A stretch of DNA of 64,000 nucleotides, from assembly GCA_963664405.1 (NCBI GenBank), contig OY761158.1, positions 4,896,001-4,960,000 on the forward strand. Reading direction: 5' to 3'. The stretch's first letter is position 1. The number at the start of each line of letters is the position of its first letter. The position numbers and the translations under genes are program-made. Below, one piece after another: positions 1 through 64,000 of the stretch. The notes under the pieces are model-generated. The model saw only the letters and a list, made by a program, of their open reading frames with translations. It ran no database searches and was not told where the DNA came from. Source of the DNA: Thermoanaerobaculia bacterium (GTDB lineage: Bacteria > Acidobacteriota > Thermoanaerobaculia > Multivoradales > Multivoraceae).

Positions 1-268
1 CCATCAATTAGATAAGACGAGAATCCTCTAGAGGAAGTTCTCAGTTTTGCTGCCGGAGCCCCAGAAATCCCTGGATCGGCGGCGGATCGCTCCGGTGTAG
101 GTCGACGATCGCCGTCGTTGCGAGCTGACTGATGTTCAACCAGGGGTCGACCTGCGACCGGATGTCAATTGTACAATCCGACTCTGGCAGGGGGGGGGGC
201 TAGCGATCGAACCCTGCTAGGATCGTGGTGCAGACAGCCACCTTCGCAGCCTCCAGGAGGGCCTGCTC

Positions 269-1345
269 ATGCGCATGATAACGATCCTCATCGTCGCAGC
301 CTTCGTCCTCATCGGTCTGCCGGCATTCGCCGCGGATGGCGCAATCGAGCGCACGTCGTACGGCAAGCCCGATCTCTCCGGCACCTACGACGCCGGGACC
401 GTCACTCCGGTCGATCGTCCCGCGCGGTTCGGGGACAACCTCTACCTCACTCCGGAACAGGCCGAGAAGATGGAGGAGGAACAGGCCTCCCTTTGGGCCA
501 ACGCCGAGGCCGACAAGGGGGGTGGAGCTGATCGTGAGGCGCCGCCGGTGGGGGGCGACGGCGACAACCGCTTCGGCGGTGGCGGCGTCGGTGGCTACAA
601 CATCTTCTGGATCGATCCGGGATCGGAGGCGGTCATGATCGACGGCAAGTTCCGCACCTCGATCATCTACGAGCCCAAGAACGGCCGTCGTCCTGCGATG
701 ACGCCCAAGGCGATGATGAAGATGGCCAACAACTTCTCCTCCTTCATCCACAATAACGACGGCACCGCATCATGGCTCGAGAAGACCGGCCCGGGGCCCT
801 TCGACGGCCCTGAGAGCCTCGCTCTGGCCGAGCGCTGTCTGCTGGGATTCAGCGGCGGTCCGCCGATGCTGCCGAGTCTTTACAACAACTACCTCAGCAT
901 CACCCAGACTGAGAACTACGTCGTGATCCTCGCCGAGATGGTGCACGACGCCCGTATCGTCCGCATTCTCGGCGAGGGCCGCCCCTCCGAGCACGAGCCA
1001 CAAGGCCCACGCGAGTGGCTCGGCGACGCCATCGGCTACTGGGATGGCGACACCCTGGTTGTAGAGTCCAAGAACTTCCGCGGCGAGAGCGGTCTTCCCG
1101 GCGCTGACGAGAACCTCCACGTCACCGAGCGTTTTTCACGGACCCCGGAGGGGGATCTGCTCTACAACTTCCACGTCGAGGATCCGACCTCTTGGAACGC
1201 GCCCTGGAGCGGTGAATACTCCTGGCACGCGTCAGACGCGAGGGTCTACGAATACGCGTGCCACGAAGGCAATTACGCAATGGGCAACATCCTCAGGGGT
1301 GCCCGGCTGCTCGAGTCGGAATACGATCAGGGCGGCAGCGGCTAG
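269..1345 (+). CDS. Secreted uncharacterised protein, 'YACHEGNY' family (copy 1 of 3)
   Basis: RBS AGGAGG and a signal peptide. Motifs GKPDLSG, ERC, WLGDAIGYWDGDTLVVE and YEYACHEGNY are shared with 47606 and 62534. Confidence 0.85.
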   Translation: MRMITILIVAAFVLIGLPAFAADGAIERTSYGKPDLSGTYDAGTVTPVDRPARFGDNLYLTPEQAEKMEEEQASLWANAEADKGGGADREAPPVGGDGDNRFGGGGVGGYNIFWIDPGSEAVMIDGKFRTSIIYEPKNGRRPAMTPKAMMKMANNFSSFIHNNDGTASWLEKTGPGPFDGPESLALAERCLLGFSGGPPMLPSLYNNYLSITQTENYVVILAEMVHDARIVRILGEGRPSEHEPQGPREWLGDAIGYWDGDTLVVESKNFRGESGLPGADENLHVTERFSRTPEGDLLYNFHVEDPTSWNAPWSGEYSWHASDARVYEYACHEGNYAMGNILRGARLLESEYDQGGSG

Positions 1346-1357
1346 TGGACCGGCCTC

Positions 1358-2095
1358 ATGATGGCTCCCCCTGGTCGATCCAGAGTTGCGAGCATCGCCC
1401 GACTCGTGGCGTTCGTCTCCGTCGTCGTGGCCTCGGTGGGCGTGCTCGGCGCCTTCCTTGGCTTGCTGCCGCCGCTCGCCGGCTTTGGTTTGTACTTCTT
1501 GGGCATGAGTCTTCTGCCGCTTGTCGGGGTCTTGCTCGGCCTCGCCGGCCTCTGGCGCACGCGTGGGGGCGTACGCGAGGGTCGCGATCGAGCCTGGATC
1601 GGACTGGGGGTGAGCGGGGCCCTGGTGCTCGTCTTCGTTCTGCTGGGATTGCCCGGCGCCGGGATGCCGCCGATTCACGACATCACGACCAGCCCCGACA
1701 GGCCACCCAGCTATCACGGGCCGGCTGCTGCCGAGCGCGACCTCAGCTATCCCCACGGCGGCGGCAACGTGGCAGAGCAGCAGCGCCTGGGCTATCCCGA
1801 TCTGGCTCCCATCGAGCTATCTGTTGCGGCGAACCAGGGCTACTCGAAGGCTCTCGAGGCCGCCCGGGAGATGGGTCTCGAGATCCTCCTCGAGGACGCG
1901 GCGGGGCTGCGATTGGAGGCCACCGACACCACCCGTCTCTTCCGCTTCGTCGATGACTTCGTTGTCGAAGTCGAGGAGGCCGGGGCCGGCTCGGTTGCCC
2001 ATGTGAGGTCGACCTCGCGGGTCGGGCAGAGCGACCTCGGTGCGAACGCCTTCCGCATTCGGCGTTTCGCCGAGATCCTTGCGCCCGGAGATTGA
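1358..2095 (+). CDS. DUF1499-like membrane protein
   Basis: 3 N-terminal TM segments, then PPIHDITT, YPDLAPI and FRFVDD...VRSTSRVGQSDLGANAFRI. Confidence 0.8.
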   Translation: MMAPPGRSRVASIARLVAFVSVVVASVGVLGAFLGLLPPLAGFGLYFLGMSLLPLVGVLLGLAGLWRTRGGVREGRDRAWIGLGVSGALVLVFVLLGLPGAGMPPIHDITTSPDRPPSYHGPAAAERDLSYPHGGGNVAEQQRLGYPDLAPIELSVAANQGYSKALEAAREMGLEILLEDAAGLRLEATDTTRLFRFVDDFVVEVEEAGAGSVAHVRSTSRVGQSDLGANAFRIRRFAEILAPGD

Positions 2096-2104
2096 CCGTA
2101 GCTC

Positions 2105-3193
2105 TTAAACTTTGAGGCCGCGGAACTTCTGTTCCAACCAGCCGAGTGTGATCCGGTTGAACTCCTCTGGCTTTTCCTGCTGGGTCCAGTGACCGCAGTC
2201 CTCGACCGTGTAGCGCTCGAATTCGGCGACGAAGTTGGCGATGTTGTCGCCGGAGGACGGGGGCAGGATGACGTCATTCTCGGCCCCGATGTAGAGGCAG
2301 GGGACGTCGATATCCCACTTGGTGTCGGCGCCGCCGCCGAGGCCGCCGGGCTTGAACGCGGCTCGATACCAGTTCAGCCCGCCGGTGAAGCCGGTGACCT
2401 CGAAGGTCTCGACGAAGTAGGCGAGCTCTTCCTCGGACAGGATGAGCCGGCCGGTGAAGTTCCCCGCCTCGAGCATGCCGAGGAGATCCACGCGTCTCTC
2501 GAGCGAGGTCTCTGGCAGCTGCGCAAACTCCTCGGCGTCCCAGAAGCCGCCGGTGCGCAACACCAGTTCGAACGATTTCCTTGTGTCTTTCGCGAGGGCG
2601 GCGTCAGCGATCCCCGGCGGTTGAAAGGTCATTACGTAGTAGCGCGGCGATTGGACAATCAGGGGGTTCGGGGTGCTCGGATGATCGGGGTGGGAGGCGG
2701 GCGTGTTGACGCCGATGACTCCCGCCACCCGATCTGGGTGCAATCTGGGCATCATCCACACCACAGCGCCGCCCCAATCGTGACCACAGAAGACGGCGCG
2801 CTGTAGGTCGAGCGCATCGAGCAGCCCCGCCATGTCGTCGCACAATTTAGGGACCGTGTACTCGGAGATCTCCTCGGGTCTGTCGGTGAGGCCGTAACCG
2901 CGCTGATCTGGCGCGATCGCCCGGTAGCCGGCAGCGGAAAACGCCTCGATCTGATGACGCCAAGAATAGGCGAGCTCAGGAAAGCCGTGGCAGAAGACGA
3001 TCGGGAATCCGGCGCCTTTCTCGTAGACCCCCATGCGGATGCCGTTGGTCTCGATGAAGCGTGGCTTCGGCATATTCGGTGCCGGTTTCACGTCGCCCTC
3101 GGCGGCGAGGGCTTGCCGACGGGGACCTCCGACGGCGGCTGCTCCTAGTGCGACTCCCGCGGTGTGTAGGAACTGTCTGCGTGTTGCTCTCAT
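2105..3193 (-). CDS. Tat-exported alpha/beta hydrolase (epoxide hydrolase-like)
   Basis: TRRQFL twin-arginine leader; HGFPE, GHDWGG nucleophile elbow, LNWYRA and GHWTQQEKP. Confidence 0.85.
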   Translation of the reverse strand: MRATRRQFLHTAGVALGAAAVGGPRRQALAAEGDVKPAPNMPKPRFIETNGIRMGVYEKGAGFPIVFCHGFPELAYSWRHQIEAFSAAGYRAIAPDQRGYGLTDRPEEISEYTVPKLCDDMAGLLDALDLQRAVFCGHDWGGAVVWMMPRLHPDRVAGVIGVNTPASHPDHPSTPNPLIVQSPRYYVMTFQPPGIADAALAKDTRKSFELVLRTGGFWDAEEFAQLPETSLERRVDLLGMLEAGNFTGRLILSEEELAYFVETFEVTGFTGGLNWYRAAFKPGGLGGGADTKWDIDVPCLYIGAENDVILPPSSGDNIANFVAEFERYTVEDCGHWTQQEKPEEFNRITLGWLEQKFRGLKV

Positions 3194-3274
3194 CTCTGCC
3201 CCTCCCTCCGCTGCACTGTACCGCGTGGGACTGGGTGGCATGGCTCGATATGATGACTGTCTCAGGAGGTTCCC

Positions 3275-4486
3275 ATGCGTAATGTCGCTATCACCGGGAT
3301 GGGAGTGGTCTCCTCTCTCGGATTGGAGCTGGACGAGTTCACGTCGAAGCTCGATCGGGCGTTCGTGCAGGTCGAGGCCTCACCCGCCATGATCGAAGGG
3401 AGCGGGGTTCTGTGGGCCTCGATGGTGCAGGACTTCTCGCCCACCGATTGGATGTCGGAGCGGGTGGCCGCCGGAACCGATCCCTTTGCTCAGTACGCGA
3501 TTGCCGCGGCGGTGAAGGCGGTGGAGTCGGCCGGCGATCTGGAGATGGATCCGCTGCGCACCGCGGTGCTGGTGGGCACCAGTATGGCGGGGGTGGAGAC
3601 ACTGGTCGATTCGCAGCACGGCCTCGACACGGTGGGGGTCGAAGGGGTGTCGCGCAAGTTGCAGATCCAGGCTTGGCCGAACATGGCGGCGGGGCAGATC
3701 GCTTTGCACTATGCGCTGCACGGGCCGCTCCTGACGGTGTGCACCGCTTGCGCCTCGGCGGTGGATGCGATCGGGATGGCGGCTCGGATGGTCGAGAGCG
3801 GGGCGGTAGAGGTGGCGATCGCCGGAGGCTGTGACCGGGCGCGAAGCAAGGTGCTTGCGGCCTCGGCACAGCTCTACGGGATGGTGCAGTCGGAGTCCGA
3901 TCCGCTCAAGGTGTGCCGCCCCTTCGATCAAGATCGCGGCGGCATCATGTCGGGTGAGGGCGCCGGCATGGTGATTCTGGAGAATGCGGATCGGGCCAAG
4001 GCGCGCGGCGCGTCGATTCACGGCTACCTGCGGGGCTACGCCAACGTTTCGGACGGCTTTCATCCTTCTTCTCCCGATCCTTCGGGACAGTGGGAGCGCC
4101 GGGCGATGGAGCTCGCCCAGGAGGAGGCCTCCATCGCGCCCGAAGCAGTGGACGCGGTCCTGGCGCATGGCACCGGCACCCCGGTCGGCGACACCGCCGA
4201 GATCCGGGCGATCAACGATCTCTTCGGTCGCGCCGATCTGCCGGTGACCTCGATCAAGGGCCATCTGGGCCACACCGCCGGAGCTGCCGGCGTCATGAAC
4301 CTGCTAACGGCGCTCCACAGCCTCGAAGATGGGGTGGTCGTTCCCACCGCCGGCACCAAGAATCTCGACCCCGAGGTCAACTTCGAAGTGGTGCTCGACC
4401 GGGCCAGGCCCGCCTCTCTCGAAACGGTTCAGGTCAACGCCTTCGGCTTCGGAGGCCAGGACTCGTCGCTTGTCGTTTCGCGCTAG
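3275..4486 (+). CDS. Beta-ketoacyl-ACP synthase (FabF-like), stand-alone
   Basis: Catalytic C-H-H set (TACAS, AHGTGT, KGHLGH), plus RPFD and NAFGFGG. Confidence 0.9.
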   Translation: MRNVAITGMGVVSSLGLELDEFTSKLDRAFVQVEASPAMIEGSGVLWASMVQDFSPTDWMSERVAAGTDPFAQYAIAAAVKAVESAGDLEMDPLRTAVLVGTSMAGVETLVDSQHGLDTVGVEGVSRKLQIQAWPNMAAGQIALHYALHGPLLTVCTACASAVDAIGMAARMVESGAVEVAIAGGCDRARSKVLAASAQLYGMVQSESDPLKVCRPFDQDRGGIMSGEGAGMVILENADRAKARGASIHGYLRGYANVSDGFHPSSPDPSGQWERRAMELAQEEASIAPEAVDAVLAHGTGTPVGDTAEIRAINDLFGRADLPVTSIKGHLGHTAGAAGVMNLLTALHSLEDGVVVPTAGTKNLDPEVNFEVVLDRARPASLETVQVNAFGFGGQDSSLVVSR

Positions 4487-5088
4487 TCGATCAGGAGCCT
4501 GCGCAAGCCGGTCTCAACGATCCGTTGCGCCTTCTTGATCGAGCAATGCTGATGCTCCCGCAGCCTATTCCAGGATTGCCAGCTGCACAGTAGGTCCACA
4601 GCCGCCAGCCGCGTCCCGCGCTCACTTTCGTCACACGAATCGAGCAGATCCGAGAAAGCTGCCGAGACGCGACGGCGTCTGGCGGCGCGGTCGCTGCGAA
4701 GCTGTCGGTTCCTGGTTTCGCTTTTGCCGCGCCCACGCTCCCCCAGCCTCCGGATCGGCGAGATGAACTCATAGACGGAGGCGAGATGACTCGTGAACGC
4801 TGTAATGCGTGACTGCGCTTCGAGGGACTGCAAGGCAGGGGCGGGAAAACGCTCCTGGACCTGGGCTTGCACATAGCCGTGTGCAGCGGTACGCACGGAC
4901 TCCATGTCCTCGAAGAGGCGAAAGACGGTGCGGCGCGAAAGGCCGGCGCGCTCCGCCACTTCCGCGGCGGTAGGCCGGGCGCCGGTCTCGCGGACCAGTT
5001 CGACCATGGCTCGCACCAGTGCCTCCCGGTTCTTCCGGGTGCGCTCACGGCGACCGTCGACAGTTTCGGGCGGCGCGTTGATCGTCAT
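4483..5088 (-). CDS. TetR/AcrR family regulator
   Basis: N-terminal HTH DGRRER...TAAEVAERAGLSRRTVFRLFED. Confidence 0.9.
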   Translation of the reverse strand: MTINAPPETVDGRRERTRKNREALVRAMVELVRETGARPTAAEVAERAGLSRRTVFRLFEDMESVRTAAHGYVQAQVQERFPAPALQSLEAQSRITAFTSHLASVYEFISPIRRLGERGRGKSETRNRQLRSDRAARRRRVSAAFSDLLDSCDESERGTRLAAVDLLCSWQSWNRLREHQHCSIKKAQRIVETGLRRLLID

Positions 5089-5104
5089 GGATGGAGAATA
5101 TGTA

Positions 5105-5133
5105 TTGACACTATTAGTGTCAGATATTAGCCT
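5105..5133 (+). promoter_or_regulatory. Sigma70-type promoter with overlapping palindromic (TetR) operator
   Basis: TTGACA-N17-TAGCCT; palindrome TGACACT-att-AGTGTCA at 5106-5122. Both are conserved in a diverged copy at 62773-62801. Confidence 0.75.
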
Positions 5134-5183
5134 CGGACTGCACCCAACGCAACTGAGATCACCGTCTCACGAAGGAGAGGAAG

Positions 5184-6101
5184 ATGAATCACAGGGCATT
5201 ATGGACTATTGCGATGGCCGCTCTGGTACCGACGATGAGCGGCGCCGCGGATGTGTTCGACCGGGTCGAGCATCATCAGACCGACAATGACGGCGTCTCC
5301 CTTCATTACGTCACGCTGGGCGAGGGACCGGTGGTTCTCTTCGTTCACGGCTTTCCTGATTTCTGGTACAGCTGGCGCGAACAGATGGCGGCTCTCTCGG
5401 GCGACTTCAAGACTGTCGCCATGGACACCCGAGCCAACAACAAGAGCGGCAAACCCGACGGTGTCGAGAACTACACGATGCCTCACCTCCTGGCCGATGT
5501 CGAGGCGGTGATCAAGGATCTGGGCGTCGACTCGGTCACACTGGTCGGGCACGATTGGGGCGGTGCGATCTCGTGGCGCTTTGCGATGCACTATCCGCAG
5601 CTCGTCAACAAGTTGGTGATCCTCAACTTGACCCACCCGAGGGGCTACTCGACCGTGCGCCGCAACGCGACGCCGGCGCAGAAAGCGAACACCGAGTACA
5701 TTACTCGTTTTCAGACGCCTGGTTTCGAAGACAACCTCACACCCGAGGTTCTGACCGGCATTTCGGCGGGTAGTGTTTCGGCCGAGGTTCGGGAGCGCTA
5801 TTTAGCTGCGTTCTCGCGATCCTCGGTCAAAGGCATGCTCGACTACTACAGAGCGGCGTTCAGCAGCTTGGATGTGGAGCCGGGCGAGGGTGAAGAGATG
5901 CCGGCTCTCGCCATGCCGGTGTTGCAGTTCCATGGATTGAAAGACACGGCCGTCGACAAGGACGGGCTGCGCGACACCTGGAACTGGATCAACGAGGACT
6001 ACACTCTCGTCACCATCCCCAGCAGTAACCATTGGGTGCAACGAGAAGCCGCGGAGATGGTCAGCACCACGATGCTGTGGTGGTTGAAGAGTCGGCTGTG
6101 A
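5184..6101 (+). CDS. Secreted alpha/beta hydrolase (epoxide hydrolase-like)
   Basis: Signal peptide; HGFPDFWYSW, GHDWGG, DYYRA and HWVQRE. Confidence 0.85.
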   Translation: MNHRALWTIAMAALVPTMSGAADVFDRVEHHQTDNDGVSLHYVTLGEGPVVLFVHGFPDFWYSWREQMAALSGDFKTVAMDTRANNKSGKPDGVENYTMPHLLADVEAVIKDLGVDSVTLVGHDWGGAISWRFAMHYPQLVNKLVILNLTHPRGYSTVRRNATPAQKANTEYITRFQTPGFEDNLTPEVLTGISAGSVSAEVRERYLAAFSRSSVKGMLDYYRAAFSSLDVEPGEGEEMPALAMPVLQFHGLKDTAVDKDGLRDTWNWINEDYTLVTIPSSNHWVQREAAEMVSTTMLWWLKSRL

Positions 6102-6142
6102 CCGTTGTCGGGAGATGGTAGAGGACCGAGGCTTCGCGGCGC

Positions 6143-6187
6143 CATCCCGTGCTCTCTCCCAACGACGAGTGGGCTGACTTCGAGCTC
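6143..6187 (+). pseudogene. 45-nt internal scrap of a DUF3604 gene
   Basis: Translates HPVLSPNDEWADFEL, versus HPVLSANDEWADFEL in the DUF3604 gene at ~60350-60390 (39/45 nt by eye). Confidence 0.7.
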
Positions 6188-6225
6188 GAGGCCCGCTCGC
6201 CGCCCACGGCGAGCCTCGAGATCGG

Positions 6226-6490
6226 CTATCCGTCGATCGAGACTTCGAAGGGGTAGGACGAGAACGAGTCTGCCTGGGGTGATCTCTCCACGGCGATTGG
6301 CAGGGTCTTGGGATCAACGCCGGGTGCATTGACCACCAGCTCCAACTCAGCCGCTGAATCCCAGACCAGGATCTCGAATCCGCCGTCCTTCTTGGTCGCC
6401 TCGGATGTGGTGATGACCTCGAGGCCGTCTCGGACCTCGACGACGGCGCCTTTGACGCCTTTGCCCTTCTTGTTCAAAACCGTTCCCAAC
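6226..6490 (-). pseudogene. Fragment of a carboxypeptidase-regulatory-like (beta-sandwich) domain protein
   Basis: GTVLNKKGKGVKGAVVEV...TKKDGGFEI pattern; no convincing start. The 5' boundary is approximate. Confidence 0.45.
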
Positions 6491-6618
6491 AGAACAGCGC
6501 AAACCCCAAGCATGGCTATATTGAGTTTACTCGGCCTCAACCTGCTCTTCCACCTGGTCCGGGCATGACTCAGCGCGGAGGGCTACAATGCCAGCCAGCC
6601 GATCCCTGAGGAGGTGAC

Positions 6619-8160
6619 GTGAGCCGACCCTGTCTGGCCGCATGCGTGCTCGCGCTTGCGACCCTTGCCTGTTCCAGCCCGAACACCGGTACGCCACCAG
6701 CAGGGCCAGAATCGAGTGCAGAGGAGCGGCCGAACATCCTGTTCGTTTTCTACGATCAGTACCGCTCCGACATCATCGGCGCCTATGGCGGGGGAGCCAA
6801 CATCACGACACCGAACATCGATCGACTGGCCCACCAGGGGGCGCTGTTCACCAACGGGCTGTCAACGACGCCGGTGTGTACGCCCTACCGCGGCATGCTT
6901 TTGACCGGCCGCTACGCCACCCACACCGGAATGATGCTGAACTTCCTGGCCGCCAACACCACGACCACTGGCATCGCCGATGTCTTTCGCAACGCCGGCT
7001 ACCGCACGACGTTCATGGGGAAGTGGCACCTGGCGTCTGGCAGCCACAAGATGGCCTGGGTGGGTCAGGAGGAAGGCAGCTGGGATCATGCGAGGGCGTA
7101 TGTGACCGAGAACCCTGACTACAATTTCGTGCCTCCCGGTCCGGCCCGGCTCGGCTTCGAGGACTGGGCCGCGTACAACTTCCACGTCGACTTCCTTACC
7201 GCGCCGTACTATCGCGACGAGCCCGAGCAGCTGATCATGGACGGCTACGAGTCGGATGCTCTGACCGACATGGCCATCCGCTACATGGACGAAGCGCGAG
7301 GGGCCGAGGAGCCTTTCTTCGTCATGGTGGCGCCGCATCCGCCGCACCCTCCCTTCGACCGGGTGCCGGAGGGCTACCTCGAGCAGATTCCCGACACGCT
7401 GGTCTGGGACGAGAACGTGCCGGAGGACGGCCGCACCGGCGTCAACCTGGACGAAGGGCGCGCCTACTTTGCGATGGCCAAGAACGCCGATGACAACATG
7501 GGTCGCATCCTCGACTACCTGGATGAATCTGGGCTCGCCGACAACACGATTGTCGTGTTCACGTCGGACCACGGCGAGATGCTCGGCAGTCACGGCCGAC
7601 GCAACAAGATGGTGCCCTACGCCGAGGCCGTCCGGGTCCCGGTCATCGTCCGGTGGCCGGGGCGGATAGCCCCTGGCACGCGTACCGATACGCTGCAGAG
7701 CCCGCTCGATCACATGCCGACGCTGATCGCCTTGGCCGGCCTCGAGCCACCGCCGGATCTCGACGGCGTCGACCTGAGCGGCGAGCTCCTTGGCGGCGAC
7801 CCAGCGGAACGCGCCGCGGTCCTGATGAGCAACTACAGCGCGCACTGGGACTACTTCATGACCCACTCCCAGCCGGGCGCCAGGTGGCCGGAGTGGCGCG
7901 GCGTGAAGACCAAGCAGTACACCTACGCGCGCTGGATCGACGGCCAAGTCGAGATCTACGACGACCTGGCGGATCCGGACCAGCTGACCGATCTGAGTGA
8001 GGACCCACACCATGCGGGCGTCGTCGCCGAGCTCGAGGAGACGCTGCAGAGGCTGCTCGCCGAGGCGCACGACGAGTTCTTGCCGGGCAACGCCTATGTC
8101 GAGTGGGTCGATCGCGAGCGCCGCATTGTCCGGACCGGCCTCGGCCCCGTTGCGCGATGA
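6619..8160 (+). CDS. Sulfatase (Cys-type), probable lipoprotein
   Basis: RBS GAGGAGG, lipobox TLAC, PNILFVFYDQ, CTPYR-GMLLTGR, GKWHL and FTSDHG. Confidence 0.92.
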   Translation: MSRPCLAACVLALATLACSSPNTGTPPAGPESSAEERPNILFVFYDQYRSDIIGAYGGGANITTPNIDRLAHQGALFTNGLSTTPVCTPYRGMLLTGRYATHTGMMLNFLAANTTTTGIADVFRNAGYRTTFMGKWHLASGSHKMAWVGQEEGSWDHARAYVTENPDYNFVPPGPARLGFEDWAAYNFHVDFLTAPYYRDEPEQLIMDGYESDALTDMAIRYMDEARGAEEPFFVMVAPHPPHPPFDRVPEGYLEQIPDTLVWDENVPEDGRTGVNLDEGRAYFAMAKNADDNMGRILDYLDESGLADNTIVVFTSDHGEMLGSHGRRNKMVPYAEAVRVPVIVRWPGRIAPGTRTDTLQSPLDHMPTLIALAGLEPPPDLDGVDLSGELLGGDPAERAAVLMSNYSAHWDYFMTHSQPGARWPEWRGVKTKQYTYARWIDGQVEIYDDLADPDQLTDLSEDPHHAGVVAELEETLQRLLAEAHDEFLPGNAYVEWVDRERRIVRTGLGPVAR

Positions 8161-9134
8161 GCCGATCTGGGCCGAGAGGTTCGCTTGCCCAGGGCCTGAT
8201 CGCCCTGGCTCTCCTTCCTCCTCTTCCCGCCCAGGGTGAAGAGCCATACTCGTCTCCCATCGTTTTCCAGCGCTTCGCCAATAGCGAAGCCAACCCGACG
8301 ATTCCCGGCTTCTACGGCGGCGCCGATATCTGGATCATGGAGGACGACGGAAGCCGTCTGCGGCGCATTCGCGCGGACTCGGAGCGGCACCTCGATCATC
8401 CTTCGTTGACCGAGGATCTGGAGTTCGTGATCTACGCCGAGTTCGAGCCTCACGCTCAGGGTCCCGACCATAAGGCTCGCCTCCTGGCCGAGCGCATCGG
8501 CGGGGAAGTCGACGGCAAACCGGACCGCCGCATCTCGCGGAACCTGCCGGGCTGTAGCGTGCATCACGCTGCGATCTCGCCGGTGACCCAGGAGCTCACC
8601 TACGGCCGCTTCTGCGAAGGGCAAGAGCTGACGCTGATCACTGAGATCAATTTCGAGATCCACAACGTCTCGCTGGAGGCCAACGGCCTCGCGGCGGTCA
8701 ACGGCGTCGGTATCGAGAACGGGGTGGTTTTTCAAGCCGAGGGCCCGCGAGAGAAGGGCGCCCGTCGCGCCGCGATCGCGATGGTGGGCTACGGCGGCGA
8801 TCTGCCGACCTATCGGGACCTCACCGATCGGCGCTTTCTCCACCGGCGGCCCGCGGTGTCACCGGACGGCCGCTGGCTGGCGTGGCAGTCGGACGACAGT
8901 GAAGAGGGCACCGACGATGTCTTCCTGGCCAAGATCGATGGATCCGAGCCTCGTCGTCTGACCCGCTCCGAAGCCAACGACGGCCACCCGTGGTTCTCGC
9001 GCGACGGTCGCTGGATCGTCTTCGAGTCCGACCGCAGCGGCAACTGGGAGATCTTCAAAATCGAGATCGAAAGCCGTGCAGTCGTCCAACTCACAGAGGA
9101 TCCGGACATGGTCAGTACCAGGCCACGCTATTGA
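8157..9134 (+). CDS. TolB-like/PD40 beta-propeller protein
   Basis: ATGA overlap with the sulfatase stop; signal peptide; PAVSPDGRWLAW and PWFSRDGRWIVFESDRSGNWEI repeats. Confidence 0.8.
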   Translation: MSRSGPRGSLAQGLIALALLPPLPAQGEEPYSSPIVFQRFANSEANPTIPGFYGGADIWIMEDDGSRLRRIRADSERHLDHPSLTEDLEFVIYAEFEPHAQGPDHKARLLAERIGGEVDGKPDRRISRNLPGCSVHHAAISPVTQELTYGRFCEGQELTLITEINFEIHNVSLEANGLAAVNGVGIENGVVFQAEGPREKGARRAAIAMVGYGGDLPTYRDLTDRRFLHRRPAVSPDGRWLAWQSDDSEEGTDDVFLAKIDGSEPRRLTRSEANDGHPWFSRDGRWIVFESDRSGNWEIFKIEIESRAVVQLTEDPDMVSTRPRY

Positions 9135-9154
9135 AGTTCGGTTACACTTTCGCC

Positions 9155-10078
9155 ATGCCCTCCCTGCACGCCCGAAGGAGAGGATGGCGGCTGCTCGTCG
9201 TCGCGGCTGGCTGTGTGAGTGTCGTTCTCACAACCGGGGCGGCGGGAGCGGGCGCACAGCGCGGCGACGATTCGGGTACCTCCCCGCTGCTCGTGGCAGA
9301 AAACGTGGTCTACAAGGAAGGTGGCGATCCGGTTCGCAACGCGCTCGACGTGTATGCCCCCTCGGGAGCCTCCGGCCTGCCGGTGCTCTTCTACGTGCAC
9401 GGCGGCGCGCTGCGGGCAGGAGACAAGAGAAACCTCCACGACAAGCCGCAGTTCTTTGCCGAGCGGGGCTTCGTCCTGGTGTCGCCGAACTATCGGCTGT
9501 CCCCGGAGGTCGTGCACCCGGCCCACATCGAGGACGTTGCCGCGGCGGTCGCCTGGGTGGTGGAGAATGTCCACGACTATGGCGGTGACCCGGAACGCCT
9601 GGTCTTTATGGGCCACTCCTCCGGTGCCCTGCTCGGCGGTCTGCTCACCACAGACGAGCACCGCCTGGGAGCCCACGACCTCTCTCTCGACACTTTGAAG
9701 GGCGCAGTTCTCCTCGACGGCCATACCTACAATCTGGCGGCAAGCATGGAGAGCTTCCACGGCAAGGAAGTGCCGAAAGAGCCGATCTCGAAATTCACCG
9801 AGCGACCGGAGGTCTGGCGCGACGCGACGGCGATGGAACACATCGCGAAGGGCAAGGGGATACCACCGATGCTCCTGGTGTCCGGCGGCATCCAGTTCCA
9901 GCACTGGCCGGTTGGGGAAGCAGCGGAGGAGTTCGCGGCAGCGTTGAGAGAGGCGGGCGCTGAGGCCGAAGTGTTCATGGCCGAGGGGAAGGACCATGGT
10001 GACGTCAATCGGGACGTGACCTCCGGCGACGAGATGAGCCGCGCGATCCTGGAGTTTCTCGTGAAGCGCGCCCGGTAG
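9155..10078 (+). CDS. Secreted alpha/beta hydrolase (HSL-like carboxylesterase)
   Basis: LDVYAP, HGGA, NYRLSP and GHSSG; C-terminal catalytic His in KDHGD. Confidence 0.85.
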   Translation: MPSLHARRRGWRLLVVAAGCVSVVLTTGAAGAGAQRGDDSGTSPLLVAENVVYKEGGDPVRNALDVYAPSGASGLPVLFYVHGGALRAGDKRNLHDKPQFFAERGFVLVSPNYRLSPEVVHPAHIEDVAAAVAWVVENVHDYGGDPERLVFMGHSSGALLGGLLTTDEHRLGAHDLSLDTLKGAVLLDGHTYNLAASMESFHGKEVPKEPISKFTERPEVWRDATAMEHIAKGKGIPPMLLVSGGIQFQHWPVGEAAEEFAAALREAGAEAEVFMAEGKDHGDVNRDVTSGDEMSRAILEFLVKRAR

Positions 10079-10092
10079 CGCTGATCAGCTTC

Positions 10093-10370
10093 CTAGATCG
10101 CCGCTACGATCGCATCTGCCATGGCCGCGGTGCTGGCCCGGCCGCCGAGGTCCTCGGTGACATTCTCTCCAGCGCGTAGGACCTGGGTGGTGGCGGCGAG
10201 GATGCGCTCGGCAGCCGCCTCTTCGCCGAGGTGGCGCAGTAGCTCGAGAGCTGGTGAGAGCAAGGGTAGAGGGTTGGCCGTTCCGGTACCTTCGAGGTGG
10301 GCTGCATCTCCGTGGACCGCTTCGTAGACACGAAACTCCTCGCCGATGTTGATGGCGAGGGCGCTCGAGA
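10093..10370 (-). pseudogene. 3' remnant of an isocitrate/isopropylmalate dehydrogenase family gene
   Basis: Not in the ORF track. Manual translation: INIGEEFRVYEAVHGDAAHLEGTGTANPLPLL...LLRHLGE...TEDLGGRASTAAMADAIVAAI*. The N-terminal part is absent. Confidence 0.8.
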
Positions 10371-10433
10371 TGCAACGGCGCTTCTCCAGGAGATCCTATA
10401 GGTCAAAGCGTCGGGTGCTACGGTTGGCGGCTC

Positions 10434-10931
10434 GTGGGCTTCGTCATCCGAGACTACGCCTCGGCAGATTGGCCGGCCATCTGCCGAGTGCATGATCGAT
10501 CTCGGCCCGATGAGCTGCGCGGATCTTTCGATCCCCGCGCCTTCATTCCTCTGGCTGAAGATCCCGAAGGCGCGTACATCAAGGTCTGCGACATGTTCGT
10601 CGCCCAAGATGGGGATGAGGTCGTCGCCTTCGCCGGCATCGACGACCCCTACTTCGCCTGGCTGTATGTAGATCCCGCCCACTACCGCCGTGGGATCGGG
10701 CTTGCCCTGCTCAGACACTGTCTCGATCGGCTGAGCAAGGATGCCTGGACCCTCGCCTGCGGCAACAACACTGCCGCCCTCAGCCTGTACCTGGGTGAAG
10801 GCTTCGTCGTCGAGAAACGATTCATCGGAGACAACACCGGCTACAAGGGCCCCTCAGCCAGACTAGCGCTCGATCCAGCTAGGCGGGGCTGGACCAAGCC
10901 GAGGAAGAGCCAAACGCCCCGAGACTCCTAA
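10434..10931 (+). CDS. GNAT N-acetyltransferase
   Basis: LYVDPAHYRRGIGLALL acetyl-CoA motif and NTAALSLY..EGF. Confidence 0.85.
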   Translation: MGFVIRDYASADWPAICRVHDRSRPDELRGSFDPRAFIPLAEDPEGAYIKVCDMFVAQDGDEVVAFAGIDDPYFAWLYVDPAHYRRGIGLALLRHCLDRLSKDAWTLACGNNTAALSLYLGEGFVVEKRFIGDNTGYKGPSARLALDPARRGWTKPRKSQTPRDS

Positions 10932-12613
10932 ATCGGCCTCTGCAGCTCTTGCTCGCGCAGCTCGCGACGCAGGATCTTGAGCACCGCGCTCTTGGGCAAC
11001 TCGTCACGAAACTCGATCTGGCGGGGGATCTTGTACGCCGCCAGCTCCTTGCGAGCATACTCGATGAGCTCTTCCGCCGTGGCCGTTTGCCCGTCCACGA
11101 GGACGACGAATGACTTGACCGTCTCGCCTCTCTTTTGGTCGGGAACTCCGATCGTTGCCGCCTCTAGGACGGCGGGATGGGCGATGAGTACGCTGTCTAC
11201 TTCGTCCGGATAGATGTTGTAGCCGCTGGCGATGATGAGGTCCTTCTTTCGTCCGACGATCGAGAAGAATCCATCTCCATCCACGATTGCCAGGTCCCCG
11301 GTGTGGAGCCATCCGTTCTTGATCACCTCGCTCGTCTCGTCCGGTCTCCTCCAGTAGCCTGCCATCACCTGGGGACCTTTGATCAGGAGCTCGCCCTCCT
11401 GGCCGGGAGGCATCTCGGTCGTGCCGTCCTCGAGGTCCACGACCTTGGCGTCGGTCTCAGGCAGGGGAACTCCTATGCCGCCGATTTTTCGCCTGCCGAG
11501 AAGCGGCGTGCAGTGGGTGACGGGCGACGCCTCGGTGAGTCCGTACCCCTCAACGACCTTGCTCTCGGTCAGCTTCTCGAAGGTCTCGAGAACGTCCACC
11601 GGCAAGGGAGCCGATCCGGAGACACATGTATTGAGAGTGGTGAGGTCCACTCTCTCGCAGTCGGGACAATTATTGATGGCGTTCAACTGTGCCGGCACCG
11701 CGGACATCATGGTGACCCGATGTTTGGCAATGTTCTTGACGAGTTGGGGAGTGTCGCGGGGGTTGGGCACCAGCACCATGGCCGCCGCGCCAAATACCGA
11801 GAGGTTGAGTGACACGGTCATCCCGAAGACGTGGAAAAAGGGCAAGCTCGCGAGCACCACTTCTCCGCCGCTGTCCACGCTCCCCATCCAAGAGCTGATC
11901 TGTTGAACGTTGAACGACAGGTTGCGGTGGGTGAGCATGGCCGCCTTGGCCACGCCTGTCGTTCCCCCGGTGTACTGCAGGATGGCGATGTCATCCATGC
12001 CGACCTCCACCTTCGGTGGGGCCGGGGGCGCACCCTCGATGAGTTGGCTCATCAAGTGGACTCCCTCGCCGGGCTCGACCTTCGCCATCAAGGGCGGGTC
12101 CGCTCTTTTGAGTTTGAGAGGAGCCAGCCAGTCGAGGGGAAACCGCAGGTAGTCCGGGATCGATGCGATGACGTAGTTCTTGACTGGAAGTCTGTTACGC
12201 ATCGCCTGGATGCGACTCGCATACAGATAGTCCGCCACCACGGCGAGGGAGCATTCGGCATCGTTCCACTGATGCTCGATCTCGCGCTCGACATAGAGCG
12301 GGTTCGTCATCACGACCTGTGCTCCGAGGGACAGGGTGGCGTAATAGGCGATCACCGTCTGAGGCAGATTCGGGAGTTGGATGGCGACCCGGGTGTCCGA
12401 CCCGACTCCGAGGCCGGCGAGAGCTGTGGCGAAACGGTCGACATGGTCCTTCAGCTGCCGGTAGGACAGCCGGCGATTCATGAAGATCAGGGCGGTGGCC
12501 TGGCCGTACTCGGTGGCGGAGCGCTCCAGGAAGCCCGGCACCGGAAGCTCCTCGAAATCGAGGCTCGCCGGGACCTCCTCGTCGTAGAATCGGTGCCAGA
12601 TCCGTTCTTCCAT
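10928..12613 (-). CDS. fadD: Long-chain fatty acid-CoA ligase
   Basis: YTGGTTGVAK, EGYGLTE, WLHTGD, GRKKDLII and LPKSAVLK. Confidence 0.9.
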   Translation of the reverse strand: MEERIWHRFYDEEVPASLDFEELPVPGFLERSATEYGQATALIFMNRRLSYRQLKDHVDRFATALAGLGVGSDTRVAIQLPNLPQTVIAYYATLSLGAQVVMTNPLYVEREIEHQWNDAECSLAVVADYLYASRIQAMRNRLPVKNYVIASIPDYLRFPLDWLAPLKLKRADPPLMAKVEPGEGVHLMSQLIEGAPPAPPKVEVGMDDIAILQYTGGTTGVAKAAMLTHRNLSFNVQQISSWMGSVDSGGEVVLASLPFFHVFGMTVSLNLSVFGAAAMVLVPNPRDTPQLVKNIAKHRVTMMSAVPAQLNAINNCPDCERVDLTTLNTCVSGSAPLPVDVLETFEKLTESKVVEGYGLTEASPVTHCTPLLGRRKIGGIGVPLPETDAKVVDLEDGTTEMPPGQEGELLIKGPQVMAGYWRRPDETSEVIKNGWLHTGDLAIVDGDGFFSIVGRKKDLIIASGYNIYPDEVDSVLIAHPAVLEAATIGVPDQKRGETVKSFVVLVDGQTATAEELIEYARKELAAYKIPRQIEFRDELPKSAVLKILRRELREQELQRPI

Positions 12614-12705
12614 TGTCGGCGCTCGTCGAGGCCGGTAGCCCACGACTCCAGTGGTAGGCTGACCTCGACAGAAGCCTACTACTTACCGACTATCGCTCAG
12701 TCTCC

Positions 12706-13881
12706 ATGGAGAACCGGCTGACGAAGGCAACCGAGACCGCCGCCGTGCGCGATGGGATGGCGGTAGCCCCTGCAACCAAGGACCCCAGCTTGGCCAAGCG
12801 GCGAGGGGTCCTTCGCGCCGCCGCCGGTTTCATGATTCCTTCTATTACGGGTATCCCTGTAATCGCAAGCGGACTGATTTCACTCACCTGGGCAGAATGG
12901 CTGTTGACCATGTCGACGGTGGTCCTAGCGTGGAGTCTCATGTGGTACATCCTTGTCCGGGGCTGGGACAAGCGGCTGCGCTTCGATCCTCAGTTCTTGC
13001 TCGTGCCGGCGGCCGCTAGCGCGATCCTCCTGTGCCTGTTCGTCTACGTGGCGCCCGAGGTTCGGTTGGTGGTGCTGCAGGGTTGGTTCATGGTGCTGCT
13101 GTTCGGCGCCGGTCTGTTTTCGCTCAAAGAGGTCGTGGCACTCAACACCTTCATGACGGCCGGCTACGTCGGCATCATCGGGGTTCTCATTGCTCGCGGT
13201 GAGCCGATCTCGTGGCCTTTCGAGATCTTCACCGTGATCTTCCCTTTCTTCCTCTTCAGCTTCTTCTGCGGCACCGTGCTCGAGCGCCTGCGTCGTGAAA
13301 GGGTTGAGAAGAAGGCGCTGCGGAGCCAGCTCTCTCATCTGGCACTCACCGACGGGCTCACCGGCCTGCCGAATCGCCGACACTTCGACGAGTACGTGCA
13401 ACGGCACTCCGCCCTCTGCCAGCGCTCGGGCGCCACCTATGCCGTGGGATTGATCGACCTCGACAACCTCAAGGAGATCAACGACAGTTTGGGCCACGTG
13501 GTCGGCGACCGCGTGCTTGTCGAGCTGGCAGAGATCGTCCGCAGCCATCTCCGGCAGAGTGATCTCGCGGCCCGCTGGGGTGGTGACGAGTTCGCGGTGC
13601 TGCTGACCGAGACCAATGCGGCGGCGGCAGGCGTAGCTCTCAGCGAGATCGTTCGCGAGGTCGCCAGCCGCTCTTTCTCAGCCAGCGGTCTTGGCCCCGG
13701 TCAGGTGACGGTCAGCATTGGGGTGACGGAGAGTCAGGGGGAAGAGTCTCTCCGGGACCTCCTGCGATGGGCCGACGAGGGGCTCTACACTGCCAAAGGA
13801 GACGGAGGGAACCGCGTCGAGGTGTACACACCCCCTCGCCTCTCCCAAGCTCAGACCGACGAGGACGTGGCACTCGGTTGA
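12706..13881 (+). CDS. Membrane-bound diguanylate cyclase
   Basis: About 6 TM segments, then DGLTGLPNRR, the RQSD I-site and an intact GGDEF. Confidence 0.92.
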   Translation: MENRLTKATETAAVRDGMAVAPATKDPSLAKRRGVLRAAAGFMIPSITGIPVIASGLISLTWAEWLLTMSTVVLAWSLMWYILVRGWDKRLRFDPQFLLVPAAASAILLCLFVYVAPEVRLVVLQGWFMVLLFGAGLFSLKEVVALNTFMTAGYVGIIGVLIARGEPISWPFEIFTVIFPFFLFSFFCGTVLERLRRERVEKKALRSQLSHLALTDGLTGLPNRRHFDEYVQRHSALCQRSGATYAVGLIDLDNLKEINDSLGHVVGDRVLVELAEIVRSHLRQSDLAARWGGDEFAVLLTETNAAAAGVALSEIVREVASRSFSASGLGPGQVTVSIGVTESQGEESLRDLLRWADEGLYTAKGDGGNRVEVYTPPRLSQAQTDEDVALG

Positions 13882-13920
13882 GGCCTCCCGCCAGCAGTAC
13901 CAGACCGGTCATTCGCAGGT

Positions 13921-14439
13921 TCACTTCGTTTCTCCCGGCAGACTCTCGATCCGATGCAGCCGCGATGTGCGACCGCCGTAGACCCATACCATCTCATCGC
14001 CTTCTAGGTGCCGCGTTACCATCACCGGACCGTCGAAGGGTCGCAGCTCGAGGCGGCCGTCGATGAACCTGGCAGCCACACTAATCTTTTTGCAGTTGGC
14101 TGCGGCAACGTCGTTGACTCCGTTCTCGAGGGTGTCGTCGGTACGCATGTCGTGAATGATCTTGCCGGCGGTGATCACCACACGGTTGCCGCATTGCTCG
14201 ACCCGCTCGATGTGACCCACGAGTCCCGACTCAGCCTTCCACAACCCGCGCAGATCCGCGGCGCCTTCGGCCAGGGGCTCGGTGCAGCTCGCTAGCACAG
14301 GCGGCGGGAACTCGGTCCAACCACAGCCAGGAGTGTTTGCGACAGGGATGTCATCGGCGGTGACGGAATCGTCGGCGGTGCCTGGGGCGCCGAAGAGCAT
14401 ACCGATTGCCACCAGACCGATCGTGAGCGCGCGAATCAT
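13921..14439 (-). CDS. Secreted hypothetical protein (4 Cys)
   Basis: Signal peptide and globular composition (DLRGLW...ERVEQCGNRVVIT). Confidence 0.7.
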   Translation of the reverse strand: MIRALTIGLVAIGMLFGAPGTADDSVTADDIPVANTPGCGWTEFPPPVLASCTEPLAEGAADLRGLWKAESGLVGHIERVEQCGNRVVITAGKIIHDMRTDDTLENGVNDVAAANCKKISVAARFIDGRLELRPFDGPVMVTRHLEGDEMVWVYGGRTSRLHRIESLPGETK

Positions 14440-14466
14440 GCTGTTGGCGGCACTATACCGTGGCTC

Positions 14467-14778
14467 TCAGCAAGCCCTTTGCGCACTTGGCCTAGCCCCG
14501 GAGAACGGACCTGCGGCCCGTTCTCCGGCCCATCCCCCCCTAAGAACTACTCGCCTGTCCGAATTCTCGGACACGCTCCTAGGCGCTCGCATGCCGCCGA
14601 GAGCCCGTGCGGGGAGCGTGACGACGGCTCCGAGGAAAGAGAACACTCCGCCGACAGCGATGCCGACCAGCCGGAACGGCAACAAAAGAAGCCAGACCAG
14701 TGGGTAGAGAACCAGAGCGAGCAGAGCGAGAGGCCAGCTGATGACAAGGAGTATGAGCCAGAGGAGGAACTTCGTCAT
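14467..14778 (-). CDS. Small hydrophobic membrane protein; 3' end probably extended by a junction at ~14582
   Basis: RBS AGGAGA. The first ~63 aa are hydrophobic (WPLALLALVLYPLVWLLLLPFRLVG); the rest is not protein-like. Confidence 0.65.
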   Translation of the reverse strand: MTKFLLWLILLVISWPLALLALVLYPLVWLLLLPFRLVGIAVGGVFSFLGAVVTLPARALGGMRAPRSVSENSDRRVVLRGGWAGERAAGPFSGARPSAQRAC

Positions 14779-14825
14779 CTCTCCTCTATATACGCACTCT
14801 CGGCGAAACGGTTCCGGACGCAGAG

Positions 14826-14873
14826 CTCTACGCTGCCAAGCGCAATGGAGGGAACCGCGTCGAGGTGTGCACT
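14826..14873 (+). pseudogene. Scrap of a GGDEF C-terminus
   Basis: LYAAKRNGGNRVEVCT, versus LYTAKGDGGNRVEVYT at 13783-13830. Confidence 0.7.
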
Positions 14874-15042
14874 CTCCCGGCCACTGGCTCAGCGAGTTTC
14901 GGAGCCTGATCTCGGTCTCCTCGAGCTCTCGTTCCCTAGCCCGAAGATGTAGCTCTCTCGCGAGGCGCTCGCGCTCGAGGTCTGTCTGCGCGGCACTCTA
15001 CTGGTGTGGACTTGATCGAACCCTCGACTCAAAGGAGGCGGA

Positions 15043-15372
15043 GTGATGACGACTGGGTGGACCATGGCGAAATTCGGCACAGTTCCACTTACGGTCAACA
15101 ATGCCAACTGCTACGCCGGGAACTTGGTGATGCACCCGACGCTCGTCTTCAACGCCACGGTGTACCACACCACCATGCAGGGCGTTCCCGCCACCTGGGT
15201 CGTAAGCTTCTACCTGACCTGCTACTACAGTACTCCCACCGGGACGTCTTCTGGGATCCTGTGCGGCGCGAACAGCACGACGGACGGCCTGCCGGTGGAG
15301 CTCATGGAGTTCTCGGTCCAGAGCGACGACGCAGAGACAGAGAAGAGGGCAGAAGGGGCGGGGGAGTCCTAG
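15043..15372 (+). CDS. Hypothetical protein or 3' fragment ending in a 'LPVELMEFSV' motif
   Basis: Upstream AGGAGG; Thr/Cys-rich extracellular-like sequence; DGLPVELMEFSV near the C-terminus. Confidence 0.45.
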   Translation: MMTTGWTMAKFGTVPLTVNNANCYAGNLVMHPTLVFNATVYHTTMQGVPATWVVSFYLTCYYSTPTGTSSGILCGANSTTDGLPVELMEFSVQSDDAETEKRAEGAGES

Positions 15373-16214
15373 TCGGCTGTGAAGGGGTGGTCGGCCCGCC
15401 AAGCCTTGGCGGCATCCCCGAGCGTCGAGAAGACCCCGACGCCGGTGGCCTGAAGGCGATCGATAAGAGTCTCGAGCATCAGCATGCGGTGGCCGCGGCC
15501 GATCACCTGTGGATGCATGGTGAGGATGAAGACTCCGCTGCCGATGCGGCGTAGATACTCGAATTCCTGCAACCAGATCGAGAGTACCCGCTCTGGGTCC
15601 GCGAGCCCTGGGTTGACGCCACGCCGGCTGAAGGTGTGCTCGAAGAAGGGGTGGTCGTCGAGGTGCCAGGCGAAAGGCATCTGGACGAGCTCGATCTTCG
15701 CTCCGAATTTGTAGGGGCCGTCGGGAGGCGCCTCGTCACCGACCCGGCAGTAATAGGGAGAGAAATCGTCGGCCATCATGCTGCTGTCGTAGAGGAACTC
15801 GTGCTCGGAAAGGAGGGACAGAGAGTTGGTGCTGGCGCTGCCGGAAGGACAGCGATAGCCGATCGGCACGACCCCTGCGATCGTCTTCAGACAGTCGATG
15901 CCACGTAGGAGAATGCGTTCTTCGTCTTCCCGCTCGAGCTTTGCCGGGTTTTCGTGGCAGTAGCCGTGGTGGCCGATCTCGTGTCCCTCGGCGACGATGC
16001 GGCGGGTCTCCTCGGGGAAGGCTTCGGCAGTGTGCCCGGGCACGAACCACGTGCTTGGAATGTTCTTGTCCCGGAGAAGGTCGAGGATGCGAGTGGCACC
16101 GACCCGCCCGAACTCGCCGCGAGAGAGGGCATTGGGCGACTTGGTGCGGTAGATCGCGATCCAGGACGACATCGCGTCGAAGTCGAAGCTGAGGCAGATG
16201 CGTATCGCGGCCAT
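15369..16214 (-). CDS. Polysaccharide deacetylase (CE4, PuuE/PgdA-like)
   Basis: LSFDFDA, STWFVPG, HEIGHHGYCHE, GYRCP, YDSS and LTMHPQVIGR. Confidence 0.9.
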   Translation of the reverse strand: MAAIRICLSFDFDAMSSWIAIYRTKSPNALSRGEFGRVGATRILDLLRDKNIPSTWFVPGHTAEAFPEETRRIVAEGHEIGHHGYCHENPAKLEREDEERILLRGIDCLKTIAGVVPIGYRCPSGSASTNSLSLLSEHEFLYDSSMMADDFSPYYCRVGDEAPPDGPYKFGAKIELVQMPFAWHLDDHPFFEHTFSRRGVNPGLADPERVLSIWLQEFEYLRRIGSGVFILTMHPQVIGRGHRMLMLETLIDRLQATGVGVFSTLGDAAKAWRADHPFTAD

Positions 16215-16242
16215 GGCGCTAGACTCCTCTTGGGGAGGGCTC

Positions 16243-17298
16243 ATGATGAACATCCATGTTGTCAGAATCGGTACGGCGCTCGCCTTCGTTGCAAGCTTCA
16301 GCGCCGCCAGCGTGTTCGCGCAGGCGCCGCCGGCACGGGACTTCGATGCTGAGATCCGAGACGCCGTGCAATCGGCCAAGACCGCCGCCGGATTCGAGTT
16401 TCTCGGCACCCTGAGCCGGCTCTGCCTGTTGCCGCAGAGCCGCGCAGCCAATACCACCGACAGTCTGCCGCCCTGGGTCGCCGACCCCACCCTCATTCCG
16501 CCCCGCGAGGAGTGGTACGCGGACTCGGCGCGGGTCTTCGACAACCTCTACTTCGTGGGCGGCAAGATCCACACTTCGTGGGCGCTGGTGACCAGCGAGG
16601 GGATCATCATCATCGACACGATCTTTCCCTTCAACTCCGAGGAGCTGATTGTCGGTGGCCTGGTGCGGCAGGGGCTCGACCCGAACGACATCAAATACGT
16701 CATCATCTCCCACGCGCACGGTGACCACATCGGCGGCGCCAAGATGCTGCAGGATCGCTTCGACGCCCGCGTCGTCATGGGCGGACTCGACTGGGATCTG
16801 GTCGAGACCTACCCCAACCGCTATAAGACGATGGCGCCGAGCCGCGACATCGTTGCCGGCGACGGCATGGAGATCACCCTCGGCGAGACGACCGTGACCC
16901 TGTGGGAGACTCCTGGCCACACTCCGGGGACGCTGTCCTACACCTTTAGCGTGCTCGACAACGGCCGGCCGGTGAGCGTCGCCTATTCGGGTGGCACCGC
17001 GTTCAACTTCGAGAACATCACGCCGGATCCGGGCATCCGCAACTTCCAGACCTATATCGAGTCGCAGCAGCACATCGCCGCCCAGGCGGCGGCCACCGGC
17101 GCAACCGTCATCCTGTCGAACCACACCGAGTTCGACGGCGCGGTGATGAGGAACCGAATGCTCGCCGGGCGTGGAGACGGCCCGCACCCCTACGAGCTCG
17201 GAACGGAATGGGTCCGGCGCTACTTCGAGGTCATGCAGAGCTGCGCCAGGGCCGCGCAGCTGAGGCTGGAGCAGCAGCTTGCAGAGAGGTCTCAGTGA
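16243..17298 (+). CDS. Secreted MBL-fold metallohydrolase (subclass B3-like)
   Basis: Signal peptide; VFDNLYFVG, SHAHGDH, TPGHTPG and LSNH. Confidence 0.85.
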   Translation: MMNIHVVRIGTALAFVASFSAASVFAQAPPARDFDAEIRDAVQSAKTAAGFEFLGTLSRLCLLPQSRAANTTDSLPPWVADPTLIPPREEWYADSARVFDNLYFVGGKIHTSWALVTSEGIIIIDTIFPFNSEELIVGGLVRQGLDPNDIKYVIISHAHGDHIGGAKMLQDRFDARVVMGGLDWDLVETYPNRYKTMAPSRDIVAGDGMEITLGETTVTLWETPGHTPGTLSYTFSVLDNGRPVSVAYSGGTAFNFENITPDPGIRNFQTYIESQQHIAAQAAATGATVILSNHTEFDGAVMRNRMLAGRGDGPHPYELGTEWVRRYFEVMQSCARAAQLRLEQQLAERSQ

Positions 17299-17352
17299 TG
17301 GGCTCCGCGAAAGCCAGGGCTGCGAGGGCTGAGCGCAGATGGGTCGAAGTGC

Positions 17353-17714
17353 TCAAGGCTTGGCCACTTTGTCAGCCATTCGGGAAGTGACCCAGTCCAG
17401 GATCACGCGATTGTAGTCCTCTCCCTTCCGGGACGAATCTCCGCCGAACTTCGCAACATCGAAGCGTGTCGGTGAGTGCCGGTCGCACTTGGAGTCTGGA
17501 AGCGCCGGGCCCGGCATGTGCGCGCGAGAGAGCGGTAGAACTCGTAGTGCCACTCGTCGGCGGACTCGGACTCGATCAGCTGGATCCGCTCCGTGGTGAA
17601 AGGCGGCGCCCCCGCATCTTCCTGGGCGCCAGCCGGGGTCAGCCCCATCAGCAGAAGGAGGCCTCCTGCAGTTGCGATTCGCAGGGCAGGGCTCGCGACT
17701 TCAGGCATTGCCAT
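17353..17714 (-). pseudogene. Internally deleted secreted-protein gene (N- and C-terminal parts in different frames)
   Basis: Signal peptide plus ...HYEFYR in one frame; a protein-like tail EDYNRVILDWVTSRMAD in another. Confidence 0.4.
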
Positions 17715-17859
17715 GTTGCACCGCGCTTTCCGGATTTGGTGAGAGTTGGAGATCGATTCTAACCCGGAGCCAGGGGGAAAGTCGGCTCAGGCTCGCGGAC
17801 GGAGCGGATTGTTTGTAACTTCCTCTGTCGCTTTCTCGTTCTACTTAGAAAGGAGAGCT

Positions 17860-19224
17860 ATGCCCAGTCCGGAACCGCGGATGCATCGTCGATCGGTCTT
17901 CTGGAATCTTCTGCTGATCGCTTCTTTCGTCGCCGCCAGTGTTTCGCTGCTGACCACCGGCCTGGGGCTTGGACGATATCTGCCCTCACTGCTGGCCTGG
18001 CCGCTGGCGCTGGCGGTTCAGATGGGCCTTTTCGGGCTCGCCTGGCTGATCGCGGTCGGGCAGGTGCGGCTGCGCGCGCTGGTGATCGCGCTCTACTGCC
18101 TGACGATGCCCTTCTCGGTGGTCTTCTCCTACGTCATGCTGCAGAGCGAGTTCACTTCTCAGATCCGACCCGAAGAAGCACAGCGCGAGCTCTTTGACGA
18201 TCTGCGTCAACGCTCCGCCGCGGTGTCGAAGGAGATCGACCGCAGCCTCGCCGAGAGCGACGAGATCCGTCTGCGCCTCGCCTCGTGGCTGGCGATGGAG
18301 AAGGACGACGGGTGGACGACTTCGACCTGTGACGAGAACGACCACTGCTACCTCGCCGCAGTCTGCGAGCGCACCCAGCGGAAGATCGACAACTGGGAGC
18401 AGACGACCGGTCTGCAATATCGGCAGGGCCCGGGCGAGGCGTTGATCTACGGCGCTCTCGCGACCGAGGGGCAGGCGATCGAGCAGGTGGCGACGAATCT
18501 TCGCGACGCCCGTGAGAGCTGGCTCGCCAAGGGTGAAGACCTCTTCGAGGCCGGCCTCGATAACCGGGAGCGTTTGCGGCGCTTCGATCTCGCCTTGGCA
18601 GGTCTTCCCAGCCACGACCTCGAAGCGGTGCGATGCGAGGCCCTGGCGCTACCGACGTCGCCGCCCTACGAGAGATTCGCGCGCGACGATGCCCTCTCGG
18701 AAGAGAGGCCGGTCTACGCCTTCGAGGATCTGGTCCGGATCTTTGATCTCTCCTACAGCTTCACTCGTTCGGACTATCCGACGGTGTTCGCTTTCTTCCT
18801 GGCTGTGTTTATCGATCTCTTCGTGCTCCTTGTCGCGATCGGCGCTGCCGTCTTGGAGCACGCCGAGCCGGAAGGCGGACCGAGCTATCCGATGGTCCAG
18901 CCGGTGCCGCCGGAGTGGGGAGAGGCTCTGCACCGTGACATCACGTCGTGGATCGACGGCGCTCTGCTGCATGCCCGTGAGGGCGCGGGCGACCGTCGGG
19001 CTTTTCTTCTCGGAGTGGTCGACGCGCTGCGTTTCGATCGCGGCAAGAAGGCCCTGCTGGTGCCGAAGGATGTCCGCGAGAGCCGCTTCGGTTTTCTGAT
19101 GGCGAGCTCGCGGGCGGCGACCCCCGCCGAGATCAAGGGTGACGAGGGTACCGAGGTGACCTTTGTGCTCGAAGACTGGGTCTATCCCGCGCTCGCCCGC
19201 TACCTCACGAGCGAGTCTGCCTAG
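17860..19224 (+). CDS. Uncharacterised membrane protein (3 TM + helical Cys-containing extracytoplasmic domain + TM + tail)
   Basis: RBS AAGGAG; long ORF with a clear TM pattern. Confidence 0.8.
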   Translation: MPSPEPRMHRRSVFWNLLLIASFVAASVSLLTTGLGLGRYLPSLLAWPLALAVQMGLFGLAWLIAVGQVRLRALVIALYCLTMPFSVVFSYVMLQSEFTSQIRPEEAQRELFDDLRQRSAAVSKEIDRSLAESDEIRLRLASWLAMEKDDGWTTSTCDENDHCYLAAVCERTQRKIDNWEQTTGLQYRQGPGEALIYGALATEGQAIEQVATNLRDARESWLAKGEDLFEAGLDNRERLRRFDLALAGLPSHDLEAVRCEALALPTSPPYERFARDDALSEERPVYAFEDLVRIFDLSYSFTRSDYPTVFAFFLAVFIDLFVLLVAIGAAVLEHAEPEGGPSYPMVQPVPPEWGEALHRDITSWIDGALLHAREGAGDRRAFLLGVVDALRFDRGKKALLVPKDVRESRFGFLMASSRAATPAEIKGDEGTEVTFVLEDWVYPALARYLTSESA

Positions 19225-19535
19225 CCGCCTCATCAGCCCCTTCTTCGTTGGTGGTCGCGTACGCCACGAAGGGCGCAACAACGGCGCCGGTAATGGCGAG
19301 GGTCAGAACGAGCCAGGCGAGAAGGCGGAGGCGCTCCGAGCCGCCTGCTGAGAGGGTCATGATGGTGCCGGATATGACGCCGGTTGACGCCGCCGTGCCC
19401 ATTGAGATGCTGCCGACGGAGACCGTCCCGAGAGCGATGCCACCCAGGGCCACAAGTAGCCCCATCGTGATGCCTGCGATCGAGATCAGGCCTGCTCCGA
19501 TCCCGGCGATCGTAATACCGCCGACGGCGAAGCCC
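19205..19535 (-). pseudogene. 5'-truncated Gly-rich membrane protein fragment
   Basis: GFAVGGITIAGIGAGLISIAGITMGLLVALGGIALG repeats; no start; abuts the PA-domain fragment at ~19535. Confidence 0.5.
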
Positions 19536-20097
19536 GGACGAGCTCGCCGGCAAGATCGCGCTGATCGATCGTGGCGGCTGCGCGTTCACCGACAAGGTGG
19601 CGAACGCCCAGGCAGCGGGTGCCGTCGGCGCCATCATCGTAAACAACGCCGGCAACACAGTGTTCGACATGGCCGGCGACAATCCGGAGATCGTCATTCC
19701 GTCGGTGATGGTGGGTAGCCGAGATGGAAATCGCATTCGTCAGGAAGCCTGTGGCGAGAGCGCGGCCTATTTCTTGGGTGATCGCTTTCAGGTCACCGCA
19801 GCCTGGCGCGCCGCCAACGGGACCTCCGGCGAAGGCCAGGCTGTGGAGCTCACCGACCAGTCCGGCTACTTCTACTTCTTCAACGAGGAGAACATCGAGA
19901 TCACGATCAAGATGCTCGATGCCTGCGAGATTGGGAGCTTCAACAGCTTCTGGTTCTTCGGTGCGGCGATGACCGACGTCGAGGTGGCCCTGACGGTGGT
20001 CGACACCCAGAGCGGCCTGACCAAGACCTACTCGAACGAGCTCAAGACGCCCTTCGATCCGATCTTGGACACGTCGGCCTTCGCGACCTGTCCCTAG
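19534..20097 (+). pseudogene. 5'-truncated gene: partial PA (protease-associated) domain + lineage-typical C-terminal domain
   Basis: ELAGKIALIDRGGCAFTDKVANAQAAGAVGAIIVNN, then DRFQV..W...SGYFYFF..KMLDAC...DTSAFATCP. No N-terminus. Confidence 0.75.
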
Positions 20098-20272
20098 ACC
20101 AGCGTTTCCAAAGTTCGCGCACATATCTCGGCCCCTTCTGCTCGCTGGCGGCGTTGGCTAGGCGCCCCCCCGCTCCTCGACATATTGCCCAATATGCTTG
20201 CGTCGGCGCGCCTTGCCAGCAAACAGAATGACCTCGAGCTTATGTACACGAACTTTGGAAACGCTGGTCTAG
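20094..20272. mobile_element. MITE-like element, copy 1 (179 bp including flanking CTAG)
   Basis: Perfect 24-bp terminal inverted repeat CTAGACCAGCGTTTCCAAAGTTCG; internal palindrome CATATTG-cc-CAATATG; second copy at 32041. Confidence 0.85.
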
Positions 20273-20351
20273 GTAGCTCGGCCGATCCAAACCGGGTACG
20301 CGCCCGTCTCGTGAAAGAGGCGGGTGCGGCCCTGCCGGACTTCGTCAGTCG

Positions 20352-20441
20352 CTATTCGGCTGCGATCCGATAGAGGTGGCCTCGGGTGCGGACGAAGATG
20401 TCGTCGCCGGCGATCGCCGGGGTGGCGAGCAGATCGAGGTC
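20352..20441 (-). pseudogene. C-terminal scrap of a PQQ-like beta-propeller protein
   Basis: LLATPAIAGDDIFVRTRGHLYRIAAE* resembles the typical terminal blade (compare WTAPTLLGDKLYVRDRQSILAL at ~39.8 kb). Confidence 0.65.
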
Positions 20442-20550
20442 CAACGATGAATGGCCCGTAGTCGTGGCAGCCACGCTAAAATAGCGGGGTCGAGACCCAG
20501 AACGCTGCGGAATGATCGGGGAGCACTTCTTGTTCGAAAGAGCAGCTACC

Positions 20551-21183
20551 ATGCAACGACGTTGCCAACAGGCCCTTGTGGCGGCGCTGCTCACGGCCGT
20601 CCTCGGCTCCGTCCTGACCGGTTGTGCGAGCTCGACCACGCCGGGCGCTCCGTCGCCCAGCCCGGCCGCAGTGTCTCCACCTTCTCCGCCTACAGCGTCT
20701 CCACCGTCCCCTCCGAGCGGCGGTACTTCGCCCTCGACGGGTTCGGCCAAAGCGAAGGCGGGTCGGGCGCCCTCACCTTCGGGTGCTTCGACCGCGGATG
20801 AGCGCGTGGCGTCTCTCGACGGTGAGCTACGGGCATCGCTGGATGAGTTCGACGAGAAGCTGTTGAAAGACCAGAAGGTGCAGGCCGAGCAGCGTGAGGC
20901 CGCCGCCGCTGGAGCAGGGCTAGGGGGTAGCGGCTTCGAGGCGGGTTCCACCGCGGCCGGAGCCGGCGGTGCGGCCGGACTTTCTTCGGCGCCCGAGCTC
21001 GACGGGGCTACCCGCGAAGCGCGCACTCCCGAGAATGTCGGTGATGGTCATGACGACGACGTGGTCGCTCGCCAGCTCAGGGAGGCCGCCCAGCGCGAAC
21101 AGAACCCGGGACTCCGAGAGAAGATCTGGGAAGAATATCGACAGTACAAGGCGGCTACCACGAAGTCGCGCAAAGAAGCCTGA
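20551..21183 (+). CDS. Putative lipoprotein, Pro/Ser-rich (operon gene 1)
   Basis: Lipobox VLTGC; low-complexity linker; helical C-terminal DDDVVARQLREAA..E..P.LREKIWEEYRQYK. Confidence 0.75.
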   Translation: MQRRCQQALVAALLTAVLGSVLTGCASSTTPGAPSPSPAAVSPPSPPTASPPSPPSGGTSPSTGSAKAKAGRAPSPSGASTADERVASLDGELRASLDEFDEKLLKDQKVQAEQREAAAAGAGLGGSGFEAGSTAAGAGGAAGLSSAPELDGATREARTPENVGDGHDDDVVARQLREAAQREQNPGLREKIWEEYRQYKAATTKSRKEA

Positions 21184-21194
21184 GTACCTTCGTT

Positions 21195-22415
21195 ATGCGT
21201 CGACAGCGTCTCGCTCTTCTTTCCGCTCTTCTTCTCGTGGCCAGCGCCGCCTGGGGAGCCGCCGACAAGGACCTCTTCGTCGAGGCGATACAGGCCTCTT
21301 TCGAGGTGCCTGAAGATCAGCTTCTCGACGTGGGTGTTCGCATCCTTTCGCCGGGTCTTCCCGAGGACGACCCGGGGGCCAAGGAAGACAAGGGTGTTTT
21401 CGAGGATCTCCGAAAATCCGAGTCCCGCTTCATTCCCTTCCACCTCGCCGATACTTTGCAGTCGACCGGGCATTGGGGAGCGGTTCGGGTCATTCCTGAC
21501 GGACTTCGCAGCGTTGACGTCCTGATCAGCGGCGAGATCCTTGCCTCGAACGGCCGTGAGCTTCTCGTTCGCCTACGCGCCGAGGACGCGACGGGCCGAA
21601 AGTGGTTCGAGCGCAAATATCAAGACATCGCTTCGTCCGCGGACTACCGCGACGATGCGGCGGCGGGCGGCGAGCCTCATCAGACCCTCTACAACCAGTT
21701 CGCCAATGACCTCCTCGTCGCCCGCGGCGGGATCAAGCCGGATCAGCTCCGGGAGATCCACACCGTGTCGCGGCTGCGTTTCGCCGCCGACCTGGCGCCG
21801 GACCCTTTCGCCGGATATCTCGAGATCAACAGGAAGGGGCGCGTAAAGGTTGTTCACGTGCCCGCCCAGGACGATCCGATGATGGCTCGCGTCGACGAGA
21901 TTCGAGAGCGCGATCACATGCTGGTGGATGCACTCAACGAGTACTACGCAACCTTCTACTCGCAGATGGACCGCCCCTACGATGAATGGCGCTCGTTCAG
22001 CTACGACGAGGAAATGACCATGCGAAAGCTCCGTCACCAGGCACGGATGCAGAAGCTGATCGGACTGGCGGCGATTCTTGGCGCCGCTGTTGCGCCAGGC
22101 AACAGCACGGCCGCTTCGGCTGGGCGAACCACCGCCGCTGTTGTGGGCTCCATGGTCCTGAGTAATGGCATGTCGACGAGCCCCGAGGTGAAGATGCACA
22201 TCGAGGCGATCCGCGAGCTGGCGGGCTCGTTCGACCAGGAGATGACACCCCTTCTCGTCGAAGTCGACGGCCAGACACTGAAGCTCTCGGGCTCGGCCGA
22301 GTCTCAGTTCGAGGAATGGCGCGAGCTGCTGCGAAAGCTGTTCGCCGCCGAAACCGGAGTCGAAGTCGATGCGAACACCGGGGAGCCGATCGCTGGAACC
22401 AGTGACGGAGTCTGA
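21195..22415 (+). CDS. Secreted/envelope hypothetical protein (operon gene 2)
   Basis: Signal peptide; hydrophobic Gly/Ala hairpin near residues 290-325; 11 bp from the previous gene. Confidence 0.85.
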   Translation: MRRQRLALLSALLLVASAAWGAADKDLFVEAIQASFEVPEDQLLDVGVRILSPGLPEDDPGAKEDKGVFEDLRKSESRFIPFHLADTLQSTGHWGAVRVIPDGLRSVDVLISGEILASNGRELLVRLRAEDATGRKWFERKYQDIASSADYRDDAAAGGEPHQTLYNQFANDLLVARGGIKPDQLREIHTVSRLRFAADLAPDPFAGYLEINRKGRVKVVHVPAQDDPMMARVDEIRERDHMLVDALNEYYATFYSQMDRPYDEWRSFSYDEEMTMRKLRHQARMQKLIGLAAILGAAVAPGNSTAASAGRTTAAVVGSMVLSNGMSTSPEVKMHIEAIRELAGSFDQEMTPLLVEVDGQTLKLSGSAESQFEEWRELLRKLFAAETGVEVDANTGEPIAGTSDGV

Positions 22416-24300
22416 GCCCGGCGAGCTGAGAGTCGGCGGCGTTCTCGGCGAGCGCTTCAGGCTGGTGCGGCGTCTCGGCTCGAGCGTCATGGCCGAGGTC
22501 TGGGTCGTCGCGGACACGGCCGGCGATCGCGAGCTGGTGGCAAAGATCGTCGGACCTGGATCCGCCGCGGGGAGCCTCGAGCTTCTCGAACGGGAACATC
22601 GGTTGCAAAGTAGGTTCGACCATCCCCATGTGCTCGCTGTCGAGGGCTTCCAGCCCAGCTCCCAGTACACGATTCTGACCTTCCTCTACCTCGAAGGTGG
22701 CGATCTCAGGAGCCTCCGCGGCGCGGAGCCGCAACGTGTCGTAGAGCGCGTGCTGCCGATCGTTGAAGCGTTGGAGGTACTCCACGCCGGCGGAGTCATT
22801 CATCGCGACCTCAAGCCGGAGAACATTCTCCTCGACGCGGCCGGCACCCCCTACCTCTCGGACTTCGGAATCGCGGGTGAGGTCACGCCGGCTGAGGGCG
22901 AGCGAGAGATTCGAGCGGGTGGCTCCCGCGCCTACGCCAGCCCGCAGCAGCTCGCCGGCGAGCCCTCTCTCCCGAGCGACGATCTCTTTGCTCTCGGAGC
23001 CCTCCTCTACGAGCTCCTTTCAGGCGAGCTGCCCTTCGGTTCCGGCTCTTTCGACGAGCGCTCGCAGGAGCTCGATCCGCTTCCCGGAGCGGCGCGGGCG
23101 CTGCACCCTCTGGTCGCTTCACTGCTGTCACCTGCTCGGATGAATCGACCGGTGTCGGCGACCGTCGTCGCCGAGGAGCTTCGTCTCTACCTGGAAAGTG
23201 TGCCGGCGGCTGCCGCGAAACCGGCGGCCGCGCAGCCGGCGGCCCCGTTTCCGGTGAGTCGTGTTCGGCCGACTGGAGGACGAGGGAAGCGAGGGCTCGT
23301 CGGGGCAGCCCTTGTTCTTCTCGTTGGAGCTACCGCGGTCGTCTTTCTGGTGCTCCCGGATTGGGCGGCACGGAGACCAGAGCCAACATTGAGCGCGGCT
23401 TCATCCGCGCCAGGGGTAGCCGCCGGGGATACCGGGATCTCGGCCGCTTCCGAGCCAGCGACGGCGGTCGAGGAGATCGCTGCGCAAGAACCTCCGTCGG
23501 CTCCGCGCGAGGCCTCCGCGGTCCCGGCATCTCCGCGTCCCCGAGACACGCGCTGGATCGAGCCGCCGTCGCGTGTCGAGCGCGGAGCGCCACCCGCCGA
23601 TCCCTTTAGAGATGCCATGTCTGAAGGGCACGAGGCACTCTCGGCGGAGGAGTGGGGTCGCGCCAAAGCAGCGTTCGAAAGTGCTCGATCGCTCGACAGA
23701 AGCTCTTCCGCCGCCGCGGACGGGCTGCGCCGGGCGCAAGCAGGCGCTCAGGAGGAAGAGCTTCAGGTGTTGTCGCAGAGGGCCCTCGAAGCCGAGCGCG
23801 GGGAGGAGTGGCGAGCAGCCGCGGCAGCCTATGAGGCGGCGCTGGCGCTCGATCCGTCGGTTCGCTTTGCGCAGGAAGGTCGACGGCGATCGATGAGAAG
23901 AGCAGAGGTCGACGACGCTTTCCGCCTCTACCTGGAACGACCCGACCGTCTCGCGGAGCCGGCCGTGGCGGCGGAGGCGAGTGCCACGCTCGACGAGGCC
24001 GACAACATCGAAGCCCTCGTCGGCACTCGGCTCGCCGGACAGCGCGAGGATCTGCGAGAGGCCCTTCTCAGCGCAAGTCACCCGGTGGTGGTGACGCTGC
24101 TTTCGGATCAGGAGACCGAAGTCACGGTGTATCGAGTCGGCACCCTCGGTAGCTTTGACACTCATACCCTCGAGCTGCGGCCCGGGAACTACACCGTCGT
24201 CGGAATGCGGCGCGGGTATCGCGATGTCCGTCACCGGCTCGTGGTCTCGGCGGAGGGGCCCCCACCGCCCTTACAAGTACGATGTGAGGAGAGACTGTGA
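22402..24300 (+). CDS. Membrane Hanks-type Ser/Thr kinase with extracytoplasmic TPR-like helices and a PEGA-like end (gene 3)
   Basis: VAK, IHRDLKPENIL, SDFGIA, YASPQQ, DLFALG; one TM; LELRPGNYTVVG..RGYRD. GTG start overlaps the upstream gene. Confidence 0.9.
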   Translation: MTESEPGELRVGGVLGERFRLVRRLGSSVMAEVWVVADTAGDRELVAKIVGPGSAAGSLELLEREHRLQSRFDHPHVLAVEGFQPSSQYTILTFLYLEGGDLRSLRGAEPQRVVERVLPIVEALEVLHAGGVIHRDLKPENILLDAAGTPYLSDFGIAGEVTPAEGEREIRAGGSRAYASPQQLAGEPSLPSDDLFALGALLYELLSGELPFGSGSFDERSQELDPLPGAARALHPLVASLLSPARMNRPVSATVVAEELRLYLESVPAAAAKPAAAQPAAPFPVSRVRPTGGRGKRGLVGAALVLLVGATAVVFLVLPDWAARRPEPTLSAASSAPGVAAGDTGISAASEPATAVEEIAAQEPPSAPREASAVPASPRPRDTRWIEPPSRVERGAPPADPFRDAMSEGHEALSAEEWGRAKAAFESARSLDRSSSAAADGLRRAQAGAQEEELQVLSQRALEAERGEEWRAAAAAYEAALALDPSVRFAQEGRRRSMRRAEVDDAFRLYLERPDRLAEPAVAAEASATLDEADNIEALVGTRLAGQREDLREALLSASHPVVVTLLSDQETEVTVYRVGTLGSFDTHTLELRPGNYTVVGMRRGYRDVRHRLVVSAEGPPPPLQVRCEERL

Positions 24301-26441
24301 GCGAGAAGCGCCCTGGCACCGAGCCGCCGCGGCTGGTCGACTCTCCGGAGGTGCACCCTCACAGCGAGCCCGCGTCTCCCATTGAGGTGGCGGCTGCTAT
24401 CGAGCCGGCGACTCCCATTGAGCCGGTGGCATTCAAGCCTAAGCGGCTCGAGGCCGGGTCGGGGCGCAGAGTGTTGCCGACCGCACCTCAGGCCGGGATA
24501 CTGGCTCTCGTGCTTCTCCTGGCACTGGTTGCCTTTGTCTTCTTCACCGCGGTGCCGGTCGAGATCGTGGTCTCTCCCGAGCCCGAGCGCCTGGCGCTGT
24601 CGGGTACCCTGCCCCTGCCGTCGGTCGGTGGCCGGCGTCTCGTGCGCACCGGTCTGCAGGTGATCGAAGCCGAGAAGGCCGGCTATCAGAAGCTCGAACA
24701 GAGCTTCGATGTGGGTCGTGGGAGCGGCCAGTCTTTCCGTTTCGAGCTCGAGAAGCTCGGTGGTGTTCTCGATCTCGAGCTGCAGCCCGCCGACGCTCAG
24801 GTCGAGATCGATGGGGCCGCGATCACTAACCTCGGCGACATTCAGCTGACGCCGGGGGAGCATCGGATCCGAGTCTCTGCCGAGAGGTATCGCGACTTTG
24901 ACCAGAGCGTGAGTATCGAGGGTCTGGGAACGACGACGCCTCTCGCCGTGACACTGGAACCGGCGTGGGCGAGCCTCTCCTTCACCAGCACTCCATCGAG
25001 CGAGTTGCTGCTCGACGGTCGCTCGCTGGGTCGTACTCCGACGACGGTCGAGATCCTCGAGGGTACGCACGATGTCGAGATGCGGGCCTCGCGCTTTCGG
25101 ACTGAGCGGCGTCGGATCGAGGTACGAGCCGGTGAAGATCGGTCGCTTCCGGAGGTGATTCTCGAGCCTGCCGTGGCCCGTCTTCGGGTGGAGAGCGTAC
25201 CGCCGGGTGCCACGGTTCTGATCGACGGCGAGTTCCGTGGCGAAGCGCCGCTGGATGTGGAAGTGGCTCCCGAGAGGGTCCACCAGGTGACGACTTCACT
25301 CGCCGGCTTTGCGCCCGTGCGAAGGGAGGTTTCGGTCGGGGCCGGGGAGGAGCACGACTTGCGCTTGGAGCTGAGCGCGGAGCTCGGTGAGATCCGCCTC
25401 GCAGTCGAGCCCGCCGACGCGACCCTGTGGATCGACGGAGAGGCCTACGGCCCGGCGACGGGTACGCTGCGTCTCCCGGTCGTACCCCTGGCCATCGCCG
25501 TGCGCAAGGACGGCTATGAGACCTACCGCACGACGCTCATCCCGACTCCCGGTATCGAGCAGGTGCTGCAGCTAAGTCTCACCAGCATCGCTGAGATCCG
25601 CGCTGCCGAGACCCCGCCCCGAGTCGAGAGTCCGTTGGGCCAGGACCTGGTGCTCATCGGCACCGGGCGGCTGACTCTAGGAGCGTCTCGACGCGAGCCG
25701 GGTCGGCGCTCCAATGAGACTCTGCACACCGTGGAGCTGACTCGGCCTTTCTATATCTCTGCGCACGAGGTCACCAACGAGGAGTTTCGCGAGTTTCGCG
25801 AAGAGCATCGCTCCGGCGCCGCCGGCGAAGTCAATCTGGAAGGTGACAACAAGCCCGTTGTACGGGTGACTTGGGAGGACGCTATCTTCTATTGCAACTG
25901 GCTGAGCGAGCGCGAGGGATTGCCTGCGGCCTATGAGCGCCGCGACGGAAGGTGGGTGGGCTCTTCGCCGATGACTACCGGCTATCGCCTGCCGAGCGAA
26001 TCGGAGTGGGCCTGGGTAGCGCGTTACCCCGACGCTAAGGACGCGCTCAAGTACCCGTGGGGCGCCAGCATGCCGATTCAGCCGAAATCCGGCAACTACG
26101 CCGATCGATCGACGGGCGCTCTGGTGTCGGGCTCGCGCAGCGGTTACAACGATGGCTTCCCGGCGACCTCGCCGGTGGGTAAGTTTCCGCCGAATCCGTT
26201 GGGTATCTACGACCTCGGTGGCAACGTCGCCGAGTGGGTTCATGATGCCTACTTCATCTACCCTTCCGGCGCCGAAGAGGTTCTGACCGATCCGCTTGGG
26301 CTTGAGGGGGGCGAGCTTCACACGATTCGAGGCTCGAGCTGGATGCACTACAGCGTTTCCGATCTTCGGCTGGCTCACCGCGACTACGGTAGAGACGGTC
26401 GGCCGGATCTCGGTTTCCGCATCGCGAGATACGCTCGTTAG
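24297..26441 (+). CDS. TM-anchored multi-PEGA + FGE-sulfatase (SUMF1)-fold protein (gene 4)
   Basis: GTGA overlap; repeated S.P.GA.V.IDG PEGA units; HEVTN, PVVRVTWEDA..YCNWLS, YRLPSESEW, NPLGIYDLGGNVAEW and LGFRIAR. Confidence 0.9.
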   Translation: MSEKRPGTEPPRLVDSPEVHPHSEPASPIEVAAAIEPATPIEPVAFKPKRLEAGSGRRVLPTAPQAGILALVLLLALVAFVFFTAVPVEIVVSPEPERLALSGTLPLPSVGGRRLVRTGLQVIEAEKAGYQKLEQSFDVGRGSGQSFRFELEKLGGVLDLELQPADAQVEIDGAAITNLGDIQLTPGEHRIRVSAERYRDFDQSVSIEGLGTTTPLAVTLEPAWASLSFTSTPSSELLLDGRSLGRTPTTVEILEGTHDVEMRASRFRTERRRIEVRAGEDRSLPEVILEPAVARLRVESVPPGATVLIDGEFRGEAPLDVEVAPERVHQVTTSLAGFAPVRREVSVGAGEEHDLRLELSAELGEIRLAVEPADATLWIDGEAYGPATGTLRLPVVPLAIAVRKDGYETYRTTLIPTPGIEQVLQLSLTSIAEIRAAETPPRVESPLGQDLVLIGTGRLTLGASRREPGRRSNETLHTVELTRPFYISAHEVTNEEFREFREEHRSGAAGEVNLEGDNKPVVRVTWEDAIFYCNWLSEREGLPAAYERRDGRWVGSSPMTTGYRLPSESEWAWVARYPDAKDALKYPWGASMPIQPKSGNYADRSTGALVSGSRSGYNDGFPATSPVGKFPPNPLGIYDLGGNVAEWVHDAYFIYPSGAEEVLTDPLGLEGGELHTIRGSSWMHYSVSDLRLAHRDYGRDGRPDLGFRIARYAR

Positions 26442-26456
26442 AAGGGAGATAGCGAT

Positions 26457-26681
26457 ATGAAGATCAAACTCGTTCTGGTGCTGTTGGTGCTGCTGGCTCC
26501 TCTGCCTCCTCACTCGTCGTCTCAGGAGCCTGCGGAGCCGCCACCGGTGTCTGCACCGCAGACGGTGTCCGGGCCCACGCCGCCTTTGGATGCCGCTGAG
26601 GAGGAGGCCCTACTCGACGAGTTCGTTCCCAGTGAGCAGGTCTCCTTCGACAAGACCATTTCCTTTCCGGTCGACATCTGA
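26457..26681 (+). CDS. Small secreted Pro-rich protein (gene 5)
   Basis: RBS AGGGAG, signal peptide and acidic C-terminus DEFVPSEQVSFDKTISFPVDI; fills the operon gap. Confidence 0.75.
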   Translation: MKIKLVLVLLVLLAPLPPHSSSQEPAEPPPVSAPQTVSGPTPPLDAAEEEALLDEFVPSEQVSFDKTISFPVDI

Positions 26682-26693
26682 GGTTTGTCTTAA

Positions 26694-27500
26694 ATGCCTG
26701 CAATGCGGCGCACCGGATCGTCCGAGTTCTTGTACCAGCTGGTGACCTTGTTTCTGGCCGTCATCGTGGTTCATGCGCTCTACGTGCTCGTCGTACGACC
26801 CCAGGCCGCCGCTGTGCTTGCCGAGCAGCATGCACAGATGCAGGTGGACCCGACCTATGTCCAGGAGCGGTCGGCGATGGTGGTCATCCGCGATTTCGAG
26901 CAGGAGGCATGCCTGATCTTGTTTCTGTGGGCGATGGCGATCATGGGGTACAAGGGAGTGCAGACGATCCGTGAGCGCCGATTCCTCGACCTGGATCTGG
27001 TCGGTATCGGCGACGGCACGCGTATTCTTGCCGAGGACGCGCGCCAGTATGCGCGTCAGATCCAGGCCTTGCCGATGGCTCAGCAGATGGCGCTGTTGCC
27101 ACGCTCGGTGCTGACGGCGCTCCTGCGTTTTTCTTCCACCGGCAACATCCAAGATGTGTCGACGACGGCTCACGCGCTTTGTGAAGCGGAGGCCGACCGT
27201 CTCGACTCCGAGTTGTCGATGGTGCGCTACATTGCGTGGGCGATCCCATCGATCGGGTTCATCGGCACAGTGCGGGGAATCGGCGACGCCCTCGGGCAGG
27301 CACATCAGGCGGTCGAAGGCGACATCGCCGGCGTCACCCAGAGTCTTGGCGTAGCTTTCAACTCGACCTTCATCGCTCTGCTCCTGTCCATCGTTCTGAT
27401 GTTCCTGCTTCATCAGCTGCAGCTCAACCAGGAGCGGCTGGTGCGCGAGAGCGAGACCTATCTCGACCAGGGCTTGATCCAGAACCTGCAGGCCTCTTGA
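26694..27500 (+). CDS. MotA/TolQ/ExbB proton-channel family protein (gene 6)
   Basis: IAWAIPSIGFIGTVRGI...LGVAFNSTFIAL channel signature; 4 TM. Confidence 0.9.
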   Translation: MPAMRRTGSSEFLYQLVTLFLAVIVVHALYVLVVRPQAAAVLAEQHAQMQVDPTYVQERSAMVVIRDFEQEACLILFLWAMAIMGYKGVQTIRERRFLDLDLVGIGDGTRILAEDARQYARQIQALPMAQQMALLPRSVLTALLRFSSTGNIQDVSTTAHALCEAEADRLDSELSMVRYIAWAIPSIGFIGTVRGIGDALGQAHQAVEGDIAGVTQSLGVAFNSTFIALLLSIVLMFLLHQLQLNQERLVRESETYLDQGLIQNLQAS

Positions 27501-27503
27501 TCG

Positions 27504-28892
27504 ATGAGTATTGCGATCGAGATCAACGACGCCGGCCTTTGCGCCGCGGCGGCGTCCAAGGGACTGCTCGATCTCCACAGCCCAGGGATCGCGCTTCTCG
27601 ACGGGGCGACGTTGAGGGTCGGTACTGTTGCCGCTGAGAGCGCGCGTCTGCGTCCTACTCATGTCCACGACCGTTTCTGGGCCGAGCTTGGTCACGAGCC
27701 ACTGTCGCGCCCCTTCCCCCGCGAGTGGAGCGCCGCCGACCTTGCCCACGCCCACCTCGCGGACTTCAGAGCCGGGCTCGGCGAGAGTGTCGACGATGGC
27801 GTGGTTCTTGTGCTGCCCGGATCTTTCTCAGCGCAGAGTGCCGCCCTCCTTCTCGGTATCGCACGAGCGGCGGGGCTACCTGTCGACGGTCTGGTCGATT
27901 CCGCGGTTGCCGCGCTGGCGCGGGGCCGCTCTGCGGGCTCCGGCCCCGTGCTCCATGTCGATTTGGAGCTCCACCGGGCGGTGGTGACGAGCCTCGTCCT
28001 CAGCGGCGGTGTCGTCAGGGAGCGGGTCGAATTGTTGGAGGGTCTGGGTCTGCGAGCCTGGCGCGACGCGGTTGCCCGGAGGATCGCCGAGCTCTTCGTT
28101 CGCGAGACGCGCTTCGACCCCTTGCACTCGGCCGAGAGTGAGCAGGCCCTGCATCTGCTTCTGCCGGCGGTTCTCGACGGCCTCACCAAGAGTGGCGCCA
28201 CCGATGTCGTCCTCCCCGCCGTCGGAGGAGAGCGGCGGCTACGAGTGACTCGAGAAGAGATAAGCCAGGCGCTCGAGCCCCTCACCCACGAGCTGGCGAC
28301 CGCCGTGTCGGTGCGCTTGGCCTCTCTCGGCAGCTCGGCATTGGCTGTTTCGCATCGAGTGGCCGCCCTACCGGGTGTCACCGGCCGCTTCGAGGAGGCG
28401 TCGACAGCGGTCGCAACCCGGCTGCCGGTTGGCGCGGCCGTTCTCGGTGCGGTCGAGCGCGCTGACGAGATCCGGTCGGGAAACGACGCCTTGCCCCTGG
28501 TAGTGCGCCTCGGATCGCAATCGAGCATGACGGCGTCGGACTCGCAAGGGGTTGGTGCGAGCGAGGGCCGTCGCGGGGCGACCCACGCTTTGATCGATGG
28601 AGTAGCCCATTCTCTTCTCAACGCGCCTCTGGCTGTGGGCGTCTCGGTTCCCTCGACGCTCCGCGGTGTGGATCTCGAAGGGGAGGTCGCGGGCATCTCG
28701 CGTCACCACTGCACTCTGGAGTACCTCGAAGGTCGCGCTACGGTGACCGACTGCAGCACCTGGGGAACCTTCTTGAACGACCAGAAGATCGATGCGCCGA
28801 CGGAGGTCCATGCCGGCGATCGAGTTCGCCTAGGGTCTCCAGGGGTGGAGATTCGGATGATTGCCTTGGCGGAGGAAGATGGCTCGGCGTAG
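27504..28892 (+). CDS. Degenerate Hsp70/actin-fold domain fused to a C-terminal FHA domain (gene 7)
   Basis: Colinear resemblance to the DnaK nucleotide-binding domain (see findings); FHA-like GISRHHC...TDCSTWGTFLN...GDRVRLG. Confidence 0.75.
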   Translation: MSIAIEINDAGLCAAAASKGLLDLHSPGIALLDGATLRVGTVAAESARLRPTHVHDRFWAELGHEPLSRPFPREWSAADLAHAHLADFRAGLGESVDDGVVLVLPGSFSAQSAALLLGIARAAGLPVDGLVDSAVAALARGRSAGSGPVLHVDLELHRAVVTSLVLSGGVVRERVELLEGLGLRAWRDAVARRIAELFVRETRFDPLHSAESEQALHLLLPAVLDGLTKSGATDVVLPAVGGERRLRVTREEISQALEPLTHELATAVSVRLASLGSSALAVSHRVAALPGVTGRFEEASTAVATRLPVGAAVLGAVERADEIRSGNDALPLVVRLGSQSSMTASDSQGVGASEGRRGATHALIDGVAHSLLNAPLAVGVSVPSTLRGVDLEGEVAGISRHHCTLEYLEGRATVTDCSTWGTFLNDQKIDAPTEVHAGDRVRLGSPGVEIRMIALAEEDGSA

Positions 28893-29970
28893 GCTCAGCG
28901 TTTTCTCGCTGTCGTTCCTCGACGCCATTACCTGCGGCTTCGGGGCGGTGATCCTCTTCTTCATGATCATCAACGGCTCGGTCGGCGTGCGCGCCGGGCG
29001 TCTCACCTACGACCTGCGAGCCGAGGTCGACCGGCTCGAGAAGGAGGTGCTCGAGGGGCACGAGAATCTCGTCGACGTACGCAACTCCAAGCGGCGGCAG
29101 GATCGCGAGCTGGTCCAAACCCAGGGACTCTCGCGCCGAGTCCTCTACGACCTGACCCGAGTCGAGCAGGAGCTCGCTGCCTCCGACAAAGACACTCTGG
29201 CGACGCGGGAGCACTTCAACCGGCTCAAGAGCGACATTCAGGCGGCCGAAGAGGCGAATCGGCGGCTTTCGGCCCTCTCTCCATCCGATTCGGTGCCCGG
29301 CGACCGAGTGCGAGCTTTTCTGGGTGAAGGGGATCGCCAGTACCTCACCGGGTTGAATCTGGGTGGCAATCGCATCCTCATCTTGGTCGACGCCTCCGCC
29401 AGCATGCTGGGTGAGAGGTTGGTCAACGTCTTGCGGCGGCGCAATCTCGATCCACGCGTTCGGCGCCAGGCTCGCAAATGGCAACAGGCGGTGGCTACGG
29501 TCGAGTGGCTGCTGACGCAGCTGCCCGAAGGTAGCGAGTTTCAGGTCTACTCGTTCAATACCGCGGCCGGGCCGGTGTTGGCTTCTAGTGGCGGCGGCTG
29601 GCTGCGGGCCGACGATCGATCCAGCCTCGACGGCTTGGTTACCGAGCTCAAGAGGTTGGTCCCCGACGGTGGTACGAGTCTTCACGCCGCCTTCTCGGCG
29701 GTAGCGCAAATGAAGCCGCGCCCCGACAATCTCATTCTGCTCACCGACGGCTTGCCGACCCAGGGCGAGAAAGTGGCGAAGGGAGGGACGGTCAGCGGCC
29801 GGCAGCGAATGAGGTTCTTCAACCGAGCTGTCGACGAGCTACCCAGGTCGATGCCGGTGAACACCATTCTCTTCCCGATGGAGGGCGATCCGCTGGCCTC
29901 GAGCGCCTATTGGCAGCTGGCGGCGGCGACACGAGGGTCCTATCTGACGCCGACGAGGGACTGGCCTTGA
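28879..29970 (+). CDS. TM + coiled-coil + vWA domain protein A (gene 8)
   Basis: FSLSFLDAITCGFGAVILFF TM; MIDAS DASAS, GGTS and LLTDG. Confidence 0.9.
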   Translation: MARRRLSVFSLSFLDAITCGFGAVILFFMIINGSVGVRAGRLTYDLRAEVDRLEKEVLEGHENLVDVRNSKRRQDRELVQTQGLSRRVLYDLTRVEQELAASDKDTLATREHFNRLKSDIQAAEEANRRLSALSPSDSVPGDRVRAFLGEGDRQYLTGLNLGGNRILILVDASASMLGERLVNVLRRRNLDPRVRRQARKWQQAVATVEWLLTQLPEGSEFQVYSFNTAAGPVLASSGGGWLRADDRSSLDGLVTELKRLVPDGGTSLHAAFSAVAQMKPRPDNLILLTDGLPTQGEKVAKGGTVSGRQRMRFFNRAVDELPRSMPVNTILFPMEGDPLASSAYWQLAAATRGSYLTPTRDWP

Positions 29971-30974
29971 AGAAGCGCCGCCGCGAAGCCGACCCGTTCT
30001 CGCTGTCGTTTCTCGACGCCATCTGCTGCGGCTTCGGTGCGATCATCATGCTCCTCGTGCTGACCAAGATCGGCGAGCCGGCGGCGATCGAGCAGGCGAG
30101 TGAAGATCTTCACGGGCTGGTGGCGCGTCTTGAAGAGGAGCTATTCGAGATCCGTGGTGAGACCCGCATCCTCAATCGGGATCTGGTGAGCAAAGAAGAG
30201 CAGATCTCCAAGGAGCGCGAGCGCATCGCCCGTCTCGAAGGCGACCTCAGCGAGATCCGCGGCGAGTTCGCGGCCAGCCGGGAGCTCAGCGAAGTCAGTG
30301 ACATCGTCGAAGGAGCGCTGGTGGCGGCGCAACAGGAGCTCAGCGAGGAGATGGAGCGTCTGCTCGGCCGCGATTTCCGCAGAGCCGAGACCGATACGAC
30401 GATCGGGGGCATTCCGGTCGACAGCGAGTACATCATCTTCATTGTCGATACCTCCGGCAGCATGCGTACCTTTGCGTGGCCGGCGATGATGGCCCGGATG
30501 GAAGAGATTCTCGAGGTCTATCCCGCGGTCAAGGGGATCCAGCTGATGAACGACATGGGCCAGTACCTGTTCACTTCCTACGCGGGGAAGTGGATTCCCG
30601 ACACGCCTGGGCGCAGGCGCATCCTTCTTCGGGAGCTGCGCAACTGGGCCGTGTTCTCGAACTCCAGCCCGGTCGAGGGCATCCAGCGGGCGATTCGCAC
30701 CTACGCCAACGGCCGCGACAAGATCTCGCTCTACGTGCTGGGAGACGAGTTCAGCGGCGGGTCCATCGACTCGGTCGTACGCGCGGTCGATCGCCTCAAT
30801 CGGGTGGACGCACGGGGTGAGCGCTTGGTTCGTATCCACGCTATCGGCTTTCCTGTCATGTTCGGGAATGTCGGAGTCAGCGCCAATACCGGGGTCCGCT
30901 TCGCCACCCTGATGCGGGTTCTATGCGAACGAAACGGCGGCTCGTTCGTCGGTTCGCGTAGCTTGATCCCGTGA
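29967..30974 (+). CDS. TM + coiled-coil + vWA domain protein B (gene 9)
   Basis: TTGA overlap; FSLSFLDAICCGFGAIIMLL TM; MIDAS DTSGS and VLGDE. Confidence 0.9.
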   Translation: MKKRRREADPFSLSFLDAICCGFGAIIMLLVLTKIGEPAAIEQASEDLHGLVARLEEELFEIRGETRILNRDLVSKEEQISKERERIARLEGDLSEIRGEFAASRELSEVSDIVEGALVAAQQELSEEMERLLGRDFRRAETDTTIGGIPVDSEYIIFIVDTSGSMRTFAWPAMMARMEEILEVYPAVKGIQLMNDMGQYLFTSYAGKWIPDTPGRRRILLRELRNWAVFSNSSPVEGIQRAIRTYANGRDKISLYVLGDEFSGGSIDSVVRAVDRLNRVDARGERLVRIHAIGFPVMFGNVGVSANTGVRFATLMRVLCERNGGSFVGSRSLIP

Positions 30975-31137
30975 CCAGATGGATGGCATCGAAACACCGC
31001 CTACGATCCGCGTGGCCACGCGGTAGCGAGAGTATCTCCGCCCCCCTCTCGCCGTGATACTTTCTGGCGCCGGTTCTCTTGCTGCACAGCTCAGAGTGGG
31101 ACGTGAGCGGGTAGGGCTGGGGTCGAGCTCAGCGCCG

Positions 31138-31179
31138 GATACGCAGGCCTTCAAGAGCTGTGACGCTTCGGCGCCGTAA
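31138..31179 (+). pseudogene. Scrap of the lineage-typical C-terminal domain tail
   Basis: DTQAFKSCDASAP*, versus DTAAFKTCS* (37005) and DTSAFATCP* (20097). Confidence 0.5.
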
Positions 31180-31203
31180 CGGGTGAGCCGGCCACTGGCG
31201 GCG

Positions 31204-32044
31204 ATGCGACACCTCTATGTTTCGGGACCTGGACGGCACGCTTCTCGGCAGCGACTGCACGCTCTCCAGTCGTTCGCGACGCTTGCTCAACCAGACCCTC
31301 GACCAAGGTGCGCTGATCACGGTCGCGAGTGCACGGAGCATCCATTCGCTGAAGCCTCTGCTGCCCGGGCTGCGCCTGAGGCTCCCGGTCATCGAGTTCA
31401 ATGGCGCCTTCATCAGCGATTTCGAGACAGGTCGCCATGAAGTCGTGCATGGGCTCGAGCCGAGCGTCGCTGAGAAGGCGTTCGAGTTTCTGGCAGCCGA
31501 GACGGTCGTGCCAATGGTGAGTAGCTACGACGGAGAAAGGGACTCGGTCTACTATGGCGACCCTCCCAACGACGGAACGAGCACCTATCTGAACGGTCGC
31601 TTCGAGGCTGGGGATCCTCGGATGCAGCCGGCAGGCGACCCCGGACGACATCTCGACGAACAAGTCGTTTGTCTCACGGTGATTGACCATCGCGAGCGCC
31701 TGGAGAGCTTGGTCCCGAGAATCAGGGAGCGCTTCCGAGGCCAGGTTCAGATGCACTGTTTCCCGGATCTCTATCAACCGCCGTGGTGGTGGCTCACCCT
31801 CCACTCGCCGCGGGCGACCAAGGCGGCTGCGATCTCCGACCTGTTGAAGAGATGCAGCCTCGAGGCCGCCGCGCTGGTGGCGTTCGGCGATCAGAGCAAC
31901 GACCTCAGCATGTTCGAGATCGCCGGGCTCAGCGTGGCGGTCGAGAACGCGATCGACGAGGTGAAGGCTCGGGCGCACCACGTCATCGGGTCCAACGACG
32001 ACGACAGCGTTGCCCGCTACATCGCGGAGCACGTGCGGATCTAG
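31204..32044 (+). CDS. Cof-type HAD-IIB hydrolase with a +1 frameshift at ~31225 (pseudogene or sequence error)
   Basis: ATG CGA CAC CTC TAT GTT TCG (G) GAC CTG GAC GGC ACG gives MRHLYVS-DLDGTL; ASAR, FNGA and FGDQSNDLSMF follow. Confidence 0.85.
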
Positions 32045-32206
32045 ACCAGCGTTTCCAAAGTTCGCGCAGATATCTCGGGCCCTTCTGCCCGCTGGCGTCG
32101 TTTCGCCTCCTCGACATATTGCCCAATATGCCTGCGTCAGCGCGCCTAGCCAGCAAACAGAATGACCTCGAGCTATGCAGCACGAACTTTGGAAACGCTG
32201 GTCTAG
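32041..32206. mobile_element. MITE-like element, copy 2 (166 bp)
   Basis: Same 24-bp terminal inverted repeats and internal palindrome as 20094-20272; the left CTAG contains the HAD gene's TAG stop. Confidence 0.85.
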
Positions 32207-32215
32207 GGCTGCGAC

Positions 32216-33382
32216 TCAGATCCCCAGATCTTTGAGGTTGTAGTTCAGGATCACCGAGTCCTGGGTCTCTGGAGTCCAACGGTATTGGTCCTCGAGACTC
32301 GCGAAGGGCTTGTAGACGTAGCGATCTTCTTCGGGGAAATGCTTGGCACGGGCGTCGATGGCCACCGCGATGACGCTCGAGCGCTCGAAGACGCGTTTCT
32401 CGTCGTGGAGCACACCCTCTCCCGATCCGAGCACGCCTCGGGCGCCGATCACGGAGCTGCGGCGATGGAAACCGAAGGTCAGAGAGACGCGAAGGTCCTG
32501 CGAGGTGTTGGCGAAGGAGCCGTGTAGGGTCTGACGGTTCGCGATGGTTACGTCACCGGCCTCGCAGAAGAGGGGCACCGCGCCCGGAAGCATCTCCGAT
32601 CCGCCATTGGCTTCTACACGGGCTTTGATGTCGGTCTTGCCGAGCTTGTGAGTGCCAGGCATTGCCCAGAGACAGCTGGCCGGGGTGCTCGGGTAGAGCT
32701 GCACTTGGAAATTGAAGCCGTGGATCCCTTCGTCCCACTTCGGTGAGCTCCAGTGCGTAAGCCCGTCCTGATGCCAGGCCACGGAACCGCCCAGGCCCGG
32801 TTGCTTGATGAAGATGGCGTCGTTGAAGGGCACGAAGTCGGGCCCGTTGATGCTCTCGGCCACGGCCAGAAGCTGGGGATGGCCGTAGAGACGCAGGCCG
32901 GAATCCATCGCCTGGCACATGCCGAACATCATGTAGATGATCTCGTCCGGCGCATCGTCAGACGGTACCGGCTCGGCCATCTTGGAGGGATGACGGCCGC
33001 CGTTGAGCGTGGTGCCACCGACAGGATCACTGAGAGGCCGAATCCAGAGGTAAGTGTCACGCTCGAAATCCGTGCCGAACGCGGGTCGGCCCTGCGTATC
33101 CACCTCGGCCCCCTCGTGTACCGGCGCCCGCTCGAGCATGGTGTCGATGTCGGCGCGCAGCTCGACGAGCTCATCAGCCTCGATTACGCTCGTGAATACA
33201 TAAAAGCCGTGCTGCCAGTAGGAGTCGAGGATGTCTTGGTGGAGAGTGCCGTCGTCGTTCAAGCGGAGGGGCCCGCGGTTGCCGAGTGCCAGTGCCCTGC
33301 GCTTGCCCTCGCGCATGTATTCCGCCATCGCCTCGGCGTGCTCGGCCGCCGTCAACTCTTTGTTCTGGAGTGGTTCAGCCAT
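32216..33382 (-). CDS. Phytanoyl-CoA dioxygenase (PhyH) family Fe(II)/2OG enzyme
   Basis: IFIKQPG...WHQD, PGTHK, AGDV and LHGS..N....R. Confidence 0.88.
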   Translation of the reverse strand: MAEPLQNKELTAAEHAEAMAEYMREGKRRALALGNRGPLRLNDDGTLHQDILDSYWQHGFYVFTSVIEADELVELRADIDTMLERAPVHEGAEVDTQGRPAFGTDFERDTYLWIRPLSDPVGGTTLNGGRHPSKMAEPVPSDDAPDEIIYMMFGMCQAMDSGLRLYGHPQLLAVAESINGPDFVPFNDAIFIKQPGLGGSVAWHQDGLTHWSSPKWDEGIHGFNFQVQLYPSTPASCLWAMPGTHKLGKTDIKARVEANGGSEMLPGAVPLFCEAGDVTIANRQTLHGSFANTSQDLRVSLTFGFHRRSSVIGARGVLGSGEGVLHDEKRVFERSSVIAVAIDARAKHFPEEDRYVYKPFASLEDQYRWTPETQDSVILNYNLKDLGI

Positions 33383-33456
33383 AGTTTTCTCCCGCAAGGT
33401 GGGTGCTTCGAGGTTAACCGAGACCCCCGAGTCGATTCAAGCTCGTTGCCTACACC

Positions 33457-33846
33457 TTACGCGAGTTTCAAGAGGTCGGCCGGTGTGACGATTCGCACCG
33501 GACAGCGCGGAAAGTGCCGACGATTACCGGTGACCAACGCATCCCCGAGTCCCTCGATCGCGACCTCGAGGAAGGGCTGGTCGCTGGGGTCGGAGCAGCG
33601 AAGATCGAGAGGAGCAGCGACGATCCGTTCACCCGTCTCGCAGAGAAATCCCAGAAAGATGCGAATGCTGGCGGCATCGAAGCCGAATTTCGGTCTGGCC
33701 AGAACGGCCTCGTACTCGGCCAACATCCGATCGTCGTACAGGGCACGGAACGACTCTCTCAGCAGCGAATCGACGATTCGCCCCGGTGGCCCCTCCGAAC
33801 GGAGGAGACCCGACACGAGTGCGTTGGTGTCCAAGACCAGCCTCAC
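33457..33846 (-). CDS. PIN-domain toxin
   Basis: RLVLDTNALVSGLL, EY..VL.RPKF, DPSDQPFLEVA and LVTGN..HF. Confidence 0.9.
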   Translation of the reverse strand: MRLVLDTNALVSGLLRSEGPPGRIVDSLLRESFRALYDDRMLAEYEAVLARPKFGFDAASIRIFLGFLCETGERIVAAPLDLRCSDPSDQPFLEVAIEGLGDALVTGNRRHFPRCPVRIVTPADLLKLA

Positions 33847-34124
33847 GCGGGCTGGCCTGCGCGCGTCGCTCGGATCTCCTCGTCGATCTCTGCTTCGGAG
33901 AGCGCTGCGGCTCCGGACTGTCGCGCCTCCTGCCGCAGCAGCGAGACGGCCGCCGCCGAACGTGCCTGGCGGAGGGTGGAGATCTTGGCTTCGAAGTCAT
34001 CGTCCACGCTCAGAAGAATGCCCACCGGCTTTCCGTTCGAAGTGATTACGCCGGTTTCTTCCTCGAGCTCTTCGATCACCTGGGTGGTCTGATTGCGCAG
34101 CTCACGCATCGTGATGAACTTCAT
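33843..34124 (-). CDS. Phd/YefM-type antitoxin
   Basis: MKFITMRELRN...VITSNGKPVGIL; GTGA overlap with the PIN gene. Confidence 0.88.
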   Translation of the reverse strand: MKFITMRELRNQTTQVIEELEEETGVITSNGKPVGILLSVDDDFEAKISTLRQARSAAAVSLLRQEARQSGAAALSEAEIDEEIRATRAGQPA

Positions 34125-34155
34125 CGCCCTATTGTAGCGCAATTGTCGCGTAAGG

Positions 34156-35046
34156 CTACCGCGTCATGCTCGCGTAGGCGCGGTCGAGGAGGCGGGTAGG
34201 ATCGCCTTTCGCGTCGTCCCAGTCGGCGGTGGGCTCGGCGGCGACTACTTCGAGCAGGCTGGCTCCTTTGGCGATCAGCTTGGCGAGCCGGTCACGGATG
34301 GTCGTAAGCATCGCTACGTACTCTTCCATGTCTTTGTAGGTGGCCACCGGCCCGTGCCCGGGGACGACTACGGTGTCTTCGTCGATCTCCTTCAATACGG
34401 CGGTGCAGAACTCGATGATCCCGTCGAGCGAGCCGCCATTGTCGGCGTCGATGAAGGGGTAGCCGGAGTTGTTGTAGACGTCGCCCATATGAACCGCGTT
34501 GTGTCCGCGAAAGACGGTCGCGGTGTCGCCGGTGGTGTGGGCCGGGCCGTAGTGCAAGAGGTCGATCCGTTCGCCATTGAAGTGCAGCTGCATCCGCTCT
34601 TCGAAGGTCGCGATCGGCAGAGCCGGGGGCGGGTAGGCGGGCTGATCGACCGGGGGCCTGAGCACCGTGTTGATGGTGTTGTCCTTGGTCATCATGTCGC
34701 GCGAGTTGGCCTGCGAGATGATCCAGCTTCCTTCGGGCCCGAGAACCTTGTTGCCGTCGGCGTGGTCGTAGTGCCAGTGGCTGTTGACCACGAAGTCGAT
34801 GGCACCGCCGCCAAGCTCTCGGATGGTCGCCCGGTACTTGATCGCCAACTCAGGGAACTGATCATCGACGATCAGCACCCCTTGGTCGCCGATCGAAGCC
34901 AGGATGTTTCCGCCCCTGCCGAAGAGCACGTAGAGATCCTCGCCCACTTTCTCGGTGGTGATCTCCGGAAGCTCAGGCGGCTGGGCGAGACAGGGTAGAA
35001 CGCTGAGGACGGCGAGGACTGCGGTGATGAGTCTTGCGGCTGACAT
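34156..35046 (-). CDS. Secreted MBL-fold hydrolase (cyclase-like)
   Basis: Signal peptide; NSHWHYDHADGN, AHTTGD, HMGD and VPGHG. Confidence 0.88.
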   Translation of the reverse strand: MSAARLITAVLAVLSVLPCLAQPPELPEITTEKVGEDLYVLFGRGGNILASIGDQGVLIVDDQFPELAIKYRATIRELGGGAIDFVVNSHWHYDHADGNKVLGPEGSWIISQANSRDMMTKDNTINTVLRPPVDQPAYPPPALPIATFEERMQLHFNGERIDLLHYGPAHTTGDTATVFRGHNAVHMGDVYNNSGYPFIDADNGGSLDGIIEFCTAVLKEIDEDTVVVPGHGPVATYKDMEEYVAMLTTIRDRLAKLIAKGASLLEVVAAEPTADWDDAKGDPTRLLDRAYASMTR

Positions 35047-35105
35047 CTCTTCTACCTCCTGAGGGTGCCGTTGGCTCCCTGAAACACGCGACTCTTCTTG
35101 GGTCG

Positions 35106-35127
35106 GTGGAGGAGTCTACTCCTCCAC
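35106..35127. repeat. Perfect intergenic palindrome
   Basis: GTGGAGGAGT-ct-ACTCCTCCAC in the divergent intergenic region; function unknown. Confidence 0.6.
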
Positions 35128-35341
35128 GGGCGCGCGGCGCCCTGCTGGCGCTCTGAGTGTGGCAATATCACTCGCCGGGGAGGAGGACGTTCTCGCGAGC
35201 GAGGGCGAATCTCCTCGCGATAAGGCTGCCTCGCGAGAGCTCGAGCCGAGTGGGCTACCAGAATCGTCGAGCCTTCTCAGAAGTCGGAGTGACGATCCTG
35301 ACCGACTAGAGAATTCAAGTTGGAAGAATGATGGGGGGCGA

Positions 35342-36091
35342 ATGAAGATCTTGGTCATCGGCGATGTACACGGCAACGCCGAGGCTCTGCGAGCCGTGTT
35401 GGAGAAGGAGCGCGACGCCGACACCACCGTATTTCTGGGCGACACAGTCATGTCCGGTCCTCAGCCCAACGAGACGATGGCCCTGCTCGAGGGGATCTCT
35501 GGAACTCTGATCCTGGGTAACCACGATGTCGAGATGATCGAGCCAGGCCACTTCGAAGCCTGGCCGCCTCAGTGGATGGCTTTTGCCCAGTGGGTCCTCG
35601 ATACCCTGGAGCCCTCCGGGTACGAGCTCCTCCACCGACTGCAGCCGGAGGGCGAGTACGAAGAGGGCGGTCTGCGTATGTTTCTGCACCACGGCGTGCT
35701 TCCGGACAAGCCGAGGCAAGGACTGCCCGATCCACCCGACGATCGGCTGAGTGCGCTCGCCAAGGGGACCGACTGCCCGGTGGTGCTCTTCGGTCATTCT
35801 CACATCCAGTTCCGACGAACGATCGGCGGGCGGGAGTTCATCAACCCCGGCAGTGTGGGGCAGCCTCGGTGCGGCAAGAGGGTGGCCTGCTACGGCCTCT
35901 TCGAAGACGGTGTGTTCCGCCACCGCCAGGCCGACTACGACCCTCGGCCCTGGCTCGAGGCGGTGGATCGGATCGCTCCACTCGATGAGTTTCCGGACTT
36001 TCGAGAGTTGCTTAAGCAAGGGCTTCTGCGCGGCTATGGCATCGGCGAGAACGAGCCTTGGACTCGCTACGCGAGGGAAGGCTATTTTTAG
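35342..36091 (+). CDS. Metallophosphoesterase (YfcE-like)
   Basis: GDVHGN, LGD, GNHD, HHG, GHSH and NPGSVGQPR. Confidence 0.9.
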   Translation: MKILVIGDVHGNAEALRAVLEKERDADTTVFLGDTVMSGPQPNETMALLEGISGTLILGNHDVEMIEPGHFEAWPPQWMAFAQWVLDTLEPSGYELLHRLQPEGEYEEGGLRMFLHHGVLPDKPRQGLPDPPDDRLSALAKGTDCPVVLFGHSHIQFRRTIGGREFINPGSVGQPRCGKRVACYGLFEDGVFRHRQADYDPRPWLEAVDRIAPLDEFPDFRELLKQGLLRGYGIGENEPWTRYAREGYF

Positions 36092-36105
36092 GGGGAAGCT
36101 CAAGG

Positions 36106-37005
36106 ATGAATCGACTTCTATTCTTCGGTCTGCTGACGGTGCTCGCCACGGCGCCGGCAACTGCACAGAATCTCCTCCTCAATCCCGGCTTCGACACCGA
36201 CTTGTCGGATTGGGCCTCTGGTTCTCAAGGAGTCAGCTCCTGGGATCCTGCAGACGCTTCCGACTCGGACCAATCAGGCTCGGCCCGCCTCGAGACCTCC
36301 GCCGAGCCCGGCGTTACCGTCATGGACATTCACCAGTGCGTGAACGTGGGCTTCGACGACGACTTCGTCTTCGGCGCGCAGATCTTCAAGCCTCTCGACG
36401 AGGCTGTCACCGTCTTCGGCTCGGCTTCTTGGTATGCGAGCGCGGACTGTATCGATTTCCTGTCCAGTGAAACGGCCCTTTCGCTCTTCGCTTCGACGCC
36501 CGGAGACGGCAAGTGGCAGGGGGAGTTGGAGACCGTCTCTCGGCCCGAAGGTGCGATGAGCGTCCTCTTCCGCATGACATCCCGCAAGGAGACCGACACT
36601 CCGGTCGTCGCCTTCTTCGATGACCTCGTCTTCATGCCTGGAGTCGCCGATGCCTCGTGCATCAAGAATGCCAACACTCTCTGCCTGAATGAGGGACGTT
36701 TCGAGGTGACGGTCGACTGGCGGTCGGCCGGCGATCAGGGGATCGGCACCGCAATCGAGCTCACCGAGGACACCGGCTATTTCTGGTTCTTCAACTCTGC
36801 GAACGTAGAGCTGGTGGTAAAGGTGCTCGATGCCTGCGAAACGGGCTTCAATGCGTTTTGGGTCTTTGCCGCAGGTTTGACCGACGTCGAAGTCGATCTC
36901 GTCGTGAGAGACACGGAGGAGGACGTGACCAAGGTCTATCTCAACGATCAGGGCAATCCCTTCGAGCCGGTCCAAGACACAGCTGCCTTCAAGACCTGCT
37001 CTTGA
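36106..37005 (+). CDS. Secreted protein: CBM-like N-domain + lineage-typical C-terminal domain
   Basis: Signal peptide and NLLLNPGFD...W; then LCLNEGRFEVTVDW...DTGYFWFFNSANVELVVKVLDAC...FWVFAAGLTDVEV...PVQDTAAFKTCS. Confidence 0.85.
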   Translation: MNRLLFFGLLTVLATAPATAQNLLLNPGFDTDLSDWASGSQGVSSWDPADASDSDQSGSARLETSAEPGVTVMDIHQCVNVGFDDDFVFGAQIFKPLDEAVTVFGSASWYASADCIDFLSSETALSLFASTPGDGKWQGELETVSRPEGAMSVLFRMTSRKETDTPVVAFFDDLVFMPGVADASCIKNANTLCLNEGRFEVTVDWRSAGDQGIGTAIELTEDTGYFWFFNSANVELVVKVLDACETGFNAFWVFAAGLTDVEVDLVVRDTEEDVTKVYLNDQGNPFEPVQDTAAFKTCS

Positions 37006-37029
37006 GCTTCAGGCCTCGTCGTCTCGGCC

Positions 37030-37368
37030 TCAGCAGAAGGAGGCGATCGCCGACTCTTGGTCGTCGAAGATGTCGAAGAGCCCGCTCATCTGGGTGATGC
37101 TCAACACTTCTCTGACTCGGGAGGAGATCTTCATCAGCTTCATTGCGGCGTTACTCCGGTGCGCCCAAGTGTAGACCGAGATCAGCTCGCCGAGCCCGGC
37201 CGAGTCGACCATCGGGACCTCGCCCATATCGAGGAGGATCTTGGTCTCGCCCGCTTCTATCGCCCCGAGAATGGCTTTGCGCGCCTGCGCGTCGCCTTGC
37301 CCGATGGTCATCCGTCCGGACATCTCCACGATCAGCACTTCACCTTCTTTTCGCTGCTTGATGTTCAT
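37030..37368 (-). CDS. STAS-domain anti-sigma factor antagonist
   Basis: ILLDMGEVPMVDSAGLGELI with the phosphorylatable Ser. Confidence 0.9.
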   Translation of the reverse strand: MNIKQRKEGEVLIVEMSGRMTIGQGDAQARKAILGAIEAGETKILLDMGEVPMVDSAGLGELISVYTWAHRSNAAMKLMKISSRVREVLSITQMSGLFDIFDDQESAIASFC

Positions 37369-37475
37369 CGCTTGCCTCCCTTTTTCTCTTGCCTACTTCT
37401 TACTTAGGCAGAGGGGCGGCGAGGTTACCGACAGTGTTACGGTGAGAGCGAGCACCTCGCGACGCCGAAACGGCC

Positions 37476-38330
37476 ATGATTGAAGTTCAGGATCTCCGCT
37501 ACACCTACGCGGGAGCGCAGGAGAGCGCCATCGACCGGCTCACCTTCGAGGTTGGCTAGGGTGAGGTCTTCGGCTTTCTTGGACCCAACGGCGCCGGAAA
37601 GTCGACGACGCAGAAGATTCTCATCGGTCTTCTGCGCGAATACGAGGGCGAGGTCTCGGTACTCGGTAAGGCGATGGGGCACTGGGGCTCCGACTTCTAC
37701 GAGCACATCGGCGTCGCCTTCGAGTCGCCGAACCACTACCTCAAGCTCACGGCTCTCGAGAACCTCCGTTACTTCCGTCGTCTTTACGCCGGCAAGACGC
37801 TCGAGCCTCTCGATCTGCTCGAGCGAGTCGGGCTGCCGGACGAAGGCGACATGCTCGTCTCGCAATACTCGAAGGGTATGAAGAGCCGTCTCAGTATGGC
37901 TCGCGCACTTCTGAATGACGGGGAGCTCTTGTTCCTCGATGAGCCGACATCCGGGCTCGATCCGGTGAGCGCGAGGCGAATGAAGGAGATCGTACAGAGC
38001 GAGCGGGCGGCTGGGAAGACAGTCTTTCTGACCACCCACGACATGGCTGTCGCCGATGAGCTCTGTGATCGCGTCGCCTTCATCGTCGGAGGCACGATCT
38101 CGGTGATCGACACGCCTCGCGAGCTCAAACTCAGGCACGGCGAACGGCGCATCCGGGTCGAGGTCCGCGACAGAGGCGCCCTCGAGCAGAGCGAGCTCCC
38201 TTTGACCGGGCTTGCCGAGAGCACGGAGTTCCAGGAGCTTCTATGCCATCCTGGACTGGAGACGATCCACACCCTGGAAGCCAGCCTCGAGGACGTCTTC
38301 GTCGAAGTCACCGGAAGGGAGCTCTCGTGA
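37476..38330 (+). CDS. ABC exporter ATPase with an in-frame TAG at codon 28 (37557-37559)
   Basis: MIEVQDLRYTY...FEVG*GEVFGFLGPNGAGKSTT; YSKGM, LFLDEPT and TTH. The ORF-track start at 37674 lacks Walker A. Confidence 0.85.
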
Positions 38331-39034
38331 GCCGCCTCGTTGCAACCATGGGATGCGACGTGCGACTTCAGTTTCGCAATGGTTTCTACTGGGCCATCGC
38401 CTTCATGCTTGCCTTCTTTGCCCTGGTCATTCTGCAGTTGCCGGCCTTCGACTGGGCGCGATGGGTACCTGTCCTGATCTTCTCCAATTTGGTGACCGCG
38501 ACCTTCTTCTTCATGGCCGCCCTGGTCATGCTCGAGAAAGGAGAAGGCACGCTGGCGGCGCAGATCGTCACTCCGCTGTCGGCCTCGGAGTACCTGCTCT
38601 CGAAGCTCCTCACCCTCATCGCTCTGTCTCTGGTCGAAAGTCTGGTCCTGGTCTTGATCGTGCACGGCTCGGCATTCCGGTGGCTGCCGATGGCGATCGG
38701 TATCGTCTGCCTGGCTGCGATGTACTGTCTCGCGGGGCTCCTCGTCGCCATGCGCTACGACTCGATCAGCGAGCTCATCTTTCCGTCCATAGGGTGGGTT
38801 CTTCTGCTGTCGCTCCCCCTGCTTCACGCCACCGATCTGTGGCCGCACCCGGTGATGTATCTACACCCACTCCAGGCCCCGCTGGTGTTGATGAGGGGCG
38901 CCTTCGAACCGCTCGCGATCTGGCAATGGCTCTACGGTTTCTCTGGCTCCGTTGTCGTTGTTATTGCGCTCTTCGAGCTCGGCCGCCGCCGCTTTCCGCC
39001 TTTCGTTGTCCAGACTGAGGGTGTGCGCCGATGA
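38327..39034 (+). CDS. ABC-2 type permease (Rv2687c-like fluoroquinolone-exporter family)
   Basis: DVRLQFRNGFY and LEKGEGTLAAQIVTPL..EYLLSK; about 6 TM. Confidence 0.8.
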   Translation: MSRLVATMGCDVRLQFRNGFYWAIAFMLAFFALVILQLPAFDWARWVPVLIFSNLVTATFFFMAALVMLEKGEGTLAAQIVTPLSASEYLLSKLLTLIALSLVESLVLVLIVHGSAFRWLPMAIGIVCLAAMYCLAGLLVAMRYDSISELIFPSIGWVLLLSLPLLHATDLWPHPVMYLHPLQAPLVLMRGAFEPLAIWQWLYGFSGSVVVVIALFELGRRRFPPFVVQTEGVRR

Positions 39035-39783
39035 CTGGCCTCTCTACTGTGTTTGCCCTGGGGCCGATCGACGTCAAAAGCGTACGTCGCGACTCGCTCA
39101 TCCGCTGGATGTTGGCCATGCCGCCGGCTCTCGCCCTGGTCATACGCTTCGGCCTGCCTCCGGCATCTGTCTGGGCCCAATCACAGTTCGGGTTCGATCT
39201 CGAGCCGTACCTTCACCTCTTCGGCAGCGCACTCCTCACCGCGACGCCGCTCATGTTCGGCACGGTGATCGGTTTTCTGTTGATCGACCAGAAAGACGAC
39301 CAGACTCTGACCGCCCTTCAGGTAACTCCACTCACCAACCGTGCCTACCTTCTCTACAGGCTCGGCGTTCCCTGCCTGCTCTCGGTTCCGCTGACGGTCC
39401 TGGTCCTGCGCCTGAGCGGCATCCCACAGATATCGCTCGGCCGCCAGTTCGTTGCCGCGGCGGTCGCCTCCCCGCTGGTGGCAGCCTTCGCCTTATTCCT
39501 GGCGGCTCTTGCCAACAACAAGTTGCAGGGCTTTGCGATCATGAAGGGTTCGTCGGGAGCGATCAATTTCCCACCGATCATCGCCTGGTTCTTCGAATCG
39601 AAGTGGCAGTGGGCGTTCGGAATCGCCCCCATGTTCTGGCCGGTCAAGCTCTATTGGGAGCTGGCCGGTGCCTCACGCGGTCCAACGGCGCCCGCCTGGG
39701 TCTACGCCTTCGCTGGTGTCGCCTACCTATTGGCGCTGATTGTTCTCCTCGGCCGTCGTTTCGATCGGGTGATGCATCGCTAG
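39031..39783 (+). CDS. ABC-2 type permease (Rv2686c-like)
   Basis: LGPIDVKSVRRD, LIDQKDDQTLTALQVTPL and ANNKLQGFA. Confidence 0.8.
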   Translation: MTGLSTVFALGPIDVKSVRRDSLIRWMLAMPPALALVIRFGLPPASVWAQSQFGFDLEPYLHLFGSALLTATPLMFGTVIGFLLIDQKDDQTLTALQVTPLTNRAYLLYRLGVPCLLSVPLTVLVLRLSGIPQISLGRQFVAAAVASPLVAAFALFLAALANNKLQGFAIMKGSSGAINFPPIIAWFFESKWQWAFGIAPMFWPVKLYWELAGASRGPTAPAWVYAFAGVAYLLALIVLLGRRFDRVMHR

Positions 39784-41061
39784 GTCGAGCGCCAGAATCG
39801 ATTGGCGGTCTCTTACATAGAGTTTGTCGCCAAGCAGTGTCGGCGCCGTCCATGCCCGTGACTTCATGATCGATGCCTGCGACACAATGTCTAGGCCAGT
39901 GGCCGAAGGGGTCGCGAGTGCGAGATCTCCGTCCTCTCCGACGAGGATGAATTTGCCGTCGGCGTGAATCAATTGGGCCTTCGAGAACCCTCTTTGCTGG
40001 GAGAGCACCTCACCCGTCTTGATGTCGACGCTCATCAGAAACGCGGGGCCGAAGTCGCCGCTGGATCCGTAGACGATGTCGCCCAGGCGGATCGCAGTGC
40101 CGAAATGGACGCGCATCCGCTTGCTGAACCACAGCTCCTCGACGGCCGTTTCGGCGCCCTCTCGCCGCAGCTTTACCACTCGGCTTCCGGAGTCGTAGGC
40201 CGAAGACACGAACAAGAGCTGATCCTCGCCCCACACCGGGGTGAGGATGTTGAGCTCGAGGTTGGTCGGGTGAGGATGACGCCAGTAGAGCTCTCCGTTG
40301 GCGGGGTCGAGCCCGGCGATCACGTCACCCAGAAATACGACCAGCTGTTTCTGCCCGTCGACCTCGATCAAAATCGGCGAAGACGGTGAGAGCTCGAAGT
40401 CCTGGTTCTTCCAAGCGACCGATCCGTCTTTCTGATTGAAGGCGACGATTCCCTGGCCGGCTCCGCCGACCGGCAGGATCACGGTGTCCCGGTAGGCGAT
40501 CGGGCTGCAGGAGTAGCCCCTGTTTGTGGTCATGCCGATCCGCGACATCGAGAACTCGGTGTAGAGGTCGTGGTCCCAGATCACCCCTCCGCCTTCGAGA
40601 TCGAGGGCATGGAACCTACCGGTCGAGCCGACGGCGAAGAGCCTGCCGTTCACGATCAAGGGCGTGGAGGCCGGGCCCGGGCCCCACTGCGCGTCCATCT
40701 CTTCCGGCAGCGGTGCCTGATAGTGGTGCTCCCAATTGGTCTTCCCCGTCTCAGCATCGATGGCGATGACGGTCTCGCGCTCGATCAGATCTCCGGAAGT
40801 CCCTCGAACCATGGTGTAGAGAACGCCCCCCTCCGCGACGATGCCTGAGAATCCATCGCCCAGGGGGCGCTTCCAGATGAGAGGGGGTCCGCCTTCCGGC
40901 CACGCATCGGCCAGACGGGCGGAGGAGACCTTGAAGTCCCGGCTTGCTCCTCCGAATTGCCGCCAGGAAGGCGAGTCTCCCTCGCCGGAGGCCGGCTGCG
41001 CTACGAGGAGGCCAACCCCGAGTCCGACGATTGCGAAAACTCGTGCTCCCAAGCTGGGCAT
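39727..41061 (-). CDS. Secreted PQQ-like beta-propeller (BamB-like repeat) protein
   Basis: Signal peptide; WRQFGG, WPEGGPPLIW, repeated A.D..TG...W blades and WTAPTL..KLYVR. Confidence 0.88.
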   Translation of the reverse strand: MPSLGARVFAIVGLGVGLLVAQPASGEGDSPSWRQFGGASRDFKVSSARLADAWPEGGPPLIWKRPLGDGFSGIVAEGGVLYTMVRGTSGDLIERETVIAIDAETGKTNWEHHYQAPLPEEMDAQWGPGPASTPLIVNGRLFAVGSTGRFHALDLEGGGVIWDHDLYTEFSMSRIGMTTNRGYSCSPIAYRDTVILPVGGAGQGIVAFNQKDGSVAWKNQDFELSPSSPILIEVDGQKQLVVFLGDVIAGLDPANGELYWRHPHPTNLELNILTPVWGEDQLLFVSSAYDSGSRVVKLRREGAETAVEELWFSKRMRVHFGTAIRLGDIVYGSSGDFGPAFLMSVDIKTGEVLSQQRGFSKAQLIHADGKFILVGEDGDLALATPSATGLDIVSQASIMKSRAWTAPTLLGDKLYVRDRQSILALDLAMHHPIETTAEENNQRQ

Positions 41062-41079
41062 CAGATCATGTCCCCTAGA

Positions 41080-41883
41080 GGTACTGTCAAGTTATCTTCA
41101 TCGAAGCGAGATGCGGCACCGTCGAAGGTGTCGCTCCGATTCAGCAGGCACACGTCACCTGACGCCAGACGCCGAAGGAACGATCCCGCAGAGTACGGTG
41201 GCTGGCCGAGCTCACGAGGTGCCGTCCAACCCGGAAGAGGTTCTGGATGACTCCGTGAACGGAGAGGAAGCGCTGCGCTTGGCCTGGCGACTTGAACCGG
41301 CGCATCTGTCGTTCGCGTTGCCGGGTCGGCTGATGGGAGACCTCCGCTCGGTTGTTGGCGTACTGCCTCGTATCGTGGATCACGGAAGGCATGGTGATTC
41401 GATGAGCGGCGCCATAGCTGCGCAGTTTGTCCGTCACCAGCCGGTTGGGTTCCCCTCCCTGTCCTTCCAACAGCTTGCGGAAGAAGCGTTCGGCTGCACG
41501 CCGATTCCGACCGGCCTGGACGAGGATGTAGATCAGGTCGCCATCCTGGTCGACCGCTCGCCACAGATACTGTCGCTGGCCCTGGGATGGTCACGAAGAG
41601 TTCGTCCAAGTGCCACGTGTCACCCAGGCGACCTTGTCGTCGTTTCAACCCGCGAGCGTATTCGGAGCCGAACTTCCAGCACCACTGACGGATGGCCTCG
41701 TAAGAGACCGTGACTCCTCGCTCCGCGAGGAGATCCTCGACATCGCGGAAGCTCAGGCAGAAACGGTGGTAGAGCCAGACGGCGTGGCTGATGATCTCTG
41801 GTGGGAACCGATGGCCGCAGTAACTGGGTGCGCTGTTGTTCATCTGCCGACTCTGCCAGCCATGGGCTCAACTTGACAGTACG
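41080..41883 (-). mobile_element. IS6 family insertion sequence (~804 bp)
   Basis: Terminal IRs GGTACTGTCAAGTT / AACTTGACAGTACG (13/14) bracket an IS6 transposase; no obvious target duplication. Confidence 0.92.
41141..41843 (-). pseudogene. IS6 DDE transposase, +1 frameshift at ~41585
   Basis: GHRFPPEII..AVWLY.RF.LSFRDVE...WHLDELFVTI / QGQRQYLWRAVDQDG...VTDKLRSY...NNRAE; extra C in ATC(C)CAG. Confidence 0.88.
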
Positions 41884-42016
41884 GTCCATAGGATTCTCCC
41901 TGTCTGTATCGATGGCGTTCATTATGACCCGGTTCACGTCGACCTCCGCGTCAAAGGTGCTGCGGAGGAGCCCCGGTCCAATAGACTTCGGTCTCGAGGG
42001 AGGAGAGCGGCTGGCG

Positions 42017-43270
42017 GTGAAGAGCAACTGGTCGGGCAATATCGAGTTCAGCGCGGCCGAGCTCCATGAGCCGGCGACGGTAGAGGAGCTTCAGCAGATC
42101 GTCTCGCGGGCGCGGCGTCTTCGGGTAGTCGGAGCGGGCCACTCCTTCAACGACATCGTCGATACCGACGGTACCCTCGTGTCTCTGCGCAGGCTCAACC
42201 GCGTTGTCGCGATCGACCGTGACGCGTCGACCGTACTGTTCGAGGGCGGGATCCTCCACTATGAGCTGACGGACCATCTCCATCGGGCGGGCTTTGCGCT
42301 GCACAATCTGCCATCGATGCCGCACTTCAATGTAGTTGGGGCCTGTGCGACCGGCACGCACGGCTCCGGCGACACCAATCGCTGCCTGGCGGCGGCGATT
42401 CGAGGGATGGAGATCGTTACCGCCGGGGGCGACCTGGTCGAGGTTCCGGCGGCAGATCTGCCGGCGACCGCAATCGGTCTCGGTGCTTTCGGGGTGGTTG
42501 CTCGCATGACGCTCGAGATCGAGTCGACCTTCTATGTCGCCCAGGAGCGTCATGTCGACGTGCCGGTGGCGAACGCGATCGACAATCTCGACGAGATCAT
42601 GGGCAGCGCGTACAGCGTCAGTTACTTCACCGACTGGCAGCACGACCGTCTCCACGAGGTTTGGCGCAAGTTCCGGCTCGATACGGAGAACGGCCCCATC
42701 CCGGATACGCCTGACGACTATTTCGGTGGCACAAGAGCCGGCGACGAGATAGAGCCCGGCATGGTCGAGAACGACGTCAACGTCACCCGGCAGATGTTGA
42801 TCCCGGGGCCGTGGCACGAGCGACTGCCCCATGTGCGCGTGCGCGATCCGATCCAGGTCACCAGCCAACTTCAATCCGAGTTCTTCGTAGCTCGTCGCCA
42901 CGGCCAATCTGCGCTGCGCGCGATTGCCGAGCTCGGGGAGCGGCTGAAGCCGGCGATCGGTGAAGGGATCGTCGCCGAGGTCCGTACTGTGGCCGCCGAC
43001 GATCTCTGGCTCAGCCCCTTTCCGCACCCCAGCCTGGCGCTGCATTTTGGTTGGGTCCCCGACTGGCCTTCGGCGGAGAAGGCGCTGCCGTTGGTCGAGG
43101 CTGCTCTCGCGCCGTTCGAGCCTCGGCCTCATTGGGGCAAGCTCTTCACCATGCCGGCCGAGACGGTCCGTGACTGCTACCCACGCTTCGCCGACTTCGT
43201 TGCCAGGGTGGCTCACTATGACCCGGCCGGCAAGTTTCGTAATCGTTACCTGGAGCAGTTGTTTGTCTGA
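42017..43270 (+). CDS. FAD-linked oxidase, alditol oxidase/ALO family
   Basis: NWSGN, VVGAGHSFN (covalent-FAD His), ATGTHGSG, LQSEFFV and RPHWGKLF. Confidence 0.88.
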   Translation: MKSNWSGNIEFSAAELHEPATVEELQQIVSRARRLRVVGAGHSFNDIVDTDGTLVSLRRLNRVVAIDRDASTVLFEGGILHYELTDHLHRAGFALHNLPSMPHFNVVGACATGTHGSGDTNRCLAAAIRGMEIVTAGGDLVEVPAADLPATAIGLGAFGVVARMTLEIESTFYVAQERHVDVPVANAIDNLDEIMGSAYSVSYFTDWQHDRLHEVWRKFRLDTENGPIPDTPDDYFGGTRAGDEIEPGMVENDVNVTRQMLIPGPWHERLPHVRVRDPIQVTSQLQSEFFVARRHGQSALRAIAELGERLKPAIGEGIVAEVRTVAADDLWLSPFPHPSLALHFGWVPDWPSAEKALPLVEAALAPFEPRPHWGKLFTMPAETVRDCYPRFADFVARVAHYDPAGKFRNRYLEQLFV

Positions 43271-43289
43271 AACGTCAAGAGGTGGATCA

Positions 43290-45395
43290 ATGGCTCGCAC
43301 GACTCTCATCAAACTATTGGCGATCCTGGCTCCCGCGCTGGCGGTGGCCGAGCAGCCCAACATCGTTCTCTTCATGGCCGATGACATGGGCATGGGCGAT
43401 ACCAGCGCCTACCAGGACTTCACCGCTAACGCCGACGCGGTGCAGGTACACACTCCCAGCATGGAGCGCTTGGCTCAGATGGGAATTCGCTTCACCGACG
43501 CGCACACGCCCGCCTCACGCTGCACGACGACACGCTATGGCCTGCTGACCGGGCGCTACGCCTTTCGCAACCGCATCAAGCACTATGTGTTGTTCGGCTC
43601 GCAGGGCGATCCGATGATCGAGGCCGACCGTCCCACTATCGCGACCATGCTGCGAGACGGCGGTTATCGGACCGCGATGTTCGGCAAGTGGCATGTCGGT
43701 CTGCGCTATCGACGCAGCGACGGCTCGCCCGCGGCGGGCTGGGCTGACGCGGATCTGCGCCAGCCCCTTTACGACGCACCGCTCGATCACGGCTTTGATG
43801 TGGTGCGCTTCACCGCGCGCTCCCATATGAGCTCGGGCCCTGATGTCGTGGCCGGGAGCGCGGCGGGGCCGAATACGCCCGAGCAGGATATCGGGCCAGG
43901 GCACATCCATGGTCGCGAGGTTGTTGGGGCAACCGAAGACCGAAAGAGGCTGATCAGTTCAGGTCCGGATGCTTATCTCCTGACCAAGCTGGGTAGCCGT
44001 CATTCGGATCATGCGATGGGCTTCTTGCAGAGTCACGTCAACGACGGCGCGACCCGGCAGAAGCCCTTTTTCCTCTACTTGCCGGCCAACGCCAACCATG
44101 GTCCCTACACCCCGGACGAATCGATCGGCGGGAGACCTGTCGCGGGCGCATCGCGCACCAAGTTGGGGGCACCGATGGACGCTCGGCACGACCTCATCTA
44201 CGAGAACGACGTTGCGCTGGGTCGCTTGGTCGATTGGCTGGAAGCCACTGAAGATCCGCGTGATCCCGAACAGAGGCTGATCGCGAACACTCTGGTCATC
44301 TTCACCAGCGACAACGGCGCCGAGATAGACAGCAACATCGCCACCGGACCCTTTCGCAGCAACAAGGGCAGCTGCTACGAGGGTGGTCACCGCGTGCCTT
44401 TCATCGCTGCCTGGCCGGCGGGCGGCATCGCACCCGGTTCCAACAACTCGGCTCCCATCGGCCTACAGGATCTCTTCGCCACCTTCGCGGAGATCACCGG
44501 GGAGGAACTGCCGGATCTCGGAGCCGGGGAGAAAGGCGCCGAAGACAGCATCAGCGTGCTGGCGGCCCTCGAGGGCGAGGAGTTGCCACAGCGGCCGCCG
44601 CTCTTCTTTCACGACAACAAGGATGCCCTTGGCGACAATGCGGTGGTGGCGATGCGTCTGGATAATCCCTCCGTGAGCGGAAGGGTTTTCGAAGGGCAGT
44701 GGAAGATCTTTTTCGATGAGCGCCTGCTGCGGGCGGGAGAGGCGGACGCGGTCGAGCTGTTCAACCTCGCCGAAGACCAGTGGGAAAAGAGCAATCGCCT
44801 GGCAGATCCCTCGCTCGAGTCCCTGGTCGAGCACCTCGAGGCCCTGGCGTTGTTACACCGAAACGCAGGCGGACATCGCCTGGCGGCGATCGCGTCGCCG
44901 AAGCGCGTCACCTTCGACTGGGGCGGCGAGATGGCCCGGGAGTTCAGCGCTAAGTCCGTCGCCGGCGTCTCGGTTAGACGAGGCGGAATTACCATGCGGG
45001 TCGCTGGAAAGACCGGCGAGTCGGGCACCGATGGGACTTTCAGCCCTGGTGAAGGTGGCTTGGGACTCGCCGGCGGGAAATCCAAACAGGTGGACGGTGA
45101 CGAGGCGTTCGTCATCCGCTTCGATCGCGACGTGATCGTCGAGTCCGCTGCGCTCGTTGCCGGCAGCGGGACGTGCGGCGGGTCCTATCGTGTGGGAGTC
45201 AAGTCGAGGCTGGCGATCTACTGCGTCGATGGCGACAACGACTCAAAGGACCAACAGGGGATCCTCGGCGATATCGGTGTGCTGAAGAGAGGCGAGGAGC
45301 TAGAGCTCAACGCCAGCCCCCACTTCGGTGTCGAAGCCCCTGGAGAGTGGCGCTTGGGTGCGATCACGGTGCGGGGGTTGGGGACGAGCTCGTGA
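43290..45395 (+). CDS. Secreted arylsulfatase with a C-terminal beta-rich extension
   Basis: PNIVLFMADDMG, CTTTRYGLLTGR, GKWHVG, FTSDNG and KGSCYEGGHRVPF. Confidence 0.9.
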   Translation: MARTTLIKLLAILAPALAVAEQPNIVLFMADDMGMGDTSAYQDFTANADAVQVHTPSMERLAQMGIRFTDAHTPASRCTTTRYGLLTGRYAFRNRIKHYVLFGSQGDPMIEADRPTIATMLRDGGYRTAMFGKWHVGLRYRRSDGSPAAGWADADLRQPLYDAPLDHGFDVVRFTARSHMSSGPDVVAGSAAGPNTPEQDIGPGHIHGREVVGATEDRKRLISSGPDAYLLTKLGSRHSDHAMGFLQSHVNDGATRQKPFFLYLPANANHGPYTPDESIGGRPVAGASRTKLGAPMDARHDLIYENDVALGRLVDWLEATEDPRDPEQRLIANTLVIFTSDNGAEIDSNIATGPFRSNKGSCYEGGHRVPFIAAWPAGGIAPGSNNSAPIGLQDLFATFAEITGEELPDLGAGEKGAEDSISVLAALEGEELPQRPPLFFHDNKDALGDNAVVAMRLDNPSVSGRVFEGQWKIFFDERLLRAGEADAVELFNLAEDQWEKSNRLADPSLESLVEHLEALALLHRNAGGHRLAAIASPKRVTFDWGGEMAREFSAKSVAGVSVRRGGITMRVAGKTGESGTDGTFSPGEGGLGLAGGKSKQVDGDEAFVIRFDRDVIVESAALVAGSGTCGGSYRVGVKSRLAIYCVDGDNDSKDQQGILGDIGVLKRGEELELNASPHFGVEAPGEWRLGAITVRGLGTSS

Positions 45396-45473
45396 GTCGA
45401 GAGCTCCTTTTGGGCCCCCGCTGCTACAGTGCTCGAGTCTTGGACAGGAGTGACAATGAGGAGGTCGGTTGCC

Positions 45474-46622
45474 ATGGAAGAAGGCCATAGAAATCGCTAC
45501 GGAACGTTGCTCGCGGCGACTCTTCTCTTCAGCGTGCCTGTGATGAGTCAATCATCCCGAGCTCCGATCGACGTCAACGCTCTCGGTCCGCAGGTAGGCG
45601 AGTCCGTTCCCGACTTCAGTCTGCGGGACCAGAACGGTGAGGCGCAGACCCTCGAATCGATCATGGGCCCTCGTGGCGCACTGATCCTCTTCCACCGCTC
45701 GGCCGACTGGTGACCCTACTGCAAGGCGCAGCTCGTGGAGCTGCAAGATCAGTTGGAAGAGCTGGCGGCGGCAGGACTCGGAGCGGCGGCGATCAGCTAC
45801 GACTCGGTCGAGGTGCTAGCCGACTTTGCCGGCCGTCGCGACATCACCTACCCATTGCTCTCGGACGAAGGCTCTGTCGCGATCAAGGCCTTCGGCATTC
45901 TCAATACCGTCGTCGACGAGGCGATTGGGCCGAACAAGGACGATCCTGCCGTTCGGGCCGACACCGGGCTCTACGTGGCAGTGGGGGGCGGCAGTTCGCT
46001 CGGGATCGGAATCCCCTTCCCCGGCACCTTCATCGTTGACCGCAAGGGTGTTGTGACCGCGCGCTTCTTCGAAGATTTCTACCGCGAGCGGACCACCACC
46101 TCGCGCATCATGATGCGGCTGGGAAAGGAGTCCGACCCGGTTGCTTCACTGGAGGGTGAGACCACCCATCTGAGCTTTCGCACCTACCAGAGCAACGAGG
46201 AGGTCTCGATCGGGGCTAAGTTCACGCTGGCGTTGGAGATCACGCCGGAGCCGGGTATGCACCTCTACGCTCCTGGCGCCGAAGCCTTCGGTTACAAGCT
46301 GACGCGTCTGAGCTTCGATGAGGCTCCCCACCTGCGGATGCTGGACCTCGAGTACCCCGAATCGGAGATCTACCACTTCGCCCCCCTCGACGAGCACGTT
46401 CCGACCTTTCAGCAGCCGTTCACCCTGCTACAGGACGTCGTCGTTGGGGCGTCGCGGGAAGCGCATCAAGCCCTGGACGGGGTCGAAGTGCTGACTTTGA
46501 CCGGGCGGCTCGACTACCAGGCCTGCGACGACGAGAAGTGCTTCAACCCGGTTTCGGTGCCGCTGTCGTGGACGGTTGCCTTGGCACCGCCCGATCGCCA
46601 GCGGGCGAAGCGTCCCGAGTAG
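45474..46622 (+). CDS. Selenoprotein: AhpC/TSA (peroxiredoxin-like) redoxin with UxxC + DsbD N-terminal-like domain
   Basis: ORFs 45429-45713 and 45735-46622 are in frame across TGA 45711-13, reading RSADW-U-PYC-KAQLVELQ. Hairpin follows; C-terminal YQACDDEKCF. Confidence 0.88.
45728..45744 (+). promoter_or_regulatory. Putative bacterial SECIS hairpin
   Basis: GCAGCTC-GTG-GAGCTGC begins 14 nt after the UGA; G-containing apical loop. Confidence 0.75.
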
Positions 46623-46817
46623 TGGCCGCCGTCGACTCCACCCTCAGCAGCCAAAGGCTGCTGGGTGTTGAGAATTAGCGGTTCGATCCCCTCGGGGTGG
46701 CAGAAATGTTCGGTTGGCGCCCTTGGGAGCCGAAGGCTGCCTTGGCTCCGGTCCCCTTGCTCGAAGCCGCGGTTCCCATAGCGCGTCGGCGATCGATAAT
46801 TATAATATAATGAAAGA

Positions 46818-47096
46818 GTGCGGTTCGAATGGGACGAGACCAAGGGGGCCGGGAATCGGCGAAAACACGGTGTGTCTTTCGAGGAGGCGCAGAGTGTCTT
46901 CTTCGATGAAGACGCAATCGAGTACCCAGACCCCGCTCACTCCGATGGCGAAGACCGCTTCCTGATGCTCGGCAGGAGTTTTCAACTGCGAGTACTGGTC
47001 GTTTGCCATTGCTTGAGAGAGCGAGAAACGGTGATACGCATCATCTCGGCTCGACGGGCTACTCCACGCGAGCGACGCGCCTACTCACAGAGGTAA
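46818..47096 (+). CDS. BrnT family toxin
   Basis: FEWDETK...N.RKHGVSFEEA..VF.D...EDRF...IRIISARRAT. Confidence 0.92.
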   Translation: MRFEWDETKGAGNRRKHGVSFEEAQSVFFDEDAIEYPDPAHSDGEDRFLMLGRSFQLRVLVVCHCLRERETVIRIISARRATPRERRAYSQR

Positions 47097-47100
47097 GCCG

Positions 47101-47319
47101 ATGAAGAAAGAGTACGACTTCGAGAAGATGAAAGGGCGGAGAAACCCCTATTCCAAGCGCCTCAAGCAGCAGGTGACGATTCGCCTAGGGGTTGATGTCT
47201 TGGAGTACTTCAAGCAATTGGCTTCCGAGACGGGAATCCCGTACCAGAACCTCATCAATCTCTACCTCCGAGATTGCGTGGTCTCTGAGAGGAAGCCGTC
47301 GCTCAAGTGGACCTCCTAG
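47101..47319 (+). CDS. BrnA/CopG-type antitoxin
   Basis: MKKEYDF...KQQVTIRL..DVLEYFK......IPYQNLINLYL. Confidence 0.9.
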   Translation: MKKEYDFEKMKGRRNPYSKRLKQQVTIRLGVDVLEYFKQLASETGIPYQNLINLYLRDCVVSERKPSLKWTS

Positions 47320-47605
47320 CCCCAGACCCGACTGTGGTCGACCCTAGACCACAGCTCGCTTCTCTGTGAGCTTGACACGCGGGGGCATGGTGACGGGGTT
47401 CCCTCTGCCTTCGGACTGAGCGCTCGGCCGCAAATCCCGCTCCGTAGTGCGGCAGAGAATAGTCGGGTGGCACTGGGGGAAAACAAGCACTTGCATTAAG
47501 CAGTCGATCGTAGCTATCATCGAAACTGATCGGCACGGCCACGGAACCGGCGCGGCGGAAGCTCAGAAGGGCAGCGACCGCTCGCTCGTGACACGGAGGA
47601 GAAAC

Positions 47606-48724
47606 ATGCTCTCGACCCGCACCCTCAACAAAGTGCTTACCGCCACTCTCATCAGCGGTCTCGCGCCGTTTTTGCCGGCGGCCGCGATGGCCGAAGATGG
47701 GGTCCCGAGAACCGCCTCCGGTCGGCCGGATCTCTCCGGCACCTACGACGCGGCTACCCTGACGCCGCTGGTGAGACCCAAAGCGTACGGCGACAATCTG
47801 TATCTAACAAAGGAACAGGCGGACAAGATCGCCGAAGAAGCGAGGCTTCGCATGGAGAAAAGCTTGGCGGCGAGCAATCCGGATCGCGAGGCGCCGCCCG
47901 AAGGCGGTGACGGCTCACCCGGCCCCGGCGGCAATGTGGGGGGCTACAACAACTTCTGGATCGATCGTGGAACCGAGGCCTTCGACGTCGGCGGCAAGTT
48001 TCGGACATCGATCATCATCGATCCGAAGAACGGCCAGGTGCCGCCGATGACAGCGGCGGGGAGAGCGAGCGAAGCGGAAAAAGCCGCAGACTTAGGCTTT
48101 GTTCGTGGAAACGACGGGACGGCCTGGTGGCTCGAGAAGGGAGACGGCAGTGGCCCTTACGACAACGTCGAGCAGCGCAACCTCGCTGAGCGCTGCATGC
48201 TCGGGTTCTCCGGAGCCACACCGACCTTTCCCAGCGTCTACAACAACTTCAAGCGAATCGTGCAGACCGAAGATCACGTGATGATCCTGATCGAAATGGT
48301 GCACGACGCTCGCATCGTGCGTATGAAGTCGGAGGGGCACCCCGTAGCGCACCTACCGGCCTCCGAGACGACCTGGCTCGGCGACTCGATCGGCTGGTGG
48401 GAAGGCGACACTCTGGTGGTCGACAGCACCAACTTCAACCCTGCGGCTAGTAACCTGGCGGCGACTAAAGGAGGCTCCGGAGACCTGCACGTCGTCGAGC
48501 GTTTCACCCGGCTCGAGGACGGCAATGTGCTCTACAACTTCACCATGGAAGACGACACGGTCTGGGAGACGCCCTGGACCGGCGAGTACGTCTGGCGTGC
48601 CAGCGACCAGAAGGTCTACGAGTACGCTTGCCACGAAGGGAACTACTCCCTCGGCAACATCATGCGCGGAGCTCGGCTACTGGAGCAGGAAGCCTTAGCA
48701 GCGAAGCCGAGTGCAACCCACTGA
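47606..48724 (+). CDS. Secreted 'YACHEGNY' family protein (copy 2)
   Basis: RBS GGAGGAG, signal peptide and the same motifs as 269; mature part near-identical to 61416-62534. Confidence 0.88.
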   Translation: MLSTRTLNKVLTATLISGLAPFLPAAAMAEDGVPRTASGRPDLSGTYDAATLTPLVRPKAYGDNLYLTKEQADKIAEEARLRMEKSLAASNPDREAPPEGGDGSPGPGGNVGGYNNFWIDRGTEAFDVGGKFRTSIIIDPKNGQVPPMTAAGRASEAEKAADLGFVRGNDGTAWWLEKGDGSGPYDNVEQRNLAERCMLGFSGATPTFPSVYNNFKRIVQTEDHVMILIEMVHDARIVRMKSEGHPVAHLPASETTWLGDSIGWWEGDTLVVDSTNFNPAASNLAATKGGSGDLHVVERFTRLEDGNVLYNFTMEDDTVWETPWTGEYVWRASDQKVYEYACHEGNYSLGNIMRGARLLEQEALAAKPSATH

Positions 48725-48742
48725 AGGGCTGGCCGACCGCGC

Positions 48743-50389
48743 CTATCTTCCGTCTTGTGCAGCCACCGACTCCAGAATCGCCTCCAGCTCTCCCAGGTCG
48801 ATCCCGCCGTCGCCGTTGCCGTCGATGAAAGCAAAGTTCTGCTTCAATCCACCCTGTGCTTCGCTCTCGCTGATCTTCTTGTCGCTGTCTGTATCTAACG
48901 TAGACAGGATTGATAGAGCCCGATCCGGAGAGGGCGATGCTTGCGATTGCCCACCTCGAGGCTCGGTCATGGTGGCGTTCCACTTGTCCCACAGAGCCTT
49001 CAACTCTTCGACCTTGTCCGGCTCGCTCGCGGCGAGGTCACGGGTTTCGCCAATGTCGTCGCGCAAGTTGTACAGCCGGTGCGGGGTGAGCGGCGGGTTC
49101 TCCGAGCGATGCACATCCCCTTCGTCGATCTTGTTCATGTACCTCACCAGCTTCCAGTCTCCCCGGCGAACGGCCGTCTGTCCGATCGTGAGCCAATAGA
49201 GCGCTTCGTGGGGTGGAGCGGTGGATCGATTCTCGAGTTGGGGCAGGATGTTCACCCCGTCGAGCTTCCAGTCCGGCTCCGCTTCGACTCCCGCCGCAGC
49301 CAACGCCGTGGGCAGAATGTCCAATTGGATCACCGGCTGATCGTAAACCTCACCGGCCGGCAGATGTCCTTTCCACGAAACGACGAACGGCACGCGGATA
49401 CCGCCCTCGAGCGAGGTTCCTTTCGAACCGCGGAGCGGCGTGTTGCGTGAGGCGTTGTACGCAAATTTATGGATGGTTGGCCCGCCATTGTCGCTGAGAA
49501 AGAAGATCAACGTGTCCTCTTCCAAGTCGGCTTGTTTCAATTTATCGATCACCCGTCCAATGGCATCATCCATTGCCAGCGTCATCGCGGCATAGGTGCG
49601 CCGGACCGGATCCTTGATGGCCGCGAACTTCGCCAGCCGCACATCGTCAGCGTGCATCGGCGTGTGCACCGCGTTGAACGACAGGTACAAGAAGAACGGA
49701 TCGTCCTGGTGTCGCTCGATAAATGAAACCGCCTCGCGACCGAACGCATCGGTCAGGTACCCCGGTTCCTCAACCGACTCGGTACCGCGAAGAATGTTCC
49801 CCTCCATGCGGCTTCCAACGTCCTGCCCGGCTCCCGTGCGATCTGGGAAGACGATGTTCGGCAATCCGTTCTGGTAGCTGTGCCCGCCACCCAAGAACCC
49901 GAAGAGCTCATCAAAGCCCCGTTGTTGCGGATGATAGTCGGGCGTGGTTCCCAAATGCCATTTCCCAACGATGCCGGTGGCGTACCCGGCTGCCCGCAGA
50001 CGATCCGCAATGGTGGTTTCCGACAAAGGCAAACTCAGGGGGGGTCGGGCGCGGGCCTTCTCATCGGCCGCTACGCCTTGACCGTGCCCGCCGGTGGGTT
50101 CGTGGCCCCAGCGTTCTTGATATCGCCCGGTCAAGAGGCCGGCCCGGGTCGGGCTGCACCAGCTTGCCGACACATAACCGCTGGTAAACCGCACGCCGCT
50201 TCGGGCCAACGCGTCCAGATTTGGTGTGGGAATGTCCCGGCCTCCCTGGAAACCAAGGTCGCCATATCCCAAGTCGTCGGCCATGATGATCAAGATATTG
50301 GGCTTGCGCTCCGCCGCCGCCGCGACGGAGGTGAACACCACCGCGGCCATCGCCGCAAACAGTAGATTTGTGCAGCGCATTGTTTTCAT
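48743..50389 (-). CDS. Secreted sulfatase with a C-terminal EF-hand pair
   Basis: PNILIIMADDLG, CSPTRAGLLTGR, GKWHLG and SDNGG; tail DTDSDKKISESE...DGNGDGGIDLGE. Confidence 0.92.
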   Translation of the reverse strand: MKTMRCTNLLFAAMAAVVFTSVAAAAERKPNILIIMADDLGYGDLGFQGGRDIPTPNLDALARSGVRFTSGYVSASWCSPTRAGLLTGRYQERWGHEPTGGHGQGVAADEKARARPPLSLPLSETTIADRLRAAGYATGIVGKWHLGTTPDYHPQQRGFDELFGFLGGGHSYQNGLPNIVFPDRTGAGQDVGSRMEGNILRGTESVEEPGYLTDAFGREAVSFIERHQDDPFFLYLSFNAVHTPMHADDVRLAKFAAIKDPVRRTYAAMTLAMDDAIGRVIDKLKQADLEEDTLIFFLSDNGGPTIHKFAYNASRNTPLRGSKGTSLEGGIRVPFVVSWKGHLPAGEVYDQPVIQLDILPTALAAAGVEAEPDWKLDGVNILPQLENRSTAPPHEALYWLTIGQTAVRRGDWKLVRYMNKIDEGDVHRSENPPLTPHRLYNLRDDIGETRDLAASEPDKVEELKALWDKWNATMTEPRGGQSQASPSPDRALSILSTLDTDSDKKISESEAQGGLKQNFAFIDGNGDGGIDLGELEAILESVAAQDGR

Positions 50390-50476
50390 CCTCAGATTCT
50401 CATTTCTGCGCCCGTCGGCTACTGCGCCGTCGCGAGAGCGTTTACATTGCTGATCAGCGCCAGCACTAAGACCAAC

Positions 50477-51760
50477 TTACAACAGTTGCAAGATCGGCAC
50501 TGTCACTGACGATAGGGTGTCGCCCAGCTGCTTGTTGGAGCGAATGCCGGTGAAGAACGTGCTTCCCATCATGTCCCCGAAGTACTTGACGCCTGGGTAG
50601 TAGACCAGAACGACAACGTCGAAGTCGGCATCTCCCTCCAGCTTGACGGCTTGGCCAACGTGTAGGGGGCCATGACCGCCCTCGGCAAACAGAGCCATCA
50701 TTTCCTTGCCGTAAGACGCATTCGCCTGTAGTTGTTCGCCCTCGCCGAACTTCTGAAAGTTCACGATGACGATCGCATCTTCGCTGTACGCCGCGTGCTC
50801 TGCCGCCAGCTCTGCGAAGAGCTGAGCTTGTTGCTTCGCGGCGGCCGACTCGTCCGGTACCCTTTGGAATGGGAGTCGCTTTGGCTCGTGGTTCAACGTT
50901 TGCTGAATTCGTGTGGCCAACAGGTTCGCCGGCATCCTCAAGTTCTCGAGCGAGTCGCGATTGAGGCCAATCGAGTAGGTTGTCTCGAAGGCCGAGAGCA
51001 TCTCCTTATATTCGGCACTCGCGGTCAGTTCATTCCATTGCTCACGGCTGTTGAGTTGCAGAACGGCAAAGACATCCCATTGGCTCTCGGCGAGTTGCTT
51101 TGACGCGAGTCCAGCGAACGCCGTCTTGCCGACGTAAACAACCTCGCCGCCGAGCTCTTCGAGGACGCGTTTATACTCCTTCATCGTTTCGATCAAGTCG
51201 GCGTCGGCACCCAGTTTCAGCGATGTCACGACATGCAAAACATTGGGTCCGTGTACATGGCGTTGATGATCGTGAACGGTGTTTTTCTGGACTGAGAAGT
51301 AGCGTTGCTGTTCTTCAACAACCGCACTGGCCACCATCTGGTAGAGCTGCATGGACTCGGCTTGGCTCAGCTTTCCAGACTCAGCGAGGGCTTCGAATCT
51401 CGCCGTCAAGGCATCGAAGGCAGGTGCGTCGAAGGCCGGACCGCTCGTACCGGAAGGAGAAGCACCCGCGGCAGAACCACCTCCACCGCTCCTGGATGCG
51501 ACCAACTCGAGAACGCGCTCCAGTTCTCCTAGATCGATGCCGCCGTCGCCATTGGCGTCGATCATCGGGAAGTTCGCTTTCATGTCATCCACCGCTTCGT
51601 CCCTACTAATCGCGCCACTATTGTCGCCGTCGAGCGCGTCAAGGATTTGTTGAGGCGACTGGGCAGCCGCGGCAGGAGAGAACATGAAAGCGGCCATCGC
51701 CGCAATCACGAGCCCAGCCATCGGACGTGAACTGATGATCTTCGCCGGATCGATTCTCAT
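50477..51760 (-). CDS. Secreted protein with an N-terminal EF-hand pair and two DUF1330-like (dimeric alpha/beta barrel) domains
   Basis: RBS AGGAG; DGDNSGAISRDE and DANGDGGIDLGE; GGEVVYVG...WD and GHGPLHVG...FDVVVLVYYP. Confidence 0.7.
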   Translation of the reverse strand: MRIDPAKIISSRPMAGLVIAAMAAFMFSPAAAAQSPQQILDALDGDNSGAISRDEAVDDMKANFPMIDANGDGGIDLGELERVLELVASRSGGGGSAAGASPSGTSGPAFDAPAFDALTARFEALAESGKLSQAESMQLYQMVASAVVEEQQRYFSVQKNTVHDHQRHVHGPNVLHVVTSLKLGADADLIETMKEYKRVLEELGGEVVYVGKTAFAGLASKQLAESQWDVFAVLQLNSREQWNELTASAEYKEMLSAFETTYSIGLNRDSLENLRMPANLLATRIQQTLNHEPKRLPFQRVPDESAAAKQQAQLFAELAAEHAAYSEDAIVIVNFQKFGEGEQLQANASYGKEMMALFAEGGHGPLHVGQAVKLEGDADFDVVVLVYYPGVKYFGDMMGSTFFTGIRSNKQLGDTLSSVTVPILQLL

Positions 51761-51953
51761 GATGCCTTCTCCTATGCGTAACACGACCTTTCTCGGACAT
51801 TCCCGTAGATTGACACAAATGCCTACTATTGTCACCAGGAGTGACAACGATGGTTTAGCCACGTGGGCCAGAGCCCAGACTCGAGGTGTCAGCCTCTTGT
51901 TGACGAACCGCCCGGCAGCAGAAGGCTGCCGGTCGCTTTTGCAGCCGTAGCCC

Positions 51954-52729
51954 TCAGCGACTCTGGTTGAACACGGGCTTTCTCTTCTCGAGAAACGCCC
52001 TCATGCCCTCCTGAGCGTCCGCCGAGCCACGAGTGCTCTTCACCGCACGCTGCTCGTCTCGGATCGACTCGGCGAGGGTCTTGGACTCGAATCCGACGAC
52101 GGTCTCGAACACACCCTTGACCGCGAGCCTGGGCTGCGCGGCGAGATCCCGGGCGAGCTCCTGGGCGGCTCCCTTGAGATCGGCGAGCGGCCAGACCTCA
52201 TTGACCAGTCCGATCCGGAGCGCCTCGTGCCCGTCGATCTTCTTGGCGCGGAGAATCATGTCGAGCGCATGGTTCCGGCCGACGCAGCGGAGCCGCCCCA
52301 CGCGGGCAGGGCGCCGAGGTCCAGCTCCGGAAGCCCGATCTGGGCTCCTTCGGCGGCGGCCAGTCGGAAATGGCAGGCGAGCGGCAGCTCCAGCCCGCCG
52401 CCAAGGCAGAACCCGAATAGCGTGGCGATCGAGGGCTTGCCGCAATGCTCGATGAGGTGCAACAGGTCGAGGCGCTCCTTGAAGAACGCCTCACTGCTGC
52501 CGGCCCGCCGGACGCCCTCCGGGATCTGTTTGAGATTCATTCCTGCCGAGAAGTGATCGAGCCCTTCCGCGGTGAAGACGATCGCTCGCACTTCGTCGTC
52601 GGCGACCAGCTTGGGGAAGAGCTCCCGCAGCGCGTCGATGTACTCCAGGGTCATCAGATTGTACGGTGCGCCGTTGATGCTCACCGTCGCCACGGCGTCT
52701 TCGACGGTCAGGAGAAGCGGCTCGGTCAT
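51954..52729 (-). pseudogene. Enoyl-CoA hydratase/isomerase, frameshifted at ~52287
   Basis: FSAGMNL, GGGLEL and GLPE..LG.LPAWGGS in one frame; CVGRNHALDMIL...EGMRAFLEKRKPVF in another. A few codons appear deleted at the join. Confidence 0.85.
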
Positions 52730-52822
52730 GGTGTGTTCCTTTCACATGGCCCGCTCCGGATGCGCCGTCCTCGGCGCCATGAGCAACTAGGCTCCACAAA
52801 TGATATTCATCATTTGTGGAGC

Positions 52823-53692
52823 CTAGTTCTTGACCAGCGGTCGCACCTCTTCAGCGACCTTGCTCATTGCGGCGACGATCTCGTCCAGACCCCTGGCCCG
52901 CGGCGCGAACTGAATCTGGGTCAGGCCCATCTCCGCGAGCTCGTCGATGTCGCTGGCAATCTGCGCCGACTCACCGACGCACATCATGCGGCCCTCTCCG
53001 ACCGGCGGCGGCCCCTCCATGGCACGCATGCAGACCGCACCGACCGGCTTGCCCGCCTTATCGCACTCCTCGCGATACGAAGCGACCCGCTCGCGGAAGC
53101 TCTCAGCTGTCAGGTTGAGTGGCATCCAGCCGGTCCCGCGCGTCGCGGCGCGGCGGATCGACTGCGGCAAGCTGCCGCCAACCCACACCGGGAGGGGATT
53201 CTGAATCGGCTTGGGGTTCTGACGCATGTTCTCGAAGCCGACGAAGCGGCCCTCGAACGTGGTCGGGTCGGTGGTCCAGAGCGCATGCATCGCGTCGAGG
53301 TATTCGTCGCAGATGGCTCCGCGTTTGTGGAAGTCGACGTTGACCGACTCCATTTCGGACTCCAGCCAGCCGACACCTGTGCCGAGGATGATGCGCCCGC
53401 CCGACATGTGATCGAGGGTGGCGATCATGTTCGCGTTCAAGACCGCCGAGCGCAGCGGAATCACGATCACGCTGGCGCCGATCCGGATGCGCTCGGTGGC
53501 TCCCACCATCGCCGCCATCACGATGTACGGATCGTAGATCCGGTCCGGTACGCGGCCCCCCTCCGGCACGATGATGTGGTCGTTCACGTAGACCGCATCG
53601 AAGCCGAAGGTCTCGGCCGCCTTGGCCGCTTGCTCCATCACACCGGGTTGCGCGCTCGGTCCCAGGTTGGGGATGACGATTCCGTACTCCAT
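52823..53692 (-). CDS. LLM-class (probably F420-dependent) oxidoreductase
   Basis: GFDAVYVNDH, ATLDHMSGGRIILGTGVGW..E and PKPIQ..LPVWVGG. Confidence 0.88.
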   Translation of the reverse strand: MEYGIVIPNLGPSAQPGVMEQAAKAAETFGFDAVYVNDHIIVPEGGRVPDRIYDPYIVMAAMVGATERIRIGASVIVIPLRSAVLNANMIATLDHMSGGRIILGTGVGWLESEMESVNVDFHKRGAICDEYLDAMHALWTTDPTTFEGRFVGFENMRQNPKPIQNPLPVWVGGSLPQSIRRAATRGTGWMPLNLTAESFRERVASYREECDKAGKPVGAVCMRAMEGPPPVGEGRMMCVGESAQIASDIDELAEMGLTQIQFAPRARGLDEIVAAMSKVAEEVRPLVKN

Positions 53693-53734
53693 GAGGCACC
53701 TCCACTCAGACGGGTGCGGAGAAGGGTCCGCCCC

Positions 53735-54712
53735 TCAACGACCTTGCACAGGATTGGCAGCGATGAAGTCCACGATGATGCGAGCCAACTGTGCGCCGTG
53801 GGATTCCTGAATGAAGTGACCGGCGCCTTCGACGATCAGGTGTTCCTGGTCCTGGGCCCCTGGAATCTCGCGCTGGAACTTCTCGTCCTGATCGCCTAGG
53901 ACGGGATCGCTGTCTCCGAAGGCAGTCAAGAACGGCTTTTCCCACTTCTTGAACACTTCCCAGGCGGCGAGGTTGGCCTCGCGAGCCGGGTCGTCCGTAG
54001 TCACCGGAACCCGCTGCGGCATGATGAGAGGCCCCGCCTTGTAGCGAGGATCGGGAAAGGGCGCGTCGTACGCCGCCTGCAACGCAGGGTCGCCGCTGTT
54101 CCGCGCCAACATCATGCCGGTCGGGATGTCGCCACGGTCGATCATGCCCTGATTCGTTCCTTTCCAGTTCATGAAGGCTGCGGAGATCTGGTCGTCTCCG
54201 GTCGGCAGGGCGGTATTGGAGATCACCACCCGAGCGAAGCGATCCGGCCTCTCGGCCACCACCCGCAGGCCGATGAGACCACCCCAGTCCTGGCCGAAGA
54301 AGGTTGCGCCGCGCAGGTCGAGCGCCTCGACCAGCTGCTTCATCACGTCGACGTGGAACTCGTAGGTGTGGACCTCCATCTCGGCCGGCTTGTCTGAGCG
54401 TCCAAAGCCGACCAGGTCCGGCACGATCACCCGATGCCCCGCGGCCGTCAATACCGGGATCATCTTGCGAAAGAGGTAGGCCCAGGTCGGCTCGCCGTGG
54501 ATCAGTAGAATCGTCTCACCGTCCCTCGGTCCCTCGTCCAGGTAGTGGACTCTGTAGCCTTCGATCTCCTGATAGCGCGGCTCGAAGGCGAAACCGGGAA
54601 GATTCTGAAAACGATCGTCCGGCGTGCGAAAGACCCCGGGCCGGATCTGCTCACCACCGACAGCTGCGGCCACCAGTGCGACCGATGCGAACACGAGAAT
54701 GTTGCGAATCAT
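53735..54712 (-). CDS. Haloalkane dehalogenase (HLD-I-like) with signal peptide
   Basis: FRTPDDRF.NLPG, HGEPTWAYLFRKMIP, GFGRSDKP, GQDWGGLIG, AYDAPFP and GHFIQE. Confidence 0.88.
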   Translation of the reverse strand: MIRNILVFASVALVAAAVGGEQIRPGVFRTPDDRFQNLPGFAFEPRYQEIEGYRVHYLDEGPRDGETILLIHGEPTWAYLFRKMIPVLTAAGHRVIVPDLVGFGRSDKPAEMEVHTYEFHVDVMKQLVEALDLRGATFFGQDWGGLIGLRVVAERPDRFARVVISNTALPTGDDQISAAFMNWKGTNQGMIDRGDIPTGMMLARNSGDPALQAAYDAPFPDPRYKAGPLIMPQRVPVTTDDPAREANLAAWEVFKKWEKPFLTAFGDSDPVLGDQDEKFQREIPGAQDQEHLIVEGAGHFIQESHGAQLARIIVDFIAANPVQGR

Positions 54713-54812
54713 CTGATTTGACCTCCCCGTCGAGCGAGCCACATCCTAATCCATACGAGGTCTCGGAGCCACCGCCAGCGGTAGGCGACGCAGGCCCGGG
54801 TGAACACGACGC

Positions 54813-55979
54813 TCACAACGCGGCGTAGACGGCATCGACCAAGGCGATGTTGCGTGGATCGCGCCAGGCAAAGCCTTGATGGTTCATGTGGTAAGCGAAA
54901 CCCAGAGGCACGTCGGGGTCGCCGAATCCAAGGTGCCCGCCGTTGCCGTAGTGGCCGAACGCGCGTGGCGACGTGCCTAAGGGCCGGTCCGGCTGGCTGA
55001 GCTGAAGCCCCAGTCCGAACTTCGTCGGACGCTCTATGACGAGGTCAGGACCGTCCGAGCGCGGTGTGATTGCGTCGAGTAGCGCTGCCTGTCCTGGGAT
55101 GTGCGCATGTGGCTTGCCGCCGACGGAGCTCGCCATCAGGCCGAATATCTTCGCCACGGCCCGCGCGTTCGCTTGCGGGCTGGTCGACGGGAACTCGGCC
55201 GCGCGCCATTCAAAGCTGTTCAAAACCGACGGATCCAGCGTCGGATTGTTGTAGACCATCCAGCGCATCTTTCCAAGGTGGTCGTCATCGGCTGGTTTGC
55301 CGGGGGGTAGAGGGACGGAGCGCTTAAAATCGGGCGGCGGCGGCGAGAAGATGAGATCAGCTACGCGATCCGCGTCGCGCTGGTGGATACCGATGTAGAA
55401 GTCGGCGTTGAGGGGCCCGGCGATGTGCTCCCGGAAGTACTTGCCCACGCGTTGGCCCGTCACGCGCCGCACAATCTCACCGTTCAGAAATCCGTAGGTG
55501 TTGGCGTGATAGCCGTGCGCAGTGCCGGGTTCCCACCACGGCGTCTGATCCGCCAGCGCTTGGGTCATCGTATCCCAGTGAAAAAAGGCATCGTCGGGCA
55601 ACGCTCTTTCGATGCCGGGCAGCCCCCCTCTGTGTGCCAACGCCATCGCCAGTGTCATCTCATCCTTGCCGCCGCGGCCAAACTCCGGCCAGTAACGGAC
55701 GACCTTGTCGTCGGGCGACAGATCGCCGGTGTCGAAGAGGCCGATCAGGCAGAGTGCTGTCATGGCCTTGCCGAGCGACCAGACGTTCACGATGCCGTCC
55801 TTGGGCCATGGCCTGGTGCGCTCGGCGTCGAGATAACCGCCCCACAGATCCACCACGGGCCGGTCGTCGAGATAGACGGCCACGGTTGCGCCGACGTCGC
55901 CGCGTGCCGTGAAGTTCTCGTAAAAGGCGTCGCGCACGCCGGCGAATCTCGTGTCACAGGTGCCGTGAATCTCTGTCAC
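54813..55979 (-). CDS. Serine hydrolase, beta-lactamase/family VIII esterase
   Basis: VVDLWGG, WSLGK (SxxK), WEPGTAHGYH and FGHYGNGG. Confidence 0.9.
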   Translation of the reverse strand: MTEIHGTCDTRFAGVRDAFYENFTARGDVGATVAVYLDDRPVVDLWGGYLDAERTRPWPKDGIVNVWSLGKAMTALCLIGLFDTGDLSPDDKVVRYWPEFGRGGKDEMTLAMALAHRGGLPGIERALPDDAFFHWDTMTQALADQTPWWEPGTAHGYHANTYGFLNGEIVRRVTGQRVGKYFREHIAGPLNADFYIGIHQRDADRVADLIFSPPPPDFKRSVPLPPGKPADDDHLGKMRWMVYNNPTLDPSVLNSFEWRAAEFPSTSPQANARAVAKIFGLMASSVGGKPHAHIPGQAALLDAITPRSDGPDLVIERPTKFGLGLQLSQPDRPLGTSPRAFGHYGNGGHLGFGDPDVPLGFAYHMNHQGFAWRDPRNIALVDAVYAAL

Positions 55980-56332
55980 TTACCTTGCGCTCCTTCTGGT
56001 CTCTGTCGTCGACCACACCGCACCCGCTCGGGAGGACCTGAGGCACCTCCCACTTGATGTCTGCGGCCCAACCGGCGTCGGCGAATCGACAACGTAGGCT
56101 ACGGGGTTCGCTTTCCAGGAAGGTTCGCCTTCCCGGAAGGACTGTAGCGGAGGCAGAATAGGGCATCAAGCTCCGAGAAACGTGCGTCACCTGAGCTTCG
56201 AGGATTTCGAAGAAGTCGAAGGCAAGGAACGGAAGATCGGAGGCAAGAGGATCGAGAGCAGCCCCGTCCCCAGCGCCTCAGGCTAGCGCCGGCCGTCCAG
56301 GGCCCCCCCCCTCGCTGGGTTAGAGTGGAGCG

Positions 56333-57463
56333 ATGACGAGAGCGATCTTCAGTGAGGCGCCGTACCCGATCCGTTCGGACCTGGATCAAGCGACGCGCAA
56401 AGCCTGGGAGTCCCTCGGGAGGCCCGGAAACTGGTGGACCGGCGCGGAACGCGCAGCGTTCGTCGCGGAGGTTCGCTCTGCGCGGGATTGTCGCTTGTGC
56501 GCGGATCGAGCGGATGCGCTCAGTCCCTACGCCATCCAAGGACAGCATGAGATCGCGAGCGACCTTCCGGCGGTTGCCATCGAGGCAACACACCGGCTGA
56601 CCACGGACGCGGCTCGCCTCAGCGAGAAAGCCGTTCGTGAATGGAACGCTGCCGGCCTCACGGATGAGGCCTACGTCGAGATCGTCAGCATCGTGTCCAC
56701 GGTGATGGGCATCGACGCCTTCTGCGACGCTCTGGAGATCCCCCTACTTCCGCTCCCGGAGGTGCAGGCCGGTGAGCCTTCCCGCTACCGACCCGCGGAG
56801 GCCGTCGACGATGGTGCCTGGGTTCCCATGATCCCCAACAATGGCGAGGGTGAGAGCGAAGCCGACCTCTACGCTCGGCTTCCCCCTTCCCGCCCGTTCG
56901 TGCCGAACGTGATTCGGGCCATGTCCCTGGTGCCCGATGCCGTGCGCAATCTGCTCGATCTCCTGTTTCCCTTCTACCTGGTGGGTCGCATCCCAAAGTC
57001 CGGCTACAGCCTGGACGGCCGGCAGACCGAGTTGATCGCCGGCCGCGTATCCGCCCTCAACGAGTGTTTCTACTGAACGGCCGCACACGCACAACAGCTC
57101 CGTGCGAGCAGTCAGGGCAGCGAAGTGGATTTCGAGGCGATCACCAAGGGTGCCGGCGATGGAGTGACCGGGGTGGCGTCTGGCGCAGAGTTGATCGCCT
57201 ACGCGGATGCGGTGGTTGCCCGATCTCCGGATGTGGCACAGAGCCGCGACGCCGTCCAGAAGTCGATGGGAGATGCAGCGGTCGTCGACGCCGCCGCCGT
57301 CATCGCGAACTTTCAGCGCATGGTTCGCATCGCCGATGGAATTGGAATCCCCCTCGGCGAAGAGCTCGATCTTCGCTCGGCGGACCTTCGACAGGAGATC
57401 GGGATCAACGAGTTTGCTAGTGCCGAGGGGCGCGGCAGTAGCGGGCCACTGCGGTCCCCTTAG
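56333..57463 (+). CDS. Selenoprotein: AhpD/carboxymuconolactone-decarboxylase-like with CxxU
   Basis: ORFs 56333-57076 and 57125-57463 are in frame across TGA 57074-76, reading ELIAGRVSALNECFY-U-TAAH (family motif NxCxxCxxxH). Downstream VIANFQRMVRIADGIG. Confidence 0.85.
57097..57109 (+). promoter_or_regulatory. Putative SECIS apical hairpin
   Basis: GCTC-CGTGC-GAGC begins 20 nt after the UGA; short stem. Confidence 0.55.
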
Positions 57464-57468
57464 GGTCG
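57324..57468 (+). repeat. 145-bp direct repeat, copy 1
   Basis: Identical by eye to 63122-63266. Confidence 0.9.
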
Positions 57469-57546
57469 ACTGGGGCCGATCGGCGCGAAGGTGGCGAACC
57501 GCGCCCTGGCGGCCCTCCATCCTGTGTACTGCGCTAAAATCCTACG

Positions 57547-57780
57547 GTGCACGAAGCTCAGTCACGGAAAGACACCTCGACGCTCGAGGAGAGAAGTCGA
57601 AGGCGGCGCGAGCAACTCGTCGCCAACCGCACCGAGAGTTTCGACGACGCTGAAGCGTGGGATCTCGATTTCTGGCAGAGCCAGACTCCCTCCGCGAGAT
57701 TGTCGGCGCTGGTAGCGATCCGGCGCGAAGTGGAGATTGTGGAAGCGGCGCGCAAGAAGGACGGCCGTAGGAGACCTTAG
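57547..57780 (+). CDS. Small hypothetical protein, partner of the nucleotidyltransferase (TA-like)
   Basis: SFDDAEAWDLDFWQSQTPSARL motif; 3 bp upstream of the NTase gene. Start uncertain. Confidence 0.65.
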   Translation: MHEAQSRKDTSTLEERSRRRREQLVANRTESFDDAEAWDLDFWQSQTPSARLSALVAIRREVEIVEAARKKDGRRRP

Positions 57781-57783
57781 GTC

Positions 57784-58242
57784 GTGGACACGGTCCATGA
57801 CTTCGAGGATCTGCTCGAGATCTTCGCAAAATTTGAGGTTCGGTACCTCATCATTGGTGGATTGGCCTTCATCTACCACGCAAAGCCGCGGTACACGAAG
57901 GACCTGGATCTCTGGGTCGACCCCGAGCCGGTGAATGTGGGACGGGCCAATGAGGCTCTAGCTGCCTTCGGTAGCCCGCATCTGCTCGACGCTCGAAAAA
58001 TCGACGAGATCCTCCAATTGGGAGTCGCGCCGAACCGCATCGACCTGCTACGCAACCCCGAGGGTCCGACCTTCGACGAGGCCTGGCGGCGCCGAGTTGA
58101 AGGCACCTACGGGCGCGCAGCCACGCACTGGATCGACCTGGACAGCCTGATCGACATCAAAAGCCGGATCGATCACCCGCGCCACCAAGAAGACGCACGC
58201 GTTCTGCGGCTGGTGCGCGATCGCAAGACCCGCGACGAGTGA
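57784..58242 (+). CDS. Nucleotidyltransferase (DUF6036-like)
   Basis: YLIIGGLA..H..PRYTKDLDLWV, RIDLL and LIDIK....RH.ED. Confidence 0.85.
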   Translation: MDTVHDFEDLLEIFAKFEVRYLIIGGLAFIYHAKPRYTKDLDLWVDPEPVNVGRANEALAAFGSPHLLDARKIDEILQLGVAPNRIDLLRNPEGPTFDEAWRRRVEGTYGRAATHWIDLDSLIDIKSRIDHPRHQEDARVLRLVRDRKTRDE

Positions 58243-58277
58243 CCGCACCGAGGCCAGCGCCGGAGGGTAGCCAGAGG

Positions 58278-59345
58278 TCAGGGCCCTTGCAACGCGGGAA
58301 GCACCTCCTTGGCCGCCAGTGCGATCGCGTCGACGCCCTCCTCTGTCTGCATGATCGTGAAATTGGTCGCCAGGAAGAGCTTGTCCAGGCCGAGCGAGGC
58401 AAGGCCCTGCAGTCTCTCGATGCAGCGCTCCGGTGTGCCGACGATCGAGAAGCGATCGATGAACTCCGGCGTCAGCGTTTCGGCTTGGCGGGAGCCGCTC
58501 CGGGTATGCATCTTCATGTCGTAGACGCTGTGGAGTGTCTTGAGTGCTTCTTGGGTCTGACTGGATGCGGGTCCGGTGACCTTGCCGTGCAGGATCGAGA
58601 AGCGGGCGAAGGTCGTCAGGCCGGCCTTGACCAGCTCCCGCGCGATCTCGATGCGCGGGTGGCACACGCAGTTCACATAGACGCCGAAGGCGACTCCTTC
58701 CGGATCCAGACCGGCATCGGCACGGGCCGTCTTCGCGACCTCGATACCCCAAGCGATCCGCTCCTCGTCTGCCCCGAGCGCGAACATCAGCCGATCTGCG
58801 TGGACGGCGGAAAGGGCAATCATCCGGGGTCCACTGACCGCGACCTCGACGGGAACCTTGCGCCCGCCTTGCAGCCACTGTATACGGCTTTCAGGGGCCG
58901 CATCGGCAAGATGAAGCTCGTCGACCGGCGCTGCCGCCGATACCTCGATCTCATCGAAGGGAATAGCTTCGCCCCTCAGGTAGGCCTGCAGGTGTCGAAG
59001 ATAGGTTTCGAACTGTGCGACGCGCGCCGGAGCGCGGCCGACGTCCGCGAGCGCGGAGTCGCCACGGCCGATGCCAAGCACCGCGCGCCCGTCGGAGATC
59101 CGGTCGACGCTTGCGATCGCCGTCGCGGTTGCCGCCGCCATGCGGGTTACCGAGTTGGTCACTGCCGTCGCCAGCTTGATGCGTTCGGTCACTGTCGCTG
59201 CCATCGTCAGGGCGATGTAGGTGTCCCCCGATCGATTCTGGGAGTCGACGACCCCCAACCCATCCCATCCCTGCGCTTCGGCGATCCGTGCTCCATCGGC
59301 AATGGCGCGCGGAGCCGCGGTCAGATGCGTCCAGACTTCCACCAT
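58278..59345 (-). CDS. LLM-class flavin-dependent oxidoreductase (Mer-like)
   Basis: AEAQGWD..V.DSQ, AVTN.VTR, SDGRAVLGIGRGDS and VAVSGPR. Confidence 0.88.
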   Translation of the reverse strand: MVEVWTHLTAAPRAIADGARIAEAQGWDGLGVVDSQNRSGDTYIALTMAATVTERIKLATAVTNSVTRMAAATATAIASVDRISDGRAVLGIGRGDSALADVGRAPARVAQFETYLRHLQAYLRGEAIPFDEIEVSAAAPVDELHLADAAPESRIQWLQGGRKVPVEVAVSGPRMIALSAVHADRLMFALGADEERIAWGIEVAKTARADAGLDPEGVAFGVYVNCVCHPRIEIARELVKAGLTTFARFSILHGKVTGPASSQTQEALKTLHSVYDMKMHTRSGSRQAETLTPEFIDRFSIVGTPERCIERLQGLASLGLDKLFLATNFTIMQTEEGVDAIALAAKEVLPALQGP

Positions 59346-59412
59346 AACGTCTTACAACTCCCTTTCAAGAGACCAAATTCATGAGGCGCTTCTAGGGCCA
59401 CCCGCTTTGTGC

Positions 59413-61206
59413 CTATCGCGGTATCAACCAAATTGGCGACGAGAAGGCGCGCTCCTGGAGCGTTGTGTCGAGGCCGGGTCGAGGCGGCGTACCCGCACGC
59501 ATTGCGTCCCACATGGACCAGCGGCAGGTTGGATTCTCCAAGGCGCGCACGTAGTAGAAGGCACGTTGCCCGCGGTCGAACTCGGGATCGGTCCAAAGTG
59601 TCTTGAGCTGCGCCGCGCCGACGTCGGCGCTGACACTGCAATCGGCGAGATTAACCTCGGCGCCGTTGTCGGGGCAGCGATGGGTTTTGGGATCGACCTC
59701 GAGATCGTCCGAGCAGGCGACATCATAGACCCGCTCCTTCGCCTCGCCGTCCTCGATCCAGCCCTTGATCACCTGCACACGCTGGAGCCTTGCGGACTCA
59801 GGGTCCTGCACCGCCCAGACGAGAAACCGCGGCGCGCCACGCCGCCGGGCTGGGAGGTCGGCGCCCATCGGCACACCGTGCTCGTAGGCCTTGGCCACCA
59901 GATCGCTGCTCTCCGGCGCATCGTCGCGGAAGTCGTAGCTGGCGAAGAAACGCACTCGGATGCGCGGTCCTGTGGTGGCGAAGGTCTCTTTGCGCCGGAA
60001 CGCGTCGTAGATCGATTCCCGGGTGTTTTCGTCGGCCCACACCCCCGCCAGACCGGACGCGCCGAAGTAGGGCACACTACCCCGGCTCTGCACGGGCTCC
60101 TCCCAGGTCTTGGCACCCCCCGGAGGCACCGACCCGCGCCGCTCCGGAGTCCCATCGTTGAGCCCGAGCTTGCTGAAGTATTTCGACTCCTTGTACGAGG
60201 CGCCAGCATCGTGGGTGTCGCTGGCGCCGATCATCCCGAAGCGGTAGGGGTTGAAGCCCTCCTTTTCCTCGAGCGCGAGACCGGTCAGGTAGGCGTCGCG
60301 CACAAAGCCGCCTTGGAGATCCTCGAGCTCGGTCGACAGCGGCAGCAGCTCGAAGTCGGCCCATTCGTCGTTGGCGGAGAGCACGGGGTGTGTCTCGGAG
60401 GTGCCCTTGACCTGCGTCATCTCGACCAGTGGCTCATTGCGCATCCGCAGCCGGGCGTACGCCGCGTCGAGGGGCTCCCCCGCGTGCCTCTGCCGCGCAA
60501 ACTTCCTGCCCTCGCTCTGGTTCGAGTTGTGGGGGATGGCGAGCGCCTCGATACCCTGCTCGCGGAGGCCATCGAGCCAAGCCCAGAGATCCTCGGGATT
60601 GAGCGAGTCGACTCGAGTGAAGGGGAGCTCTGGCGCTTTGGCGCCGCGGAAGATGACGTTGCGATGCAGATTCCCGCCCTCGGGGTGGTTGGACGTGTAC
60701 TCATAGGCGACGAAGGTCGTCAGCTTGCCCGGCTCGTAGTTGCGCTCCGCCGACGCGATGGTCTCCTGCCATGCCGAGCGCGACGCCGCCGGGTCGAGAT
60801 GACGGCTGAGAAACTCGGCGGCAGGGCGGAGGTCGGAGCCTCCCCCGAGGAGGGTCCCACGGTCCGAATCGATAAAGCGACGGGCTTCGGGATCGTTCTG
60901 CAGGGGATGTCCAGGGTCGTCCATCGCCGAGAACACGCCGAGAAACATGCCGTGGTCGGTGACAGCGTAGAAATCGAGCGGGCGAGAGAGTTGGATCTCG
61001 AAGCCGATGGGATGTTTGATCGCCTCCCCACGGGCATAGGAATAGGCGACGTCGGGTGACGCGCGGGTACCGAAGGTGAAGGCGTCGAACGAAAAGCCGG
61101 TATGGATGTGCAGATCGCCGAAATAAGCGTTCCGCTCCGCACCCGCGGCGTAAGTGGCAGTCAATGCGCCGACCGTCAGCGCGGCAATGCGATGGACTCT
61201 TGTCAT
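59413..61206 (-). CDS. DUF3604 (PHP-like) secreted protein
   Basis: YFGDLHIHT..SFD, LDFYAVTDH, NLHRNVIF, IPHNSN.S.G, DTH, YYVRALENPTCRWS and QERAFSSPIW. Confidence 0.9.
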   Translation of the reverse strand: MTRVHRIAALTVGALTATYAAGAERNAYFGDLHIHTGFSFDAFTFGTRASPDVAYSYARGEAIKHPIGFEIQLSRPLDFYAVTDHGMFLGVFSAMDDPGHPLQNDPEARRFIDSDRGTLLGGGSDLRPAAEFLSRHLDPAASRSAWQETIASAERNYEPGKLTTFVAYEYTSNHPEGGNLHRNVIFRGAKAPELPFTRVDSLNPEDLWAWLDGLREQGIEALAIPHNSNQSEGRKFARQRHAGEPLDAAYARLRMRNEPLVEMTQVKGTSETHPVLSANDEWADFELLPLSTELEDLQGGFVRDAYLTGLALEEKEGFNPYRFGMIGASDTHDAGASYKESKYFSKLGLNDGTPERRGSVPPGGAKTWEEPVQSRGSVPYFGASGLAGVWADENTRESIYDAFRRKETFATTGPRIRVRFFASYDFRDDAPESSDLVAKAYEHGVPMGADLPARRRGAPRFLVWAVQDPESARLQRVQVIKGWIEDGEAKERVYDVACSDDLEVDPKTHRCPDNGAEVNLADCSVSADVGAAQLKTLWTDPEFDRGQRAFYYVRALENPTCRWSMWDAMRAGTPPRPGLDTTLQERAFSSPIWLIPR

Positions 61207-61415
61207 CGACTTCCCTCTCACTGGCTACTCGGCGATGCTCGAAAACCGAATTTGGCACACATGCGAACGGGGGCCCATGGATTGGATCTCATGGCTACTC
61301 CTGGCTGTTCCGTTTTGAACGTTTCGTGGTGAACTGTCAATGCGACAGTCTGATTCTCGGCTTTGCTGTGAACTGAGGTGCCGAAAGGCCGGAACCTGAT
61401 CTGAAGCTCTTCGCG

Positions 61416-62534
61416 TCAGCGAGACGCGTTCTGCTTCCCTTTTAGAACGTCCTGCTCCAGGATCCGGGCCCCGCGCAAGATGTTGCCGAGGGAGTAGTTG
61501 CCTTCGTGGCAGGCATACTCGAAGACTCTCTGCTCGCTCGCCTTCCACACGTACTCACCTGTCCAGGGCGTCTCCCAGACCGTGTCGTCTTCCATGGTGA
61601 AGCCGTAGAGCACATTGCCGTCCTCGAGGCGGGTGAAACGCTCGACGACGTGCAGGTTTCCGGAGCCTCCTCTAGTCGCCGCCCCGCTACTAGCCGCAGG
61701 GTTGAAGTTGGTGCTGTCGACCACCAGAGTGTCGCCTTCCCACCAGCCGATCGAGTCGCCGAGCCAGGTCGTCTCGGAGGCCGGTAGGTGCTCTACGGCG
61801 CGCCCCTCCGACTTCATGCGCACGATTCGAGCGTCGTGCACCATTTCGATCAGGATCATCACGTGATCTTCGGTCTGCACGATTCGCTTGAAGTTGTTGT
61901 ATTCGCTGGGAAAGCTCGGTGTGGCTCCGGAGAACCCGAGCATGCAGCGCTCAGCGAGGTTGCGGAGCTCGACGTTGTCGTAAGGGCCACTGCCGTCTCC
62001 CTTCTCGAGCCACCAGGCCGTCCCGTCGTTTTCACGAACAAAGCCTAAGTCTGCGAATTTTTCCGCTTGGGCCGCTCTCCCCGCCGCTGTCATCGGCGGC
62101 ACCTGGCCGTTCTTCGGATCGATGATGATCGATGTCCGAAACCTGCCGCCGACGTCGAAGGCTTCGGTTCCGGGATCGACCCAGAAGCGGTTGTAGCCCC
62201 CCACATTGCCGCCGGGGCCGCGTGAGCCGTCGCCACCCTCGCGCGGCGCCCCGCGATCCGGATTGCTCGACGCCAAGCTTTTCTCCATGCGAAGCCTCTG
62301 ATTTTCGGCGATCTTGTCCGCCTGTTCTTTTGTTAGATACAGATTGTCGCCGTACGCTTTGGGTCTCACCAGCGGTGTGAGGGTCGCGGCGTCGTAGGTG
62401 CCGGTGAGATCCGGTCGACCGGAGGCTGTTCTCGGGATCTTGTCTTCGGCCGGTAGCGCCGTCGTTAATGACAGCGCCAGAGCAGTGACGAGGACGACAC
62501 TAAGAAGTCTCTTGATCGATCGAGATGACAGCAT
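61416..62534 (-). CDS. Secreted 'YACHEGNY' family protein (copy 3)
   Basis: RBS AAGGAG and signal peptide; inverted near-duplicate of 47606-48724. Confidence 0.88.
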   Translation of the reverse strand: MLSSRSIKRLLSVVLVTALALSLTTALPAEDKIPRTASGRPDLTGTYDAATLTPLVRPKAYGDNLYLTKEQADKIAENQRLRMEKSLASSNPDRGAPREGGDGSRGPGGNVGGYNRFWVDPGTEAFDVGGRFRTSIIIDPKNGQVPPMTAAGRAAQAEKFADLGFVRENDGTAWWLEKGDGSGPYDNVELRNLAERCMLGFSGATPSFPSEYNNFKRIVQTEDHVMILIEMVHDARIVRMKSEGRAVEHLPASETTWLGDSIGWWEGDTLVVDSTNFNPAASSGAATRGGSGNLHVVERFTRLEDGNVLYGFTMEDDTVWETPWTGEYVWKASEQRVFEYACHEGNYSLGNILRGARILEQDVLKGKQNASR

Positions 62535-62678
62535 GGGTTTCTCCTTGTCGAGCGAACGTCGCCGTCTCTTAGAGCGCTTAGTCGGCGGTTCTCGGGTTCA
62601 GGTTTTACCGGGCACAGGGTAGCAAGCGGTTCGCTACTTTGGACTGACCCAAATCGGTGATGACAGCGCAGGCCACGT

Positions 62679-63266
62679 CCCAAACGTCGTCGGCACCAAA
62701 ACGGCCATCGCCATCGTCAATAAAGTCCTGTGATGCATATCGATTCGTCCTCGGTAGCTGGGCGATACCACCAGGCTAGTAGTTGACACTCGTAGTGTCA
62801 ATACATATTCTTGATCCATGACGATCAGCACGTCCCTCCCGGGTCGTTTCGCTATGGCTTTGGTGCCGATCGGCACCCCGTCGGTGTAGTGTGCTTGGCG
62901 CGTTCCCAGCGGAGCGGCGATCCTTGCGAGGAGGGGGACTGTGGACTTCGGTCGGCGGGCGGCAGATCGCCAGCGGGCGAAGCGTTCCGAGTAGCGGCCG
63001 GGTGGGGTCAGGGCGCTTGCAACACCGGAAGCACCTCCTTGGCCGCCAGTGCGATCGCGTCGACGCCCGCCTCCGTGCGCATGAGGTTGAAGTTGAGCGC
63101 CAGGAAGAGCTTGTCCAGGCCTTCGCATCGCCGATGGAATTGGAATCCCCCTCGGCGAAGAGCTCGATCTTCGCTCGGCGGACCTTCGACAGGAGATCGG
63201 GATCAACGAGTTTGCTAGTGCCGAGGGGCGCGGCAGTAGCGGGCCACTGCGGTCCCCTTAGGGTCG
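62679..63266. other. Mosaic of gene and promoter remnants homologous to four loci elsewhere in the window
   Basis: 62679-62835 ~ 5070-5240 (inverted); 62965-63000 ~ 46593-46628; 63006-63121 ~ 58276-58391; 63122-63266 = 57324-57468. Confidence 0.85.
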
Positions 63267-64000
63267 GCGCGGAAATAAGTTTCCAGTATCTGGGGTGACC
63301 ATACCACTGCCCCCTTCTTCAGCCACCGCATAATCCTCCGGTACGCGCCTTGTTTGCAAGGTTTAGAGCTAGCATAGCCCTGCCCGCATTTGGTATAGTT
63401 TCCCCTGTCACCTCTTTTGGAAGGGGAACTATACCAAATGGTACGAGCCGAAGATCGTGATGCAACAGTGCGCGAGCTCTTGATGAGCGAACAGATGGCC
63501 ACCATGGATGAGCTCAAGGACGCCATGGGAACCCGAGCCACCATGACGGTCTACCGTTCGCTGTCTCGATTGGGCTATTTGGCCAGCTACTCGGATCGAG
63601 GGCGGTTCTATACCTTGAACGAGATTCCCGATTTCGACGATCTGGGTTTGTGGTCGTGCGGTTCGGCGAGGTTCAGTCGGCATGGCAGCCTCCTCGAAAC
63701 TGCGGTGGCTGCCGTGGACCGGTCCGCTGCCGGCTATACGGCTTCTGAACTCGAGCTCCTGCTGCAGGTCGAGGTCAAGCACGCGATGTTGCACCTCGTT
63801 CGTCGCAAGAGAATCGTACGATCCAGAGTTGGGAAGAGGTTCGTATACTTGTGCTCGGAAACAGGGCGCCGTCGTCAGCAGAAGCTGATGCGCAACGAAC
63901 GGCAGGCTCTCCAGGATGTAGCTGCCAGCCTCGTTCCAGAAGTGCTCCCCGAGGAGCTCAGGGCTGCCATCGTTTTATTCTTCAGCCTGCTAGACGAACG
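63267..64000 (+). mobile_element. Probable ISAzo13-like element; ORF from ATG 63438 runs off the window end
   Basis: Not in the ORF track. MVRAEDRDATVRELL...GYLASYSDRGRFYTL..IPDFDDLGLW...FSRHGSL...AAIVLFFSLLDER. The LDER motif resembles the start of ISAzo13 transposases (recalled). Composition shifts at ~63267 (GCGCGGAAATAAGT); the catalytic domain is not visible. Confidence 0.6.

Follow-up and report, generated by a model that had tools for sequence, protein, structure and literature searches.

Known 5:2 motors and the locus in the window

The MotA-MotB stator follows a 5:2 logic, in which the Asp-bearing helix of the B subunit lies inside the ring of A subunits. The shafts of the canonical systems (MotB, ExbD, and TolR) are homodimers. 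GldL-GldM and PorL-PorM constitute the motor of type IX secretion, and GldK/PorK is a lipoprotein with the FGE fold. Bat proteins are not known to be linked to a MotA-like gene.

Pairs of 'TPH-vWA' proteins encoded beside tolQ-like genes without tolR have already been proposed as a class in a recent paper (Mol Biol Evol 2025, msaf138; PMC12204202). There, TPH-vWA proteins are reported from Proteobacteria and Verrucomicrobia, and an AlphaFold 3 model of relatives places the Asp pair inside a Thr ring (section 8 and Fig. 4 legend).

In this study, we analyzed a stretch of 64,000 nucleotides of DNA (the window) that encodes such a pair, here called vWA-A and vWA-B, downstream of a ring-type channel gene. 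The features discussed first are the following.

26694..27500, forward strand: MotA/TolQ/ExbB-like channel subunit, 268 aa, presumed pentameric ring, PF01618
28879..29970, forward strand: vWA-A, 363 aa, with basic tail, TM helix, helical stalk, linker, and vWA head
28921-28923, forward strand: GAC codon of vWA-A Asp15
28972-29274, forward strand: vWA-A stalk, residues about 32-132
29356-29967, forward strand: vWA-A vWA head, residues 160-363
29389-29403, forward strand: vWA-A MIDAS motif DASAS, residues 171-175
29967..30974, forward strand: vWA-B, 335 aa from TTG 29967, with basic tail, TM helix, coiled-coil stalk, and vWA head
30015-30017, forward strand: GAC codon of vWA-B Asp17
30447-30461, forward strand: vWA-B MIDAS motif DTSGS, residues 161-165

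An earlier note on this DNA had proposed that the pair forms a distinct motor type together with the MotA-like protein. The architecture is supported by the Asp invariance, the synteny, and the A:B model described below, but the type is not new, since a 5:2 motor with a vWA pair was printed as a prediction in 2025 (PMC12204202). We compared the pair with the TPH-vWA class by the features described for it there (Asp helix, vWA domain, tolQ-like neighbor, and pairing). Both have a single TM helix with a conserved Asp, end in a C-terminal vWA domain, and are tightly linked to a tolQ-like gene without tolR or exbD. Both also form heterologous pairs (80/80 loci here), lack the SHLS/His motif, and occur largely in Proteobacteria. 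The difference is that the copy in the window comes from Acidobacteriota.

vWA-A and vWA-B are full-length paralogues

The vWA-A gene starts at ATG 28879, preceded by GGAGGA, and ends at 29970. The start of vWA-B is most likely TTG 29967, because this codon overlaps the vWA-A stop as TTGA and yields a protein of the same length as the closest relative (P0271, 99% identical). The longest possible start, at 29910, is less likely.

The TM-helix strings FSLSFLDAITCGFGAVILFF and FSLSFLDAICCGFGAIIMLL were both found in the translations and are identical at 15/20 positions by direct count. The near-identical Asp-bearing helices and basic tails described earlier are therefore present, as is the order of a stalk of ~100 aa and then a vWA domain in both proteins, with the motifs DASAS (A) and DTSGS (B) intact. 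vWA-A and vWA-B are full-length paralogues, with a BLASTP E of 2e-13 (28% identity over 179 residues) and a profile-profile probability of 99.8% (E 1.3e-29 over 321 columns). Compared with the window's protein, sequences of the same type were 44-61% identical, against 23-28% between types, which suggests that the paralogues are old and that each is conserved in its own right.

No canonical B-subunit gene accompanies the MotA-like ring gene

As in ExbB-ExbD and in TolQ-TolR, the ring protein matches PF01618 (51.4 bits, cut-off 22.9) and keeps the two conserved Thr. These residues, T192 and T225, did not vary across 39 orthologues, and in an alignment with the genome's own ExbB/TolQ they fall on the conserved Thr positions of the latter. 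In TolQ and ExbB the Thr pair is pore-lining, according to PMC12204202. We found a MotA-like gene upstream of the vWA pair, on the same strand, in 67/67 loci, counting those with a flank of 2400 bp or more.

The earlier note had read the operon as being without ExbD, TolR, or MotB, and Pfam indeed found none of them there. For vWA-A and vWA-B themselves, there was no ExbD match in Pfam/NCBIfam or when the whole genome was searched with PF02472 at an E of up to 1. Genome-wide, MotA_ExbB was matched three times and ExbD likewise three times; the ExbD genes all adjoin the other two ExbB/TolQ genes. MotB_plug had no match over the cut-off anywhere in the genome. By these searches, there is no alternative B subunit for the MotA-like ring.

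The TM helix carries an invariant Asp

The invariance of the Asp among homologues had been set beforehand as a check, and we found Asp in every homologue that covers the helix. It is present in 120/120 close vWA-A homologues and in all 120 vWA-B homologues, in 80/80 vWA-A and 77/77 vWA-B orthologues read from related genome loci, and in 117/117 vWA-A cluster representatives covering the helix (the remaining 33 of 150 are without that part of the protein). The TM helix ranks with the best conserved regions of the proteins, and invariant residues concentrate there: F13, L14, D15, C19, G20, G22, and A23 in vWA-A, and F15, L16, D17, C21, G22, and G24 in vWA-B. Since the Asp helix motif recurs in hundreds of homologues, it is more than a chance resemblance.

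Because an invariant TM Asp accompanies an orphan MotA/TolQ-like gene at every locus with enough flank, we consider it most likely that vWA-A and vWA-B occupy the center of an ion-driven motor of the 5:2 type as its two B-type subunits, with the MotA/TolQ/ExbB-like protein as the ring. Insertion into the pentamer, ion coupling, a ligand, and a motor output are inferred. Both proteins would be bitopic in the inner membrane, with the N-terminus in the cytoplasm and the remainder in the periplasm, and the ring would come from the gene located two genes upstream of vWA-A. Each chain would provide one TM helix, whose invariant Asp near the cytoplasmic end would act as ion acceptor and face the invariant Thr192 and Thr225 of the ring.

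A basic N-region followed by a hydrophobic stretch also resembles a signal peptide, and cleavage there would make vWA-A and vWA-B soluble periplasmic or secreted proteins. The earlier note had raised this point, and we regard it as very improbable. The hydrophobic stretch contains the invariant Asp and CGFG and belongs to the most conserved parts, whereas the residues after it are variable, with no conserved cleavage motif in the homologue alignments. Moreover, the AlphaFold2 model of vWA-A shows a single continuous helix over residues 8-132.

The comparison of the N-terminus with ExbD, which the earlier note had suggested, turned out negative. With hhalign, the N-terminal 48-residue A+B profile (156 distinct sequences) matched ExbD (31 sequences from Acidobacteriota and the same genome) with a probability of 3.7% over 8 columns, and the Asp residues were unaligned. 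ExbD homology of the N-terminus was thus rejected. Since no homology was detectable, vWA-A and vWA-B are, judging by sequence, analogues or very remote relatives of ExbD and not recognizable members of that family. The failed alignment is no argument against an analogous role, as short TM segments rarely score.

The pair has the shaft topology of ExbD and TolR, in which a single TM helix bears an Asp close to its cytoplasmic end. However, it is without the ExbD periplasmic domain, the periplasmic part consisting of a coiled coil and a vWA head; the operon showed no recognizable third protein of the TonB or TolA kind; and the putative shaft genes are two distant paralogues. With the MotA-MotB stator it would share the 5:2 logic, but both proteins are without a plug helix and without an OmpA-like peptidoglycan-binding domain (Pfam, MotB_plug).

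The undetectable ExbD homology would also suit membrane-anchored scaffold or adhesion proteins that, like BatA/BatB, sit outside the MotA-like ring. The Asp/CGFG helix would then mediate dimerization or touch some other membrane protein from the operon, and an unrecognized protein would partner the MotA-like one. The pair does share the vWA head fold with BatA/BatB, and BatB (3ibs) was among the Foldseek matches of the vWA head; it differs from them in its linkage to a MotA-like gene. We consider this reading improbable. An invariant charged TM residue beside an orphan MotA/TolQ-like gene is what a B subunit requires, and in our reading of the translations (uncounted) no other single-pass protein of the operon has such a residue. 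In addition, the published AlphaFold 3 model of relatives places the helices in the pore (PMC12204202).

vWA-A and vWA-B are predicted to pair in parallel

If the pair is the shaft of the motor, its two chains would be held in parallel by the TM helices, the ~100-residue stalk (roughly 15 nm as a helix), and the vWA heads. The two-chain A:B model gave ipSAE values of 0.74, 0.74, and 0.75 in three runs, compared with 0.00 for the best of three controls. The ipSAE mark was reached by 116/157 solved complexes and 2/215 mismatched pairs, counts that hold only roughly here because we used our own alignments. Between runs, at least 50% of the contacts were the same, with a partner pLDDT of 72. Predicted contacts involve the TM helices (A 17-28 with B 19-30), the stalk, where they follow a heptad spacing of 3-4 (A 35-99 with B 41-101), and also the two heads (A 331-362 with B 289-332). 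The model thereby supports a parallel A:B heterodimer; a heterodimer of the two paralogues was what the earlier note had proposed.

It is also conceivable that the motor is real but that its shaft is a homodimer, A2 or B2, giving two alternative motors with different heads in place of one 5:1:1 assembly. Homodimeric shafts are the canonical arrangement, and in the calibration of the complex tool close cousins of the true partner often passed too. Nevertheless, we judge a homodimer shaft unlikely. vWA-B follows vWA-A within 200 bp in 80/80 loci, and start and stop overlap in the window. Four proteobacterial genomes each hold exactly one vWA-A and one vWA-B. The gap between the A:B model and its controls, the heptad-spaced contacts, and the separate conservation of two old paralogues also argue for the heterodimer.

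The heads are vWA domains with a DxSxS motif

The AlphaFold2 model of vWA-A (mean pLDDT 84.3) places a disordered linker (133-151) after the long helix, followed by an alpha/beta domain (160-363). This domain matched solved vWA and integrin I domains with a Foldseek probability of 1.00, and Pfam matched vWA-A to VWA_2 and VWA_3. The vWA assignment of vWA-B comes from its profile match to vWA-A given above; against the PDB, the vWA-B profile gave nothing beyond integrin alpha-M at E 0.28 and some weak coiled-coil matches.

Among 40 vWA-A sequences, D171, S173, S175, and D290 are invariant and T266 is conserved in at least 90%; by their pattern, we take T266 and D290 to be MIDAS metal ligands. 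Among 40 vWA-B sequences, D161, T162, S163, S165, and D260 are invariant. The second MIDAS loop of vWA-B is S231-N-S233-S-P ('SNSSP'), where vWA-A has 'GGT', and the metal site of vWA-B may therefore differ from that of vWA-A.

The pair belongs to a conserved eight-gene module

The vWA pair and the ring gene belong to a conserved module of eight genes, 20512 to 30974. The other five genes are listed below.

20512..21183, forward strand: predicted lipoprotein, 223 aa, first gene of the module, with lipobox LTGC, Pro/Ser-rich linker, and conserved C-terminal helical region
21195..22415, forward strand: secreted envelope protein, 406 aa, with signal peptide
22369..24300, forward strand: membrane Ser/Thr kinase, 643 aa, with kinase domain (Pkinase 1.4e-29), one TM segment, and periplasmic C-terminal region
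24297..26441, forward strand: PEGA/FGE-like protein, 714 aa, membrane-anchored and periplasmic, with four PEGA domains and then an FGE-sulfatase-like domain
27504..28892, forward strand: Hsp70-like/FHA protein, 462 aa, cytoplasmic, with an Hsp70 nucleotide-binding-domain-like fold (~residues 1-340) and a C-terminal FHA domain

A homologue of the 223-aa lipoprotein lies just upstream of the next gene in 48/51 loci with enough flank, and the protein matched no Pfam family. The 406-aa envelope protein has a homologue in 50/52 loci, most of the proteobacterial ones with a lipobox, and gave no Pfam family and no PDB sequence match. In the kinase gene, the conserved part is the periplasmic region (residues about 413-643), matched in 53/53 loci, and the kinase domain itself was matched in only 15 of the loci assessed. 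This C-terminal region found nothing useful among PDB sequences (one match, E 0.31).

The PEGA/FGE-like protein (PEGA 4.2e-39 in 4 stretches, FGE-sulfatase 9.8e-42) is present in 59/59 loci. The Hsp70-like/FHA protein (FHA 3.1e-12) is present in 70/72 loci, and its AlphaFold2 model (pLDDT 91.8) matched the nucleotide-binding domains of DnaK/Hsp70 with a Foldseek probability of 1.00 and target TM-scores of 0.70-0.79.

The PEGA/FGE-like protein also matched NCBIfam GldK (1.1e-27), at 97 bits, far under the cut-off of 350. Like GldLM/PorLM, the locus has a long periplasmic extension on its proposed shaft and an FGE-sulfatase-fold protein encoded alongside. However, no other type IX secretion gene was recognized here, and the periplasmic part of the shaft is unrelated. 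With Zorya ZorA-ZorB, the locus shares a putative MotAB-like motor and a patchy presence among genomes, but the window's operon is without ZorB, ZorC, and ZorD. PADLOC gave no support for a known defence system, returning only generic kinases and two weak matches, one to ZorA (E 0.0017) and a coiled-coil one to LmuB.

In the proposed motor, the two MIDAS heads would stand far out in the periplasm and hold a partner by one of its acidic residues. Among possible partners, the co-conserved envelope proteins of the operon rank first: the PEGA/FGE-like protein and both lipoprotein-like proteins. Ion flow would turn the ring and the shaft against each other, with two possible outputs. One would be periplasmic work by the shaft, the arrangement of Ton, Tol, and GldLM. 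In the other, which resembles flagellar stators and Zorya, the heads would anchor the shaft and the Hsp70-like/FHA protein would be what the ring acts on.

More tentatively, the pair could be the shaft of an eight-gene envelope motor gated by phosphorylation. The conserved periplasmic domain of the membrane kinase would sense an envelope signal, and the kinase would make a phospho-Thr that is read by the FHA domain of the Hsp70-like protein, docked on the ring as a clutch. By holding the PEGA/FGE-like or lipoprotein-like proteins, the vWA heads would exert a pull on the wall or outer membrane or be anchored to it. A recognizable FHA domain was found in 12/15 loci with a kinase domain and in 0/36 loci whose homologous gene is without it, counts that are not independent because the loci are related to one another; this supports a direct coupling of kinase and FHA protein.

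In our literature search, the context of the eight-gene module was not found described, and in the main text of PMC12204202 the word 'kinase' is absent and the sole match to 'FHA' is 'FhaC'. If confirmed, the motor would extend the outputs of the 5:2 rotary motors (flagellar stators, Ton, Tol, gliding/T9SS, and Zorya) by another kind, its shaft consisting of two distinct proteins that each end in an integrin-like, metal-dependent adhesion head.

Distribution of the vWA pair family

Homologues of vWA-A number more than 6400 at 90% clustering and fall into 1462 cluster representatives at 50% identity. We found the pair family at 601 genome loci, and our literature search returned no phenotype or structure for it. 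Related loci span Gammaproteobacteria, Desulfobacterales, Desulfuromonadales, Myxococcales, and Vicinamibacteria.

Downstream of vWA-B, proteobacterial loci carry two lipoprotein genes (found in 44 and 36 loci, respectively) and, in 13 loci, an OmpA-like gene; none of them had a match in the window. The HAD hydrolase gene that follows vWA-B in the window (31217-32044) is not conserved among loci.

The family was present in 27/151 sampled genomes of one gammaproteobacterial order and in 5/201 genomes sampled from Acidobacteriota. Culturable hosts among the loci include Microbulbifer, Congregibacter, and Pseudohalioglobus.

The vWA pair belongs to a published class of predicted motors

The two vWA proteins of the window, vWA-A (A) and vWA-B (B), are a further member of a class of vWA pairs that was put forward as a prediction in 'Origin and Evolution of Bacterial Periplasmic Force Transducers' (Mol Biol Evol 2025; PMC12204202). 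These pairs, the putative shafts of a predicted kind of motor, are real and widespread. According to section 8 of that paper and the legend of its Fig. 4, the class consists of transmembrane-tethered vWA proteins in close association with tolQ homologues, without tolR/exbD. These proteins are mostly heterologous pairs with a TolR/ExbD-like trans-pore helix carrying a conserved Asp, and its AlphaFold 3 models put them within the pentamer's Thr ring. The earlier note had proposed that A and B form a heterodimeric MotB/ExbD substitute with their Asp helices in a pentamer of the MotA-like protein (5:1:1). This is the same proposal as the one in these parts of PMC12204202, and hence it is already in print. 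A and B show every testable defining feature of the class as described there, and may belong to the same family as its Idiomarina-seeded proteins. Taken together, the observation on A and B is confirmed, and their reading as the shaft pair of a predicted motor is supported.

Operon layout and architecture of vWA-A and vWA-B

A and B are the last two in a series of + strand genes that overlap or lie close together.

Genes of the operon
20512-21183, +, predicted lipoprotein (from its translation)
21195-22415, +, secreted protein of 406 aa
22369-24300, +, Ser/Thr kinase (Pfam and NCBIfam domains)
24297-26441, +, PEGA/FGE-like protein (four PEGA domains, one FGE-sulfatase-like domain; Pfam and NCBIfam)
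26694-27500, +, MotA/TolQ/ExbB-like protein (Pfam and NCBIfam)
27504-28892, +, protein with a C-terminal FHA domain (Pfam and NCBIfam)
28879-29970, +, vWA-A
29967-30974, +, vWA-B

The start codon of A is the ATG at 28879, with GGAGGA in front. B most likely starts at the TTG at 29967, which shares TTGA with the stop codon of A; from there it comprises 335 aa, and its nearest relative has the same length.

Both membrane-helix strings quoted in the earlier note were found in the translations, and A and B, which it had called paralogues, are paralogous along their entire length (BLASTP E 2e-13; profile-profile probability 99.8%, E 1.3e-29, 321 columns). In the AlphaFold2 prediction for A, with a mean pLDDT of 84.3, residues 8-132 form a single unbroken helix and residues 133-151 a disordered linker. 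Residues 160-363 fold confidently as an alpha/beta domain, which matched solved vWA and integrin I domains with a Foldseek probability of 1.00. Searched against the PDB, the stalk region of B gave weak matches to coiled-coil proteins. Among 40 orthologues each of A and of B, neither the MIDAS motif DxSxS pointed out earlier (DASAS in A, DTSGS in B) nor a later Asp varies; the second metal loop is GGT in A and SNSSP in B.

The transmembrane Asp is invariant

In A and B alike, the Asp is kept in every homologue that covers the helix, the outcome that the proposal of the earlier note required. The helix motif including the Asp was found in 120/120 close homologues of A and in 115 of 150 cluster representatives at 50% identity. 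Two further representatives keep the Asp and have one Gly changed to Ala, and the other 33 are without the helix region: their first residues lie within the helix, behind it, in the stalk or in the head, or their N-terminus is unrelated. For B the motif is present in 119/120 homologues, the exception reading SYLD with the Asp still there. Orthologues taken straight from genome loci all carry it (80/80 for A, 77/77 for B).

A cluster of the invariant columns of A, and likewise of B, lies in the helix, and the residues downstream vary. A cleaved signal peptide at these N-termini is at odds with this pattern.

A and B resemble ExbD, TolR and MotB in layout only. The N-terminal homology to ExbD looked for over 48 residues was not detectable (hhalign probability 3.7%), which rules out filing A and B as members of the ExbD, TolR or MotB families.

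The putative ring gene and its partners

The genomic surroundings of A and B suit proteins acting as B subunits. In the own genome (one contig, 6.78 Mb), MotA_ExbB and ExbD have three matches each. The ExbD genes all adjoin its other two ExbB/TolQ genes, and MotB_plug had no match in this genome at the family cut-off. Thus, the MotA-like gene of the operon is without a conventional partner in its own genome.

Using one genome per species, we found 601 loci with relatives of A and retained the best 80. These come from Gammaproteobacteria (Halieaceae, Microbulbifer, Woeseiaceae, Pseudomonadales), Desulfobacterales, Desulfuromonadales, Myxococcales and Vicinamibacteria. Within the best 80 of 601, B follows A in 80/80 loci, and the MotA-like gene lies upstream of the pair on the same strand in all 67 loci with enough flank. 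T192 and T225 of the MotA-like protein are invariant among 39 orthologues and align with the conserved Thr of the own genome's canonical ExbB/TolQ; the relevant part of PMC12204202 describes these Thr as the ring surrounding the B-subunit Asp.

By eye, residues about 70-90 of the MotA-like protein (26694-27500), around EACLILFLWAMAIMGYK and not far from the N-terminus, form a second hydrophobic stretch. The protein may thus have four membrane helices as in MotA, not three as in TolQ/ExbB. At another locus of the own genome (L001, G000:C1:3509790-3513146), two distinct ExbD genes, of 146 and 145 aa, come after one canonical ExbB gene, so this genome has another locus with one ring gene and two shaft genes.

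Predicted pairing of vWA-A with vWA-B

The two-chain model of A and B was built from alignments of 40 orthologues each, drawn from the same loci. Three runs gave ipSAE values of 0.74, 0.74 and 0.75, and the highest value among three controls was 0.00; the ipSAE mark is reached by 116/157 solved complexes and 2/215 mismatched pairs, figures that are rough here, with custom-made alignments. The runs had at least 50% of contacts in common, with a partner pLDDT of 72. The named contacts are parallel and occur at three levels: between the transmembrane helices (A 17-28 with B 19-30), between the stalks (A 35-99 with B 41-101, at a spacing of 3-4 residues) and between the heads (A 331-362 with B 289-332). 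Neither Asp (Asp15 in A, Asp17 in B) is among them, and an unnamed residue is simply uncertain in this model. The model supports, without proving, that A pairs with B as a heterodimer.

A:A or B:B pairing may also occur. The constant co-occurrence of the two genes, the age of their duplication and the presence of one A/B pair in each of four genomes checked favour an obligate A:B heterodimer.

The pair within a conserved module

A conserved module ends with the A/B pair, and our literature search found no published description of this wider module.

Homologues of operon genes in loci with enough flank
PEGA/FGE-like protein, 59/59
C-terminal periplasmic part of the kinase gene, 53/53
406-aa envelope protein, 50/52
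Upstream lipoprotein, 48/51
FHA-protein gene, 70/72

The predicted fold of the FHA protein (pLDDT 91.8) matched Hsp70/DnaK nucleotide-binding domains over its first ~340 residues (probability 1.00, target TM-score 0.70-0.79). The kinase domain is retained in only 15 of the loci assessed, and 12 of these 15 have a Pfam-recognisable FHA domain. In 39 loci the homologous gene is complete but, on the operon strand, has no match to the kinase domain. Of these, 36 were scanned and gave no FHA match (0/36), the other three comprising two without the FHA-protein gene and one that was excluded for a coordinate error. The kinase domain and a recognisable FHA domain thus come and go together across the 80 relatives' loci (L010-L089), an association that is suggestive and not statistical because the loci are related to one another. 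In the main text of PMC12204202, the word 'kinase' is absent and the sole match to 'FHA' is 'FhaC'.

In comparison with 22369-24300 and 27504-28892, two parts are retained throughout loci L010-L089: the periplasmic C-terminal region encoded by the kinase gene and, in the FHA gene, the Hsp70-like part. Extra genes follow vWA-B in proteobacterial modules: two lipoprotein genes, one in 44 and the other in 36 of 80 loci, and, in the 13 Woeseiaceae-type loci, a gene for an OmpA-like protein with a coiled coil. The two lipoprotein genes and the OmpA-like gene had no match within this window.

Extra genes of proteobacterial modules
L010:11111-11842
L010:11847-12539
L038:11235-11948

Distribution and neighbouring features

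The system occurs patchily and in single copy. Of 151 genomes sampled within one gammaproteobacterial order, 27 carried it, as did 5 of the 201 sampled within this phylum; the latter count takes in this genome, leaves out the two sampled genomes of the same family and has one unpublished genome, G024, among its negatives. Matches to known defence-system families were limited to generic kinases and a weak one to ZorA.

Two further ORFs, at 19783-20091 (+) and 36697-36999 (+), have in common a C-terminal stretch of ~100 residues (55% identity, E 8e-39) whose last residue is Cys and which matched no Pfam family; the first ORF has a PA domain as well. This stretch could represent a so far undescribed domain at the C-terminus of secreted proteins. 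We also found an overlapping type II toxin-antitoxin pair.

Toxin-antitoxin pair
33457-33846, -, PIN_3 domain toxin (1.8e-20)
33843-34142, -, Phd/YefM antitoxin (5.1e-11)
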